DNA from: Rhodocyclaceae bacterium
GTDB lineage: Bacteria > Pseudomonadota > Gammaproteobacteria > Burkholderiales > CAIKXV01
Assembly (NCBI GenBank): GCA_020248265.1
Contig: JADCHX010000012.1
Location: 20,378 to 84,377 of the forward strand
Direction: 5' to 3'
DNA length: 64,000 bases
Position numbers and translations under genes: made by a program. Positions 1 through 64,000 of this stretch are shown here, one piece after another. Position 1 is the first letter of the stretch, and every line of letters begins with the position of its first letter. Under the pieces are notes generated by a model. The model saw only the letters and a program-made list of their open reading frames with translations. It had not been told where the DNA came from and did not search any database.

Positions 1-76
1 CGCTGGGGCCGGCCGGAGCCGAGCCTTCGCCGCCAGACGGCTGGCAGCAGGCGTGGACGCGCGGTAAGCTCCTGCG

Positions 77-1165
77 TTGCACTCTTCGAGCATCTCCACT
101 GCCGTGACGTCCACTCCCGAATCCGATCATCCCGGCATTGCCCTGTGCCTTTCCGGTGGTGGCTATCGCGCAGTGCTGTTCAATGCCGGGGCCGTGCTGC
201 GACTCGCTGAGGCCGGACTCCTCGCGCGCGCGACCCGCGTCTGCGGGGTGTCCGGTGGCGCGATCGTTGCCGCACTGGTCTCGGTGCAGTGGTCGCGACT
301 GTCAGCAGACGGCTTCGCCCCGGCTTCTGTCCGACGCGAGATCGTCGGTCCGCTGCGCGCGCTGGCCGGTCGGACGCTGAACGGGCGTTCCGTGGTCGGT
401 GGCCTGCTGTTCCCGCGCTCGCTGAGCGAATGGATCTCGCACAACCTCGACCGTGAGCTCTACCGCGGTGTCCGGTTCGGCGACCTGCCATCGGGGCCGA
501 GCCTGTCGATCGGCGCCAGCCAGCTGAACTCGGGCTGCCGCCTGGTGTTCGGCAACGAAGTACGCAGCCGTGCAGGGGCGATATCGATCGGAGATCCGAG
601 CTACCCGGTGACCGACGCGGTCTGTGCATCGATCGCGATGCCGCCGGCGTTTCCGGCGCTGCGCGTGAGTGGCAGCGCGATTGACGGCGACTCGCATGCG
701 ATGCAGCTGGCCGACGGCATGCTGTGCGATCCGCTCGCACTGGCCGATGCACAGGACTGCAGGACGCTTTGGGTCAGCGACGGGGGCGGCGCGCTGGTCG
801 ACGAGGCGTCCTTCGACGGCAAGAGCGAGCAGGCCGCGCGTGTGATCGAAGTGTTGCAGCACTCGTTGAGCGTGGCGCCCAGGGACGCGTTGTTGTCGGC
901 CTTCCGGGATGGTCGACATGCCGGCGCCTACTGGTCGCTGCGCGCGGCCACTGCCGACTACCCTGCCGATACCTGCCTTGTCTGCCCGCCGGCGCGCGCG
1001 GCCGAGCTGGCGGCGCTGCCGACCTTGTTCACCGCGATGCGCGATGAGCTGCAGGAGCGACTGATCAACTGGGGCTATGCGATCTGCGACATTGCCCTTC
1101 GCTCCTGGTGCGACGAGGCGCTGCCGCGCCCAGCCGAGTTCCCGTACCGCGACCGGGGCCTCTGA
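77..1165 (+). CDS. Patatin-like phospholipase family protein
   Basis: 362-aa ORF with the patatin Ser-Asp dyad signature: a glycine-rich oxyanion motif CLSGGGYRAV near the N-terminus, a nucleophile elbow G-V-S-G-G (GxSxG), and a later Asp motif WVSDGGGA. The TTG start at 77 is uncertain and the upstream context is cut by the window edge. Confidence 0.75.
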   Translation: MHSSSISTAVTSTPESDHPGIALCLSGGGYRAVLFNAGAVLRLAEAGLLARATRVCGVSGGAIVAALVSVQWSRLSADGFAPASVRREIVGPLRALAGRTLNGRSVVGGLLFPRSLSEWISHNLDRELYRGVRFGDLPSGPSLSIGASQLNSGCRLVFGNEVRSRAGAISIGDPSYPVTDAVCASIAMPPAFPALRVSGSAIDGDSHAMQLADGMLCDPLALADAQDCRTLWVSDGGGALVDEASFDGKSEQAARVIEVLQHSLSVAPRDALLSAFRDGRHAGAYWSLRAATADYPADTCLVCPPARAAELAALPTLFTAMRDELQERLINWGYAICDIALRSWCDEALPRPAEFPYRDRGL

Positions 1166-1205
1166 ACGCCGCCTCGGCGCGTACCGCGGGCAGCTGCCGC
1201 CGCGT

Positions 1206-2450
1206 TCAGCCGGCCTGGTACACCGCACGTGCCGCGTCGACGCCCGCACCGCGGGTGAACCGGTGGTGCTCGCCCGCGAGTACTGCTTCCAGGGCCGCCA
1301 GGGTGGTCAGCACCGCATCGCGGCGCGCGTTGTAGCCCATCGCGCCGATGCGCCAGATGCGTCCGTGCAGCGGACCGAACGAGGTGCCGATCTCGATGTT
1401 GAACTCGTCCAGCATCGCGGTGCGGACACGGTCCCCGCTGACGCCCTCCGGTATCCAGACGCCTGTGACGTTTGGCATCTTGTTCGCCTTGTCGCCGAAG
1501 ATCTTGAGGTTCATCGCCTCTAGGGCTGCGACGATCGCGCGGCTGGCGAGGGCATGTCTTGCGAACACTGCCGCATGGCCCTCCTGCAGGAAGATGCGCG
1601 CGCATTCTCGTGCCGCGTAGAGCATGGAGGTGGCTTCAGTGTGGTGGTTGAGCGCTCGCTCGCTCCAGTAGTCGATGATCATCGCGAGGTCGAAGTAGTT
1701 CGACGCGATGATGCCTCCGGCGCCTGGCTGGTAGTTGGCCGGTCGCAATCCCTCCTCGACGTGGCGGCGCCGCATGATCACCTCGCACAGAGAGTCGGAC
1801 AGCGTGATCGGCGCGATGCCGGACGGGCCCGCGAGGCATTTCTGCAGCGCTCCGGTCACGCAGTCGATCTGCCAGGCTTCGACCGGCAGGGGGGTGCCGC
1901 ACAGCGATGCAGTAGCATCGACCTGGAGCATCACACCGTGGCGCCTGCACAGAGCGCCCAGTTCGGAGAGCGGCTGGAGCATGGTCGTCGAAGTGTCGCC
2001 CTGGCAGCAGGCCAGCAGCTTCGGGGAGAACGCGCGGATCTCGGCTTCGATCAGCGCCAGGTCGAACACCGTGCCCCATTCGGCCTCGATCACCCGCACT
2101 TGCGCGCCGACCCGACGCGCGATCTCGGCCTTCAGCTGGCCAAACCGTCCGAAGCTCGCCACCAGCACACGGTCGCCAGGCTCGACCAGCGACACCATCA
2201 CGGTCTCGATCGCCGAGCGCGCCGTACCGTCGATGCACAGGGTCTGCGCGTTGGACGTCTCGAACACGCCGCGATAGAGATCCTGGGTATCGCGCATGTA
2301 CTGGCGGAACTGGGGGTCGAACTGCCCGAGCAACTGCGCCGACATCGCGCGCAGCACGCGCGGATCTGCGTTGATCGGGCCGGGCCCCATCAGCAGCCGG
2401 GGCAGCGGATTGAGTTCGGACAATGCCTGCGTGGGTATCGAAGGTGACAT
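1206..2450 (-). CDS. Class V PLP-dependent aminotransferase (serine/alanine--glyoxylate aminotransferase type)
   Basis: The 414-aa ORF reads end to end like AGXT/SgaA-type enzymes (NPLPRLLMGPGPINADPRVLRAM...; GALQKCLAGPSG holds the expected PLP-lysine motif). The antisense ORFs over it are GC artefacts. Confidence 0.8.
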   Translation of the reverse strand: MSPSIPTQALSELNPLPRLLMGPGPINADPRVLRAMSAQLLGQFDPQFRQYMRDTQDLYRGVFETSNAQTLCIDGTARSAIETVMVSLVEPGDRVLVASFGRFGQLKAEIARRVGAQVRVIEAEWGTVFDLALIEAEIRAFSPKLLACCQGDTSTTMLQPLSELGALCRRHGVMLQVDATASLCGTPLPVEAWQIDCVTGALQKCLAGPSGIAPITLSDSLCEVIMRRRHVEEGLRPANYQPGAGGIIASNYFDLAMIIDYWSERALNHHTEATSMLYAARECARIFLQEGHAAVFARHALASRAIVAALEAMNLKIFGDKANKMPNVTGVWIPEGVSGDRVRTAMLDEFNIEIGTSFGPLHGRIWRIGAMGYNARRDAVLTTLAALEAVLAGEHHRFTRGAGVDAARAVYQAG

Positions 2451-2708
2451 GGTTCAACCGTGGCGTGGGAAGTTCAGGATACAAGCTGCACCGGACAAGT
2501 GTAGAACAGCGTCGGGCGGATCGGTCGAAATCGGCTTGCGCCCGTGTCGGATGCCAGCCGACGGCACTGGCGCGCGGGGGCCAGGGGACTACAATGGGGG
2601 CGGCCGTCGAGGCAGGGTCCGCAACCTGCGCGATGCCCGTGTCTGCCCGTCACCTCTTCGGCCGTCCATGCCCGACCCTTCCATCCCTTGCTGCCTGGCG
2701 GAGCACGC

Positions 2709-4928
2709 GTGCAACTGAGCGATGCCGCCCGCGCGGCCGGTATCGCGACTGGTTACCACGACATCTGGGGCCAGTGGCGCGACGTGCCGGACGATACGTT
2801 GATCGCGCTGCTCGATGCCCTCGGTTATCACGGCGCCCCCGATGCAAGGGCGCTCGCGCAGTCGGTCCAGTCGCAGCGGCGCTCCGAAGAACGGCGTCTG
2901 TTCGCCGAAACGGTAGTGGTTGAGGCCGGTGCGGCGGTGGCTATCCCGCTGTCGCGAGCCGGCTTGCGTGCGCTTGCGGGTGATGACTGGCCGGCAGTCG
3001 TCGCCCGGGTCGACTGGACGGTGTCGACCGAATCGGGTGCACGGCTGTCGGGCTCCTGCATGCCGTCCGAGCCGGATCCCCTGCTTGCGCTGCCCGCACT
3101 GCCGGCGGGCCGGCATAGGCTGTCCGTGTGCGTCGAAGGCATGCCGGTGCCCCCGGGCGGCGTGCCGTGCCAGCCTGCGGCGTCTGCCGTGCTGCTGTGT
3201 GCGCCGCCGCGCTGCCATCTTCCTGAGCCCCTGCGCGAAAGCGGCCGGCAGTGGGGAATCGCGGTGCAACTCTACGGCCTGCGTTCGCTGCGCAACTGGG
3301 GTATCGGCGACTTTACCGACCTGGGCTTGCTGGCCGAGTCCGCCGCAGCCTTGGGGGCCGGAGTGGTCGGGTTGAACCCGCTGCATGCGCTTGCGCTGGA
3401 CCGTCCCGAGCAGGCCAGTCCGTACTCGGCGGTGAGCCGCCTGTTCCTGCATCCGCTCTACATCGATCCCGAACGCATCGACGTGTTCACCGATCCGGCG
3501 GTCGTACCCGCGCTCTGCCGGCAGTTCGCACCCGAGGCGGAGCGGGCACGCCTGCGTGCCGCCGAGCGGGTCGATTACCCGGGCGTCGCACGATTGAAGC
3601 TTGCGGCGATGCGCGCGATCTACGACGCATTCGTACGCGACGAGTGCGCCGGAACGGGCCCGGGTTCGGCCGCTCATGCGCCAGGCCGATGGCAGCGCGA
3701 GTTCGAGGCGTTCGCCGCGTCGAACGACGCGCTGCGCCTGCATGCCACCTACCAGTCGATCCAGTCCACGCTGCATCGGGCGGATTCTTCGGTCTGGGGC
3801 TGGCCCTGCTGGCCTCTGCCGCTACGCGACCCGTCGGGTGAAGCCGTGGCGCAGTGGCAGAGGGAGCATGCGCACGACACCGGGTTCCATGTGTTCCTCG
3901 AATGGCAGGCATCGCGCCAGTGGCAGCAGGTGCGTGCCTGCACCACGCGCGCCGGCATCCTGCTGTACGGCGATCTGGCGCTCGGCGCCGACCGTGGCGG
4001 TTCGGAAGTCTGGGCTGCACAGGGCGCGCATGCGCTGGCCACCAGTGCCGGGTGCCCGCCGGACGACTTCAACCTGCAGGGGCAGGACTGGGGTCTGCCG
4101 CCACTGCGCCCCGACCACCTGCGTGCCGATGGGTGCGCGGCCTTCCGGTCGGTGGTTGCGGCCAGCATGGCCCGCTTCGACGCGCTGCGCCTCGATCATG
4201 TGATGAGCCTGATGCGGCTGTTCTGGATACCACCCGGGGCAGGCCCGGTGGCCGGCGCATATGTGGATTATCCGTTCGAGGCGATGCTGGCGACGCTGCG
4301 CATCGAAAGCGAACGTCATGCGTGCATGGTCATCGGCGAGGACCTCGGTACGGTCCAGCCGGCGGTGCGCGAAGGGCTGCGGTGCGCCGACGTGCTGTCC
4401 TACCGGTTGCTGGTATTCGAGCGTGACGGGACGGATCACTTCCGGCGACCGCACGATTATCCGCGGCTGGCGCTGGCTTCCATCGGCAGCCACGACCTGT
4501 CGCCATTGCAGGGGTGGTGGGTCGGCGATGACCTCGACCAGCGGCGCTGCCTCGGCCTGCTCGACGAGGGCCAGTACGAACGCTTCGCCTCGGACCGCAG
4601 TCAGGCACGCGCGGCGCTGCTCGGCGCGCTCGCCGAAGCCGGGTTATTGCCGGAGGGTGAGTCCACGGATGCCGGTCGCTATGCGGTGCTGCCGCCCGGC
4701 CTGGTCGACGCAGTGCATACCTTCCTCGCTCGCACCGCCTCGATGTGGACGATGGTCAATCCGGAGGACGTGTTCGACCTGGTCGAGGCGACCAACCTGC
4801 CCGGCACGACCTTCGAGCACCCCAACTGGTCGCGCCGGCTGCCGGTACCGGTCGAGGAGTGGGTCGCGCATCCGCGCTGGCGGGCTGTCGCGGGAACCCA
4901 GCGCGAGCGCTCCGGCGGGCTGCGCTGA
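2709..4928 (+). CDS. malQ: 4-alpha-glucanotransferase (amylomaltase, GH77)
   Basis: GH77 signature strings are present: FLHPLYIDPE, LRLDHVMSLMRLFWIP, VIGEDLGTV, GSHDLSPLQGWW, NLPGTTFEHPNW. The track ORF starts at 2544. I prefer GTG 2709 (VQLSDAARAAGIATGYHDIWG...) because the recognisable N-terminus begins there. Confidence 0.85.
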   Translation: MQLSDAARAAGIATGYHDIWGQWRDVPDDTLIALLDALGYHGAPDARALAQSVQSQRRSEERRLFAETVVVEAGAAVAIPLSRAGLRALAGDDWPAVVARVDWTVSTESGARLSGSCMPSEPDPLLALPALPAGRHRLSVCVEGMPVPPGGVPCQPAASAVLLCAPPRCHLPEPLRESGRQWGIAVQLYGLRSLRNWGIGDFTDLGLLAESAAALGAGVVGLNPLHALALDRPEQASPYSAVSRLFLHPLYIDPERIDVFTDPAVVPALCRQFAPEAERARLRAAERVDYPGVARLKLAAMRAIYDAFVRDECAGTGPGSAAHAPGRWQREFEAFAASNDALRLHATYQSIQSTLHRADSSVWGWPCWPLPLRDPSGEAVAQWQREHAHDTGFHVFLEWQASRQWQQVRACTTRAGILLYGDLALGADRGGSEVWAAQGAHALATSAGCPPDDFNLQGQDWGLPPLRPDHLRADGCAAFRSVVAASMARFDALRLDHVMSLMRLFWIPPGAGPVAGAYVDYPFEAMLATLRIESERHACMVIGEDLGTVQPAVREGLRCADVLSYRLLVFERDGTDHFRRPHDYPRLALASIGSHDLSPLQGWWVGDDLDQRRCLGLLDEGQYERFASDRSQARAALLGALAEAGLLPEGESTDAGRYAVLPPGLVDAVHTFLARTASMWTMVNPEDVFDLVEATNLPGTTFEHPNWSRRLPVPVEEWVAHPRWRAVAGTQRERSGGLR

Positions 4929-4935
4929 GCGCGTA

Positions 4936-6024
4936 TCAGTCCGCCTTCGCGCCGGACACGCGCGCGACTTCCGCCCATCTGGCGATCTCGCGTCGGATGA
5001 AGGCACCGAACTGTTCCGGAGTCTGCGCGGCCGACGGCGTGGCACCCTGCTGGGCGAATCGTTCGCGCACCTCCGGCGATGCAACGGCCTTGAGCACCTC
5101 GAGGTTCAGTCGCTGCACGATCGGGCGCGGCGTGTCGGCCGGGGCCAGCATGCCGAACCAGATCATCAGTTCATAGCCGGGCAGGCCCGCTGCCTCGACG
5201 ACCGTCGGCAACTCGGGCAGGATCGGCAACCGGGCCCGCGAGGTGACGGCCAGCGCGCGCACCTTGCCGGAACGGATATGCGGTATCGCCGTTGGCAGCG
5301 GTTCGATCTGGATCTGCACCTGGCCGCCGATCAGGTCGGCGATCGCGGCCGCGCCCCCCTTGTACGGCACATGGACCATGTCGATCTTGGCCAGTGCCTT
5401 CAGCAGTTCGGCACCCATGTGCTGCGAGGTGCCGGCGCCTGCCGAGGCGTAATTGAGCGAGCCCGGCTTCGCGCGGGCCAGCGCGATCAGATCCCGCATC
5501 GAGCCGGCCGCAACCGAGGGCGTGACCAGCACGACGCTCGGCACTTCGGCCAGCGGGGCGATCGGTGCGAACGCCTTGACCGGGTCGTAGGGCAGATTGC
5601 GGTACAGCGCCGGGCTGACCGCGACGGTACTGGTCGCGCCGAAGGCGAGGGTGTAGCCGTCCGGATTGGCGCGCGCGGCGATGCCCAGCCCGAGCGTGCC
5701 ACCGGCGCCCGCCCGATTGTCGATGATGACCGTCTGCTTCATCTGTTCGCCGAGGCTCTGGCCGATGATGCGCGCGACCAGGTCGTTGATGCCGCCCGGC
5801 GGGAACGGCACGACCAGCCGGATCGGGCGATCGGGATAGCTGTTCGCGGCCGGTGGCTGCGCGGCGGCGGCCATGCCCGCCGTGCCGAACGTGGCAAGCG
5901 TCGACAGCGTGACGATCCAAGCGGCGGCCATGGCCACCTGCACTGCACGGGTGCGGCGAGTCCGGCCGCTGATGGTGTCGACACAACCGGTGGCGCCGCT
6001 GCCTGCTGCCATGCTCATCTCCAT
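4936..6024 (-). CDS. Tripartite tricarboxylate transporter substrate-binding protein (Bug/TctC family)
   Basis: A signal peptide is followed by YPDRPIRLVVPFPPGGINDLVARI..., NRAGAGG, YASAGAGTSQHM and VPYKGGAAA, all typical Bug-family motifs. The start is trimmed from track ORF 6378 to Met 6024, just upstream of the signal peptide. Confidence 0.8.
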   Translation of the reverse strand: MEMSMAAGSGATGCVDTISGRTRRTRAVQVAMAAAWIVTLSTLATFGTAGMAAAAQPPAANSYPDRPIRLVVPFPPGGINDLVARIIGQSLGEQMKQTVIIDNRAGAGGTLGLGIAARANPDGYTLAFGATSTVAVSPALYRNLPYDPVKAFAPIAPLAEVPSVVLVTPSVAAGSMRDLIALARAKPGSLNYASAGAGTSQHMGAELLKALAKIDMVHVPYKGGAAAIADLIGGQVQIQIEPLPTAIPHIRSGKVRALAVTSRARLPILPELPTVVEAAGLPGYELMIWFGMLAPADTPRPIVQRLNLEVLKAVASPEVRERFAQQGATPSAAQTPEQFGAFIRREIARWAEVARVSGAKAD

Positions 6025-6159
6025 GAAGTTTCCGGTGGACGACGACTGTGCGCCCCTGCGGGCGTACATGCATCGCGCGGCGCGGAGCATGGCACACTTG
6101 GAGCCCTTCGGCGAACCCCTGCAGGGATCCTGCGCGGGGCCGGTTTCAGGGAGCAGCAC

Positions 6160-6975
6160 ATGCGGGTGGCGATCATCGGGGCAGGCAGCATCGCGCGCAT
6201 CGCGCTGGAGCACACCCAGCGCGGCACGCTCGGCGATGTCGAGGTCGTGGCGCTGATGGGGCGCAGCATGAACTCGCGCGGCCGCGCGCTGGCGCAGGCG
6301 AATGGCTGTGCGTTCGTCGCCGATATCGACGGGCTGCTGGCGACCTCGCCGGACGTGGTGGTCGAGGCGGCCGGCCATGAAGCCGTGCGCCTCTACGCCG
6401 AGGCTGTGCTCGCGCGTGGCCTCGCGCTGGTCGTGCTTTCATGCGGCGCGCTGGCGGACGACGCGTTGCGCGGCCGGCTGGAGGCGGCTGCCCGTGCCGC
6501 CAGGGGCCTGCTGTACGTACCGTCTGGCGGCATCTGCGGACTCGACGGGGTCAAGACGATGGCCCTTGCCGGCATCGACGAGGCGTCGATCGCGGTGACC
6601 AAGCCACCGATCGCGTGGAAGGGCATCGCGTATGTAGACCGACTGGGCATCGACCTGGCGGCGCTGCGCGAGGCAACCGTCCTGTACGACGGACCGGTGC
6701 GCGAGGGCGCGGGCCACTTTCCGGCGAACGTGAACATCGCCGCCGGGCTGGCGCTGGCCGGCATCGGCTTCGATCGCACGCGGTTGAAGGTGGTGGCCGA
6801 TCCCGCGCTCACGCGCAACACCCACTTCATCGAGATCCGCGGCAAGGCGAGCGATATCTCGATCCGTCTGGCGAACGTCGCCGACCCGGAGAACCCGAAG
6901 ACCGCGTGGCTCGCCTGCTACAGCGCACTGTGTGCGATTCGAGAGGCGAGAAGCAACGTCCGTTACGGCACCTGA
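6160..6975 (+). CDS. L-aspartate dehydrogenase-like protein (NadX family)
   Basis: It has a Rossmann N-terminus MRVAIIGAGSIA. The C-terminal part (GGICGLDGVKT..., NTHFIEIRG) resembles the aspartate dehydrogenase domain. Only the last 272 codons of the 904-aa track ORF 4261-6975 are credible. Confidence 0.7.
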   Translation: MRVAIIGAGSIARIALEHTQRGTLGDVEVVALMGRSMNSRGRALAQANGCAFVADIDGLLATSPDVVVEAAGHEAVRLYAEAVLARGLALVVLSCGALADDALRGRLEAAARAARGLLYVPSGGICGLDGVKTMALAGIDEASIAVTKPPIAWKGIAYVDRLGIDLAALREATVLYDGPVREGAGHFPANVNIAAGLALAGIGFDRTRLKVVADPALTRNTHFIEIRGKASDISIRLANVADPENPKTAWLACYSALCAIREARSNVRYGT

Positions 6976-7005
6976 ATCACCTGAGCGGGCCGCGCCGGGG
7001 CCGGC

Positions 7006-7599
7006 TCAGCCGTACAGACGACTGTGTTTCGGCACGCGCGCCATCAGGTATTCCATCTGGTCGACGAGGATGCGGCGGTTCTGAAGGATCATATGCTCAT
7101 GCCGGTTGGGCACATACGGCAGGTAGAGCAGCGGCATGCGCGCGGCCTCGGGCGTGCGGTTGTCTTTCTTGCTGTTGCACGCCCTGCAGGCGGTCACCAC
7201 GTTCATCCAGCGGTCTTCGCCGCCGCGCGACAGCGGCACGATATGGTCGCGTGACAGTTCCCGCTCGCGCAGGCGGTCGCCGCAGTACGCACAGACCTGC
7301 CGGTCGCGCACGAACAGCGCTGCGTTGATCAGTGCCGGTTCGCGCCGGAACTCCCTCGCGAACGAGCCCGACCCCTTGATCGCGATGATGCTCGCGGTCG
7401 AGAGTTCGGAGCGCTCTCCAGTGCTGCGCGACAGGCCGCCGTGGTAGGTGCGCACGATGCTGCCGATCGACCATGCCACCTGGTGCTTGGCGTGGTAGGT
7501 GATCGCCTCTTCGACCAGCAACCAGCGACGCGGTATCCCGCCTGGATCGACTTCCAGGATCAGCGGCTCACCTCGGGCGCGACTACCGAATGCAGTCAT
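7006..7599 (-). CDS. HNH endonuclease family protein
   Basis: HNH/zinc motif CAYCG...SRDHIVPLSRGGEDRWMNVVTACRACNSKKDNRTP. Confidence 0.8.
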   Translation of the reverse strand: MTAFGSRARGEPLILEVDPGGIPRRWLLVEEAITYHAKHQVAWSIGSIVRTYHGGLSRSTGERSELSTASIIAIKGSGSFAREFRREPALINAALFVRDRQVCAYCGDRLRERELSRDHIVPLSRGGEDRWMNVVTACRACNSKKDNRTPEAARMPLLYLPYVPNRHEHMILQNRRILVDQMEYLMARVPKHSRLYG

Positions 7600-7696
7600 G
7601 GTTCCCGAACATTAGGAACGATGGCGCGCGATGTCAAGCCGGATCGGCCTGGCAGGCAGGGCAGGGGCTTCGCATGTGGCCTGGCATGACGCCGGC

Positions 7697-7792
7697 TGGC
7701 GGAAGAGAGTGCGAGTCGAACGCACGGAGGACTGGATCACAGCCCTCACCGGGTTTGAAGTCCGGCCGTCCCACCGGGGACGTTTCCCTTCC
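7697..7792 (-). tRNA. selC: tRNA-Sec (anticodon UCA)
   Basis: Hand-folded 96-nt minus-strand RNA: GGAAGGGA-AA-CGTCCC-CGGT-GGGACG-G-CCGGA-CUUCAAA-CCCGG-[23-nt variable arm GAGGGCUG/CAGUCCUC]-GUGCG-UUCGACU-CGCAC-UCUCUUCC-G-CCA. It has the bacterial tRNA-Sec architecture: 8-bp acceptor stem, 6-bp D stem with 4-nt loop, UCA anticodon, long extra arm, 5-bp T stem and encoded CCA. It lies 20 nt downstream of selB. Confidence 0.9.
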
Positions 7793-7812
7793 AGTGCTGC
7801 GCGTGGATTATC

Positions 7813-9765
7813 TCACGCGTCTGGCCGTGCGTCCGTCTGCGCTGCCTCGCGGTAGACGTCGGACACCTTGCGCCGGAGCTTGCGTGCGTCGCCGACGCGC
7901 AACGTCAGCCCTGCGCTGTCGAAGTGTTCGAGGATCTGGATGGCGAGGCTGCGGCCGATGCCCGCCTGATCGCGATACTGCGCTGCATTGAACTGCCCGC
8001 CAGGGACGGCCTGGGCAGTCGCCTCGACCAGCCGTGCGAGCGCCACGATCGCCGTCCGCAGGTAGACGCGCTGCGGGTCGATGCGCACCAGTTCGCCGCG
8101 CTTGATCCGGCGCTGGAGCATGGCCTGCAGGGCCTTCTCGTCGAGTTTCAGCGTGGCGGCAATCTCGCGCACCTGCGGCGGCGCATTCGGGGTCTTCGAC
8201 AGCAGCGGCCGGACCCGCTTCCACATCGCCTCGTCGGCGCTGTTCGCCGCCGCGTCGAAGCCGGGCAGGCGGGCGAGGCCACCGGTGAGCTCCAGCGTGC
8301 GTGCCTGTACTGCATCGCGCAGCACTGCCTGCAGGATCTCGTCGGGCAGCGCGAGGCCCGCATTCTTCTGCAGCACGGCCAGTTCGATGCCCGTTGCCTG
8401 CGGGGATTTCACGTGGAAGCTGCGCACCTCGGCGAGCAGGGCCTCGCGCATCGTGGCGAGCCGGGCGGGCTCGAATGCGCGCCGCGACTCGCGTCCGAGT
8501 ACCTGCAGGCCGGCCGCCTTGTACAGACGCTGAGCGGCCTCGGCGGTGAGGTTGAAGCGGCGCTCGAACAGCGCGACATCGATGCCGGCCGTGGCGTGCG
8601 GCAGCAGGGCCTGAAGCACGTCCGATGGCGCTCCGCCATCGAGCGCCGCCAGTTCCAGCTGGCGCTCGGCGATCCGCCGGCGGCGCGGCGGCGGGAACGG
8701 ATCGATCACATGCCCGCCGCCGATCGTGCGCTGGGCAGAAAAGTCGCGCACGATGAAGCGGTCCCCGGCGATCGCACCGACCGGCTGGTCGAGCACGATC
8801 TGCGCGACCTCTGCGGTGCCCGGCGCGACGGACAGGTCGCGCCGCGTCGACAGGCGGCCGGTGACATCGGCGGTGCCCAGGTGCAGGTGCACCGGCGTCC
8901 AGTGGCGCAGCGGGTTCGCTTCGGTCGCCAGCGCGCGCAGGTGCACGTCGATGCGGCTGGTCGGGGCATGGATGGCGGGATCCACCAGCCACTCGCCCCG
9001 TGTGATCGAGTCTTTCTGCAGGTCGGCGCCGGTGAGGTTGACCGCGCACCGGGCACCGGCCGTCGCCTGTTCCACCGTTCGTCCCTGGACCTGCAGCCCG
9101 CGCACCCGTACGGTGACGCCGGACGGCGACAAAGACAGCGTATCGCCAACCTTCACGCGTCCGGCGAAGATGGTGCCGGTGACCACGGTTCCGCTGCCGG
9201 CCACCGTAAAGCAACGGTCGATCGCGAGCCGGAAGTGCCTGCCTTCGGAAGCCCCCAGCCGCTGGGCCGACAGCCTTGCCACGAGCGTCTCGCGCAGGGC
9301 GTCGACGCCGTCCCCGGTCATTGCCGACACCGCCAGCACCGGGGCGTCGCGCAGCACGGTATCGGCGACCAGCGCGCGCAGTTCCGCGGTCACGGCCTCG
9401 ATCCGCTCGGGTGCGACACGGTCGACCTTGGTGATCACGAGCAGGCCCTGGCGTACGTCGAGCAGGTCCAGGATCGCCAGGTGCTCGCGCGTCTGGGGCA
9501 TCACGCCGTCATCGGCGGCGACCACGAGAAGCACGAAATCGATGCCGGATACGCCGGCGAGCATGTTGCGCACGAAACGTTCATGGCCCGGCACGTCGAT
9601 GAAGCCGATCGCGCTGCCGTCGGGCAGTCGCAAATGCGCGAAGCCGATGTCGATCGAGATGCCGCGCCGTTTCTCCTCGGGCAGGCGATCGGTGTCGATC
9701 CCGGTGAGGCGCTTGACGAGCAGCGTCTTGCCGTGGTCGATATGGCCTGCGGTGGCAACGATCAT
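7813..9765 (-). CDS. selB: Selenocysteine-specific translation elongation factor SelB
   Basis: The N-terminus [43 protein letters not shown] carries the G1-G4 GTPase motifs ([12 protein letters not shown]). A long C-terminal winged-helix region follows. The start is trimmed from 10083 to ATG 9765. Confidence 0.9.
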
Positions 9766-9772
9766 CGCCGGG

Positions 9773-11158
9773 TCAGGCCGCCAGTAGCGGCAGTTGCGCG
9801 ACCAGCACCGCCTCGCCGTCGGATTCGAGGCAGCGCAGGTCGAGCAGCAGGGCGTTGTCGTGGATGCGGCCGACCACCGGCCGCGGCAGGGCGCGTAGCC
9901 GTAACGCGAGGCGGTCCAGGTGGCCGCCCCGGCCGGCGAACCGGATCGCGAGGGCGGCCGAGGGCAGGCGGTCGACAGGCAATGAGCCGCTGCCGATCTG
10001 GCTCGAACAGTCGACCACCTCGACCGTCGCGCGTTCGCCGAGTACCGCGGCGAACGCGGGTTGCAGGCGCATCGCGCAGGCACGGATATCCTCGCGCGGC
10101 CGCGTCAGCAGCCGCAGCGCCGGCAGCCGCTGGCGCAGCCGGTCGGGATCGAGGTACAGACGCAACGTGGCTTCCAGTGCGGCGATGGTCATCTTGTCGA
10201 GGCGCAGCGCCCGCTTGAGCGGGCATTTCCGGATGCGGTCGATCAGCGCCTTGCGGCCGACGATCAGTCCGGCCTGCGGACCGCCGAGCAGCTTGTCGCC
10301 GCTGAAGGTGACCACGTCGGCGCCGTCGGCCAGTGCTTCCTTCGGCGTCGGTTCGTGCGGCAGACCATAGGGAGTCAGATCGACCAGCGAACCGCTGCCG
10401 AGGTCCTCCAGCATCGGCAACTCGTGCGCGTGGGCGATGCCGGCGAGGGTCCTGGTGTCGACCGTCGAGGTGAAGCCCTCGACCTGGTAGTTGCTCGGGT
10501 GCACGCGCATCAGGGCGGCGGTCGAGCGCCCGATCGCCTCTTCGTAGTCGCCGCCATGGGTGCGGTTGGTGGTTCCCACTTCGCGCAGCTTGCAGCCGGC
10601 ACGGCTCATGATGTCGGGCATGCGGAATGCACCACCGATCTCGATGAGTTCGCCGCGCGACACGATGACCTCGCGGCGCGCCGCCAGCGCGGTCAGCGTC
10701 AGCAGTACCGCAGCCGCATTGTTGTTTACCAGAGTCGCGGCTTCGGCGCCGGTGATCCGGCACAGCAGCTTCTCGACGTGGCTGTCCCGTTCGCCGCGCC
10801 GGCCGGTAACGAGATCGAACTCGAGGTTGGACGGCTGGCCCATCACGGCCATCACTGCCTCGATTGCCTCCGGGGCCGCCCACGCGCGGCCGAGGTTGGT
10901 GTGCAGCACCGTGCCGGTCAGGTTCAGCACCGGCATCAGCCCGGGCCGGGTGTCCTGTTCCAGCAGTCGTTCACAATCGTCGAAGAGGGTGGCCGGTTCG
11001 AAGACCGTGGCCGTCGCCCGAAGCCGTTCGATTCCGGCGCGCACGGCATCCAGCGCGAGCGAGCGGCCATGCCGTTCGATCAACCGCTGGCCCTCGACCG
11101 ATCGCAGCAGGCGGTCGACCGAGGGCGGATGGTATGTTGCAGCGGCTGGATCGTTCAC
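9773..11158 (-). CDS. selA: L-seryl-tRNA(Sec) selenium transferase SelA
   Basis: SelA-typical strings [40 protein letters not shown] and [13 protein letters not shown] (PLP lysine). The start is assigned to GTG 11158, 8 nt after the upstream stop. The track ORF extends to 11392 without homology. Confidence 0.9.
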
Positions 11159-11166
11159 GGCATGGT

Positions 11167-11943
11167 CTAGTCTTCCCAGACCTTTTCGGGCAGCGGCAGT
11201 CCCTTCAGGTCTTCCGCCGTCAGCGGCTGGTCGGGCTCGATACCCATCCTCGACAGCAGGAACTGAAGCTGCCGGGTGTGCTGGGCCGAATGCCAGGCGC
11301 AGCGCTCGAGCAGGACGGACAACGGCTGCGCCCCGAAATAGGTCTGCACGACCTGCTTCGCTGTGGGGTCTGTCTTCTCGTGCTGCGCCCACCAGTCGTG
11401 AACCCGCTGGCGTACCTCGGCCGCATAGTCGGCCACCTGCTGCGGGCGCGTGATCGAATCCGCCGGCGGTTTCACCGGCTGTTCGATCGTGAACTCGATC
11501 CCCTGGACTGCTTCCAGCATGGCTTCCTGGATGCGGACCAGATGGTGCGCCAGTTCGCGATAGGTACGTTTGCGGCCGGACATCGGCAGCAGTTCATTGA
11601 ACTTGTCGAGGGGTAGCTGCGGCACGAAGCGCTGTGCCCCGGCCAGTACCATCTCTGCGCGCTGGACCAGCTGGGCAGGGGTGAGTGCCGGCCCGCCGTC
11701 GAACTGCAGGCCGAGGAACTTCGCCACTTCAGGGATCACCTGGCCGAGTACCCACTGGTCGCCGCGCGCGACTACCGGCGTGGTCTTGGCACCGAGCGCC
11801 GTCAGTTCTGCAAGCCCTGCGGGGTCGTTGAAGATATCGATGATGTCGAATTCGATATCGAGTCGCGAAAGAAACTCTTTCGTCCGGAGGCAGCTCGTTC
11901 AGCCGGGCTTGGTGAAGAAGCGGATGCGTTGTGCCTGGGCCAT
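11167..11943 (-). CDS. Putative selenoprotein: glutaredoxin-fold domain (P-G-U-T-S-C, U = in-frame TGA at 11899-11901) fused to a DinB-fold domain
   Basis: ATG 11943 lies 5 nt downstream of GGGAGG. Translation gives [70 protein letters not shown]. It then runs in frame (204 nt = 68 codons) into track ORF 11167-11739, which is DinB-like (HHLVRIQEA..., [10 protein letters not shown]). The TGA occupies the first Cys position of a Grx CxxC motif. selA/selB/selC follow directly. The ORF track reports only the part downstream of GTG 11739. Confidence 0.7.
11866..11882 (-). promoter_or_regulatory. Candidate bacterial SECIS hairpin
   Basis: The RNA 5'-CGAAAGA-GUU-UCUUUCG-3' forms a 7-bp stem (or a 6-bp stem with an AGUUU loop). 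It starts 16 nt after the UGA and has G-U in the apical loop. A possible lower helix pairs GAG with CUC. Folded by eye only. Confidence 0.5.
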
Positions 11944-12144
11944 CGTGACCTCCCTCGATCGGTTGCGCCGCGCTATGCCGCGACGAGTCCGATATTTTAG
12001 TCCATCGTGGCGTTCATCGTGCGGTCATCGTCGGCCGCAATTGCAGGACGGCTGCTCACCGTGGATGCCGGCGGGGCCGGACGTATACTCTGGGATGACC
12101 GCGGATGCACTGCGGCGTCCATCGACGACAAGGGGGGAGTGATC

Positions 12145-12948
12145 ATGCGCAGGAACCGTATCAAGCAGCTCTGGCGCGAAGGAAAGCCGGCAGTCGGCGG
12201 ATGGCTGTCGATCCCCCACTGCTTCGCGGCCGAAGTGATGGCGCATACCGGCCTCGACTGGCTGTGCATCGACATGCAACACGGCTGCATCGATTACTCC
12301 GATGCGGTTCCGATGCTCACCGCGATCTCCACCACCGACGTGACACCGCTGGTGCGCGTGCCGTGGAACGAGCCGGCGATGATCATGAAGGTCCTCGACG
12401 CAGGGGCCTATGGCGTGATCGTGCCGATGGTCAGCAATCGCGCCGAGGCAGAGCGGGCGGTGGCGGCCTGCCGCTACCCGCCGCGCGGCATGCGCAGCAA
12501 CGGACCGAACCGGGTGCTTTACTACGCGGGTGCCGATTACCAGAAGCATGCGGACGAGGAAGTCGCCTGCGTGGTGATGATCGAGACGCCGGAAGGCATC
12601 GAGAAGATGGACGAGATCATTTCGACGCCCGGGGTCGACGCCGCCTACATCGGGCCGACCGATCTTGCGCTCGCGCTCGGCCTGCCACCGGTGATGGACA
12701 ATGACGAGCCCAGGCATGTCGCCACGGTCGATGCGATCCTCGCGTCGTGCAAGCGCCACGGCGTGGTCGCCGGCATCCACACCAACAGCTCGAAGTTCTC
12801 GCAGCGCTACATCGACCAGGGCTTCGGCATGGTGATGCTGGCACCCGACCGTGTTGCGATGTCGAACTACGTGAAGGCCGAGGCCGCGCGTCTGACCGGC
12901 TGGTCGCCGATGAAGCCGGTCGGGGCTCCCTCTGGTGGTGGCTACTAG
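12145..12948 (+). CDS. HpcH/HpaI family class II (pyruvate) aldolase
   Basis: An AGGGGGGAG RBS precedes ATG 12145. Family strings include GGWLSIPHCFAAEVMAHTGLDWLCIDMQHG, VRVPWNEPAMIMKVLDAGAYGVIVPMV, YPPRGMRS and IETPEG. The start is trimmed from 12007. Confidence 0.8.
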   Translation: MRRNRIKQLWREGKPAVGGWLSIPHCFAAEVMAHTGLDWLCIDMQHGCIDYSDAVPMLTAISTTDVTPLVRVPWNEPAMIMKVLDAGAYGVIVPMVSNRAEAERAVAACRYPPRGMRSNGPNRVLYYAGADYQKHADEEVACVVMIETPEGIEKMDEIISTPGVDAAYIGPTDLALALGLPPVMDNDEPRHVATVDAILASCKRHGVVAGIHTNSSKFSQRYIDQGFGMVMLAPDRVAMSNYVKAEAARLTGWSPMKPVGAPSGGGY

Positions 12949-12966
12949 GCCGGCGCGGAGCCATCG

Positions 12967-14139
12967 ATGTTCCTGTACGAACACGACGCGAAGTCGCTGC
13001 TCGAGACGTTCGGCGTCGCAGTGCCGCAGGGTTGCTGGGTAGGCGCCGATGGCGCGCTCGAAGGCGCGATGCCTGTGGGCCCGCTGATCGTCAAGGCACA
13101 GGTGGCCGCCGGTGGGCGCGGCAAGGCCGGGGGCATCCGGCATGCCGCCGATGGCGTGGCTGCGCTCGAGGTGGCGCAGGCCCTGCTGTCGGTGCCGCTC
13201 GCGGGGCTCGCGGTCGCCGGCTGCCGGGTCGAGCAGGCGATTGCCGGCGCGGCCGAAGTCTATCTGTCGCTCACGCTCGATGCATCGCGCGCGCAGGTCC
13301 AGGTGCTGGCGTCCGACCATGGCGGGGTCGACATCGAATCGGCCGCGCCCGACGCGCTGGTGCGAGAGTGGGCTCCGATCGATGCGGCTGCGATCGCTGC
13401 AGCGGTGGGCCGCGCGGCGCAGCGGCTGTCGCCGGCGAACCGCGAGGCGGTGGCCGATGCCGGCGAACGGCTGGCTGCGGCGTTCGTCGGGCTCGATGCA
13501 CAGGTGGTCGAGATCAATCCGCTGTTCGTGCTGCCCGCAGGCGGGCAGGCGCGATGGCTGGCGGCCGATGCGAAGCTGATTACCGACGACAACGCCCTGT
13601 ACCGGCAACCGGTCCTGTGCGGGCTGCTCGAGCGCGCGGCCGCGCGCTACCCGGAAGCGGCGCGCAAGTGGCGGCATGGCTGCGACTACGTGGTGGTCGA
13701 TCCGGCCGGCGAGATCGCGCTGCTGACCACCGGGGCCGGCCTGAGCATGATGCTGATCGATGAACTGCGTGCGCAGGGACTGCATCCGTACAACTTCCTC
13801 GACGTACGCACCGGAGGGCTGCGCGGCGATCCGCAGCGGCTGGTCGACGTGCTCGGATGGATGCGCGACGGCGCGCAGGTGCGCGTGCTGCTGGTGAACA
13901 TCTTCGCAGGGATCACCCACCTCGGTGAATTCGCGCGCCTGCTGGTGCAGGCGCTGGACGCGGTGCCGGAGTTCAGCGTGCCGGTGGTCGCACGGCTGGC
14001 CGGTCCGGGTTTCGGCGAGGCGGTCGAGATTCTCGGTGCGCGGGGCGTCAAGGTCGAGACCGACCTGGCGCGGGCGATCGACGCGGTACGCCGCGAACTC
14101 GCCTCCGCAGGCGTCCTGGCGCCCGGGGTGCTGCAGTGA
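12967..14139 (+). CDS. Succinyl-CoA synthetase beta-subunit-like ATP-grasp protein (acid--CoA ligase, ADP-forming, beta chain)
   Basis: SucC-like N-terminus MFLYEHDAKSLLETFGVAVPQG, followed by KAQVAAGGRGKAGG, EINPL and NIFAGIT. The substrate is unknown. Confidence 0.75.
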   Translation: MFLYEHDAKSLLETFGVAVPQGCWVGADGALEGAMPVGPLIVKAQVAAGGRGKAGGIRHAADGVAALEVAQALLSVPLAGLAVAGCRVEQAIAGAAEVYLSLTLDASRAQVQVLASDHGGVDIESAAPDALVREWAPIDAAAIAAAVGRAAQRLSPANREAVADAGERLAAAFVGLDAQVVEINPLFVLPAGGQARWLAADAKLITDDNALYRQPVLCGLLERAAARYPEAARKWRHGCDYVVVDPAGEIALLTTGAGLSMMLIDELRAQGLHPYNFLDVRTGGLRGDPQRLVDVLGWMRDGAQVRVLLVNIFAGITHLGEFARLLVQALDAVPEFSVPVVARLAGPGFGEAVEILGARGVKVETDLARAIDAVRRELASAGVLAPGVLQ

Positions 14140-15029
14140 CCCCGCGCCCGCCTTTTGCGCTGTCGGTCGACCGCCACACCCCGGTCCTTGTGCAGGGCAT
14201 CACCGGGCGCGCCGGGCAACGCCATGCGTGCATGATGCGCGATGCAGGCACCTCGATCGTGGCCGGTGTCAGCGCACGCGCCGACGCGCGTCCGGTGGAA
14301 GGCATCCCGGTGTTCGCCGATTGCGCGTCTGCGGTGGCGGCCACCGGTGCGGTAGCCAGCGTGCTGCTGGTTGGTGCTGCGCAGGTCCTTCCGGCGGTGA
14401 GCGAAGCACTGGCTGCCGGCATCCGGCTGCTGGTCACGCCGACCGAAGGGGTGCCGGTGCATGACGCCGTCGAAATCCGCAACCGCGTCGACGCGGCAGG
14501 CGCGACGTGGATCGGCGCATCGACGCCCGGCATGGCGATACCCGGCGAGGCCAAGCTGGGTTTTCTCCCTGACGTATCGCTGGCACCCGGACCGGTCGCG
14601 ATGGCCTCGAAGAGCGGCACGCTGTCGTACGAGGCGGGCTTTCGCCTCGTGCAGGCCGGGCTCGGGCAGTCGGCGTGGATCGGCGTCGGCGGCGATCCTG
14701 TGAAAGGCACGCGCTTCGCCGACCTCGCGCCCTGGCTCGCGCGGCACGGCCGCACCGAAGCGGTGCTGCTGGTCGGCGAAATCGGCGGCGACGAGGAAGA
14801 ATCGTTTGCGCGCGCGATCGCCCCCAGCGGCCTGGACAAGCCGGTGGTGGCGCTCATCGCCGGACGCACGGCCCCGGGCGGGGTCAGCATGGGCCATGCG
14901 GGCGCGCTCACCTGGGGCAGCTTCGGCACCTGGGAAGCGAAGCGGGCGGCGCTGGCCGATGCCGGCGTGGACGTATGCGCGACGATCGACGAGGCGGTGC
15001 AGGCGCTCGCGCGCGCGCTCGGGCGATGA
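14136..15029 (+). CDS. Succinyl-CoA synthetase alpha-subunit-like protein (CoA-binding, phosphohistidine subunit)
   Basis: VLVQGITGRAG CoA-binding motif, SKSGTLSYE, and GHAGA with the catalytic His. There is a 4-nt overlap with the beta-like gene. Confidence 0.8.
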   Translation: MTPRPPFALSVDRHTPVLVQGITGRAGQRHACMMRDAGTSIVAGVSARADARPVEGIPVFADCASAVAATGAVASVLLVGAAQVLPAVSEALAAGIRLLVTPTEGVPVHDAVEIRNRVDAAGATWIGASTPGMAIPGEAKLGFLPDVSLAPGPVAMASKSGTLSYEAGFRLVQAGLGQSAWIGVGGDPVKGTRFADLAPWLARHGRTEAVLLVGEIGGDEEESFARAIAPSGLDKPVVALIAGRTAPGGVSMGHAGALTWGSFGTWEAKRAALADAGVDVCATIDEAVQALARALGR

Positions 15030-15066
15030 CACTCGAACAGCAACAGGCAGCTGAACGGAGGACACC

Positions 15067-16233
15067 TTGGATTTTCGACTGACCGCTGAACAGCGGGCGC
15101 TGGTGGATGCGGTGGCACAGGTCAGGCGCGACGTGCTCGAACCGAACGCGATGAGATGGCTCGACGGCACCTGGCCCGCCGAGAACCTGAAGGCACTCGC
15201 CGGTATCGGCGTGATGGGCATGGCGGTGCCCGAAGAGTACGGCGGATCCGGCATGGGCATCTTCGAGACCGCGCTCGCGCTCGAGGAGATCGGCAAGGCG
15301 TGCTACGTCACGGCCATGGCGGTGCTCGGCGAGGTGGGTACCCAGACGCGAATCATCTCGACCTACGCGCCCGAGCATGTCAAGCGTGCGATCCTGCCCC
15401 GGGTCGCCACCGGCGAGGCCATCCTTTCGATCTGCATGACCGAGCCCGATGCCGGAACCGACGTCGCGAACTACCGGACGAACACGCGCATCGACGGCGA
15501 GAAGGTGGTGATCAACGGGGTGAAGACCCTGATCAGCCGCGCCGACATCGCCGACATGATGGTGGTATTCACCCGGGTCGACAACGTGCCTGGCGGCGCG
15601 GGTATCGGTTGCGTGCTGGTCGAGAAGGGCGCGCCCGGTGTCACAGCGACTGCCAAGTATCACACGATGGGCGGCGAGTACCTGTGCGAGGTGGTGTTCG
15701 ACAACTGCGTGCAGCCGCGCGAGCACCTCGTGATCACCGACAACGGTATCAAGCGCCTGATGAGTGCGTTCAACACCCAGCGTATCCTCAATCCGGCCAT
15801 CTGCCTCGGCCTGGCCGAAGGCGCGCTCGAGGCGTCGGTGCGCTATCTGCGCGACCGCTCGGCGTTCGGCAAGCCGATCGGCGAGTTCCAGGGCATGCGC
15901 TGGAAGGCGGCCGACATGTTCGTCGACATCGAGGCTGCACGCAGCCTGCTCTGGCGGGCCGCGCACTCCGGCGACCAGTTCCCGGACCCGACGCTCGCGG
16001 CGGCGGCGAAGATCTACTGCAACGAAATGGGCATCCGCGTGACCAGCGAAGCGGTCCAGGTCCACGGTGGCTACGGCTTCACCGACGAATTCGCGGTGTC
16101 GCGCTTCTTCCGTGGCGTGCGCTACGGCAGCCTCGGCGGCGGCACCACCGAGACGCTGCGCAACCTGGTCGCGCGCAAGCTGGTCGACGACATGGACCTG
16201 GCGACCGGGCTGGCGGGCCTCGGTACTTTCTGA
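15067..16233 (+). CDS. Acyl-CoA dehydrogenase family protein
   Basis: 388 aa with the typical ACAD layout and strings (LTEPDAGTDV, FNTQRI, IYCNEMGIRVTSEAVQVHGGYGF, GGGTTETLRNLV). Confidence 0.85.
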   Translation: MDFRLTAEQRALVDAVAQVRRDVLEPNAMRWLDGTWPAENLKALAGIGVMGMAVPEEYGGSGMGIFETALALEEIGKACYVTAMAVLGEVGTQTRIISTYAPEHVKRAILPRVATGEAILSICMTEPDAGTDVANYRTNTRIDGEKVVINGVKTLISRADIADMMVVFTRVDNVPGGAGIGCVLVEKGAPGVTATAKYHTMGGEYLCEVVFDNCVQPREHLVITDNGIKRLMSAFNTQRILNPAICLGLAEGALEASVRYLRDRSAFGKPIGEFQGMRWKAADMFVDIEAARSLLWRAAHSGDQFPDPTLAAAAKIYCNEMGIRVTSEAVQVHGGYGFTDEFAVSRFFRGVRYGSLGGGTTETLRNLVARKLVDDMDLATGLAGLGTF

Positions 16234-16264
16234 TCATCCGACTACACACACTGGGAGAACGGCA

Positions 16265-17044
16265 ATGGATCTGGGACTCGGCGGCAAGGTCGCCATCGTC
16301 ACTGGCGGCAGCGAAGGTATCGGCCGTGCGACCGCCATACGGCTGGCCGCCGAAGGCGCGAAGGTCGCCATCTGCGCGCGCCGGCAGGGACCGCTGGACG
16401 AGGTCGCGGCGACGATAAGGGCGGCGGGCGGCGAGGTGACTGCGGTCAGCGTCGACGTGATGTCGGCCGAGGCACTGAAGGCATTCATCGATGGCGTCGC
16501 AGCAAAGTACGGTCGAATCGATATCCTGGTCAACAACGCCGGGACGTCGATCTCGAAGCACTTCAGCGAGATCGACGACGCTACGTGGCACCTCGACCTC
16601 GAACTCAAGCTGATGGGCGCCGTGCGTGGCTGCCGTGCGGTGATCCCGTACATGCAGAAGCAGGGCGGCGGGCGCATTGTCAACATCACCACCATCGGTG
16701 GCAAGCAGCCGCGGCCCAGTTCGACACCGACCTCGGTCACGCGCGCCGCCGGCCTGGCCCTGACCAAGGCGCTGTCGAAGGACTATGCGAAAGACAACAT
16801 CCTGGTGAACACGGTCTGCATCGGCCTGATCAAGAGCGGCCAGCACGAGAAGCGCGCCGACAAGGCGGGCACCCCGCGCGAGGTCTACTACGCCGACAAG
16901 GCGAAGGCGGCGGGTATTCCGCTCGGGCGCTTCGGCGAGGCGGCGGAGGCGGCGAACGTGATCGCATTCCTGGCCTCTGATGCGGCCAGCTATGTCACCG
17001 GCAGCAGCGTCAACCTCGATGGGGGGACCTCGGGCGCGCTGTAG
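16265..17044 (+). CDS. Short-chain dehydrogenase/reductase (SDR)
   Basis: GKVAIVTGGSEGIGRA (TGxxxGxG), NNAG, and a classical-SDR length of 259 aa. The start is trimmed to ATG 16265. Confidence 0.85.
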   Translation: MDLGLGGKVAIVTGGSEGIGRATAIRLAAEGAKVAICARRQGPLDEVAATIRAAGGEVTAVSVDVMSAEALKAFIDGVAAKYGRIDILVNNAGTSISKHFSEIDDATWHLDLELKLMGAVRGCRAVIPYMQKQGGGRIVNITTIGGKQPRPSSTPTSVTRAAGLALTKALSKDYAKDNILVNTVCIGLIKSGQHEKRADKAGTPREVYYADKAKAAGIPLGRFGEAAEAANVIAFLASDAASYVTGSSVNLDGGTSGAL

Positions 17045-17099
17045 GCGCAGGCATCGGCGGCGTCCATCATCGTCTGCACGGCAGCGGCGCCGCCCTGGC

Positions 17100-18296
17100 T
17101 CAGCACTCGCGAACGACCAGCGGCACCCACATCTCGGCCGGCGTGGTGCCGCCGTGTACCCCGATCAGCCGATGGCGGTTCTCGCCGGGCAGCCAGTCCT
17201 TGATCGTCCATCCGGGACGCATCATCAGCAGGTAGTCGCCGATGCGGCGGGCGAAGGCCGGGTGGTCGGCACCGGTCGGTTCTCCGAACCATCCCTCCGA
17301 GACGGCCTGGGCCGAAGGCAGCAGGTCGAGTGCGTGCCCGAGTTCCGCGACGACTGCGTGCTCGAAGGCAGTTGCCATGCCGGGCTTCACATAGGCATAC
17401 GAGAGCCGCCGTTCGCCGCACAGCGGATGCGCCAGCATCGCTGCGATGCCCGGATGGCGCTCGATCTCGATGCCGCGCGCTTCCGGCGAATCGATGAACC
17501 CGTGGTCGGCCGTGACCAGCACCAGCGTATCGGTGCCGGCCAGCCGCTCGATCATCGAACGGAAGCCCTGGTCGAACCGCCATAGTTCCGAGGCCACCTC
17601 CAGGCTGTGCGTGCCGTGGTCATGGCTGTTGGAGTCGATCTCCGGGTAGTACGCGTAGATGAACTGGCGCGCGTCGGACGCATGGACCGCGCGCACCACC
17701 TGGTCGAAGAACTGGTCGCGCGTCTGGTAGGGGAAACGCAGTGCCGGACCGTTGTGCGCGAGGTTGTAGTCGGAATCGATGATCCAGCGTGGCGACACGG
17801 TGGCCGTGCCGCTGCCGAGGCGCGTCGCCAGCGGCACGGGATGCTCGAAGAAATGCAGCGGATTGATGCCGATCTCGCGCAGGAAGCGGCGGTCGCCACG
17901 GGTGCGGAACGGCAGGATGGTCGCCACTGCCGCGATCTCGTCGAGCCAGATGTTCCAGCCGGTCAGCCCGTGTTCGCGCGGCGAATGGCCCGTCAGGAAG
18001 GTGGTGATTGCCGTGGCCGTGGTCGACGGGAACACGGAATTGATGCGTCCTGCCCTGTGCGCCATGAACGCGGTGTCGCGGCCGTGCGCGCAGAGATAGT
18101 CGTCGCCCAGGCCGTCGATGACCATCAGCACCACCCGGCGCGCTGCCTGTACTCGTGCCGGGGGCAGCAGGTCCAGCATCGGATGCCCGGTCGCGCGCTG
18201 GCCGGGACGGGTACCCAGGCCGGCCTCGATCGAGGCCATCAGATTGACGAGGCTGCGTCCGCGGTAATCGGGACGTACCGCCTCGGCTGCGTTCAA
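17100..18296 (-). CDS. Alkaline-phosphatase superfamily protein (type I phosphodiesterase/nucleotide pyrophosphatase-like)
   Basis: VLMVIDGLGDDYL, FPSTTATAITTFLTG (metal/nucleophile motif), DSNSHDHG and TADHGF. The start is tentatively TTG 18296, just after the upstream stop. The track ORF reaches 18398. Confidence 0.65.
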   Translation of the reverse strand: MNAAEAVRPDYRGRSLVNLMASIEAGLGTRPGQRATGHPMLDLLPPARVQAARRVVLMVIDGLGDDYLCAHGRDTAFMAHRAGRINSVFPSTTATAITTFLTGHSPREHGLTGWNIWLDEIAAVATILPFRTRGDRRFLREIGINPLHFFEHPVPLATRLGSGTATVSPRWIIDSDYNLAHNGPALRFPYQTRDQFFDQVVRAVHASDARQFIYAYYPEIDSNSHDHGTHSLEVASELWRFDQGFRSMIERLAGTDTLVLVTADHGFIDSPEARGIEIERHPGIAAMLAHPLCGERRLSYAYVKPGMATAFEHAVVAELGHALDLLPSAQAVSEGWFGEPTGADHPAFARRIGDYLLMMRPGWTIKDWLPGENRHRLIGVHGGTTPAEMWVPLVVREC

Positions 18297-18300
18297 CGGG

Positions 18301-18837
18301 TCAGGGCCGCGTGGACGTACTGCGCTCGACCGCACTGTCGGACGTAGCGCTCCGGACCACGACCGGAATGGCATGCCGCCCGAGACGGACCTTGGCAACC
18401 TGCGGGATCGGCTCCGCCCGGAACGACGGGCAGGCGTACAGATCGATGTCGCCCTTGCTTATCGGGTAATCGGCACAGGTGAGCTGTCTGAAGAACCAGT
18501 TGCCGTAGATCCTGCATCTGGAGTGTCCCTGCTCGTCACGGTCGAGGAACACGCAGGCCTGGAACAGGCAGCATTCGCCGCAATGGCTGCACTCGCCCTC
18601 GATCTTCCAGGACGTGCCCTGCTCGGCGGCACGCTTTTCGCCGTAGACGCGGCGGGCGATCACCTCGGCCTTTGCCATCGCCTGAAGCGTACGCGCAAGC
18701 CGACCGATGGTCTGGCGATAGTTGCGCACATAGGCGCGATCCCAGGCCAGCAGGCTGGCGAAGACCGGGGACAATGGAAGCCCGACCCACATCACCGAGA
18801 GGAGGATGGTTTCTACGACGCGACCGAGGGCATGCAT
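18301..18837 (-). CDS. Membrane-anchored YkgJ-like cysteine-cluster (zinc/iron-chelating) protein
   Basis: An N-terminal hydrophobic helix is followed by a CSHCGECC...C...C...C cluster resembling the CxxCGxCC motif of the YkgJ/UPF0153 family. The function is unknown. Confidence 0.5.
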   Translation of the reverse strand: MHALGRVVETILLSVMWVGLPLSPVFASLLAWDRAYVRNYRQTIGRLARTLQAMAKAEVIARRVYGEKRAAEQGTSWKIEGECSHCGECCLFQACVFLDRDEQGHSRCRIYGNWFFRQLTCADYPISKGDIDLYACPSFRAEPIPQVAKVRLGRHAIPVVVRSATSDSAVERSTSTRP

Positions 18838-19060
18838 CAGATTCAGGAGTTCCAGTGCCTGTCATTGCCCGGCGCGCAGCACCGGGATGTCACGTCCGCG
18901 GGTGCGAGGCGACACTACGAGTGGGCGGGATGATACCGACTGGGCGTGCATCCGGAAACCGAAATCGGCGTGCACGAAGGCAGGCCGAGGCGCAGCCACA
19001 GCATGCCTTAACCCCGGTTTAACGCAGTGGCGGTGCGCGCGTGCGGGGTGCCCGGGCCGG

Positions 19061-19762
19061 TCAGACCGCTGCACCGACCAGCGCCCCGATGGCCGAGGTG
19101 ACTGCCATCGCCAGCGCCCCCCATGCGCTGACCCGCCACGTTGCGCGCCCGACCGGGGCGCCACCGATGCGCGCAGCTGCAGCGCCGAGCAGCGCGAGGG
19201 CGCCGAGCGAACCGGCTGCGATGACCGGCATCGCGCTGGCTGCGGGTGCAAGCAGCGCGCACAGCAGCGGCAGCACGGCGCCGGCCGCGAAGCTTGCAGC
19301 GGACGCGAGCGACGCCTGCAGCGGACGCGCAGCCGTCAGGTCCGAGATGCCCAGTTCCTCGAGGGCGTGGGCGCCCAGGGCATCGTGCGCCATCAACTGC
19401 GAGGCTACCGTCCGTGCGACCTCGGGTTCCAGACCGCGACGGACATAGATCGCGGCAAGCTCGTCCTGCTCCAGGACGGGATCGGCATGCAGCTCGGCGC
19501 GCTCCCGCTCGAGGTCGGCCTGTTCGGAGTCCGCCTGCGAGCTCACCGACACGTATTCGCCGGCTGCCATGGACATCGCACCGGCGACAAGACCAGCCAC
19601 GCCGGTCGTCAGCATCACATCGGGTGGAGCCGATGCGGCGGCAACCCCCAACAGCAGGGATGCGGTGGACACGATGCCGTCGTTCGCGCCCAGCACGGCC
19701 GCCCGCAGCCATGTCGTGCTGCCGAATCGGTGGCGTTCGAGGTGAAGCCTGTCGTGACGCAT
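19061..19762 (-). CDS. VIT1/CCC1 family iron/manganese transporter
   Basis: WLRAAVLGANDGIVSTASLLLGVAAA plus C-terminal TM helices. An AGGAGA RBS precedes ATG 19762. Confidence 0.8.
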   Translation of the reverse strand: MRHDRLHLERHRFGSTTWLRAAVLGANDGIVSTASLLLGVAAASAPPDVMLTTGVAGLVAGAMSMAAGEYVSVSSQADSEQADLERERAELHADPVLEQDELAAIYVRRGLEPEVARTVASQLMAHDALGAHALEELGISDLTAARPLQASLASAASFAAGAVLPLLCALLAPAASAMPVIAAGSLGALALLGAAAARIGGAPVGRATWRVSAWGALAMAVTSAIGALVGAAV

Positions 19763-19778
19763 GTCTTCTCCTGCCTGC

Positions 19779-20696
19779 TCAGGCGGTGCCGGGGCGCTCG
19801 GCACGGATGGCGAGCCAGATGCCCGCCAGCACGATCGTACCCCCGGCGACCTGCAGCACGCCCACCGGTTCGCCGAGAAACTGCCACGCGAAGGCGGCCG
19901 CTACCACCGGCTGCAGCAGCAGCCCGACCGAAGCGAGGGTGGGCGTCAGGTGCGCGATCGCATGGGCGATCAGGCTCTGCCCGGCCACATGGGAGACCAG
20001 CGCCAGGCCGGCGAGGATGGTCCAGCCGTACAGCGTCGCCGGCAGCAACTGCTCTCCGCTCGCGACGGCCACCGGCAGGAGGACTGCCGCGCAGGCGAGG
20101 CTGCTCCACGCCATCACGCTCGCGGTCGACACCGCGCTGCGCACCCGTGCGACGAACAGCTGGTAGGCCGCATAGAACATCGCGGTACCGATGCCCAGTG
20201 CGTCGCCGATCAGCCGCAGCGTGCCCTCTGCCGCTGGCGCGCGTCCGGATGACGGCACGGAGGATGCCGTACCGATCGACGAGCCGACGAGCACGATGGT
20301 GCCCGCCAGCGCCACGGCGAGCGCGAGCAGGAAGCGCGCGTGCGGCCGCCGCCCGGACAGCAGCCAGACCGCCAGTGTGACGAACACCGGCGCGAAGTTG
20401 GCAAGCAGCGTCGCGTTGGCCACGGACGTGAGCACGATCGACCCGTGCCAGAGCGCAAGGTCGCCAGCGAAGCAGACGCCGGCGGCCGCCAGCGGCCAAC
20501 CGAAGCGCCGGCCTGCCTCGAGATGGTCGGTCAGCGATACCCGCGCGGCCCATGCCCACAGCAGCGGCAAGGCGAGTGCCACCCGCCAGAAGGCGGTAGC
20601 GACAGGCCCCAGTTCGGACAGGCGCACCCAGATCGCGGACGAGGCGATGCAGAAGGCACCGACGAACAGGGCCAGCAGGCCCGCGTGAAGCCTCAC
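19779..20696 (-). CDS. DMT superfamily (EamA-like) transporter
   Basis: 305 aa with about 10 predicted TM helices and the duplicated EamA-type hydrophobic pattern. Confidence 0.7.
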   Translation of the reverse strand: MRLHAGLLALFVGAFCIASSAIWVRLSELGPVATAFWRVALALPLLWAWAARVSLTDHLEAGRRFGWPLAAAGVCFAGDLALWHGSIVLTSVANATLLANFAPVFVTLAVWLLSGRRPHARFLLALAVALAGTIVLVGSSIGTASSVPSSGRAPAAEGTLRLIGDALGIGTAMFYAAYQLFVARVRSAVSTASVMAWSSLACAAVLLPVAVASGEQLLPATLYGWTILAGLALVSHVAGQSLIAHAIAHLTPTLASVGLLLQPVVAAAFAWQFLGEPVGVLQVAGGTIVLAGIWLAIRAERPGTA

Positions 20697-21310
20697 GCGG
20701 GCTTACGGCACTCGACCAGGTACCAGAGCCCCAGGGGTGGCACGGTAGTGACGCGCGTTACCTGCAGCGGCGTGCCGGCCAGCACCGCCTCGAGCGAGAG
20801 ATCGGTGCGCCATCCCAGGTGTTGCGTGATCGGCGACAGCAGTCGCTGCCCGAACGCGACCAGCCGGTTGCGATGATGCAGATGGCTGACGATGACGATG
20901 CGTCCACCGGGCTTGCAGACGCGGACCATCTCTGCCATGAGTTGCCGGCAGTCGGGCACTGCCGTCACGACGTAGGCAGCCATCAGGGCGTCGAAGCAGG
21001 AGTCGGGGAACGCCATGCGCATGGCGTCCATGCGCAGGATGCAGGCATTGGTGACCCCGTGCGTACCTATGCAGGCCTGCGCCTCGCGCAGCATGCCCAG
21101 CGAGAAGTCGACCCCGACCACGAACGGGCCCGGGCCATACATCGGCAGTGCGATGCCGGTGCCGACGCCGACCTCGAGGATGCGTTCGCCCGGCCGGGCG
21201 TCCAGCCATTGCACCGCGGCCTTGCGCGGCCCATCGAACACACGACCGAACAGGCGATCGTAGATCTTCGCGTACGCGTCGTAGATCCGCTCGAGGCGGG
21301 CAAGATCCAA
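20693..21310 (-). CDS. Class I SAM-dependent methyltransferase
   Basis: ILEVGVGTG (motif I) and a type-11 methyltransferase layout. The start is assigned to TTG 21310, 7 nt after GGAG. The 282-aa track ORF has an implausible Arg/Ser/Pro-rich N-terminus. Confidence 0.7.
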   Translation of the reverse strand: MDLARLERIYDAYAKIYDRLFGRVFDGPRKAAVQWLDARPGERILEVGVGTGIALPMYGPGPFVVGVDFSLGMLREAQACIGTHGVTNACILRMDAMRMAFPDSCFDALMAAYVVTAVPDCRQLMAEMVRVCKPGGRIVIVSHLHHRNRLVAFGQRLLSPITQHLGWRTDLSLEAVLAGTPLQVTRVTTVPPLGLWYLVECRKPA

Positions 21311-21401
21311 CGGAAGGCTCCGGAGGCTGGAAAGGTGCGGATTATGCCATGCACGCAGCGCGCGGCTGCTGGATGCCGGTGCGGCCGGGCGGCTGCACCG
21401 G

Positions 21402-22985
21402 TCAGTCCCGGTTGAGGTCGGGGCGGCCCGACTCGACGACGAACGACGCCACCGTACGGATCGCCGACTGATCGTCGGCCGCGTCGGCGATGCCGAGGAA
21501 CCCTGTCTGCCAGCGCGTGGGCGTGACCTCGCAGCGGGCATAGCCGCGCTGGCGGCTCTCGAAGAACCGGACGTGCGGATTGGCCGGCAGCACCTTCATC
21601 GTCGACTCGTAGGGTATGCCGCGCGAACTGATCGAGGTGCCGACGAATTCCGGCATCACGATCGGCGAGCGCGGATCGTCGAAGTCCGGCCTGAGTTCGT
21701 TGGCCCAGAACGAATGGATGTCGCCGCCGATGGTCACCGGGTTGGCGACCTTCGTGGCCGCGAGCCGGGCCAGGAAGCGCGCGCGCGGCGCCGCATAACC
21801 GTCCCAGCCGTCGGTCCAGTGGACCGGCTGGCCGGCGGCATCGCGGTTGGTCAACTGGGCCATCATCAGCGACTGCGCGAGCACGTTCCATCGGCCGCGG
21901 CTGGTCGCGAGCCCGTCATCGAGCCATGTCTCCTGTACGCTGCCCCAGAGTGTCGCCGACGGGTCGAAGCGTGCGCCGCAGTTGGGCACCATGTTGCCAC
22001 CGCCGCGCCGTCCCTCGCCACACGGCTGGTCGGAACGGTACTGCCGGTTGTCGAGTACATGGAAGGTGGCCAGATCGCCGAACGCCACGCGACGGTACAG
22101 CAGCATGTCGGGACCGCGCGGCAGGCTCGCGCGCCGCAGCGGCAGGTGCTCGTAGTAGGCCTGGTAGGCCGCCGCGCGCCGCTGCAGGAACCACTTCGGA
22201 TCGTCGCGGTTCTGCGACTGGTCAGCCGCATAGTCGTTCTCGACCTCGTGGTCGTCCCAGGTCACCACCCAGGGAAAGTTCCGGTGTGCTGCGCGCAGGT
22301 GCGGATCGGTCCGGTAGCAGGCATAGCGGTTCCGGTACTGCGCCAGGGTGACCGGCTCTTCCTTCGTCTCGTGCCGCCGGGCGACCTTGCCGGCACTCGA
22401 TCCTTCATAGATGTAGTCGCCGAGATGGAGGACGAGGTCGAGGTCGTCCTGGGCCATGTGCCGGTAGGCGCCGAACTGGCCGTGCTCGTAGTGCTGGCAG
22501 GAAGCGAACGCGAAGCGCAGCCGCGCGGCGGGCGCGCCCGGTGCCGGCGACGTCCGACTGCGCCCGGTCGGGCTGACCGCGCCGCCTGCGGTGAACCGGT
22601 ACCAGTACCAGCGATCGGGATCGAGGCCGTCCACCTCGACATGCACGGCGTGGCCCAGGCGCGGGTCGGCGGTCGCGCGGCCGCGGCGCAGGACGCGGGT
22701 GTGCGCTTCGTCTGCGGCCACGGTCCAGTCGACGGCGACCGGCAAGTCGGGCATGCCGCCGCCCTCCGTGGGCCGCGGCGCGAGCCGGGTCCAGATGACG
22801 AAGCCATCGGCAGACGGATCGCCGGAGGCCACGCCGAGCGCGAACGGATCGTCCTGCGTTTTCCATTCGGCGGCTGCCGCCGGGGTAACCGTGCTGGCAA
22901 AGATGGCCGACAGGCCGAGCAGGCAGCGCCGGCGCGCCAGGGAGTCGAGGGTGGCGTCGCGGGAGAGACGGGGAGGCTGTCGCAT
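21402..22985 (-). CDS. phoD: Alkaline phosphatase D (PhoD) family, Tat-exported
   Basis: Twin-arginine signal (SLARRRCLLGLSAIFA). PhoD strings include FALGVASGDP, FAFASCQ, LHLGDYIYE, WDDHEVENDY and GGDIHSFW. Confidence 0.85.
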   Translation of the reverse strand: MRQPPRLSRDATLDSLARRRCLLGLSAIFASTVTPAAAAEWKTQDDPFALGVASGDPSADGFVIWTRLAPRPTEGGGMPDLPVAVDWTVAADEAHTRVLRRGRATADPRLGHAVHVEVDGLDPDRWYWYRFTAGGAVSPTGRSRTSPAPGAPAARLRFAFASCQHYEHGQFGAYRHMAQDDLDLVLHLGDYIYEGSSAGKVARRHETKEEPVTLAQYRNRYACYRTDPHLRAAHRNFPWVVTWDDHEVENDYAADQSQNRDDPKWFLQRRAAAYQAYYEHLPLRRASLPRGPDMLLYRRVAFGDLATFHVLDNRQYRSDQPCGEGRRGGGNMVPNCGARFDPSATLWGSVQETWLDDGLATSRGRWNVLAQSLMMAQLTNRDAAGQPVHWTDGWDGYAAPRARFLARLAATKVANPVTIGGDIHSFWANELRPDFDDPRSPIVMPEFVGTSISSRGIPYESTMKVLPANPHVRFFESRQRGYARCEVTPTRWQTGFLGIADAADDQSAIRTVASFVVESGRPDLNRD

Positions 22986-23102
22986 GCGAAGGTTTACGTC
23001 CAGTGGGTATTGAAATTGTGTCGCTGCCACGCATGCCGGTGCCTGGCACGATCCACGGCAAAGGTATCATTGCGCAATACAACACAGGCGTGCGAAAGAG
23101 TG

Positions 23103-23567
23103 ATGACGATCGACTGGCATGCATTCACACCCGGTGCCGCGCTGACCGGCGGACTGCTCATCGGTTTCGCCGCCGCCTTCCTGGTGCTGACCATCGGCCG
23201 GATTGCCGGCATCAGCGGCATCCTCGGCAACGTGCTGCCCGGTGCGCTCGCGGGCAAGCCGGGCTCCGGCGGCGAGCGCGGCTGGCGCATCGCCTTCCTG
23301 CTCGGGCTGGCGGCTGCGCCAGGCCTCGCCGCCGTGTCGGCGGTGCCGATGCCGCCGGTGGAGTCCCTGGTCGACTGGCCCTGGCTGATCGTGGCAGGCC
23401 TGCTGGTCGGGGTGGGCACGCGCATCGGCAGCGGCTGCACCAGCGGTCATGGCGTCTGCGGCCTGGCGCGAGGCTCCCTGCGCTCGCTTGCAGCCACGCT
23501 GACCTTCATGGCATTTGGCATCGCGACCGTATGGCTGCTTCATCACGTGCTGCAGGTGCCGGCATGA
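23103..23567 (+). CDS. YeeE/YedE family membrane protein (half-size, part 1)
   Basis: 154 aa, four TM helices, with GRIAGISGI and GSGCTSGHGVCG motifs characteristic of YeeE/YedE sulfur- or selenium-related transport proteins. Confidence 0.7.
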   Translation: MTIDWHAFTPGAALTGGLLIGFAAAFLVLTIGRIAGISGILGNVLPGALAGKPGSGGERGWRIAFLLGLAAAPGLAAVSAVPMPPVESLVDWPWLIVAGLLVGVGTRIGSGCTSGHGVCGLARGSLRSLAATLTFMAFGIATVWLLHHVLQVPA

Positions 23568-24025
23568 AGGCAATCGCGGCGTTCCTCTGCGGACTGATGC
23601 TCGGCGTCGGTCTGATCGTTGCCCAGATGACCAATCCGGCCAAGGTCATCGCCTTCCTCGACGTCAGCGGACACTGGGATCCCAGCCTGGGACTGGTGAT
23701 GGGCAGCGCGCTGCTTGCCGCGTTCGTCGGCTTTGCGTGGGTCGAGCGGCGGGGCCGCCCGATGCTGTCCGGAGAACTTGCGTTGCCGCCGCGCTGGCCG
23801 GTCGATGGTCAACTGCTGGGCGGGGCCGCCCTGTTCGGCGTCGGCTGGGGTATCGGCGGCTTCTGTCCCGGACCGGCGATCGTCGGCACCGCGGCGCTGT
23901 CGGGCGACGCGGCCGTGTTCACCGCAGCAATGCTGGTGGGCATGCTCGGCGCCAACCGGCTGGCCGCAGCGACCGCTGCCGCCCGCCGCACGTTCTCGCG
24001 CGAATCGTCCGACGCCGCGCAATGA
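23564..24025 (+). CDS. YeeE/YedE family membrane protein (half-size, part 2)
   Basis: ATGA overlap with the preceding gene. It contains the NPAKVIAFLD and GWGIGGFCPGPA motifs. Confidence 0.7.
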   Translation: MKAIAAFLCGLMLGVGLIVAQMTNPAKVIAFLDVSGHWDPSLGLVMGSALLAAFVGFAWVERRGRPMLSGELALPPRWPVDGQLLGGAALFGVGWGIGGFCPGPAIVGTAALSGDAAVFTAAMLVGMLGANRLAAATAAARRTFSRESSDAAQ

Positions 24026-24112
24026 TAGGCGCGCGCGCCGGGTAGCCTGCGCGCTCGACCGGCAAGCCGTGCGTGGCGGTTGCCGTCCCTCGCCTGCGGC
24101 TGCAGCCCGCGG

Positions 24113-24808
24113 TCAGAGCAGTGAATTCGCGCGGAACGTTGCCAGTGCCTGCCGGGTCGCAAAGTCGCCGAGCGAGGGCGGGATACTGCCGCCAGCAGTC
24201 CCTGCGCGCTCGCCGGACAGCGTCGAGCGGTCGAGAAGGGAGCCCGCGCGCTGGGCGAACAGGCCATCGAGGTTTCGTGCGTAGTCGGTGACCAGTGCCA
24301 ACACGCCGGCCGGGTTGGTGCGGAAAGCCTGCTCCAGTGCAGTGCGGTCTACCTGGAATCCGCCGCCGGGCGTGGGCGTCAGCCCGAGCGCAGTCAGCGA
24401 CCCTGCGGTTGCGCGGCCATTCACGGAGTCGGTGAGTCCGGAGGCGAGCAGCCGCTGACTCAGTTCCGCCCCCGACAGGAAATCGAGTTCGTCCCCAGTG
24501 CCGTCGCTGAGCTGCCCGAGGCTGGATATCGACTGGTCAAGCACTGCGATCGCCTGCGCAATGCGGGTGGCGTTCGTGGCTGCCGCAGCGATGTTGTCGC
24601 TCGATGCCGACGCAAGCAGCGCGCCGACGGCGCCAGCAACCTCGCCCAGCGGGGACAATTGCACGCGCGCGCTCTGCGCCGCTGCCGCAGCCGAGGGCGC
24701 GGCAAGCGACAGCACTGGCAGCGCCGGGGCAACGGCCACCCGCAGCGCCGGTCGCATCGCTGCGATGGTCTGGTAAGCCACGCTCTGGGGCGACGCGATA
24801 TCCATCAA
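24113..24808 (-). CDS. Hypothetical Ala/Leu-rich protein
   Basis: 231-aa ORF with codon bias consistent with coding. Its C-terminal part weakly recalls FliD-type cap-protein C-termini (VDRTALEQAFRTNPAGVLALV), but there is no flagellar context. Confidence 0.4.
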   Translation of the reverse strand: MMDIASPQSVAYQTIAAMRPALRVAVAPALPVLSLAAPSAAAAAQSARVQLSPLGEVAGAVGALLASASSDNIAAAATNATRIAQAIAVLDQSISSLGQLSDGTGDELDFLSGAELSQRLLASGLTDSVNGRATAGSLTALGLTPTPGGGFQVDRTALEQAFRTNPAGVLALVTDYARNLDGLFAQRAGSLLDRSTLSGERAGTAGGSIPPSLGDFATRQALATFRANSLL

Positions 24809-24871
24809 GGCAGTATAGCGACTGCAGCCGTCGTGCTGCCGGCCGGCATCCGGCCCCCTGCCCGTTGATGC

Positions 24872-25861
24872 TTACTGCAGTGGCGCCAGCTTGCCCTCGC
24901 GCACCAGCCGTGCATAGCGTTCGACGTCGCTCACCAGGAACTTCGCGAACTCCGCACCCGGATGCGGCACCGGCTCTGCAGCGATCTGGGTGAGCCGGGT
25001 CTTCAGACGATCTGTCTGCATCGATCGGATCACCGACTGCTCGAGCGTGGCCAGCACGTCCTTGGGCGTGCCATTCGGCGCGAACAGCGCGAACCAGCTG
25101 CCGAACTCGAATCCGGCGAACGTTTCCGATATCGACGGGACGTCGGGCATGGCCGGCGAACGCTTGCGGGCGGTCGTCGCCAGCGCCCGTACCTTGCCGC
25201 CGCTGATCTGGCCGACGGCGGATCCGGCGAGATCGAACAGCATGTTGACGCGGCCGGCGATCAGGTCGGGGTACACGGCACCGCTACCCTTGTACGGCAC
25301 ATGCGTGATCGTGACGCCGCCGCGATCCTGGAACAGCTCGCCGGCGAGGTGACTGCTCGTGCCCGGACCGGAGGAGCCGAAGAACAGGGCCCCCGGCTTC
25401 GCTTTCGCAGCGTTGACCAGGTCGGTCACGGTCTTCCACGGACTGTCTGTGGCGATTACCAGCAGGTTGGGCACCGTGGCGATGCCGGCGACCGGCACCA
25501 GGTCCTTGCGCGGGTCCCAGTTCAGGCGCATCAGGCTGACGTTGGTGGACACGGACAGCGACCCGAGCAGCAGCGTGTATCCGTCCGGCCGACTCTGCTT
25601 GGCCACGTACTCGGCACCGATATTGCCGCCGGCACCCGGGCGGAGTTCGATGATCACGTTCTGGCCGAGCAGTTTTGTCATCTCGATGCCGAATTCACGG
25701 CCAAGCACTTCGGCGGAGCCGCCGGGTGCGAAGGGCACGATCATCGTGATCGGGCGCGTCGGGAACGTCGGGGCAGCGCCCTGGGCAAGCGCGCTGCCAG
25801 CCGCCGCGAGCGCGGCGGCTGCCGTTGCGAGGGAAAGAATTGCGGAACGGGTATTGGTCAT
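24872..25861 (-). CDS. Bug/TctC family substrate-binding protein
   Basis: Signal peptide, then FPTRPITMIVPFAPGGSAEVLGR, LRPGAGG, SSGPGTSSHL and VPYKGSG. The start is trimmed to ATG 25861. Confidence 0.8.
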   Translation of the reverse strand: MTNTRSAILSLATAAAALAAAGSALAQGAAPTFPTRPITMIVPFAPGGSAEVLGREFGIEMTKLLGQNVIIELRPGAGGNIGAEYVAKQSRPDGYTLLLGSLSVSTNVSLMRLNWDPRKDLVPVAGIATVPNLLVIATDSPWKTVTDLVNAAKAKPGALFFGSSGPGTSSHLAGELFQDRGGVTITHVPYKGSGAVYPDLIAGRVNMLFDLAGSAVGQISGGKVRALATTARKRSPAMPDVPSISETFAGFEFGSWFALFAPNGTPKDVLATLEQSVIRSMQTDRLKTRLTQIAAEPVPHPGAEFAKFLVSDVERYARLVREGKLAPLQ

Positions 25862-25952
25862 GAGGGTCTGTCTCGGGTGGAAGCAGCGCCTGCACGGCGC
25901 ACAACGGATTGCATCATACAAAACGCGTCAACTATGCCATTAGTCGGGCCGT

Positions 25953-27668
25953 TCAACCGTCCGGCGCGACCGGCGGTGCCGGCCATACGACGCGTCCGCC
26001 GACCAGGGTCAGCTCCGAACGGAGATCCATCAGCTCGTCGTCGGCGACCGCCAGCGGATCGCGATCGAGCACCGTGAGATCGGCGAGCAGGCCCGGCGCG
26101 AGCGTGCCCTTCCGGTCTTCCTCGAAGGTAAGCATCGCGCCGGATACCGTCGCGGCATGCAGGGCCTGGCTGCGGCTGATCGCTTCTTCCGGTGCCACCG
26201 GAGCGCCGCTGTAGCGGTTGATCCGGGTGACTGCCTGCCATACAGGCCAGAACATGGATACCGGCACGTTGTCGGTGGCCAGCGATACCGGCACGCCTGC
26301 ATCGATCAGCGACCGCAGCGGCGAGATCTCGTGCGAGCGCCCCGGGCCGAGCTTCTCCGCCAGCAGGTGGCCTTCCTTGTATACGTAGCGATTGGTGTGG
26401 CTGGTGGTGACCAGCCCGAGGTCGCGTACGCGGCCGATGTCTTCTCGCGCCAGCGAAGACAGGTGGCCGAGCACCCAGCGCTGGTCGCGGATCGGCACCA
26501 CTCGATCCACCTCCTCGAACAGGTCGAGCATGTTCGGCCAGATCGCCACCACCCGGATGCGGCGCTCTGCGCAGGCGATGAGCAGGGCGCGCGCCTTCTC
26601 CCGCGCGAGCGCGGTGTCGTAGTTGAAGCCGGCCCAACCGGTATAGGGCATCGAGCGCGCCCGTACCCGGTTGTCGGCGACGATGTCGATATCGACGAAC
26701 AGCCCGGTGATGCGCAGCAGCGCGTCGCCGCAGGCCGGCTCGGTCAGACCGGCGCACCAGGCGTCGAGTAGCCGACCATAGCCGTCGGGATGGGTGCCGC
26801 CGGACAGCGCGCCCCAGTCGGGGCTGGCGACCAGGGCGGTTCGCATGGTCAGCGCGCCGCGCCCGTGCACCGACTTGTACGCGCGGATCAGTTCGGCGGC
26901 CGCGCCGTGCTCCTCGAAGATGCTGGTGGTGCCGAATGCGTGGTACGCAGCCATGGCCGCCGGCAGTGTCGCCGCACGGTCGGCCTCGCTGAAGCCGGGC
27001 ACGCAGCGCATCAGCGAATGCTCGACGATCGGCATCATCGTCTGTTCGAAGAACACGCCATCGGGTTCGCCGCTGGCATCGCGTCCGATCGTGATGGTCG
27101 GCGTCGGCGACACCGTGCTGCGGTCGATGCCGGCGCAGGCGAGGGCGCGCGAGTTCGCGACCGAAACCAGCGGCGGGGTATGGCGCCAGTAGCCCCAGAT
27201 GGGACGAATGAACACCGGATGGTCTGGGGCCGCTTCGTCGAGTTCGTGCCGTGTCGGCCAGCGGTTTTCGCGCAGGCAGCCCGGTGCATCGAAGTAGGCT
27301 GGCGGAGTACCGATCGGCATGGTGACGATCCACTCGCCCGGCGCGCGCGCGCGCGCCAGGGTGGCGATCCGCTCCTGGATGTCGGCGATCGAGCGCACCG
27401 GCCCGAGCGACGGGAACACCTGCTTGAGGCCCTCGCGGTCCATGTGGGCATGCCCGTCGATGAGACCGGGCAGCACGGTCCGCCCGGACAACTCGTGGAC
27501 GTGCGTGCCGGGACCGATGTGCTGGGTGATCGCTTCGTTGCTGCCCACCGCCAGCAGCCGGTCGCCCTCGATCGCCAGCGCCTCGGCCAGCGGGCGCGCA
27601 GGATCCTGGGTGAGCACGCGCCCGCCGCGAAGGACCCGGTCGGCGGCGCGCGGGGGCGCTCCGGTCAT
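25953..27668 (-). CDS. Amidohydrolase-3 family metal-dependent hydrolase
   Basis: LPGLIDGHAHMD (HxH metal motif), a TIM-barrel amidohydrolase layout, and C-terminal ADLTVLDRDPL. The start is trimmed to ATG 27668. Confidence 0.75.
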   Translation of the reverse strand: MTGAPPRAADRVLRGGRVLTQDPARPLAEALAIEGDRLLAVGSNEAITQHIGPGTHVHELSGRTVLPGLIDGHAHMDREGLKQVFPSLGPVRSIADIQERIATLARARAPGEWIVTMPIGTPPAYFDAPGCLRENRWPTRHELDEAAPDHPVFIRPIWGYWRHTPPLVSVANSRALACAGIDRSTVSPTPTITIGRDASGEPDGVFFEQTMMPIVEHSLMRCVPGFSEADRAATLPAAMAAYHAFGTTSIFEEHGAAAELIRAYKSVHGRGALTMRTALVASPDWGALSGGTHPDGYGRLLDAWCAGLTEPACGDALLRITGLFVDIDIVADNRVRARSMPYTGWAGFNYDTALAREKARALLIACAERRIRVVAIWPNMLDLFEEVDRVVPIRDQRWVLGHLSSLAREDIGRVRDLGLVTTSHTNRYVYKEGHLLAEKLGPGRSHEISPLRSLIDAGVPVSLATDNVPVSMFWPVWQAVTRINRYSGAPVAPEEAISRSQALHAATVSGAMLTFEEDRKGTLAPGLLADLTVLDRDPLAVADDELMDLRSELTLVGGRVVWPAPPVAPDG

Positions 27669-27928
27669 CGCTGACTCGCGGTCGGGGGCATCGGGCTCAC
27701 CTGTGACAGTGCGGAGGGCGGATGATAACCGCGGGCGCACCCATCCCGGCGCGGACAGGCGATGGACTGATCGGCACTGGGCGCGGCCGTCGCGGGGGGA
27801 ACCTTTGGTGCGATACGCAGCCGATGATTGTTCTCTGACCGGCTGTTGGCGCGACTTTGAACGGTCGGTGATGCCGTATAGACTCCCGCCCTGTTCGTTC
27901 CTCCTCAAGTGCCCTGTGCACCAATCCC

Positions 27929-28513
27929 GTGCCAATACTGCACCGATACCGCACGATGACCGACCGTCCGACGACCCGCTCGACCGACCAGCCGCACGCA
28001 GCCGGGCGGGCGGACATGGCCGCGTGCGACGGGCGCGAGGGCGCTTGCGGCTTCGATGCGCCTTGGGTGGTCGCGGTCGGTGCGTCGTTACGCCTCACGA
28101 TGGTGATCGCCGGTGGCCATGCTGCGGCGGCGGCAGCGGTGATGGTCGCGCAGGCACCGCTTGGCCTCGCCGTGGCGCTGTACGCCGCGATCGCCGCCAG
28201 CGCCGTGCTGCACCTGGCACGGCTGGCGCGGGTAGCGCTGCCGCAGTCGATCGTCGGACTCGAAGTGGCCGGGAACGGCCGGGTGCAGGCAAGACGCCGT
28301 GACGGGCAGATGCGCGGGGCCTGGCTGCTGCCATCGACAGTGGTGGGCAGCCGGCTGACGGTGATCCGGCTGCGGCTCGACGGGCAGCGATTGCCCTGCG
28401 ACTGCCTGCTGCTGTCCGACAACTGCGAGCCCGAAGCGTTCCGGCGGCTGCGCGCCGGGCTGGTCTGGCAGGCCGGGCCGGCCCTGCAGCGGCGCAATTT
28501 GCGGGCAGATTGA
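27929..28513 (+). CDS. YgfX/CptA-like inner-membrane protein (start uncertain)
   Basis: Two hydrophobic helices are followed by WLLPSTVVGSRLTVIRLRLDGQRL...LLLSDNCEPEAFRRLRAGLVW, resembling the conserved C-terminal block of the CptA/YgfX family. Alternative Met starts exist at 27956 and 28016. Confidence 0.45.
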   Translation: MPILHRYRTMTDRPTTRSTDQPHAAGRADMAACDGREGACGFDAPWVVAVGASLRLTMVIAGGHAAAAAAVMVAQAPLGLAVALYAAIAASAVLHLARLARVALPQSIVGLEVAGNGRVQARRRDGQMRGAWLLPSTVVGSRLTVIRLRLDGQRLPCDCLLLSDNCEPEAFRRLRAGLVWQAGPALQRRNLRAD

Positions 28514-28539
28514 ACTAATTGGGCCCGTTCGCTGTCTGT
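28512..28539 (+). promoter_or_regulatory. Candidate sigma-E-dependent (autoregulated) promoter of rpoE
   Basis: GAACTA-N17-TCTGT lies ~70 nt upstream of rpoE. The RpoE/AlgU consensus is GAACTT-N16/17-TCTGA. Confidence 0.4.
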
Positions 28540-28607
28540 TGGAGGGTGGCAGGGTGTTCCGTTGCCGCGGGGCACCGGACCCCGTCTACCCGCGCGAGCG
28601 CCTGTAG

Positions 28608-29207
28608 ATGAGCGACCGCGAGATCGATCACCAGTTGGTGTTGCGGGCGCAGCGCGGCGACAAGCTGGCGTTCGAACTGCTGGTGAACAAGTACGAACGC
28701 AAGTTGCAACGGCTGTTGTCAAGGCTGGTGCGCGATCCGGCCGAGGTCGAGGACGTCACCCAGGAGGCGTTCATCAAGGCCTACCGCGCACTCCCGACGT
28801 TTCGCGGCGAAAGCGCTTTCTACACATGGCTCTACCGCATCGGCATCAACACCGCGAAGAACTACCTGACCGCCCAGGGCCGCAAGGCCCCGGCGACCGT
28901 GGATATCGACCCGGAGGATGCCGAGGCGGCGAGCGAGAACGAACTCGCGCGCGACAGCAGTACGCCGGAGCAGGAAATGATGAGCCGGCAGGTCGCCGAG
29001 ACGGTGAACGCAGCGATGGATGCGCTGCCAGAGGAATTGCGCTCGGCCATCATGCTGCGCGAGATCGAGGGCATGAGCTACGACGAGATCGCGGCAATCA
29101 TGAACTGCCCGATCGGCACCGTGCGCTCGCGGATATTCCGGGCGCGCGAGGCGATCGCCGATCAGTTGCGGCCTTTGCTCGGTACCCACAAGGACCGGAG
29201 GTGGTGA
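28608..29207 (+). CDS. rpoE: ECF sigma factor RpoE (sigma-24/AlgU)
   Basis: MSDREIDHQLVLRAQRGDKLAFELLVNKYERKL...DVTQEAFIKAYRAL...FYTWLYRIGINTAKNYL is near-canonical RpoE. Region 4 is present (EIAAIMNCPIGTVRSRIFRAREAI). Confidence 0.9.
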   Translation: MSDREIDHQLVLRAQRGDKLAFELLVNKYERKLQRLLSRLVRDPAEVEDVTQEAFIKAYRALPTFRGESAFYTWLYRIGINTAKNYLTAQGRKAPATVDIDPEDAEAASENELARDSSTPEQEMMSRQVAETVNAAMDALPEELRSAIMLREIEGMSYDEIAAIMNCPIGTVRSRIFRAREAIADQLRPLLGTHKDRRW

Positions 29208-29208
29208 A

Positions 29209-29682
29209 ATGAAGGACGTCTCCGCCCTGATGGACGGCGAACTGGAACGCCGTCGTGTGCGCTCCACCATCAGCAGGCTCGAGGGGCAGGACGAACTGCG
29301 CGATGCGTGGGCAACGTTCCATGTGATCCGCGATGCGCTTCAGGGTAACGCAGTCGGCTCGTCGCGCTTCATCGAGAAGTTCCATGAACGCCTCGAACAG
29401 GAGCCGTTATCCGTCGTGCCGCGATGGCGTTCCAGGCTGCCAAGGCTGCGCACGATGGCTCTGGCGGGCCTGGCCGCGTTGCTGATAGCCGGCATGTTCG
29501 CATGGCTGGCACCCGACGAGCGGGTGCCCCCCTCGACGTTCATCGACGCTGGTCTGAGCGACTCGGTGGCCATCGAGTATGCAATGGCGCACCGGCAACT
29601 GGTACCAGCCTTCGTGGCGGGACCGCCGGCGCATGCGCCGGCGGCACCGGGCGCCGGCGCAACGGCCGGTGGTGCGCGATGA
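29209..29682 (+). CDS. rseA: Anti-sigma-E factor RseA/MucA-like
   Basis: N-terminal ALMDGEL...W..FHVIRDAL motif and one central TM helix. It sits immediately after rpoE. Confidence 0.7.
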   Translation: MKDVSALMDGELERRRVRSTISRLEGQDELRDAWATFHVIRDALQGNAVGSSRFIEKFHERLEQEPLSVVPRWRSRLPRLRTMALAGLAALLIAGMFAWLAPDERVPPSTFIDAGLSDSVAIEYAMAHRQLVPAFVAGPPAHAPAAPGAGATAGGAR

Positions 29683-30779
29683 GGCGCCTGTCCGCGCGCG
29701 CGGCAGGGGCGGTGTCGCCCGTTGTCAGTCAGCGCAGGCGGCTGGCGCACGCGGGTGCCCTGCTGCTGCTGGGTACGCTCGGGGCCGGTCCCTTTCAGGC
29801 ACCGGCGGCTGCGGCCGCGCCAGCCACCGACGCGCAGGCCTGGCTCGTGCGTGCCTCTGCCGCCGCCCGTACTGCCAGCTACAGCGGTGTCTATGTCTAC
29901 ACCTGTGCCGGCATCACCGAGACCGCGCGGGTAACGCGCCTGCGCAACGCCAGTGGCGATGCCGAGCGCATCGAGTCGCTCGACGGTACTCGCCGCGAAG
30001 TGGTGCGCCGCGGTGACGAGATCCACTACTTCTTCGTCGATTCGAAGACGGTGCGGGTCGACCGGCGCGTGTCCGGCCGCAGCTTTCCCGACTTCCTGCC
30101 ACAGGATCCGTCGACCTTGGCAGCCTACTACTCGATCGAGGTGGGGCCGGTCGACCGCGCGGCGGGGCGTGCGGTCCAGGTGATCCGGCTGCGCGCGAGG
30201 GACGGCAGCCGCTACACGCAGGAGGTCTGGGCCGACCAGCAGTCGGGCCTGCCGGTGAAGCGACGAGTCATCGACGAGCGCGGGGACATCATCGAGCAGT
30301 TTGTTTTCACCGAACTGTCGGTGGGCGAGCGTCTGAGCCCCCGCCATGCGATGCCCAGCCGGCGCACCGGCTATGCGGGCTGGACAGTCGAGAACAGCTC
30401 TGTCGAGGAAGCTCGGCAGCCAGGCGCGGGCCCGCTCGCCCAGTTGCCGGCAAAAGGGGGCGATGCTGCTCCAGCGCCCTTCCCGGAGCCGCGGATGCTG
30501 CCGCCGGGCTTCCGCAAGGTGATACAGGTATCGCGCACGTTGCCAGGGCACGATCGCCCGGTTATGCAGTCCGTCTACAGCGATGGCCTCGCCACGCTTT
30601 CCGTATTTGTCGATCCCGACGTGGCACGCGTGGCTGGCCATGAGGGCATCAGTCAGCGGGGAGCGGTCGGCGTCATCACCCGCGCTGCGGGAGACCGGGC
30701 GGTGATCACCGTCGGTGAAGTGCCTGCAGCCACGCTGCGCAAGGTGGCCGATTCCATCGGTCCGCTCGCTTCGCGCTGA
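29679..30779 (+). CDS. rseB: Sigma-E regulatory protein RseB/MucB
   Basis: ATGA overlap with rseA, a signal peptide, and the AQAWLVRASAAARTASYSGVYVY block typical of the MucB/RseB N-domain. Confidence 0.75.
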   Translation: MRRLSARAAGAVSPVVSQRRRLAHAGALLLLGTLGAGPFQAPAAAAAPATDAQAWLVRASAAARTASYSGVYVYTCAGITETARVTRLRNASGDAERIESLDGTRREVVRRGDEIHYFFVDSKTVRVDRRVSGRSFPDFLPQDPSTLAAYYSIEVGPVDRAAGRAVQVIRLRARDGSRYTQEVWADQQSGLPVKRRVIDERGDIIEQFVFTELSVGERLSPRHAMPSRRTGYAGWTVENSSVEEARQPGAGPLAQLPAKGGDAAPAPFPEPRMLPPGFRKVIQVSRTLPGHDRPVMQSVYSDGLATLSVFVDPDVARVAGHEGISQRGAVGVITRAAGDRAVITVGEVPAATLRKVADSIGPLASR

Positions 30780-30949
30780 AGAGGCTTGCGCTGTTGCAAG
30801 ACGCGGGCAGGTCGGCCGGACTTGTTTTTGGCGGTCTCGGCGCCTATGTTCCATGCGCGCCGTTCACGCGCAGCGCGCCGGCCTGGCTGAAGCGAGCGCC
30901 GCTGTCCTGCCCGGTCCCGGGCTGTTTTCCACGCATCCATGGTTGCCAA

Positions 30950-32425
30950 ATGATCCGTCGTCCGTATGCCTGCCTGACTGCTGCGCTGCTGGCCCTGTCC
31001 CTCCTGCTTCCGGTCGAACCGGCGCGTGCCCAGGTGGTGTTGCCCGATTTCGCCGACCTCGTCGAACGGCAGGGCGGTGCGGTGGTGAACATCTCGACGA
31101 CCCAGGTCGTGCGCAGCGGCGGACGCGGGCTACCGCAGCTGCCCAACATCCCGGAAGATGACCCGTTCTTCGAGTTCTTCCGTCGATTTCTGCCGCCGAA
31201 TCAGGGCGCCCCGGGTCCGCGCGACCTCGAGTCGCGCTCGCTGGGTTCCGGCTTCATCATCAGTGCGGACGGGTTCATCCTGACCAATGCACATGTGGTC
31301 GAGGGCGCGGAGGACATCACGGTACGCCTGACCGACAAGCGGGAGTTCCGGGCGAAGGTGGTCGGGGCGGATCGACGAACGGATATCGCGCTGCTGAAGA
31401 TCGACGCTACCGGATTGCCGCGCGTCGCACTGGGCGATGCGAGCCGTCTGCGGGTCGGTGAATGGGTGGTCGCGATCGGTTCCCCGTTCGGATTCGACAA
31501 CAGCGTGACGGCGGGCATCGTCAGCGCGAAGGGCAGGGCCCTGCCGCAGGAAAATTTCGTACCTTTCATCCAGACCGATGTCGCGATCAATCCCGGCAAT
31601 TCTGGCGGGCCGCTGTTCAACCTACGTGGCGAGGTGATCGGCATCAACTCGCAGATATATAGCCGTACCGGCGGATTCATGGGCCTGTCGTTCGCGATCC
31701 CGATAGACGTGGCGATGGAGGTCGTCACGCAGTTGCGAAACACCGGGCGTGTTGCACGTGGTCGGATCGGCGTCGTCATCCAGGAAGTGACCAGGGAACT
31801 GGCCGAGTCATTCGGGCTCAAGAAGCCCATGGGTGCGCTCGTGAATTCCCTCGAAAAGGGCGGGCCGGCCCAGTCGGGCGGGATCGAGCCCAGTGACATC
31901 ATCCTGCGGTTCGATGGCAAGGTGGTCAATACGTCGGGCGATCTGCCGAGAATCGTCGCGGCAACGCGGCCCGGCAGCAAGGTGCCGGTCGAGGTGTGGC
32001 GCAAGGGGCAGTCGCGCGAACTCTTCGTTACGGTGGCCGATACGCCGGATGAGCGAGCCGCCGCGCGCGGTCCGCAGCGGGGCCAGCCCGGACCGCAGGG
32101 TCAGGCGCCGCAGGCGCAGCCGCCCAACGTGTCCGGGCGCGTCCAGGCGCGGCAGGGGCTCGCCGTGATCGACCTGACCCCGGAACAGCGCGCGCAGTTG
32201 CGTCTGGCGGCCGGCGTGCTCGTCGACGAGGCACAGGGAAATGCGGCGAGGGCCGGAATCCGGCGCGGCGACGTGGTGGTCGCCATCAACAATGTTGAAA
32301 TCAAGACGGCCGAGCAGTTCAACGCGCTGATGGGTCAGTTCGAACGTGGCCGCAACGTCGCATTGCTGGTGCGTCGCGGCGAGAACTCGATCTACATTCC
32401 GCTGCGGATCGAGCCTGGCAGCTGA
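30950..32425 (+). CDS. Periplasmic serine endoprotease DegP/DegQ/MucD family
   Basis: Signal peptide, GSGFIISADGFILTNAHVV (His), DIALLKI (Asp), GNSGGPLFN (Ser), and two PDZ-like regions. The start is trimmed to ATG 30950. Confidence 0.85.
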   Translation: MIRRPYACLTAALLALSLLLPVEPARAQVVLPDFADLVERQGGAVVNISTTQVVRSGGRGLPQLPNIPEDDPFFEFFRRFLPPNQGAPGPRDLESRSLGSGFIISADGFILTNAHVVEGAEDITVRLTDKREFRAKVVGADRRTDIALLKIDATGLPRVALGDASRLRVGEWVVAIGSPFGFDNSVTAGIVSAKGRALPQENFVPFIQTDVAINPGNSGGPLFNLRGEVIGINSQIYSRTGGFMGLSFAIPIDVAMEVVTQLRNTGRVARGRIGVVIQEVTRELAESFGLKKPMGALVNSLEKGGPAQSGGIEPSDIILRFDGKVVNTSGDLPRIVAATRPGSKVPVEVWRKGQSRELFVTVADTPDERAAARGPQRGQPGPQGQAPQAQPPNVSGRVQARQGLAVIDLTPEQRAQLRLAAGVLVDEAQGNAARAGIRRGDVVVAINNVEIKTAEQFNALMGQFERGRNVALLVRRGENSIYIPLRIEPGS

Positions 32426-32430
32426 TTCAA

Positions 32431-32468
32431 GCCGGCTGCGGCGACCGATTCTCGCCGCCGCAGCCGGC
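32431..32468 (+). terminator. Stem-loop downstream of degP (putative terminator)
   Basis: GCCGGCTGCGGCG (32431-32443) pairs perfectly with CGCCGCAGCCGGC (32456-32468) across a 12-nt loop. The downstream T tract is weak. Confidence 0.45.
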
Positions 32469-32662
32469 AGGCATTTCAATGGCGCAGCTTTTCTGCTAGG
32501 ATTCAGTGTGTTATGTGGGCTGCGGCCCACTTTTCATTTGTGCGCCGGTTTCTCGCGCCGCGGCGGTCGTTCTGCGCCCGCTCGTGGCTGCGTCGCATCC
32601 GGCCGGTCGGGCCTGCCGATCGGCCCGCTAGTTACTTTCCGAACGATCCTGTTGCCCCTACG

Positions 32663-33106
32663 ATGACTGTCACTGCTTCCGTTGCCCACATAGTCGAGAC
32701 TGCCCTTGGCGGGCTCGGCTACGAACTGGTCGACCTCGAGTTCGGCCAGGGGCGCTCGCGGTTGCTGCGGGTGTTCATCGACAAGCCGGAAGGCATCGGC
32801 CTCGCGGATTGCGAACGGGTCAGCCGCCACCTCACGCAACTGTTCGCGGTCGAGTCGATCGACTACGACCGGCTCGAAGTGTCGTCGCCGGGCCTGGACC
32901 GACCGCTCAGGAAAGTTGCCGATTTCCAGCGCTTTGCGGGTGAGCAGGTCAGGGTCACCATGCGGGCGCCGATCGCCGGGCGGCGCAATTTTTCCGGCGC
33001 GATTCGCGCGGCAGACGAGCTTGCGTTCGAGCTCGACGTCGAAGGTCAACCGGTCAGGCTGGAGTTCGCGAATCTCGATCGCGCCCGGCTCGTTCCGAAG
33101 CTGTAG
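32663..33106 (+). CDS. rimP: Ribosome maturation factor RimP
   Basis: GYELVDLEF...[18 protein letters not shown]......[15 protein letters not shown], positioned upstream of nusA. Confidence 0.85.
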
Positions 33107-33119
33107 TGGAGGGAAAGAA

Positions 33120-34607
33120 ATGAGTCGCGATATCCTGCTGATGGTCGATGCGCTGGCGCGCGAGAAGAATGTCGAGCGCGAAATCGTGTTCACTGCGCTC
33201 GAGATGGCGCTTGCCTCGGCCACGAAGAAGCGTTTCAAGGAAGACGTCGACGTGCGCGTCTCGATCGATCGCGAGAGCGGCGACTACAGTGCCTTCCGCC
33301 GCTGGCTCGTCGTGCCCGAAGAGACCGAAGAAGTGATCATGGAGCAGCAGTACCTGCTCTCCGAGGCGAAGGAAGAGCAGCCCGACATCGAGGTCGGCGA
33401 CTACATCGAGGAGGCGCTCGAGCCGGTCGACTTCGGACGCATCGGCGCGCAGGCAGCCAAGCAGGTGATCCTGCAGAAGATTCGCGACGCCGAGCGCGAG
33501 CAGATCCTGAGCGACTTCCTCGCGCGCAAGGAACATCTGGTTTCGGGCGCGATCAAGCGTCTCGAACGGGGCAACGCGATCATCGAGACCGGACGGCTCG
33601 AAGCGGTGCTGCCGCGCGACCAGATGATCCCGAAGGAGAACCTGCGTGTCGGTGACCGCGTGCGCGCATGCCTGCTGCGCATCGACCGAGGTGTTCGCGG
33701 GCCGCAGTTGATCCTCTCGCGGATCTCCCCCGAGTTCCTGATCCGCCTGTTCCAGCTCGAAGTACCGGAGATCGAGGAAGGTCTGCTCGAGATCAGGTCG
33801 GCCGCGCGCGATCCCGGCGTGCGCGCGAAGATCGCGGTCAAGTCGAACGACCAGCGGATCGACCCGATCGGTACCTGCGTAGGCATGCGTGGTTCTCGCG
33901 TGCAGGCAGTCACCGGCGAACTGGCCGGCGAGCGCGTGGACATCATCCTGTGGTCGGCCGATCCCGCGCAATTCGTGATCAATGCGCTGGCGCCGGCCGA
34001 TGTCAGCAGCATCGTCGTCGACGAAGAGAAGCACACGATGGATATCGTCGTGGACGGCGAGAACCTGCCCCAGGCGATCGGACGTGGCGGACAGAACGTG
34101 CGCCTGGCGAGCGAACTGACTAGCTGGCAGCTCAACATCATGACGCTTGACGAGTCGCAGCGCAAGAAAGAGCAGGAGACCGCATCGGTGCGCGCTCTGT
34201 TCATGGAACGTCTCGATGTCGACCAGGAAGTCGCCGACATCCTGGTGGAAGAGGGCTTCAGCACGCTGGAAGAGATCGCCTACGTCCCGATCACCGAGAT
34301 GCTCGAGATCGAATCGTTCGACGATGACACCGTGAACGAGCTGCGTACGCGTGCGCGCAATGCGCTGCTTACCGAGGCGATCGCCAGCGAGGAACAGGTG
34401 GGCCATGACGTCGAGGACCTGTTGACGCTCGAGGGCATGGACAATGCAACGGCACGGCAACTGGCGCGCAGTGGCGTCAAGACGAAGGACGACCTGGCCG
34501 ACCTCGCCGTAGACGACCTGGTCGAGATCACCGAGATGGATACGGACCGCGCGAAGCAGCTGATCATGGCTGCCCGGGCACCGTGGTTCGCGCAGCAGTC
34601 GAACTAG
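33120..34607 (+). CDS. nusA: Transcription termination/antitermination factor NusA
   Basis: [24 protein letters not shown]..., S1 and KH domains ([22 protein letters not shown]), and C-terminal acidic repeats. Confidence 0.95.
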
Positions 34608-34699
34608 TCGACAGAGACACAGAACTTGCGGGCAGACGGCCAGGACACGGTGGCCGTGCGCAAAACCAGGCGGGATGATCCCGCCGACCGGAGCATCAG

Positions 34700-37531
34700 A
34701 TGGCAGAAATGAACGTATCCCAATTCGCGAAAGAGCTGGGCGTGCAGCCAGCACTGCTCCTCGAGCAGTTGCAGGCCGCCGGCGTCAGCCGGCCGCTCGC
34801 GGAGAACGCCCCGCTGACCGAACAGGACAAGACCCAGTTGCTCGACTACCTGCGCCGTTCGCATGGTGCTAACGAGAGCAAGGGCAAGATCACGCTGACC
34901 CGCAAGCAGACGACCGAGATCAAGAAGGCCGATGCCACCGGCCGCCCGCGCACGATTCAGGTCGAGGTGCGCAAGAAGCGCGTGTTCGTCAAGCGCGATG
35001 CGAACGAGGCGGTACCTGCGGCAGAGGCCACCGCCGCCGCCCTGCCGGCGGCCGCCGAGGCTGTACCGGAAGCGATCGTCGAAGATGTCGTCGTCGCTGC
35101 GCCGGTACCTGAGCCGATGCCGGAGCCGGAGCCAGAACCCGTCGTGGTTGCCTCGCCCGAGCCCGAGCCCGAGCCCGAGCCTGAGTCCGTACCTGTGCCT
35201 GTGCCGATGGCAGACGCGGCGATCACACCCGAGGCGCCCGTCCCGGCCACCGAGTCCGCCGCGCCAGCGGCAGCGACCCCGACGCGGACGGTCGTGCGCA
35301 AGCGTCCGGGCCCGGTCCTGGACGCGGCTGAACTGGCCCTGCGCGAAGCCGAGACAAAGCGGGCCGAAGCCCTCGCTGCACGCCAGCTGGCCGAACTGAA
35401 GGCCAAGCAGGAAGCCGAAGCCCGTCGTCGGCAGGCAGCCGCGGCGGCGGCGCTCGCCGCCGCCCAGCCGGCCCCGGCGCCGGCCGCTGCGCCCGCGGCC
35501 ACCGCCAGGCCGGGCACCGAACAGCTGGCGCCGACCCAGCCCGGCACGCTGCACAAGCCGATCGTGAAGCCCGAAGACCGGGCAGCGAAGGCCGAGAAGA
35601 AGACCGTCAAGAAGAAGGAAGTCACGCCCTGGCAAGACCCGAACCTCCGGCGCCGTTCGATCAAGACGCGCGGCGACGTGATGGGCGCCCATGGTTGGCG
35701 TGGCGGACGCGGGCCGGGTGGCCGTGGCCGTGGCGACGACGACGCTTCCAGTGGATACAGCGCGCCCGAGCCGGTCGTGCATGAGGTGCTGGTTCCCGAG
35801 ACGATCACCGTCGGCGCGCTGGCGCAGAAGATGTCGATCAAGGCGGCCGAGGTGATCAAGCACCTGATGAAGCTCGGCACGATGGCGACCATCAACCAGG
35901 TGCTCGACCAGGAGACTGCAATGATCCTGGTAGGCGAACTCGGCCATGTCGCGAAGCCGGCCAAGCTGGACGATCCGGAGGCGTTCCTGGTCGTGACCGA
36001 GCCGCACGCCGAAGTGGTGCTGGAGCCGCGCGCCCCGGTGGTGACGGTAATGGGCCACGTCGACCATGGCAAGACGTCGCTGCTCGACTACATTCGCCGC
36101 ACCCGCGTCGCCAGCGGCGAGGCTGGAGGCATCACCCAGCATATCGGCGCCTATCACGTCGAAACGCCGCAGGGCATCATCACCTTCCTCGATACCCCGG
36201 GCCATGAGGCGTTCACCGCGATGCGTGCGCGTGGCGCCAAGGCCACCGACGTCGTCGTGCTGGTCGTTGCCGCGGACGACGGCGTGATGCCGCAGACCGT
36301 CGAGGCTGTCCGCCATGCGAAGGCTGCAGAAGTCCCGCTGCTGGTCGCGATGAACAAGATCGACAAGCCGGAAGCAAATGTCGAGCGCATCAAGCAAGAG
36401 CTTGCAGCCCAGGGCGTCGTGCCCGAAGACTGGGGCGGCGACACGCAGTTCATCGGAGTGTCCGCGAAGACCGGGCAGGGCATCGACAAGTTGCTCGAAG
36501 GCCTGCTCCTTCAGGTCGAGATCCTCGAGCTCAAGGCACCGCGCGTCGCACCGGCACGCGGCCTGGTGATCGAGGCACGGCTCGACAAGGGTCGCGGCCC
36601 GGTCGCCACCGTGCTGGTGCAGTCGGGTACGCTCAAGCGCGGCGACGTGATCCTCGCCGGTACCTCGTTCGGCAAGGTGCGCGCGATGCTCGACGAGAAC
36701 GGCAAGCAGGTCGCGGAGGCGGGGCCATCGATCCCGGTCGAGATTCAGGGTCTGTCCGACATCCCGAGCGCCGGCGAGGAAGTGGTTGCGCTGTCCGACG
36801 AGCGCAGGGCACGCGAGATCGCGCTGTTCCGGCAGGGCAAGTTTCGCGATGTGCGGCTCGCGAAGCAGCAGTCTGCCAAGCTCGAGAACCTGTTCGACAA
36901 CGTCGGCGAGGGCGCGGCGAAATCCCTCGCGCTGGTCATCAAGGCGGACGTGCAGGGTTCGGTCGAGGCCCTGGTGCAGTCGTTGCTCAAGCTGTCCACC
37001 GACGAGGTGAAGGTAACCATCGTGCACAGCGCGGTCGGGGCGATCACCGAGTCTGACGTCAACCTCGCGCTCGCCTCTCGGGCGGTGGTCATCGGCTTCA
37101 ACACGCGTGCAGACGCCACCGCGCGCAAGCTTATCGAGAGTTCCGGCGTCGACGTCCGTTACCACGACATCATCTATGACGTGGTCGATGAGGTGAAGGC
37201 TGCGCTGTCGGGCATGCTGACGCCCGACCGTAAGGAGTCGATCCTCGGGCTGGTGGAGATCCGCCAGGTGTTCCGCATTTCGAAGGTCGGCGTGGTCGCC
37301 GGCTGCTACGTGACCGAAGGCCTGGTCAAGCGGGGCGCGCAGATCAGGCTGCTGCGCGACAACGTCGTGGTCTACACCGGGGAACTCGATTCGCTGAAGC
37401 GCTTCAAGGACGACGTGCGTGAAGTCAAGGCCGGCTTCGAGTGCGGCCTGTCTTTGAAGAACTACAACGACATCGCGGTCGGCGACCAGCTCGAGGCGTT
37501 CGAGGTGGTCGAAGTCGAGCGTTCCCTGTAG
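34700..37531 (+). CDS. infB: Translation initiation factor IF-2
   Basis: A Pro/Ala/Glu-rich linker is followed by the G domain [24 protein letters not shown] and NKID, then the C-terminal IF-2 domains. Confidence 0.95.
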
Positions 37532-37896
37532 TGCGGCGAGCCAATCCAAGGGCGCGGCGTGTCTCCGAACAGTTGCAACGCGAGCTGTCCGGGCTGATTC
37601 GCCTCGACGTGGACGACCCGAAGATCGGGCTGGTCACGATCACCGACGTCGAGGTGACCGGCGATCTTGCGCACGCGAAGATCTTCTTCACCGTGCTCGA
37701 TGAAGAGGACGCGTGCAAGGCCGACACGCTGGCAGGCTTGCAGCGAGCAGCCGGTTTCCTGCGCGCGCAGCTGGGCCACCGCCTCCTGTTGCGCAGCGTC
37801 CCGCAGCTGCATTTTACCTATGACGAGTCGGTCGAGCGAGGCGTCAGGCTGTCGCGGCTGATCGACCAGGCCAACGAGCCCGGGTCGCAGTCCTGA
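37531..37896 (+). CDS. rbfA: Ribosome-binding factor A
   Basis: R.RRVSEQLQRELS.LI...DPKIGLVTITDVEVTGDLAHAKIF. The GTG start overlaps the infB stop (TAGTG). Confidence 0.85.
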   Translation: MRRANPRARRVSEQLQRELSGLIRLDVDDPKIGLVTITDVEVTGDLAHAKIFFTVLDEEDACKADTLAGLQRAAGFLRAQLGHRLLLRSVPQLHFTYDESVERGVRLSRLIDQANEPGSQS

Positions 37897-37906
37897 TCGG
37901 GAGCGG

Positions 37907-38971
37907 TTGAACATGGTCTCCGGCAAGGCTGGCGGTCAGCGCCGCCGGGCTCCAACCGTCGACGTCGACGGCGTTGTCCTGCTCGACAAGCCCGAAGGGC
38001 TCAGTTCGAACGCGGCGTTGCAGCGTGCGCGACGCAGCTTCAGCGCCGCCAAGGCAGGACACACCGGCACACTCGATCCTATGGCCTCCGGACTTCTGCC
38101 CGTGTGCCTCGGGGACGCGACCAAGTTCTCCCAGGGATTGCTGGACGCCGACAAGGGCTACCTGGCCACGGCACTGCTCGGCGTGGCTACGGACACCGGC
38201 GATCGGGAGGGCAAGGTGGTCGCGCAGCGGCCGGTCGACGCCACTGCCGCCCAGGTCGTGGCCGCCCTGGCCTCTCTGACGGGCCCGCTGGAACAGGTGC
38301 CGCCGATGTACAGCGCGCTCAAGCACCAGGGTCAGCCGCTCTATGCGATCGCCCGGGCCGGCGGAGACGTGGCGCGTGCTCCTCGCGCGGTCGTGATCCA
38401 CGCACTCGACCTCGTCGAATGGGACAATCCGCGCCTGACCTTCAGCGTCAGCTGCAGCAAGGGGACCTATGTCCGCACGCTGGCCGAGCAGATCGCGGAG
38501 CGGCTCGGAACGGTCGCACACCTGATTGCGCTGCGGCGCACAACTGTGGGTCAGTTCACTCTCGGGTCGTCGGTAACGCTGGCTGCCCTCGAGGCGGCGG
38601 AATCGCCGCAGCGACCGCAATACCTGCGCCCGGCCGATACCCTCGTCGAATCGTTGCCGGCAGTCACGCTGTGCACAAGCGATGCGCTGGGGCTGCTGCA
38701 GGGGCGCGCGCTTCAGCCTTGTCCGGCGGCATCGGCCGCGCTGCCGGCCGACGGCGACCCGCCCGTCCTCGTGCGACTGTACGGTCCTTCGAGCCTGCCA
38801 GGCCTGCGCGGCGCGGCCGATTCGGACAGGGCCTTCCTCGGGGTGGGAGCGGTCGAGCCGGGGCCCGATGGGGCCGCGCGCGTGCGACCGATGAGGCTGA
38901 TTGCCCACGCTGCGTTGCCGGCTGGCGGCGAAAACGACGCAATCCGCCCGCCGCTGGGCGAAAGGGCTTGA
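37907..38971 (+). CDS. truB: tRNA pseudouridine(55) synthase TruB
   Basis: GVVLLDKPEGLSSN, the catalytic block GHTGTLDPMASGLLPVCLG, and PPMYSALK. It has a longer-than-usual C-terminal tail. Confidence 0.85.
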   Translation: MNMVSGKAGGQRRRAPTVDVDGVVLLDKPEGLSSNAALQRARRSFSAAKAGHTGTLDPMASGLLPVCLGDATKFSQGLLDADKGYLATALLGVATDTGDREGKVVAQRPVDATAAQVVAALASLTGPLEQVPPMYSALKHQGQPLYAIARAGGDVARAPRAVVIHALDLVEWDNPRLTFSVSCSKGTYVRTLAEQIAERLGTVAHLIALRRTTVGQFTLGSSVTLAALEAAESPQRPQYLRPADTLVESLPAVTLCTSDALGLLQGRALQPCPAASAALPADGDPPVLVRLYGPSSLPGLRGAADSDRAFLGVGAVEPGPDGAARVRPMRLIAHAALPAGGENDAIRPPLGERA

Positions 38972-38997
38972 GTGTCCCCCTGATTTCAAAGTAAAAT
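38968..38997 (+). promoter_or_regulatory. Candidate sigma-70 promoter of rpsO
   Basis: TTGAGT (38968-38973), 18 nt spacer, TAAAAT (38992-38997), ~45 nt upstream of the rpsO ATG. Confidence 0.35.
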
Positions 38998-39043
38998 CCG
39001 GGGCTTTTCTATTCAACTCAACACATCGGGGCTTTTCATCTCC

Positions 39044-39313
39044 ATGGCTCAAACCGCAGAACAGAAGGCCGTTGTCGTCAAGGAGTACCAGCGTGGTACT
39101 GCCGACACCGGTTCGTCGGAAGTGCAGGTTGCGCTGCTCACCGCGCGCATCAACGACCTGACTTCCCACTTCCAGAAGAACATGAAAGACCACCACTCGC
39201 GCCGCGGCCTGCTGAAGATGGTCAGCAAGCGGCGCAAGTTGCTGGATTACCTGAAGGATCGCGATCTCGCCCGCTACCGCGGCCTGATCGAACGCCTCGG
39301 GCTGCGCAAGTAG
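39044..39313 (+). CDS. rpsO: 30S ribosomal protein S15
   Basis: 89 aa: ...[46 protein letters not shown]. Confidence 0.95.
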
Positions 39314-39536
39314 AGACCCTGATGGCCGCACGCGATGCCTGCGGCCGTGTCGGGGCGTGTGCGTCTTCGCCGGTGCTTCGCGATCGTTGCCGGTGGCAGC
39401 GGTCGGCGAACACTTCGAAAGCCACGCCGGAGGTCGCCTGGAACGAGCTGCAGTCAGGGCGTGGATGACCTCTTCCCGCATCCCCCAACTCCCTGCTCAT
39501 CGATGATGAGCCTTAACTGAGTTCGAAAGGTCGACC

Positions 39537-41633
<2,097 letters not shown>

Positions 41634-41651
41634 TCGCAATCATCGACCCAG

Positions 41652-41681
41652 AAAAAAGCCGGGCAGTTGCCCGGCTTTTTT
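41652..41681. terminator. Bidirectional rho-independent terminator (pnp / dksA)
   Basis: AAAAAA-GCCGGGC-AGTT-GCCCGGC-TTTTTT: a perfect 7-bp GC stem flanked by an A tract and a T tract, between convergent genes. Confidence 0.85.
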
Positions 41682-41702
41682 CATGCCTGCAACGGCGGGC
41701 GC

Positions 41703-42125
41703 CTACTTGGCGATCTGGCGTTCGCGCATCTCGTCCAGCGTCTTGCAGTCGATGCACAGGGTGGCAGTTGGACGCGCTTCCAGGCGCTTGAGACCGATCT
41801 CGATACCGCAGCTGTCGCAGTAGCCGTACTCGCCGGCATCGATGCGGGCGATGGTCTCGTCGATCTTCTTGATCAGCTTGCGCTCGCGGTCGCGATTGCG
41901 CAGCTCAAGTGCCATGTCGGATTCCTGGCTGGCCCGGTCGTTCGGGTCGGCGAAGATGGTGGCTTCGTCCTGCATCATCTGCACGGTGCGGTCGATATCG
42001 TGGGACAGCTCGCTCTTCACCGACGCAAGGATCCTGCGGAAGTGGTCGAGCTGTTTTGCATTCATGTACTCCTCGTCCTTCTTGGGCTTGTAAGGAGCAA
42101 CCTTGTTCTGGAAATCGACCGCCAT
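41703..42125 (-). CDS. dksA: RNA polymerase-binding transcription factor DksA
   Basis: Coiled-coil DxxDxA region (FADPNDRASQESD) and a C4 zinc finger CDSCGIEIGLKRLEARPTATLCIDC. A GGAGGG RBS precedes ATG 42125. Confidence 0.9.
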   Translation of the reverse strand: MAVDFQNKVAPYKPKKDEEYMNAKQLDHFRRILASVKSELSHDIDRTVQMMQDEATIFADPNDRASQESDMALELRNRDRERKLIKKIDETIARIDAGEYGYCDSCGIEIGLKRLEARPTATLCIDCKTLDEMRERQIAK

Positions 42126-42332
42126 GATCCCTCCGCGAGCCACGAGGAAGCTGCCAGCCCAGGCGGCGGTTACGCCGCGTCCAAGCCTGACAACGCCAAC
42201 CAGTAGGAAAGCTAAACGAGTTTGATAGCATGAAGTCAACACGCCCGCAAGCGTCCGAGCAGCGTTGATCCAGCCTGCACCGAGCAAACACGCAGGGCGC
42301 ACGATGGCCACTCGCGTAGAATACGGGTGCGG

Positions 42333-42409
42333 GTGCCCGTAGCTCAACCGGATAGAGCACCGGCCTTCTAAGCCGGCGGTTGCGCGTTCGAGTCGCGCCG
42401 GGCACGCCA
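42333..42409 (+). tRNA. tRNA-Arg (anticodon TCT)
   Basis: Hand fold: acceptor GTGCCCG/CGGGCAC, D arm GCTC/GAGC, anticodon arm CCGGC-CTTCTAA-GCCGG, T arm GCGCG-TTCGAGT-CGCGC, discriminator G, encoded CCA. Confidence 0.9.
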
Positions 42410-42499
42410 GCGCCCCATTCGCGCATCGCGAACCCGGTCAGTCACGGGAGTCGCGCAGAACCGGAACGCTCGCTATAATCGCGAAGTTGTCTGGTCAGT

Positions 42500-42576
42500 G
42501 GTGGCTGTAGCTCAGCTGGTAGAGTCCCGGATTGTGATTCCGGTTGTCGTGGGTTCGAGTCCCATCAGCCACCCCA
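42500..42576 (+). tRNA. tRNA-His (anticodon GTG)
   Basis: G(-1) followed by acceptor GTGGCTG/CAGCCAC, anticodon arm CCGGA-TTGTGAT-TCCGG, T arm GTGGG-TTCGAGT-CCCAT and encoded CCA. Confidence 0.9.
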
Positions 42577-42577
42577 C
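42562..42577 (+). repeat. attL-like core (3' end of tRNA-His)
   Basis: CCATCAGCCACCCCAC, identical to 46822-46837. Confidence 0.8.
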
Positions 42578-42799
42578 TTCGCTCCTTTATAATCAAGTGC
42601 TTAAGGCGGTATAGGCGACATTTGGACCAAATTTGGACCAAATTCGCAAATGGACGAGCTCTTGAAGCGGGGTGAATAAGCCCCTGGCAGCGGCGATGGT
42701 GCCGGCAGGGACGGACCGATCGGAGTCCCGCTGTTCAGCATCCGCGCGTCGTGTTCGCGGCGGGCTGGCTGTGCGTTGCGCATCAGCCCTTCAGAGCGC

Positions 42800-43826
42800 C
42801 TATTGGAGCGGCCCATTGATCTGCTGTAGTCTGAGGGCAAGCGCTGCGGCGTGGGCCGAGAAGTCTGCAGGTCTTCGTTCCCTGAATGTCTGCAGGTTGG
42901 CGAGCTTCCAGCGCAGGGCAGGCAACTGCGACGCGTGCGGACACTGCACCAGCGCCCACTCGGGCTCGGTCCGTACGAGACCGCCCAGGAACCGTCCGTG
43001 CTGCGCCGTGAGGCGACGAGACAGGTCGTGTCAGATATGCTGTCGTGCGACGAGTAGCGTGTCCAGCGAGCACGGCAACTGCGTCATGCCGGCGAACGCA
43101 CGCTGTTAGTCTTGGACGATGTTCTTGTCGCGTCCGAACAGGACCTCGTGCGGCGGACGGTTGTGACCGGCCAGGTAGAGCACGAAGCACTCGACCATGA
43201 CCGTCGGTCAGACCTCCCGATTCGTAGAGCTGCCACACGTCAAACAGATCGCGTGGGTGCTGTCGATCGAGGGCTGCCACGAGCTTTCCGGCATACAACT
43301 CGTCGCGAGCGAGGGTCGGCACCTCGAACTCGAAGCCGAACAGGTCGCGGCTCTTTGGGTTCAGCGGCTTGCGTTCGACCAGGAGCAGCATGCCGCGGAA
43401 GACGACGCTCACCTCGATCTTGACCTGGCTCGTGTCGTTCTCGACGAGTAGGCGTGTGTCCTCGTCGCTATTCTTGCGAGCGCGTCGCGTCGGCAGGTCG
43501 AGGGGCGACGACGCGCCCTGAAATCGAGGCCAGTTCTGCCTCGATTGCCTCGAGCGCGTCCTCGCGCGGCGACTGCCACGGTCGGTACACCACGTCGATG
43601 TCGACCGACAGGCGCGGCATGTCCTGCATGAAGAGGTTGATGGCTGTACCCCCTTCATGGCGAAGAGATCGCCGGCGTGACTTCGGACTCGGCCGCCGGA
43701 GCACGGATCCGGGTCGGTCCTGCCGGCACGACGCCGGGGACGGTTGTGCCCAGGCCTGCCGGCCCGGGGAGGGGAGCCGCGGCGACCGACCTTGTTGGCC
43801 GCAGACACGATCCGTCGGGCGGACAT
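42800..43826 (-). pseudogene. Nucleotidyltransferase AbiEii/AbiGii toxin family pseudogene
   Basis: Family strings are split over three frames. These are (MK)GGTAINLFMQDMPRLSVDIDVVY, LLVENDTSQVKIEVSVVFRG...ELYAGKLVAALDRQHPRDLFDVWQL, MVECFVLYLAGHNRPPHEVLF, and RLTAQHGRFLGGLVRTEPEWALVQCPHASQLPALRWKLANL. There are at least two frameshifts, one in the C5 run at 43649-43653, plus in-frame stops. Confidence 0.75.
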
Positions 43827-43929
43827 CGAGCGCCGAGCTACATGTCGCCGATCGGCCTATTCCGGCGACTGCAGAGTGGGCACGTGCGGGTCCGACTGCA
43901 GCTGGCATGTGCCAGGCCAGTTACCGGGA

Positions 43930-44160
43930 CTAGAGCGCACCGGGTGCACTGTCGGACTGAACTTGGGCGATTGAAGCCTCCAGCCGCTCCATCTCGTGGC
44001 CATTGTGTTCTCCGTCCAGCGACTTGGCATAGGTGCGACAAGACATCTCGGCAGAGTGTCCGAGTTGTCGGACGCAGAACGCCGGGCTTATCCCCGCCAT
44101 CGGCATCACCGTGGCATCGATATGGCGCAGATGTGTTCCGGGCGCGCACCACAGGCTGCT
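43930..44160 (-). pseudogene. Tyrosine recombinase (integrase) C-terminal fragment
   Basis: The 77 codons ...GTHLRHIDATVMPMAGISPAFCVRQLGHSAEMSCRTYAKSLDG... carry the HxLRH, GH and Y catalytic-domain motifs. There is no N-terminal part. The fragment starts immediately after the stop of the neighbouring gene. Confidence 0.65.
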
Positions 44161-45303
44161 TCAGGCGGTGGTGAGGTGCGCGTCCACGCCACGCCGGGGT
44201 GACGGTCCGACCGCTGGCCCGTAGCCGACCCGCGCCCACATCTGTACCGTCTCGCCTGGCGCTCCGACCAGCCGGTGGATGGCCGCGTACGGCAGAGCCT
44301 GTTCCGGGTACTCCTGCAAGGCCTGCTGCATGGGGTGCATCGCCACACCGTGCGCCGTGGCCGCCAGTTGTACCCGCACCCAGGCACGGCCGGCGGCCAG
44401 TTGCGTCAGGCGCGTGTTGTCGCGGCTGGTCATCCAGTGGAATGACGGCGTCGAGGCCAACGCCCGCTCGAAGTCGCGGATCTGTCCGCGAATCTCGCGG
44501 CTGTCAGGGGCCGACGGCTTCGTCCGGTCGAACAGGCCGGCGGCGGTCAGCGCGCGCACCATCGGGTCGTTCAGGGACAGGCCGTCGCGGTGCCGCTTGA
44601 TCTCCTCCGGACCGATACGCAGCCACCGGTAGGTCTCCAGCAGCACACGCGGCGTGGTCAGCTCGATGCGCCAGGCGTCGGCGGCAATCCGGCGGTGTGC
44701 GTCGGCCCTGCCGGCATCGCTGAATCCTACCGTGACGGGCAGGCCGGCTGCCGCTGCCCGCATCGCCGTGAGTGCCTCAGCCGATGGGGCGCGCCCATCG
44801 TAGGCCGCGCGGTTGGTGCGACGGGCGAACACCTGGCGAAATAGCGGATCGGGCTCCAGCGAGGCGTCGGGCACCAGGCGCACCCGGGCTGTCGGCCGGT
44901 GGTCGGGGCGGCGATCTTCGAACGGCCCGTCGGGGAAGGGCACGATCTCGGCGCGCAGGCCACGTTCCCGGGCCGCGAGGTCCAGCAACTCCAGGAAGGT
45001 GCCCTGGCTCATTACCATCTGGCGCGAGCGAGGGTCGGTATCGGGCAGCAGGCGCTGCAGGTCCAGGCGAAGCACCACCGTGTCAGGCTCGCGCAGGTCG
45101 ACCAGCCACGACTGCAGATTGTGCGAATGTGGCGCGAGGATCGCGTGGGCCAGGATCCATCGCCGCGGATCCGCTTCGGCGCCTGGGCCCCGCCAGGCGG
45201 CCACTGCTGCATCCGGCAGGGTGGTGTCACAGCCGACCAGTGTCGGCACGGCTGCGGCGATGAAGCCGCCGCCTGCCAGCCGCAATACGTCGCGTCGATG
45301 CAT
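44161..45303 (-). CDS. Tat-signal nitroreductase-fold protein (Acg-like FMN-binding oxidoreductase family)
   Basis: MHRRDVLRLAGGGFIAAAV twin-arginine signal, followed by a nitroreductase-like two-lobed sequence (HSHNLQSW..., RRTNRAAYD...). Confidence 0.65.
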   Translation of the reverse strand: MHRRDVLRLAGGGFIAAAVPTLVGCDTTLPDAAVAAWRGPGAEADPRRWILAHAILAPHSHNLQSWLVDLREPDTVVLRLDLQRLLPDTDPRSRQMVMSQGTFLELLDLAARERGLRAEIVPFPDGPFEDRRPDHRPTARVRLVPDASLEPDPLFRQVFARRTNRAAYDGRAPSAEALTAMRAAAAGLPVTVGFSDAGRADAHRRIAADAWRIELTTPRVLLETYRWLRIGPEEIKRHRDGLSLNDPMVRALTAAGLFDRTKPSAPDSREIRGQIRDFERALASTPSFHWMTSRDNTRLTQLAAGRAWVRVQLAATAHGVAMHPMQQALQEYPEQALPYAAIHRLVGAPGETVQMWARVGYGPAVGPSPRRGVDAHLTTA

Positions 45304-45394
45304 GGTGATCTCCATTGATCTGGACGTTGACTCGGATTGTCGGGGCGGACAGCTGCTGAGAGAATGCACGAACGAGGATACCGATCATTCGAAA

Positions 45395-45512
45395 ATGAAT
45401 GAACATGAATTCGACTGGAGCCTCGCCCGATCCTTTCTCGCAGCCCTGGACAACGGCAGCCTGATGGCTTCCGCCTGGGCGATGGGCACAAGCCAGCCGA
45501 CTCTCGGCCATA
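45395..45512 (+). pseudogene. LysR-family regulator N-terminal (HTH) fragment
   Basis: FDWSLARSFLAALDNGSLMASAWAMGTSQPTLG is a LysR-type wHTH. The reading frame loses all homology after ~45510, where it abuts the truncated coupling-protein gene. Confidence 0.6.
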
Positions 45513-46439
45513 CAGCCGGTCAAGTTGGGCCGTGCTCTGCAAGCCCGCCACCACGCACAAGCCGTGTTTGCGGCCTAGGGTCAGCCCGGCCTCCAGGCCA
45601 TTCAACTTGCCGAGCGCGGCCAACTCGTCCAGCACCAACCACACGCGCCGCGTGGGGTCGAGCGGCAGCATGAGCACGGCATTGGTCACGATGTCAGCCC
45701 AGCTCGCCAGCAGCGGCGCGAGCGCGGCTTGCATGTCCGCGCGCCAGGTCAGGAAGAAGCTCCCATCCTCGCGCTCCAGCCAGTCGCGCAGGCTGAAGCC
45801 GCCGGCCTTGATGAATCGGTGCGGCGACAGGTGCGCGGTCAGAACGAACCTCATGCTGGCAAGCGCCTTGTCAGCCCCTTCATCAAGCAGCCCCGCCGCT
45901 GCCGTGCCCGCCAGCAGCGCGCCCAGTTCGCGGGCCGATGCGCTGGTGCACCAGTGCAGCAGGCGCTCGGTCGTAATCTCGCCGCTGCGCACCAGCGCTC
46001 GCAGCACTTCCGCGAGCAGAACCTGCGCATAGTGATGCCAGGGCGCCGACTCGCCATGCCCAGCCGGGACGATGCTGGCGGCCAGGCGGTCGGCATCGAA
46101 ATCCGCGCGCATCTCATTGAAGACGGTCCACCCTTCGCTGCGGGCGTCGAACGGGTTCAAACGCCGGTCGCCGTCCCGCGCAAAGTGGCGCAGGTACCCG
46201 CCATTCGGGTCGCAAACGATGGCGCGTTCATCGCGTGCTCGAACGCCGTCAAGTAGTTTTTCGATGAGCGTCGATTTGCCGGCGCCTGTAGTGCCGGCCG
46301 TCAGCAGGTGCAGGGTTTCCAGCTCGGCGGGCCAGGGCTGGCCGCCGAGGGGCGGGAGCCGATGTCCGCCGGACATGGGCTCGGGGTTGCGCCCTGGTGC
46401 TAGCCACGAGAAGAAGCGCTCCCAGGCCGCTTGCCTCAT
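45512..46439 (-). pseudogene. Type IV secretion coupling protein (TraD/VirD4/TraG-like ATPase), 3'-truncated
   Basis: Walker A LLTAGTTGAGKST, followed by RVWLVLDELAALGKL (Walker B-like) and GLCVVAGLQSTAQLDRLYG. Homology ends at ~45512, so the C-terminal third is missing. Confidence 0.7.
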
Positions 46440-46771
46440 CGGTCGTTCTCCCACCGGGCGCCGCGCAGGCGCATCACATCGAGTTCTGCCCGGCGCTGCC
46501 AGCGACCGAACGGCCAACCGCCCGCCACGGAAGCGCCCATGACGCCGACTAGGGCGCACAGCACAAGCAACGTCAGCGCCGTGCGGTCGGTCTCCCGCCC
46601 GAGCAGGGCGAGGCCGAGCACACGCCAGCCGTCCAGGGCGGGCAAGCCCAGGCCGCGCTCCCAGGCTGCGGTCCATGTCACGGCGGACAGCACCACGGCG
46701 AGCACCGTCCAGACCGTCGCGCGGTCAACTGCGCCGAGCAGATGGCGCAGGAATGCGTCGTGCGCCTTCAT
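46436..46771 (-). CDS. Small two-TM membrane protein (possibly the detached N-terminal membrane domain of the coupling protein)
   Basis: 111 aa with TM helices TVWTVLAVVLSAVTWTAAW and ALTLLVLCALVGVMGASVAGGW. ATGA overlap with the ATPase part. Confidence 0.5.
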   Translation of the reverse strand: MKAHDAFLRHLLGAVDRATVWTVLAVVLSAVTWTAAWERGLGLPALDGWRVLGLALLGRETDRTALTLLVLCALVGVMGASVAGGWPFGRWQRRAELDVMRLRGARWENDR

Positions 46772-46821
46772 GCCGCGCCTCCGCGCTGCTGACACACCTG
46801 TTACACGGTAAGCTTGTGGCG

Positions 46822-46837
46822 CCATCAGCCACCCCAC
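46822..46837 (+). repeat. attR-like core (copy of tRNA-His 3' end)
   Basis: CCATCAGCCACCCCAC. Weaker colinear similarity continues ~80 bp further, for example AATTCGCAA at offset +79 in both copies. Confidence 0.8.
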
Positions 46838-47053
46838 CTGCGCCTTTCTGATCAAAAGGCGTGAAAGCGGACTTGCGACGCTCTGGGTCCGATCCTGGTC
46901 AATTCGCAAGCGGATGCGGTCCGGAATCGAGGGCCAGAAGTCCTTGCTGGCGGTGTTCATGCCCGCCACATCGAGCCTCGGGCAGGGTGTCACTTTCAGC
47001 ACCGCCGTTTTTCGATATCCTCCGGCCTGGTTTGAAAAGAGACGAGGAGCCCG

Positions 47054-48025
47054 ATGGCCACGCTGCTGAAGGAAGTCCATGTGCGCGAACTGCTGACCAT
47101 GGCGGATGCGCTGCCGGCGGTGGAGCAGTCGTTCCGCGATGTCTCGACCGGCGATGCGGTGAACGTGGCTCGGCACCGCGGTGCCCTGAAGGGCGTGACC
47201 GTGAACGCGATGGGTGCGATCTCGAATGCACTCGACCTGATGGCGATGAAGGTGTACCCGATCGTGCGCCAGGACATCACTGTCGGCTCTAGTTTCCAGG
47301 TGCTGTGCTGGCGGATATCGACCGGTGCGCTGGTCGGGGTGCTCGAGGCGGAACTGCTGGCGCAGATCCGTACCGGTGCGGCCAGCGGCGTGGCGACCCG
47401 CTTCATGGCGCGTCCCGACAGCCGTGTGATGACGCTGTTCGGCGCCGGATGGCAGGCCCGCGCCCAGCTGGAGGCAGTGTGTCGGGTGCTGCCGTCGCTC
47501 GAGCGGGTGAACGTGATCGGGCGCTCTCCGGAACGGGTGGCGTCGTTCATCTCCGACATGGCTGCAGTCCTTGGCGTTGGCGCTCCCGGGCTAGTCGTGG
47601 CTGCGGACATCGAAGCGGCTGTTCGCGAAGCGGACGTGGTCACCACCATCACCGGGTCGAAGGTGCCGTTGTTCGACGGGACATGGCTTTCGCCCGGCGT
47701 ACATGTGAATGCCGCAGGCTCGAACTTCGCCGAGAAGCGCGAACTCGATGCGCTGGCCGTGCAGCGGGCTGACCGCATCGTTGCCGACGATGTGGAGGTC
47801 GCGCGGATCGAGAGCGGCGACCTGATCGCCACCCCCGGCCTCGACTGGGGACGTGTGATGTCGTTGTCGGACGTGGTTGGTGGACGCCAGCCGGGCCGCA
47901 GTTCGGCCGAAGAAATCACCTTGTTCGAATCGCAGGGCCTCGGGCTGGAGGATCTCGCGGTTGCCGCGGTGCTGCTTGACCAGGCCGCGAAGCGCGGCAT
48001 TGGCATCGAGATCCCGCTGCAGTGA
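47054..48025 (+). CDS. Ornithine cyclodeaminase/mu-crystallin family protein
   Basis: 323 aa with the OCD-family layout (LRTGAASGVATRFMAR, FGAGWQA Rossmann motif). Confidence 0.8.
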   Translation: MATLLKEVHVRELLTMADALPAVEQSFRDVSTGDAVNVARHRGALKGVTVNAMGAISNALDLMAMKVYPIVRQDITVGSSFQVLCWRISTGALVGVLEAELLAQIRTGAASGVATRFMARPDSRVMTLFGAGWQARAQLEAVCRVLPSLERVNVIGRSPERVASFISDMAAVLGVGAPGLVVAADIEAAVREADVVTTITGSKVPLFDGTWLSPGVHVNAAGSNFAEKRELDALAVQRADRIVADDVEVARIESGDLIATPGLDWGRVMSLSDVVGGRQPGRSSAEEITLFESQGLGLEDLAVAAVLLDQAAKRGIGIEIPLQ

Positions 48026-48113
48026 GCTGAGCCGCCGCCAGCCGGTGGCGCTACACTGGGAGCCGCGCGAGCGCATCACCCGACCGCCCCAACCTGATCC
48101 GGAACCACTGACC

Positions 48114-49124
48114 ATGTCCTGTACGCACTCGATCGGTTTTCCCGCTGCGATCCTGAACGGGCTGTTGCGCCTCGGGCTTCCGGTCGCGCTGTGTACGGGT
48201 GCTGGAAATGCATTGGCGGCCGAGGCTGCACGGTTCCCCATGCAGCCGATGCGGATGCTCGTCGGCTTCGCGCCCGGCAGCCTTACCGATATTCTCGCGC
48301 GCACCGTGGGCCAGAAGATGACCGACACCTGGGGGCAGCAGGTGGTGGTCGACAACCGCCCGAGCGGCGGCGGCGTTGTGGCGTCGCAGACCATGATCAA
48401 CGCCAACCCTGACGGCCATACGATGCTGATGGTGTCGGCGCAGCATGCGATCAGCGCCACGCTGTTCCCGAAGCTGCCGTACGACACGGTACGCGACTTC
48501 GCGGGCATCTCGCAGGTTGTCACGGGCGCGCATGTGCTCGCGGCGAGCCGTGAACTCGGGGTGAAGTCGGTAAAGGAGCTGATCGCCGCGGCGAAGGCAA
48601 AGCCTGGACAGATCAGCTACGGTTCCGCCGGCGTTGGCAGTGGCGCGCACATCAACGGCGAGATGTTCAACCTCGAGGCCGGCATCAACGCGCCGTACAT
48701 TCCCTACAAGGGACCGCTGGAGGCGATGAACGACGTGATGAGCGGGCGCATCGGCTTCACCTGGCTGTCGCTGGGCGTGGCTGCGCCGTTCATCCGCGAC
48801 GGCCGGGTGGTGGCGCTGGGCGTCAGCACGCCGAAGCGCTCGCCGATGTTCCCGAACCTGCCGACGGTGGGCGAGGGGCTGCCGGGGCACGAGTTCGACC
48901 AGTGGTTCGGATTGCTCGGCAATGCGAAGGCGCCGCGCGCGGTCATCAACCAGGTCTCGAAGGAAGTGGCGCGTATCGTACAGCTGCCCGACGTACGCGA
49001 GCGGCTGCAGAACCTGGGCACCGACCCGAAAGCGAGCACCCCGGAGGAGTTCGACCGCTTCATCCGGTCGCAGATCGAGCGCCTGGGCAAGGTGATCAAG
49101 GCCGCCGGCATCAAGAGCGAGTAG
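48114..49124 (+). CDS. Bug/TctC family substrate-binding protein
   Basis: FPMQPMRMLVGFAPGSLTDILAR, NRPSGGG, YGSAGVGSGAHI and IPYKGPLEA. The start is trimmed to ATG 48114. Confidence 0.8.
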   Translation: MSCTHSIGFPAAILNGLLRLGLPVALCTGAGNALAAEAARFPMQPMRMLVGFAPGSLTDILARTVGQKMTDTWGQQVVVDNRPSGGGVVASQTMINANPDGHTMLMVSAQHAISATLFPKLPYDTVRDFAGISQVVTGAHVLAASRELGVKSVKELIAAAKAKPGQISYGSAGVGSGAHINGEMFNLEAGINAPYIPYKGPLEAMNDVMSGRIGFTWLSLGVAAPFIRDGRVVALGVSTPKRSPMFPNLPTVGEGLPGHEFDQWFGLLGNAKAPRAVINQVSKEVARIVQLPDVRERLQNLGTDPKASTPEEFDRFIRSQIERLGKVIKAAGIKSE

Positions 49125-49160
49125 GGCTCGGCAGACAACAACGACAAGGGGACAGATGCG

Positions 49161-50603
49161 ATGCTCGACCTGGTGATCAGGGGACGGAGAGTCGTCACGC
49201 CGATGGGTGCCGGTGCATTCGACGTGGCGATCCAGGGCGAGCAGATCGTCGCCGTGGCCAGCGCGGGAACGTACGACGCCGCCAGCACCCGCCGGCTGAT
49301 CGACGCCGGCGAGCGCATCGTGATGCCCGGTGGCGTCGATCCGCACGTGCATTGTCTGTGGCATGTGCCTAACCCGGACGGCACGGCCGGATTCTCCGAT
49401 CCACCGGAGACCGTGAGTCGGGCCGCGCTGCATGGCGGAACCACCACGCTCATCGATTTCGTGCGCTGGACCCACGGCAATACCCTGCCTCAGGCGATCG
49501 CGCGGCGCGACCAGGACTGGATCGGCAAGTGCTACTGCGACTACAGCTACCACCTGATGGTCGAAGGCCAACTGCCGCCCGAACTGTTCGGCCAGATCGC
49601 CGAGGCGATCCGCGCCGGCTACCCGACGATCAAGATCTTCACCACCGACATCACCCCCAGTCGCAAGGGGCGCATGGTCGACTTCGGTGACATCTGGGAG
49701 GTGTTCCAGGTCGTAGCGAAGGAAGGCGGCATGTGCGTGATGCACGGCGAGGACAACGACATCGTCATGCACATGTACGAGAAGCTGATCAGGGAAGGCC
49801 GTACCCACTTCCGCTACCTGCCGGAGGTGCACAACACGTTGTCCGAGGACTTGTCCTTCCGGCGCGTGATCCGGCTCGCGGAGAGCGTGCCGGGCAAGGC
49901 CGCGATCTACTTCATGCACGTGAGTGCGGCCACGGGTGTCGAGGCGATCCGCGAGGCTCGCGCCAAGGGCAGCCCGGTGTACGGCGAGACCCTTCACCAG
50001 TACATGATGTTCAACGCCGACGACTACCTGCGTCCGAACGGCCAGATGTACCACACCTATCCGTCGCTGAAGTCGCAGGCCGACCAGCAGGCACTCTGGA
50101 AGGGCGCAGCCGACGGCTCGCTGCAGACCGTGGCCACCGACGAGCTCTGCTGTTCGCTGGCGACCAAGGTTCAGGGCAGCCGGTTCGACGACACCACCGG
50201 CGGAAACTCCGGCGTCGAACCCCGCCTGGCGGTGATGTACACCGAGATGGTCGGCAAGCGCGGCTGGTCGCTGGAGAAGTTCGTCGACCTCACATCGACC
50301 AATGCCGCGAAGCTGATGGGCCTGTATCCGCGCAAGGGGGCGCTGGCGCCCGGCAGCGATGCGGACATCGCCGTGCTCGACCCCGCGCTGCGCCGCACGG
50401 TACGCGCCGAGTTCCTGCACGAATCGGACTACACACCATGGGAAGGGCACGAAGTCCATGCCTGGCCGGTGCTGACCGTCGCGCGCGGCAAGGTGGTCGT
50501 CGAGGAGGGTCGGTTCACAGCGGAACTCGGCGATGGTCGGTTCCTCGCGCGCAGGCTTGATCCGTCCCTGCTGGCCGGAGCCGGCCTGCACGGCACGCGC
50601 TGA
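49161..50603 (+). CDS. Dihydropyrimidinase/D-hydantoinase-type cyclic amidohydrolase
   Basis: MPGGVDPHVH (HxH), a KIF...T carboxylated-lysine region (TIKIFTT), MHGED, YFMHVS and ATDEL(C)C, all typical of hydantoinases. Confidence 0.8.
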   Translation: MLDLVIRGRRVVTPMGAGAFDVAIQGEQIVAVASAGTYDAASTRRLIDAGERIVMPGGVDPHVHCLWHVPNPDGTAGFSDPPETVSRAALHGGTTTLIDFVRWTHGNTLPQAIARRDQDWIGKCYCDYSYHLMVEGQLPPELFGQIAEAIRAGYPTIKIFTTDITPSRKGRMVDFGDIWEVFQVVAKEGGMCVMHGEDNDIVMHMYEKLIREGRTHFRYLPEVHNTLSEDLSFRRVIRLAESVPGKAAIYFMHVSAATGVEAIREARAKGSPVYGETLHQYMMFNADDYLRPNGQMYHTYPSLKSQADQQALWKGAADGSLQTVATDELCCSLATKVQGSRFDDTTGGNSGVEPRLAVMYTEMVGKRGWSLEKFVDLTSTNAAKLMGLYPRKGALAPGSDADIAVLDPALRRTVRAEFLHESDYTPWEGHEVHAWPVLTVARGKVVVEEGRFTAELGDGRFLARRLDPSLLAGAGLHGTR

Positions 50604-50626
50604 CACAGCGGCGCGCGTCCGGCACC

Positions 50627-51025
50627 ATGACGACGGGACAGCTCGAGGCGCTGCTGCGTGCCAGCATCGAACTCTGGCAGGTCGAAGCTGTGCTGCAGTC
50701 GACGCCGGAGGGGGGCGGCCCGCCCGCGCAAGATTCGGGTGCATCGCTGCGGGCCCGGCTGTCGCTTCCGGACGGCACTTCGATCGTGGTGGCCGAGGCG
50801 GCTCCGCACGAGGAACCGTTCCGATGGTGGTTGCTGTGGCACGCGCCCGGGGCGTGCGTCGACCTGCCCGTGACGAGGCGCAAACCGTGCGCGTCGACGC
50901 TCGGGCTGCTGCGCAGCCTGCGCGAAGCACTTGGCGTACCGCCTGCTGCCAAGGTGCGCGTAGGCACGGGTGCACGTATCGGTGGCGAGATCGACATGAG
51001 TGACGGGTCGGGAGCGTTGCAGTGA
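50627..51025 (+). CDS. Hypothetical protein (translationally coupled to the COG0523 GTPase)
   Basis: 132-aa ORF with no recognisable motifs. There is a 4-nt overlap with the downstream GTPase gene. Codon usage is consistent with coding. Confidence 0.45.
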   Translation: MTTGQLEALLRASIELWQVEAVLQSTPEGGGPPAQDSGASLRARLSLPDGTSIVVAEAAPHEEPFRWWLLWHAPGACVDLPVTRRKPCASTLGLLRSLREALGVPPAAKVRVGTGARIGGEIDMSDGSGALQ

Positions 51026-52077
51026 CCGTCGGCGCAGCGGCGACGCCCGTCTCGGTGATCACCGGCTTCCTCGGCAGCGGCAAGACGACCCTGCTGCGCC
51101 ATCTGCTGCGCGATCCGGCCATGGGGCGCACCGCTGTGATCATCAACGAGTTCGGCGAGATCGGGATCGACCACGACCTGATCGAATCGAGCGACGAGAA
51201 TTTCATCGAACTGACCACCGGCTGCCTGTGCTGCAAGGTACGCAGCGACCTGGTGATGACCTTGCGCGATATGGCCCGGCGACGCGCCACCGGTACACTG
51301 CCGGGGTTCGAACAGGTACTGATCGAGACGTCCGGGCTCGCGGATCCGGCCGCCATCCTGCAGGCACTGATGGTCGATCCGGAACTCGCAGGGCTTTACG
51401 TGCTCGGCGAGGTGATCACCACCGTCGATTCGCTGCTTGGCCTCGCGACGCTCGACCACCACAGACAGTCGGCACGGCAGGTTGCGGTGGCCGACCGGAT
51501 CCTCCTGACCAAGGCAGACCTGACTGCGGTATCGCCGGCACTGGATGCGCGACTGCATCGGCTGAACCCGGGCGCCCGTCGATTGCCGGTAGCCCACGGG
51601 GCCATCGGGGCGTCGACCCTGTTCAACGAGCCTGCCAGGGGCACTGGTTCGATCGCCGGCTACCTGCCTGTCGAGGGTAGCGCCCGGGCCTCGATCGCCG
51701 GCCTTGCAGCCATCGACCCCGCCGCGGTCCACGATCCACGCATCGCCTCCTGGTGCCTGCTGCGCGAGAGGCCGCTGCATGCGCTGACGCTGGCCCTGTT
51801 CCTCGAAGGGCTGATGGAACACTGCGGCGACCGGCTGCTGCGCGTCAAGGGCCTTATCGGCGTGGTGGAACGACCGGAGGGGCCGGCCGTGCTGCACGGC
51901 GTGCAGCATGTGTTCCATCCGCCGCAGTGGCTCGACCGCTGGCCTTCGGCCGACCGGCGCACGCGCATCGTGTTCATCGGGGAGGCGATCCCCGCGCAGT
52001 GGATCTCGACGCTGCTCGAGGTGCTGGACGACGATGTCGCCCGCGAGCAGGCCCGCCACGCGGCTGCGGCCCGCTGA
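51022..52077 (+). CDS. CobW/COG0523 family GTP-binding metallochaperone
   Basis: P-loop ITGFLGSGKTTLL, metal-binding GCLCC, ETSGLADP, and a CobW C-terminal domain. Confidence 0.85.
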   Translation: MTVGAAATPVSVITGFLGSGKTTLLRHLLRDPAMGRTAVIINEFGEIGIDHDLIESSDENFIELTTGCLCCKVRSDLVMTLRDMARRRATGTLPGFEQVLIETSGLADPAAILQALMVDPELAGLYVLGEVITTVDSLLGLATLDHHRQSARQVAVADRILLTKADLTAVSPALDARLHRLNPGARRLPVAHGAIGASTLFNEPARGTGSIAGYLPVEGSARASIAGLAAIDPAAVHDPRIASWCLLRERPLHALTLALFLEGLMEHCGDRLLRVKGLIGVVERPEGPAVLHGVQHVFHPPQWLDRWPSADRRTRIVFIGEAIPAQWISTLLEVLDDDVAREQARHAAAAR

Positions 52078-52084
52078 AGGCCCT

Positions 52085-53446
52085 TCAGCGCGCGCCGCAG
52101 GTCCTGATCACCGAGTACAGATCATCGACGTCGTGCCATTCGTGGGCGCGGTCGATCGCCGCCTCGAGCCGTGCCACGCCGTCGTCCGACAGCACGAGCC
52201 CGGCGAGTTCGCGGAACTTCGCGCGCAGGGCCGATTCCGGGTGCGGATTCTGGAAATCGCCGCGCGCGCTCTCGATGACATGGGTGCTTCTGCGCCCATC
52301 GGTCAGGGTCAGCGTGACACGAGCAGGCTTCAGGCGGGGCACCTGGGCGCTGAATGCAGGATCCTCGCGGATGTGCACCTTCCGGCGCAGTGCCGCGAAT
52401 GACGGATCGTCGACCTTGTCTGCCGTGAACGCCTGGTAGCCCGCATGTCCGAGCAGTACCAGCGCGGCGGCGGCATGCGGCAGCGAGTACTTGGACGCGA
52501 AGTAGTTCGCCGGGGCCGGATCGTTCATCACTGCGGCGAATGCATAGGTCTCGACATCGATGCGTTCGACCTGTTCCGGCGTCGGGGCGAGTCCCGCCAG
52601 CGCTGCCTCGAGGGCATCGAGCGCCGAGTAGATCGGATTGCAGCAGGCGCGCAGACGGAAATGGTTGCGCGCGATCTCCCATTGCGAGCCTAGTTCCTCG
52701 GTTACCGGGGCCGGGTCGAACCCGTCCCCGACCAGTTGGGCAAGGGCTTCGTCGACCGCATCTGCGCGTCCGGTGAAGCCGGCAGCGACCAGGTCTGCCA
52801 CCAGCGCGCCGTTGAAGCCGCTCATGCCGCCGGCGACGTTCAGCGCCGTGGCACCGGCGACGGTATGGGAATAGGAGGGCACGAGGACCAGCGGTGCGCC
52901 GATTCGCAGCGCAGACGCGATGCCGGCGGCGTCGAAGCCACGCAGCCGTGCGCCGGCCGCGATCGCGCCCAGCATCGCGGTCTGGCCGTTCTGGTGCGCG
53001 CGCGGGCGTGCCGCCAGGCCCGCGCCCAGGCGAACCCCGATGTCGTAACCGACCACCAGCGCTGTCAGGAGTTCGGTGCCGGGCGAGCGCATGCGCTCGC
53101 CCACCGCCAGCACCGCGGGAAGCACCTGCACCCCGGCCTGACAGGAGACGAATCGATGCCCTTCGCACAGCTCGACCGAGCGCCCGGCGATACCGTTGAG
53201 CAGGGCGGCGGTACGCATGTCTGCACGGACCGGCGGCGCGCAGACCAGCGTCGCGTCGCAGTCGGCTGTCCCGTGCACGCGCAGCGCGTCGCGCAGCAGC
53301 GCCACCTCGGGCTGCAGCGAGCCTGCGAGCATCACGCCGACGGTGTCGAGAAGCACCAGCCGCGCCTGGTGCTGGACTGCCGCAGGCAGATCGCGCCAGT
53401 GGGTGTGCGCAGCGTGGGCGGCCAGCCGGTCTACCGTCGTGCTCAT
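52085..53446 (-). CDS. MmgE/PrpD family protein (2-methylcitrate dehydratase-like)
   Basis: 453 aa with PrpD-family N- and C-domain strings (LLDTVGVMLAG..., HPESAL...). The start is trimmed to ATG 53446. Confidence 0.75.
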   Translation of the reverse strand: MSTTVDRLAAHAAHTHWRDLPAAVQHQARLVLLDTVGVMLAGSLQPEVALLRDALRVHGTADCDATLVCAPPVRADMRTAALLNGIAGRSVELCEGHRFVSCQAGVQVLPAVLAVGERMRSPGTELLTALVVGYDIGVRLGAGLAARPRAHQNGQTAMLGAIAAGARLRGFDAAGIASALRIGAPLVLVPSYSHTVAGATALNVAGGMSGFNGALVADLVAAGFTGRADAVDEALAQLVGDGFDPAPVTEELGSQWEIARNHFRLRACCNPIYSALDALEAALAGLAPTPEQVERIDVETYAFAAVMNDPAPANYFASKYSLPHAAAALVLLGHAGYQAFTADKVDDPSFAALRRKVHIREDPAFSAQVPRLKPARVTLTLTDGRRSTHVIESARGDFQNPHPESALRAKFRELAGLVLSDDGVARLEAAIDRAHEWHDVDDLYSVIRTCGAR

Positions 53447-53448
53447 GG

Positions 53449-54447
53449 TCAGTCCACCTTGATCTTTGCTTCCCTGACCAGGCGCGCCCACATGGCGATC
53501 TCGCCGCGCACGAGCTTGTCGAGCTGCGCGGGCGTGCCGCCGACCGGTACCGCCCCTTCGCTCAGGAATCTCTCGCGGAACTCAGGCACCTTCATCGCGC
53601 GGGCTACCTCCGCCTGGATTCGGCCGACGATGTCGGTCGAGGTGCCCGCTGGTGCGAACAGCGCAAACCAGCCCTGCGCCTCGTAGCCCTTCAGCCCCTG
53701 TTCGCCGACGGTCTGCACGTTCGGAAGCGCGGGCGAGCGCTCCGCCGTGGTCATTGCAACGGCGCGCAGCTTTCCGGCACGGATCTGCGCCATCACCGTC
53801 TCGATGGTGGCGAACATCACTTGCGTCTCGCCGGTAAGCACGCCGGTCATCGCCTGGCCGCCGCCCTTGTACGGTACCTGGGTCAACCGTGTCTGGGTGA
53901 CCGACATGAACGACTCCCCGGCGAGGTGGATCAGGCTGCCCGGCCCCGCGGTCGAGTAGAGCAGTTCGCCCGGCTTGGCCTTCGCCAGCCGGACCAGGTC
54001 GAGCACCGTCTTCACCGGCAGCGATGGGTGGGCGACGACGACCAGCGGTACGGTGGTGACCACCGAGATCGGCGCGAAATCCTTCACCGGGTCGTAGCCG
54101 AGCTTCGGATACAGCGCCGCCGCAGCGCTGAAGGCTGCGGACGACAGCAGCAGCGTGTAGCCATCGGCGGGGGCGCGGGCAACGAACTCGATGCCGACCG
54201 TGCTGCCGGCGCCCGGCCGGTTTTCGACGATCATGGTGCCCAGCGTCTCGCTCAGCCGCTGTGCGACCAGTCGGCCGAAGATGTCGGCACCGCCGCCGGG
54301 AGCGAATGGCACAACCAGCCGGATCGGCTTTTCAGGGTACTTCTGCGCTTGCGCAACCGACAGCCCGGTGCCCGCGAGGACGCCGACCAGGACGGTGATT
54401 GCAAGGGGCTGCAGCAGGCGGTGCCGTATCGGCGTGGGCTCGGACAA
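53449..54447 (-). CDS. Bug/TctC family substrate-binding protein
   Basis: YPEKPIRLVVPFAPGGGADIFGR, NRPGAGS, YSTAGPGSLIHL and VPYKGGGQA. The start is assigned to TTG 54447, 6 nt after AGGAGA. Confidence 0.75.
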   Translation of the reverse strand: MSEPTPIRHRLLQPLAITVLVGVLAGTGLSVAQAQKYPEKPIRLVVPFAPGGGADIFGRLVAQRLSETLGTMIVENRPGAGSTVGIEFVARAPADGYTLLLSSAAFSAAAALYPKLGYDPVKDFAPISVVTTVPLVVVAHPSLPVKTVLDLVRLAKAKPGELLYSTAGPGSLIHLAGESFMSVTQTRLTQVPYKGGGQAMTGVLTGETQVMFATIETVMAQIRAGKLRAVAMTTAERSPALPNVQTVGEQGLKGYEAQGWFALFAPAGTSTDIVGRIQAEVARAMKVPEFRERFLSEGAVPVGGTPAQLDKLVRGEIAMWARLVREAKIKVD

Positions 54448-54588
54448 GATCGCTCTCCTGGTGGTGCGGCGCGCCGCGCCGCATGAGTCGGCTGACGATA
54501 CCACTTCGGAATCCATGTACTGCCAGCCATGTGCCGATCGGTGCCGAGGGCTCCCGGCAGGCACCGGGCCGGCCGGCGCTTCGCCGGA

Positions 54589-55164
54589 CTACTCGCGCGG
54601 TCGCCTCGACCCGAGTTGCAGCAGCAGGTACCCGCCCAGCATTCCACCCAGGTGCGCGAAGTGCGCGACACCGGCCTGCGAGCCGGTGACCCCCAACACC
54701 AACTCGAGCGCTGCGTACAGCGACACGAACAGCCAGGCGGGCATGGGGATCGGCGGGAACAGCAGCATCAGTTTCCGGTACGGGAAGAACAGGCCATACG
54801 CGAGCAGCAAGCCGAACACGCCGCCGGAGGCCCCCACCGTCGGGTAGGGCATCGCGCTGACATAGGCGACCAGCAACTGCAGCAGCGCTGCCGACACCAC
54901 GCACCCGAGGTAATACTGCAGGAAGCGGCGGCTGCCAAGCACCCGTTCCACGTCCCGGCCGAACATCCACAGGGCCAGCATGTTAACGCCCAGGTGCAAG
55001 ATGCCACCGTGCAGGAAGCTGTAGGACACCAGCTGCCAGAACATGAAGTGAGGCTGTGTATCCGGACCGGGCGGCCAGAGCCCGAACCAGTAGAGCAGGA
55101 AATCGCCGTAGAAGGTCTGCGCACAGAACCCGGCGATGTTGAGGAAGAGCAGTGTACGGACCAT
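54589..55164 (-). CDS. Rhomboid family intramembrane serine protease
   Basis: Six TM helices, with HLGVNM, GASGGVFG (catalytic Ser) and AHLGGML (catalytic His). Confidence 0.85.
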   Translation of the reverse strand: MVRTLLFLNIAGFCAQTFYGDFLLYWFGLWPPGPDTQPHFMFWQLVSYSFLHGGILHLGVNMLALWMFGRDVERVLGSRRFLQYYLGCVVSAALLQLLVAYVSAMPYPTVGASGGVFGLLLAYGLFFPYRKLMLLFPPIPMPAWLFVSLYAALELVLGVTGSQAGVAHFAHLGGMLGGYLLLQLGSRRPRE

Positions 55165-55225
55165 GGACGGATACCTTAACGCAGACGGTCCTGGGGCGTA
55201 CAGGACGCTGCGCCATGCGGCACAT

Positions 55226-55666
55226 TCACACCCGCATCAGGCGCTGCTTCTGCCGCTCCCACTCCCGGTCTTTCTCGCTGGCGCGCTTGTCGTGCTGTTT
55301 CTTGCCCTTGGCCAGCCCGACCGCGAGCTTCACCCGACCGCGCGTCAGGTGCAGGTCCAGCGGCACCAGGGTGTAGCCAGCCCGTTCGACCTTGCCGATC
55401 AGGGTGGCGATCTCCTCTGCATGCAGCAGCAGCTTGCGGGTGCGCGTCGGGTCCGGCGTGACATGGGTCGACGCCGATGTCAGCGGGCTGATATGACAGC
55501 CGATCAGGAACACCTCGCCGTTACGCACCACCACGTACGCTTCCTTGAGCTGCGACCGACCGGCACGGATCGCTTTCACTTCCCAGCCCATCAGGGAGAG
55601 GCCGGCCTCATGACGTTCTTCGATGAAGTAGTCGTGGGAGGCTTTGCGGTTTTCTGCCAGGCGCAT
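55226..55666 (-). CDS. smpB: SsrA-binding protein SmpB
   Basis: NRKA.HDYFIEE..EAGL.L.G.EVK..R....L.EAY...RNGE.FL......P and C-terminal K/R-rich tail. The start is trimmed to ATG 55666. Confidence 0.9.
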
Positions 55667-56008
55667 GTCAGGTCCGGAAGTGTTGCGGTGCGGGAATCGA
55701 GGTCGGAGGCTGTCCGGAAGCTGCTCCGGGCACCGCAATGGCGCCCGAAGATGCACGGGGCACATCGAAAGGGGGTGAGAAAATCGCGGAAACCCGTTAT
55801 TCTACGAGCTTTTGCGCGGGGTACTCCGCGCTTCTTGATGTTGCAGCATGACATCCACGGTCGCACCAACACAGTGCGGGTCGTTACGCGAAGGAAACAG
55901 CACGCGAGCGGACGGGCGCAAGGCCGGGTCCGAGGCGCACCGAAGCGCGGTCAGGATGCGCGTCCGTCGGCGTGCGCGACCTGCATTTACAAGTCACGGA
56001 TCGGCTAG

Positions 56009-56446
56009 ATGGCATTGGTTGAAAAGTCGGTCCTTGTTCAGTTCACACCGGAACAGATGTTCAGGCTGGTCGACCAGGTAGAGGATTACCCGGCGTTCCT
56101 GCCATGGTGTGGTGGCAGTTCGGTCGCTGACCGTGGTGCGGCAAAGCTCCGCGCGACGGTCGTGATCGACTACCACCGGATTCAGCAGAGTTTCACGACG
56201 GAAAACACCCGGGTCGAACCGGAGTCGATCGACGTGAAGCTGGTCGAAGGGCCGTTTCGGCAACTTGACGGGTCCTGGCGATTCAAGGCCCTGGGTCAGG
56301 CGGCTTGCAAGATCGAGTTCCGTCTCCATTATGAGTTTGCGAGCCGGATCCTTGAGAAGTTGCTTTCACCGGTGTTCAATCACATAGCGAACACCTTCGT
56401 CGATGCGTTCGTGAAGCGGGCCGAACAGGTCTACGGTAAACAATGA
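56009..56446 (+). CDS. ratA: SRPBCC-fold RatA/YfjG-family protein (ribosome-association toxin / CoQ-binding family)
   Basis: 145 aa (MFRLVDQVEDYPAFLPWC...) in the conserved smpB-ratA-rnfH neighbourhood. Confidence 0.8.
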   Translation: MALVEKSVLVQFTPEQMFRLVDQVEDYPAFLPWCGGSSVADRGAAKLRATVVIDYHRIQQSFTTENTRVEPESIDVKLVEGPFRQLDGSWRFKALGQAACKIEFRLHYEFASRILEKLLSPVFNHIANTFVDAFVKRAEQVYGKQ

Positions 56447-56772
56447 GTGATTTTCGAGTTGAAGTGGTTTACGCGCTGCCGCAACGGCAGACCCTCATCG
56501 CCCTGACCGTCGATGAGGGAACGACGGTCGCGCAGGCGATCCGGCGGTCCGGCCTGCTCGAACAGCACCCGGATCTAGATCCGAAGACTGCGCAGGTCGG
56601 TGTGTGGGGCAGGGCTGTCGAACTGGATCACCGTCTCCGCGATCGCGACCGAGTCGAGATACACCGGCCGATCACTGCTGACGTGAAGGAAGTGCGGCGC
56701 GAGCGAGTGCAGTCGAGTCGGGCGTCGGCAGCCACTGGCAAACGTACGAGTCCGGCACGCCGACGCGCCTGA
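56443..56772 (+). CDS. rnfH: RnfH family ubiquitin-fold protein
   Basis: VEVVYALPQRQ...V..G.TV..AI..SG.........VG.WG..V.....L...DRVEI.RP. ATGA overlap with ratA. Confidence 0.8.
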   Translation: MSDFRVEVVYALPQRQTLIALTVDEGTTVAQAIRRSGLLEQHPDLDPKTAQVGVWGRAVELDHRLRDRDRVEIHRPITADVKEVRRERVQSSRASAATGKRTSPARRRA

Positions 56773-56841
56773 CAGGGCGAATGCGAACAGACGGCGCTCT
56801 GAAGAGTCGGGCGCGCTGATGCGTTGCGCCCGGGATATGCG

Positions 56842-57390
56842 TCAGCCTGGTTGATTGGCTGACGCGCCTGCCGGCGCAGGGGGCTTGCACCACGAGTCGG
56901 CGGAGCGTCGGGCATCGGCCAATTCGACCTCCCGCTCCTTCTCGTCGAGGAATATCCGCTCGCCGGTCTTGGGATCCAGCCGGGTCGCCCGGCCGCCGGC
57001 CTGAAGGTTGCGCACATAGGCTTGAGCCTGCTCGCACCGCTGCGCGCGTTCCTTCGCCTCAGCCTCCGCCTTCTCCTGTTTCACCCGACTTTCCTCACGC
57101 TCGAGCTGGCGCTTGCTGAATTCGAGAGACTTCTCGTTGAGCGTCTGCGCCTTGCGCTCGTCACCCTTTGGCAGCGGCGTACTGGTACTGGTGCTGGCGG
57201 CGCTGGAGCTCGTCGGGCGCCCGCCCTTGACCTTGAGATCCTTGACCACGCCTTCCGGCGGGCGGTCGGAGATCTGGCGCCTTCCTTGCTCGTCCGTCCA
57301 GCTGTAGATCTGGCTAAGTACCGGCGGCGTGCCGCCGAGCAGCAGCAAGATCGACAGCGTGGCAGCGATGACAGCCTTGATGCGTGACAT
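56842..57390 (-). CDS. DUF4124-type secreted protein
   Basis: Signal peptide, then the IYSWTDEQGRRQISDRPP motif and a charged coiled-coil-like C-terminus. Confidence 0.65.
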   Translation of the reverse strand: MSRIKAVIAATLSILLLLGGTPPVLSQIYSWTDEQGRRQISDRPPEGVVKDLKVKGGRPTSSSAASTSTSTPLPKGDERKAQTLNEKSLEFSKRQLEREESRVKQEKAEAEAKERAQRCEQAQAYVRNLQAGGRATRLDPKTGERIFLDEKEREVELADARRSADSWCKPPAPAGASANQPG

Positions 57391-57547
57391 GATTGCTCCT
57401 CTGGGGCGTCCATCCATCTCGGACAGTCGCAGGTGCCACGTTCGTGGGCAGGCGGTGCATAACGAAACCTGCGAAAAATCGGTTGCATGCAGGCAACAGG
57501 CCGTTTAAGCAGGGCGGCGCGCGAGGATACAAGGCGCCAGCCAGTAA

Positions 57548-59131
<1,584 letters not shown>

Positions 59132-59176
59132 TGTTTCGAACGACGTCTCGAGCGCCCCGGGCGCGGGCGGGGCACG

Positions 59177-60766
59177 ATGACAGCCGCGAGCCATGACTGC
59201 ATCCTGATCCTCGATTTCGGTTCGCAGGTGACCCAGCTGATCGCACGCCGCGTGCGAGAGGCGAACGTGTACTGTGAAGTGCATCCGTGCGACCTGCCGG
59301 AGGCCGAGATCCGCCGGATCGCGCCCAAGGGCGTGATCCTGTCCGGCAGCCACATGTCGGCCTACGAAGAGTCGACCGATCGCGCGCCCCAGACGGTATT
59401 CGACCTCGGCGTGCCGGTGCTGGGTATCTGTTACGGCATGCAGACGATGGCGCAGCAACTGGGCGGCAAGGTCGAGAGCGGCGCGAACCGCGAGTTCGGC
59501 TTCGCCGAAGTTCGGGCGCGCGGCCACACATGGCTGCTCGACGGCATCGAGGATGCACGCAACGCCGAAGGGCACGGCCTGCTCAAGGTCTGGATGAGCC
59601 ACGGCGACAAGGTCACCGAACTGCCGCCTGGCTTCAAGCTGATGGCCTCCACCGACAGCTGCCCGATCGCAGGCATGGCCGACGAGGCACGCAACTTCTA
59701 CGGCGTGCAGTTCCACCCCGAGGTGACGCATACGCTGCAGGGCGGGCGGATTCTCGAGCGCTTCGTGATCGACATCTGCGAATGCGCGCCCGACTGGGTG
59801 ATGAGCGACTACGTCGCCGAGGCGAGCGAGCAGGTGAAAGCGCGGGTGGGCAGCGAAGAGGTGATCCTCGGCCTGTCCGGCGGCGTCGATTCGGCGGTGG
59901 CCGCTGCCCTCATCCACAAGGCGATTGGCGACCGCCTGACCTGCATCTTCGTCGATACAGGACTGCTGCGGCTGGGCGAGGGCGACCAGGTGATGGAGAC
60001 GCTGAACCGCCACCTCGGTGTGAAGGTGATCCGCATCGACGCCGGCCCACGCTTCCTCGGCGCATTGGAAGGCTGCGCCGACCCGGAAGCCAAGCGCAAG
60101 ATCATCGGTCGCGAGTTCGTGCATGTGTTCCAGGAAGAAGCCGCGAAGCTGCCGAACGCGAAGTGGCTGGCGCAGGGCACGATCTATCCGGACGTGATCG
60201 AGTCGGCCGGGGCCAAGACGAAGAAGGCCACGACCATCAAGAGCCACCACAACGTCGGTGGCCTGCCAGACACGCTGCACCTGAAGCTGCTCGAGCCGCT
60301 GCGCGAACTGTTCAAGGACGAGGTGCGCGAGCTCGGCCTCGCACTCGGGCTGCCGCGCGAGATGGTGTTCCGGCATCCATTCCCGGGACCGGGGCTGGGC
60401 GTGCGCATCCTCGGCGAAGTGAAGCCCAAGTATGCAGAACTGCTGCGCCGCGCCGATGCGATCTTCATCGACGAACTGCGCAAGACCTCGCACGAAGGAG
60501 TGAGCTGGTACGACCTGACCAGCCAGGCCTTCGCCGTGTTCCTGCCGGTGAAGGCGGTGGGCGTGATGGGCGACGGACGCACGTACGAGTATGTGGTTGC
60601 GCTGCGCGCGGTGCAGACCCAGGATTTCATGACTGCGCACTGGGCGCACCTGCCGCACGAACTGCTCGGGCGCGTGTCGAACCGGATCATCAATGAAGTA
60701 CGAGGGATAAACCGGGTCGTTTACGACATATCGGGGAAGCCGCCGGCGACGATCGAGTGGGAGTAG
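59177..60766 (+). CDS. guaA: GMP synthase (glutamine-hydrolysing)
   Basis: GATase domain ([14 protein letters not shown]), ATP-PPase SGGVDS motif, and C-terminal dimerisation domain ending ...PPATIEWE. Confidence 0.95.
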
Positions 60767-60767
60767 G
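60753..60767 (+). repeat. Left direct repeat (guaA 3' end)
   Basis: TCGAGTGGGAGTAGG, identical to 63328-63342. Confidence 0.8.
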
Positions 60768-60921
60768 TCGTCGAGGGCTGAATTAGAGCGTATTAAAAAT
60801 CAACAGGTTATGTTTTTTATCACCTATCCGAGAGACATCATGAACAGGATAGAGGTCACGGTCTAAGTACATGAATCGAATAGGGATGGGTCCTTTTTGA
60901 CGCTTCCTTCAACAAAAAGGG

Positions 60922-61087
60922 TTGACGTCAGATTGACGGTATTCTTGACGGTAGAAATTCGCGCCGATGTAGTTGCCGATAATCTACCGTCACACGAACT
61001 CCGGACCTGACGGCAGAAAAATCGACAGCAATCGCTGGCAAAACATGAAGTTGCCGCTTGTGTAGCCTGAGATTTTTCGTGACGGTA
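60922..61087. repeat. Left cluster of TGACGGTA motifs
   Basis: TGACGGTA occurs at 60934, 60946 and 61080. An inverted copy lies at 60985-60992. Variants are TGACGGCA at 61008 and TGACGTCA at 60923. Several copies extend to tTGACGGTAGAA. Confidence 0.8.
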
Positions 61088-61178
61088 GAAGTTGTGGTTC
61101 ATGGAAAAAGGCATCCACGGCCAACGTCGCCTCTATCCGTTGCTGGAGTTTTCGCCTCGCAGGGAAGGGGCCTTAGCG

Positions 61179-61221
61179 TTAGTACCAAAAACAATAAACG
61201 ATAACATTGGATATGTTATCG
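61179..61221 (+). promoter_or_regulatory. Candidate promoter with overlapping inverted-repeat operator of the wHTH/NTase operon
   Basis: TTAGTA (61179-61184), 17 nt spacer, TAACAT (61202-61207). The perfect 9-bp inverted repeat CGATAACAT-TGGAT-ATGTTATCG (61199-61221) covers the -10 element. Confidence 0.45.
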
Positions 61222-61257
61222 TGCAGGGTCCTTGTTTCACTTAGGCCCTCAATCAGC

Positions 61258-62241
61258 ATGGAAGCCGCCGTTCGCGCGTACCTGAAGAACACGCTCGGAA
61301 TCGACGCTCCGACCACCCTCTGGTCGGGCGTGGGCAGCTTGCCGTACTTCCTCGTGGATGCCTTCGAACTGAAGGCTCTGGCGATCCTGGGTCACCCCGT
61401 CCTGCTCGCCATCGACAAGCGAGCCGATCGCCCCGGCCTTGCCAGCATTCGCGCGCAGATCGACAAGATCCGCGAGGTAACCGGGCTCCCGGTGCTTTAC
61501 GCAACCGAGGCACTGGCCTCCTACGAACGCAAGCGGCTCATCGAGCAGAAGGTACCCTTCGTCGTCCCTGGCAACCAGCTCTATCTGCCCGACCTTGGCG
61601 TGGATCTGCGGGAGTACTTTCGCAAGCCGGCGACGCAGCCCCAGAGCGAGCTCAGCCCGGCCGCCCAGGCCATGCTGATCGCAGTGCTGCTGGGCAAGCC
61701 GTGGCGGGGGGAGTGGGAGCCTGCCGAGGTGCTCGGCCGTCTCGGCTATACCGCCATGACCGCCTCGCGCGCCTCGCGCGAGCTGGTGGCAACCGGGATA
61801 GCGCGTTCGGACAACGTCGCGAGGGTGCGGCGGCTGAAGACCGAGCGCACCGCCCGCGAGACCTGGGAGCATATCAAGCCCCTGCTGCGCAACCCCGTGA
61901 AACGCCGGGTCTGGGTGCTGCCGACCAGCGATCTTGTCGTGCCGGAGCTCAGGCTTGCGGGTCTCAGCGCCCTTGCGCGGCAGTCGATGCTGGTCGAACC
62001 CTCTTGGCCGACTTACGCGCTCAGCCCTTCGCAATGGAAGCTCGCTTCCCAGCAGGGCGCGAAGACGGTGCCCGAGCCTGAGCCCGGGGCCCTCCAGATG
62101 GAGCTTTGGAACTACAGCCCGGCCTTGGTGCCGGACACTTCGCTGGTCGATCCGCTGTCGCTGATGCTGAGCCTGCAGAGCGATGGCGACGATCGGGTAC
62201 AGCAGGCGCTGGCCGAGCTTGAGGAGCACTTGCCGTGGTGA
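61258..62241 (+). CDS. Winged-helix DNA-binding protein, AbiEi-like antitoxin candidate (atypically long)
   Basis: 327 aa counted from ATG 61258 (the track ORF starts at 61207). A central MarR/AbiEi-like wHTH region is present (SPAAQAMLIAVLL...EVLGRLGYTAMTASRASRELVATGIA). It overlaps the downstream NTase gene by 4-7 nt. Confidence 0.55.
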   Translation: MEAAVRAYLKNTLGIDAPTTLWSGVGSLPYFLVDAFELKALAILGHPVLLAIDKRADRPGLASIRAQIDKIREVTGLPVLYATEALASYERKRLIEQKVPFVVPGNQLYLPDLGVDLREYFRKPATQPQSELSPAAQAMLIAVLLGKPWRGEWEPAEVLGRLGYTAMTASRASRELVATGIARSDNVARVRRLKTERTARETWEHIKPLLRNPVKRRVWVLPTSDLVVPELRLAGLSALARQSMLVEPSWPTYALSPSQWKLASQQGAKTVPEPEPGALQMELWNYSPALVPDTSLVDPLSLMLSLQSDGDDRVQQALAELEEHLPW

Positions 62242-63011
62242 AAGGCCTGGATGTCTTTCGGAGCTGGTTCGCCGCGCATGGGGATGAGTTCGTCCTGATC
62301 GGCGGTACGGCCGCAACCCTCGCCCTAGAAGAGGCGGGGCTTGAGTTCCGCGCCACGAAGGATCTCGACATCGTGCTGCATGTGGAGGCTCTGACCCCGC
62401 GCTTTGGCGAGGTGTTCTGGAGGTTCATCGATGCGGGTGGCTACGAGATCCGCCAGGCCGCCGACACGGGCAGGCCGGTCTTCTATCGATTCCAGAAGCC
62501 GGGCAACCCGAGCTTTCCGGCGATGCTGGAACTGTTCAGCCGCGCGCCCGAAGGCCTCACGCTTGCGCAGGGCAGTCACCTGACCCCCATCCCGATCGAT
62601 GAGGCGGTGGAAAGCCTTTCGGCGATCCTTCTTGACGAGGACTACTACGACTTCATCCTGACCGGCAGGCGCGATCTCGATGGTCTGCCTTGGGTGGGCG
62701 AGGATCGGTTGATCCCGCTGAAGGCGAGCGCCTGGCTGGATCTTGGGCAGCGCCTCGCCCGCGGCGAGCAGGTGGATTCGCGCAATGTGCGCAAGCACGC
62801 GAACGACATCCTTCGACTGTCCCAACTGCTCGCACCCGAGGTTCGGGTGCCGCTGGTGCCCAGGATCGCCCAGGACTTGAGCCGCTTCCTCGATGCCATC
62901 GAGACCGATCCGTCGATTACGCCGGCGAGCGTAGGCGTGCGCGGTTCCCTGAAGGACGTGATCGGCCGGATCGCGCTGGCCTACTTGCTCGATCGGGGCG
63001 CTCAGCCATGA
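62235..63011 (+). CDS. Nucleotidyltransferase-fold protein, AbiEii-like toxin candidate
   Basis: Minimal NTase signature LIGGTAATLALEEAGLEFRATKDLDIVL (GG...DxD) and a later K...A...R...KHANDILRL block resembling AbiEii motif III. The start is GTG 62235 or GTG 62238. Confidence 0.6.
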   Translation: MVKGLDVFRSWFAAHGDEFVLIGGTAATLALEEAGLEFRATKDLDIVLHVEALTPRFGEVFWRFIDAGGYEIRQAADTGRPVFYRFQKPGNPSFPAMLELFSRAPEGLTLAQGSHLTPIPIDEAVESLSAILLDEDYYDFILTGRRDLDGLPWVGEDRLIPLKASAWLDLGQRLARGEQVDSRNVRKHANDILRLSQLLAPEVRVPLVPRIAQDLSRFLDAIETDPSITPASVGVRGSLKDVIGRIALAYLLDRGAQP

Positions 63012-63034
63012 CGCGGACGGTCAAGGTCGGCTGT

Positions 63035-63266
63035 TGACGGTAGAAAAAGCGCGTGAAAATCACGTTCAGACAAGCACTTAGATTGCTCGATGACGGTACG
63101 ACGAAAGCTGGTCGGAGGCTCGAAAGAGCAGGGTGGATGCTGTGCTTCGATGACCTCGCAAGGCCTGATAGTCCTCGATAGATCCCGAAAGGTGTATCCC
63201 GCGCCGATCGCCCGGAAACCCGCGCCAATGCTGAACCTCATCAAGATGACGGTATCTTTGACGGTA
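63035..63266 (+). repeat. Right cluster of TGACGGTA motifs
   Basis: TGACGGTA occurs at 63035, 63091, 63247 and 63259, all on the + strand. The last two are 12 bp apart, as are the two at 60934/60946. Confidence 0.8.
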
Positions 63267-63327
63267 TCCAGTAGCCTTCCGCCCAAGAACGCATGGCGCA
63301 ACAAGGACTTAGCGGCTCAATTGATGT

Positions 63328-63342
63328 TCGAGTGGGAGTAGG
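63328..63342 (+). repeat. Right direct repeat (vestigial guaA 3' end)
   Basis: TCGAGTGGGAGTAGG, preceded by codons reading ...FEWE-stop. Confidence 0.8.
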
Positions 63343-63458
63343 GGACATGTTCCCGGTGGCGACGGCTCCCGGGATACGAGTCTGGGCACCGAGCACGCGG
63401 TAACGTGCCGACACCGCAGTGACGCGCTCCTTCCGGAACAGGGTGTGGGAAATCGCAG

Positions 63459-63806
63459 ATGGGTGAAACGCTACTGAAGTTGGTCGTTGTCGGTTTCGGC
63501 ATCTGGTTTCTCGTGGGTCACGTGTCCGATGCCCTCACGCGAGGTTGCGCGCGCCTGCGCGGAACCAGGGAGTTCACCGTGGCGCAGCCATGGAGGTTCT
63601 CAGTCGCCCTGGGGCTGAACATTGCGTTCGGCCTCTTGCTGTTCAGCGTCCCCTTCTTCGCTGACGCCGTGGTTTGGGCCGTTCCGGGTTGGATCATGCA
63701 CCGTGCAACGACGGCAGGCCTTCCCTGGTTGGCGGTGATGGTCACCGTCACGGTGTATGTCGTCGCTGCCACGCGCATGCTTGTCTTCATGGCCACGCGG
63801 AAGTGA
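63459..63806 (+). CDS. Hypothetical small membrane protein
   Basis: 115 aa with 3-4 hydrophobic helices and no recognisable family. It overlaps a minus-strand partial ORF running in from the window edge, so the coding call is tentative. Confidence 0.35.
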   Translation: MGETLLKLVVVGFGIWFLVGHVSDALTRGCARLRGTREFTVAQPWRFSVALGLNIAFGLLLFSVPFFADAVVWAVPGWIMHRATTAGLPWLAVMVTVTVYVVAATRMLVFMATRK

Positions 63807-64000
63807 GCTCTCCGATGGCTCCGATCGTGTCAAACAGGCCGAAGATGTACTGCAGAGGAAGAAGCGCCGACCGAGCCGATATACTCGACAGCTTCATGCA
63901 CAGACATCCGGATACTCCCACCCCGATGAATGCACTGCCGCTTCTTGACATGCCCTGCCTGCCGAGCCGCCTCACCGCGCGGGCGAGGTTCTCGACGCGG

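Follow-up and report, generated by a model that had tools for sequence, protein, structure and literature searches.

A guaA-associated island carries a remote AbiEii-type nucleotidyltransferase gene coupled to a three-domain regulator gene, a candidate toxin-antitoxin or abortive infection module

Two intact open reading frames stand in tandem in a small island at the end of guaA in a Rhodocyclaceae bacterium (contig JADCHX010000012.1), and they raise the question of whether a nucleotidyltransferase of the AbiEii kind may work with a partner other than AbiEi, and what such a partner would do. The window, that is, the whole stretch of DNA that was analysed, comprises 64,000 nucleotides, and its list of open reading frames gives 327 aa for gene 1 and 258 aa for gene 2. 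The initial annotation had described an AbiE-like two-gene module with an overlap of 4-7 nt, and both frames and the overlap GTGGTGA (62235-62241) are present as claimed, the overlap measuring 7 nt from the first GTG and 4 nt from the second. The same 7 nt, in the form (A/G)TGGTGA, recur in gene 1-anchored relatives and in gene 2-anchored loci. The coding features are as follows.

61258-62241, plus strand: gene 1, ATG start, 327 aa, predicted three-domain DNA-binding protein
62235-63011, plus strand: gene 2, GTG start, 258 aa, putative DUF1814/AbiEii-superfamily nucleotidyltransferase, predicted toxin
62221-62241, plus strand: translational coupling signal, with the Shine-Dalgarno sequence GAGGAG at 62221-62226, the gene 2 GTG at 62235 and the gene 1 TGA at 62239-62241

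The AbiEi/AbiEii pair is a type IV toxin-antitoxin and abortive infection system known from Streptococcus agalactiae and Lactococcus (Dy et al. 2014, PMC3985639), and it shares with the present pair a bicistronic order in which a winged-helix regulator precedes a nucleotidyltransferase, inverted repeats at the promoter that are compatible with autorepression, and an association with mobile elements. The AbiE-like layout first proposed (regulator gene, then nucleotidyltransferase gene, translational coupling, and a palindromic operator across the promoter) is thus found here. It is fairly likely that the pair is a bicistronic toxin-antitoxin or abortive infection module of the AbiE/DUF1814 kind, with a partner unrelated to AbiEi.

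The gene 2 protein matches the Pfam AbiEii family PF08843 with E 8e-4 and 19.8 bits, below the gathering cut-off of 22.5, and 44 of 46 relatives match the same family (best E 2e-5), which is the sole one matched repeatedly; one distant member aligns to positions 10-170 of the model. When the gene 2 family was compared by hhalign with nine canonical AbiEii proteins, E was 3.8e-5 over motifs I-II, and with more diverse sequences the alignment spanned 134 columns at E 5.2e-5, bringing motifs I-III into register and K163 onto the canonical motif III lysine. These profiles place gene 2 in the nucleotidyltransferase fold, as had been supposed, at the level of the DUF1814/AbiEii superfamily, of which it is, by sequence comparison, a remote member. 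The suggested PADLOC check went the other way: the module is not called AbiE by PADLOC, nor by Pfam at threshold or NCBIfam, the PADLOC AbiEii models matching gene 2 only at E > 0.01 and NCBIfam giving nothing relevant. The positions that characterize the protein, all on the plus strand, are listed here.

62301-62306, plus strand: motif I, G23-G24
62349-62369, plus strand: motif II loop, R39-A-T41-K42-D43-L-D45
62529-62531, plus strand: E99
62721-62735, plus strand: motif III, K163-x-x-A166-W167
62793-62807, plus strand: motif IV, K187-H188-x-x-D191

Gene 2 therefore carries DUF1814 motifs I-IV (hGG, DxD, the lysine motif III and the +DxxD pentad), with a histidine in motif IV where canonical proteins have aspartate. 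The GG-x17-DLD signature reported at the outset is real, but 18 residues, not 17, separate G23-G24 from D43-L-D45. Across phyla (26 sequences), G23, G24, T41, D43, D45, E99, K163, A166, K187, H188 and D191 are invariant. An acidic residue is not conserved in the family at the column of the canonical third catalytic aspartate, for which E99 is a candidate only. AbiEii has in common with gene 2 the long-spaced hGG...DxD, the lysine motif III and the basic/acidic motif IV, and differs in that gene 2, with its 18 residues from GG to DxD, is only marginally similar to PF08843.

A family profile of gene 2 retrieved no solved structure from the PDB, MenT and AbiEii included, even at E 10. The AlphaFold2 model is poor (pLDDT 58, from an alignment of 46 sequences at 68-96% identity), and its Foldseek matches, of which the best had E 0.44, were meaningless and were discarded. 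Given this poor model, the fold assignment draws only on the sequence profiles. A comparison of register with MenT3, including its D80, was also made.

In that comparison, R39-x-T41-K42 of gene 2 reproduces R76-x-S78-K79 of MenT3, with the register taken from the description in PMC11375011, which names S78 as the phospho-acceptor and R76 and K79 as ligands of the gamma-phosphate. The R-x-T-K-D-x-D loop of gene 2 is invariant, including the threonine at the phospho-acceptor position. The MenA/MenT systems of Mycobacterium tuberculosis (PMC11375011, PMC7450476) thus share the R-x-(S/T)-K-D-x-D loop with a hydroxyl at the S78 position, as well as a catalytic lysine and an R-x-H...D segment near motif IV; on the other hand, MenA1, MenA3 and MenA4 are unrelated to gene 1, and MenT proteins lie outside the reach of the gene 2 family profile. 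By analogy with these families, gene 2 is probably a toxin.

A different role for gene 2 is suggested by its architecture, a nucleotidyltransferase core with a helical C-terminal half in about 255 aa. Small-molecule nucleotidyltransferases are similar in size and layout, and some sources label gene 1 relatives as MarR family regulators, so that gene 2 could be a non-toxic enzyme, for instance one that modifies small molecules or antibiotics, under the control of a MarR-like gene 1 product. This explanation is very unlikely, since AbiEii alone is matched repeatedly, the loop of motif II follows the DUF1814 pattern, as do motifs III and IV, the contexts are toxin-antitoxin or defence islands and mobile elements, and decay hits gene 2 only, as would sooner be expected of a toxin than of a benign enzyme.

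The partner of this probable toxin is of a different make from AbiEi. The AlphaFold2 model of the gene 1 protein (mean pLDDT 88) has three domains, and a winged helix in the middle of the protein, as originally described, is supported both by the model (residues about 134-210) and by MarR-type Pfam matches. The parts of the protein are given below.

61258-61614, plus strand: N-terminal alpha/beta domain in the AlphaFold2 model, followed by a disordered linker
61522-61620, plus strand: motif YxRKRLIEQKVPFVVPGNQxYLPxLGxDLRE, the most conserved N-domain stretch in the family alignment
61645-61887, plus strand: central winged helix in the AlphaFold2 model
61897-62238, plus strand: C-terminal alpha/beta domain in the AlphaFold2 model

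Among family members, 35 of 58 match MarR_2 and 24 of 58 match MarR in Pfam, the only Pfam matches being to winged helices of the MarR type, and the flanking alpha/beta domains are recognised by no database. Searches of the PDB by sequence with gene 1 or gene 2 gave nothing relevant, and PHROGs and Rfam gave no matches. Foldseek of the gene 1 model against the PDB returned winged-helix proteins (SqrR, SarA, TubR) and, besides these, weak XisH-like matches (probability 0.87, E 0.02); in BFVD the matches were a single protein of a Dickeya phage, uncharacterised (E 7e-5, 126 columns), and, more weakly, one named 'restriction endonuclease'. One of the flanking domains may therefore have an endonuclease-like fold, which is to be taken as a lead and not as a result. 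There is also a weak ACT-like profile match.

That the partner was larger than AbiEi and differently organised had been remarked before, and in fact gene 1 is, by profile comparison, not homologous to AbiEi. AbiEi (COG5340) has about 200 aa, with an N-terminal winged helix and one C-terminal domain that confers antitoxicity, whereas gene 1 proteins have about 330 aa and a central winged helix. The AbiEi Pfam families (AbiEi_1/3/4) are absent from the matches listed for 58 gene 1 members and five distant members; hhalign against eight canonical AbiEi proteins gave a probability of 2%, and comparison domain by domain gave at most 0.4%, except for the winged helix at 10.7%. The domain-wise comparison also ruled out a duplication of the N- and C-terminal domains and a likeness of either to the AbiEi C-terminal domain or to AbiEii. 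The earlier guess of a distinct subfamily is accordingly borne out, in the form of a remote AbiEii-type nucleotidyltransferase with a partner unrelated to AbiEi.

A predicted pair of comparable composition is COG4861-COG4849, an uncharacterised winged-helix regulator and nucleotidyltransferase (Dy et al. 2014, PMC3985639), in which a predicted regulator unrelated to COG5340 likewise precedes a nucleotidyltransferase of the DUF1814 superfamily. Between the COG4849 motif III, KLxAaxxR, and K163-A-S-A166-W167-L-D-L170 of gene 2, the lysine, the alanine and the aromatic residue agree, but the leucine and the arginine do not. Pfam family PF09952/AbiEi_2, equated with COG4861 (PMC7251935), is absent among the best 25 of the 34 families matched by 58 gene 1 relatives, the others having at most one member each, and among the matches of five distant relatives, and MenT1, which is said to be COG4849, was not found by the gene 2 profile. 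It is possible that the present pair is identical with COG4861-COG4849.

The region upstream of gene 1 contains the operator and promoter elements listed here.

61176-61241, no strand assigned: operator/promoter region, with a palindrome unique in the window; the same element is found in 32 of 33 loci
61202-61206 and 61214-61218: inner half-sites TAACA and TGTTA
61183-61187 and 61233-61237: outer half-sites TACCA and TGTTT, degenerate
61214-61215 and 61217-61222: candidate extended -10, TG and TATCGT, inside the right palindrome arm

The central palindrome, ACGATAACAT-N5-ATGTTATCGT (61198-61222), lies 36 nt upstream of gene 1 and its right arm runs on as GTGCA to 61225. The inverted repeat of 9 bp initially reported is real, but its perfect arms are slightly longer, at 10 bp. 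It occurs once in the window; no such repeat arose in 100 shuffled sequences, even when up to 3 mismatches were tolerated. The family operator reads TAACA-N8-TGCACgATAACA-N7-TGTTAnnGTGCA-N8-tGTTA, and 32 of 33 loci, drawn from many phyla, have it 38-44 nt ahead of gene 1, with sequence, 7-nt central spacer and distance to the start codon all kept. The family consensus has a -35-like hexamer in the left arm and an extended -10 in the right arm, and the comparison of the 33 loci shows that the palindrome covers the -10, as had been suggested, with an extended -10 (TGnTAnnGT) in the right arm. Relative to this consensus, the window copy is degenerate in its -35-like part and in the two outer half-sites, and a generic scan for a sigma-70 promoter found none there. 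On a plasmid, a copy with a divergent operator (GTAAAC half-sites) also has a divergent gene 1 recognition helix. In contrast to that of AbiE, the gene 1 operator is one extended dyad with four TAACA half-sites, of a sequence kept across phyla. Conservation of operator and promoter over such distances is unusual for toxin-antitoxin systems. Gene 1 is presumably a DNA-binding repressor, and since its operator is conserved family-wide, we infer that it regulates its own operon.

About 3,814 cluster representatives make up the gene 1 family, and those listed are nearly all full length (318-362 aa); the pair is conserved in at least 10 phyla and on plasmids. Gene 2 adjoins gene 1 in 5/5 plasmids examined, including those of Campylobacterota, Bacillota and Actinomycetota, in 10/10 gene 2-anchored places and, with the 7-nt overlap kept, in 20 of the 33 loci anchored on gene 1 (Burkholderiales, Geobacter, Planctomycetota, Acidobacteriota, Spirochaetota, Omnitrophota, Kuenenia and Gammaproteobacteria), so that the pair is indeed a conserved unit in many genomes, as was to be expected of a module. 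The neighbourhoods are typical of toxin-antitoxin or defence genes: in Geobacter pelophilus the pair adjoins HipBA, restriction-modification genes and a FokI-domain protein, and in one locus downstream of guaA it adjoins RelE/Xre and an orphan AbiEi. It is also found at the attR end of an ICE-like element, on megaplasmids, and as a solitary insertion between housekeeping genes.

The two genes are not equally dependent on one another. Among the loci examined, including the 10 gene 2-anchored places, gene 2 was never seen without gene 1, while in four loci (L012, L019, L020 and L052) gene 2 is truncated and gene 1 intact, and in 10 of the 33 gene 1 stands upstream of other cargo, for instance the following.

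L006, L007 and L009: canonical AbiEi/AbiEii after gene 1
L008: HigBA after gene 1
L005: SoFic-like Fic after gene 1
L016: MNT/HEPN after gene 1
L025: ATPase_2/DUF234 after gene 1

Since gene 2 was never found alone and gene 1 is often alone or before other cargo, its orphan copies still being under purifying selection, the distribution fits a toxin with its antitoxin. The opposite assignment, with gene 1 as a toxin and gene 2 as an MNT-like antitoxin, was rejected because gene 1 often occurs without gene 2. Nevertheless, gene 1 is separable from gene 2, and a dedicated antitoxin is therefore not the sole reading of it; its position upstream of self-sufficient toxin-antitoxin pairs and other cargo suggests some role independent of gene 2. 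The swapping of cargo behind a constant gene 1 in sister islands amounts to a natural experiment that sets a dedicated antitoxin against a general regulator.

Gene 1 could accordingly be a transcriptional sensor-repressor only, set before toxic or defence cargo, with gene 2 kept harmless by repression or by dependence on a trigger, and with no antitoxin step at the level of proteins. The BrxR/CapW-type regulators of defence loci follow a comparable logic. Gene 1 is intact and the operator kept before the cargoes listed above, the similarity between the sister islands L005-L009 and the window breaks off at the gene 1 stop codon, dN/dS is alike in orphan and paired copies, and the flanking domains, with their weak ACT-like match, could bind ligands. 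Such a role by itself is nonetheless unlikely, as most loci have gene 2 with an invariant 7-nt overlap that couples the products stoichiometrically, and gene 2 was not found apart from gene 1; moreover, the cargo that replaces gene 2 mostly comes with an antitoxin of its own, so gene 1 may be a harmless orphan there, and in L006-L009 the right operator arm and the original start codon have decayed.

For the toxin-antitoxin or abortive infection module favoured here, the mechanism would run as follows. The central winged helix of gene 1 would bind the dyad operator and repress the operon, as operator conservation suggests, and gene 2, a predicted Pol-beta-fold nucleotidyltransferase, would be translated by coupling at the 7-nt overlap. 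By analogy with MenT and AbiEii, it may arrest growth by nucleotidylating the acceptor ends of tRNA or by a similar NTP-dependent modification. One or both alpha/beta domains of gene 1 might then neutralise gene 2 by complex formation, by induced auto-phosphorylation of Thr41, or by both, which is the weakest step; it is modelled on MenA1/MenA3 and AbiEi with their toxins, and because gene 1 has no detectable similarity to AbiEi, its antitoxicity as a protein is proposed by analogy only. Carried at the attR end of integrative elements that target guaA, the module would help the element to be retained, or abort phage infection, or do both.

The nucleotidyltransferase toxins of the DUF1814 kind (AbiEii, MenT) are a current topic in research on phage defence and on toxins that target translation. 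They are known to have partners of the AbiEi/MenA3 type or the small MenA1 type, to which the gene 1 family would add a very widespread one; being invisible to Pfam, NCBIfam, PADLOC and PGAP naming, it is missed by censuses of toxin-antitoxin and defence systems. A bolder and rather doubtful proposal is that the family forms a new class of three-domain regulator-antitoxins that use the same conserved operator in all phyla and accept various toxic effectors as partners, their flanking domains either neutralising the DUF1814 nucleotidyltransferase by a mechanism that arose independently of AbiEi and MenA (e.g., Thr41 auto-phosphorylation) or sensing an infection signal that releases repression.

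The pair lies in a 2.6-kb island at the guaA end, flanked by att cores of the GIsul2 type (GAGTGGGA) that sit in a 15-nt direct repeat. The features of the island are as follows.

60755-60762, plus strand: attL core GAGTGGGA in the last codons of guaA, within direct repeat TCGAGTGGGAGTAGG (family D5) at 60753-60767
63330-63337, plus strand: attR core GAGTGGGA at the right island end, within repeat TCGAGTGGGAGTAGG at 63328-63342
60934-61091: left-arm TGACGGTA repeats at 60934, 60946, 60985 (minus strand), 61008 (as TGACGGCA) and 61080
63035-63266, plus strand: right-arm TGACGGTA repeats at 63035, 63091, 63247 and 63259
61090-61171, plus strand: 3' remnant of an AAA-ATPase gene, 88% identical by blastn to L003 and L004

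At the attL core, identity to L001 steps from about 75% to about 99%, and the same 2.6-kb island is 97-100% identical in another genus in which guaA is only about 75% identical, which indicates recent spread. The interval 60767-63328 contains nothing but gene 1, gene 2 and the ATPase stub, and no integrase was identified there or elsewhere in the window. Nine exact copies of TGACGGTA occur in the window against 0.58 expected, eight of them in the island arms, and these repeats are candidate recombinase sites of the arm type. L005-L009 have the right arm in conserved form. An alternative use of the repeats, as iterons of a replication initiator encoded by gene 1, was rejected: they share no sequence with the operator, they lie on both island arms beside the att cores, and they were not seen in a reading of the sequence upstream of gene 1 in distant loci.

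In the larger relative L004, the ATPase gene is intact (398 aa, ORF 4701-5897) and directly upstream of the pair, and the C-terminus of its product, ...RRRLYPLLEFSPRR..., matches the window ORF 61092-61244. This stub, together with the degenerate -35-like part and outer half-sites of the window operator, could mean that the module is a decaying, non-functional remnant of a larger guaA-integrated element deleted down to its ends. That the module is such a remnant is highly improbable, given that both frames are intact with every family-invariant residue present, that the identity values point to recent spread, and that dN/dS of gene 1 is 0.17-0.49 against its closest relatives (0.17-0.35 between diverged copies).

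As regards the island context only, GIsul2 and CR2-sul2 offer the nearest parallel: the att core of the GIsul2 family is GAGTGGGA, and CR2-sul2 is an att-bounded unit without integrase that is moved in trans by the GIsul2 integrase (PMC9376610). The island shares with GIsul2 its place at the 3' end of guaA and the GAGTGGGA core on either side, and with CR2-sul2 the short att-bounded form without integrase; the cargo is sul2 there and a nucleotidyltransferase pair here. Found in two genera, the present island could serve as a compact model of how integrases that target guaA may move a unit in trans. A further copy of GAGTGGGA, considered as a third att site, lies inside gene 1 at 61711, where it is conserved because the protein sequence RGEWE is conserved; four copies in 64 kb are near the chance number.

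The two genes form a real, intact and widely conserved module, in which a predicted winged-helix (wHTH) regulator or antitoxin (gene 1) is followed by a predicted AbiEii-like nucleotidyltransferase toxin (gene 2). Both open reading frames were found where the initial annotation had placed them; they overlap in the sequence GTGGTGA, and 8 nt 5' of the gene 2 start there is a GAGGAG Shine-Dalgarno sequence.

61258 (ATG) to 62241 (TGA), forward strand: gene 1, open reading frame of 327 aa
62235 (GTG) to 63011 (TGA), forward strand: gene 2, open reading frame of 258 aa

The initial annotation also read gene 2 as a nucleotidyltransferase, a claim that is supported at the level of the DUF1814 superfamily; its GG...DLD signature is present, with a spacing of 18 residues and not the 17 first given. 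The Pfam AbiEii family (PF08843) matches residues 11-73 of gene 2 below the cut-off of 22.5 (E 8e-4, 19.8 bits), and PADLOC and NCBIfam returned nothing useful for this gene. AbiEii is matched by 44 of 46 gene 2 relatives (best E 2e-5), and a Sulfurospirillum plasmid homologue, named AbiEii/AbiGii family protein by PGAP, aligns to model positions 10-170. Compared with a canonical AbiEii reference alignment of nine proteins (from plasmids and locus L007, one of the numbered loci in other genomes that hold relatives of either gene), the gene 2 profile matched at motifs I-II (E 3.8e-5, probability 71%); with distant gene 2 members added, the match covered 134 columns (E 5.2e-5) and K163 was aligned with the canonical motif III lysine. 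G23, G24, T41, D43, D45, E51, E99, K163, A166, K187, H188 and D191 do not vary among 26 sequences from many phyla. The loop R39-A-T41-K42-D43 is in the same register as R76-x-S78-K79 of MenT3, where S78 becomes auto-phosphorylated and the gamma-phosphate is held by R76 and K79 (PMC11375011). With a pLDDT of 58 the AlphaFold2 model of gene 2 is poor, so its fold is assigned from sequence profiles only; no relatives turned up when all PDB sequences were searched with a profile. Gene 2 is a remote DUF1814 superfamily member, outside the family as Pfam now defines it.

The AlphaFold2 model of gene 1 (pLDDT 88) has three domains, with the winged helix in mid-protein between N- and C-terminal domains, as had been proposed:

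residues 1-119: N-terminal alpha/beta domain
between this domain and the winged helix: disordered linker
residues about 134-210: winged helix
residues 214-327: second alpha/beta domain

Foldseek recognised only the winged helix with confidence, and domain-wise comparisons found no relation between the N and C domains, nor of either one to the C-terminal domain of AbiEi or to AbiEii. The window copy matches no family in Pfam, NCBIfam, PADLOC or PHROGs; recurrent Pfam matches among 58 relatives are to MarR-type and other winged-helix families only, and none of the 58 matches an AbiEi family. Against eight canonical AbiEi proteins the profile probability is 2%. The earlier view of a partner larger and differently organised than classical AbiEi is borne out. 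The best-conserved stretch, YxRKRLIEQKVPFVVPGNQxYLPxLGxDLRE (residues 89-121), is conserved at the DNA level between phyla and is looser in the most distant members. The gene 1 family is large and uniform: a cut-off of E<=1e-3 gives 3,814 cluster representatives, and one of E<=1e-30 gives 1,788; among the 150 matches listed, nearly all are full length (318-362 aa).

A scan anchored on gene 1, with one genome per species, gave 35 loci, 33 of them informative. Gene 2 lies directly 3' with the same overlap in 20 of the 33, is reduced to fragments in three and is missing from ten. In a survey anchored on gene 2, all ten places examined had the long partner 5' of it, overlapping by 7 nt. The pair is conserved as a unit in other genomes. 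The pair is also carried by Pseudomonas megaplasmids and by plasmids of sphingomonads, Methylocella, Shinella and others, where the copies are nearly always annotated as 'hypothetical protein'. On four distant plasmids (Sulfurospirillum, Edwardsiella, Latilactobacillus, Collinsella) the nucleotidyltransferase is preceded by a protein of 333-377 aa, which is a near-full-length gene 1 homologue (E 1e-18 to 1e-35). No gene 2 without gene 1 was seen at the ten gene 2-anchored places or in the loci and plasmids examined, and gene 1 stands alone or beside a decayed gene 2 in L012, L019, L020 and L052; such an asymmetry would be expected of a gene 2 that does harm in the absence of gene 1. It also rules out gene 1 as the toxin. 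In Geobacter pelophilus (L054, 1-16765) the pair sits inside a defence island, with HipB/HipA directly upstream and an N6-methyltransferase, a DEAD helicase, a FokI-cleavage-domain protein and several large unannotated genes as neighbours.

The inverted repeat upstream of gene 1 is real, with arms of 10 bp where 9 bp had been described. It reads ACGATAACAT-N5-ATGTTATCGT (61198-61222), is unique in the window and had no match in 100 shuffles with up to 3 mismatches allowed. The same element occurs 38-44 nt 5' of the gene 1 start in 32 of the 33 loci, whose consensus is TAACA-N8-TGCACgATAACA-N7-TGTTAnnGTGCA-N8-tGTTA. The left arm holds a -35-like TTGCAC and the right arm an extended -10 (TGnTAnnGT), so that a bound protein would sit on the promoter. 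In the window copy the -35-like part is degenerate, as are the two outer half-sites, and a generic promoter scan of this copy found no promoter; its closest relative, L001, retains the outer-left GTAACA. A Pseudomonas plasmid copy combines GTAAAC half-sites with an altered recognition helix, a single case that would fit direct operator recognition. We strongly infer that gene 1 would regulate itself at the predicted operator. In L006-L009 the original ATG of gene 1 is lost (CTCGAT) and the reading frame now starts at an ATG inside the operator right half, giving 343 aa, as in another relative, P0016; the right-arm GTGCA has decayed to CTGCG.

In the mechanism proposed, gene 1 would repress its own transcription at the operator over the promoter, the gene 2 nucleotidyltransferase would be toxic, and gene 1 would neutralise it, possibly through Thr41. 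We hold this scheme to be rather probable, neutralisation being its least supported step.

In outline the module is like AbiE and MenAT, but gene 2 falls below the Pfam family threshold for the AbiE toxin and gene 1 does not belong to AbiEi. Another pair, COG4861-COG4849, was mentioned by Dy et al. (2014) but not characterised; it is formed by a wHTH regulator unrelated to COG5340 and a DUF1814-superfamily nucleotidyltransferase with motif III KLxAaxxR (PMC3985639). The present pair may be the same, as compared by motif III, a Pfam proxy and MenT1: the gene 2 motif III, K-x-x-A-W, favours identity, whereas gene 1 relatives do not match PF09952, the Pfam proxy for COG4861 (PMC7251935), and the gene 2 profile did not pick up MenT1, said to be COG4849. 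Systems of this kind are known, and a COG label may already exist for the pair; the family is nevertheless large and unnamed. The module is of the AbiE/DUF1814 kind, set apart by a three-domain partner that is not homologous to AbiEi and by an operator of unusual conservation.

Gene 1 is also found with other cargo. In the sister islands L005-L009 it shares 82-85% identity with the window copy; resemblance to the window ends at the gene 1 stop codon and returns in the right arm, leaving a slot of variable content. In other loci, outside these islands, gene 1 precedes further genes (L016, L025):

L005, cargo slot: SoFic-like Fic protein
L006, L007 and L009, cargo slot: canonical AbiEi_4 and AbiEii
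L008, cargo slot: HigB/HigA
L016, 3' of gene 1: MNT/HEPN
L025, 3' of gene 1: ATPase_2/DUF234 protein

That gene 1 stays intact upstream of such different genes could mean that it is a regulator only, with no antitoxin role toward gene 2. Orphan copies are intact and their dN/dS (0.2-0.4) is close to that of paired copies in more diverged comparisons (0.17-0.27), which agrees with this reading; the exception, L006-L007 (0.89), is a nearly identical pair with very few substitutions. However, the coupling of gene 1 to gene 2 is conserved and most replacement cargoes bring their own antitoxin, so an orphaned antitoxin-repressor is the simpler explanation and a purely regulatory gene 1 seems unlikely.

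The pair lies in a 2.6-kb island in the guaA 3' end, spanning 60753-63342:

57569-59131: guaB, upstream of the module
59177-60766: guaA, upstream of the module
60934-61087 and 63035-63266: arm copies of TGACGGTA, with tandem pairs at 60934/60946 and 63247/63259
61008: TGACGGCA, a variant of the arm repeat
61090-61171 (ORF 61092-61244): 3' stub of an AAA-ATPase gene, intact in L004 (398 aa) upstream of the pair

The last guaA codons, TCGAGTGGGAGTAGG (60753-60767), are repeated at 63328-63342, and both repeats contain GAGTGGGA, the core at which integrases of the GIsul2 family recombine; these enzymes target the guaA 3' end (PMC9376610). G+C drops to 0.44-0.52 just inside the left end. TGACGGTA occurs eight times in the arms as an exact match, where 0.58 copies would be expected in the entire window, and copies also stand at the corresponding right-arm positions in L005-L009; the repeats may serve as arm-type sites for a recombinase. 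Between the two att cores there is no gene for an integrase. In L004 a larger ICE-like element has the pair at its right end and also carries candidate conjugation-type genes (read from translations), a canonical-looking AbiE pair and the 398-aa ATPase. The stub in the window marks the deletion joint that made the mini-island, which is therefore a deletion derivative keeping both att arms and the pair. In L001, a Burkholderiales MAG, the 2.6-kb island recurs with 97-100% identity, and guaA is only about 75% identical to that of the window; identity rises at the core, and the break at the right-hand junction falls within GAGTGG. The mini-island has moved between genera since the deletion, presumably through an integrase supplied in trans, with excision here inferred; the model is the CR2-sul2 unit of GIsul2, which is moved by an integrase in trans (PMC9376610).

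A third GAGTGGGA at 61711-61718 lies inside gene 1, where it encodes RGEWE; its conservation extends over L001-L009. It may match the core by chance (the window has 4 copies) or be a cryptic att site resembling GIsul2 attLR. In L002 the right arm recurs, att core included, 5' of gene 1 (3009-3352), and in L006 a further TGACGG pair with a GAGTGGGA core lies downstream (about 7262-7352); both hint at guaA islands arranged in tandem. In L049-L051 and L055-L058 an orphan AbiEi_4 gene precedes a second lineage of the pair, whose gene 1 is 61% identical; in L055 and L058 this block is just downstream of guaA, with a RelE/Xre pair. Just outside attR, on the host side, a 115-aa ORF (63459-63806) looks hydrophobic and probably encodes a membrane protein.
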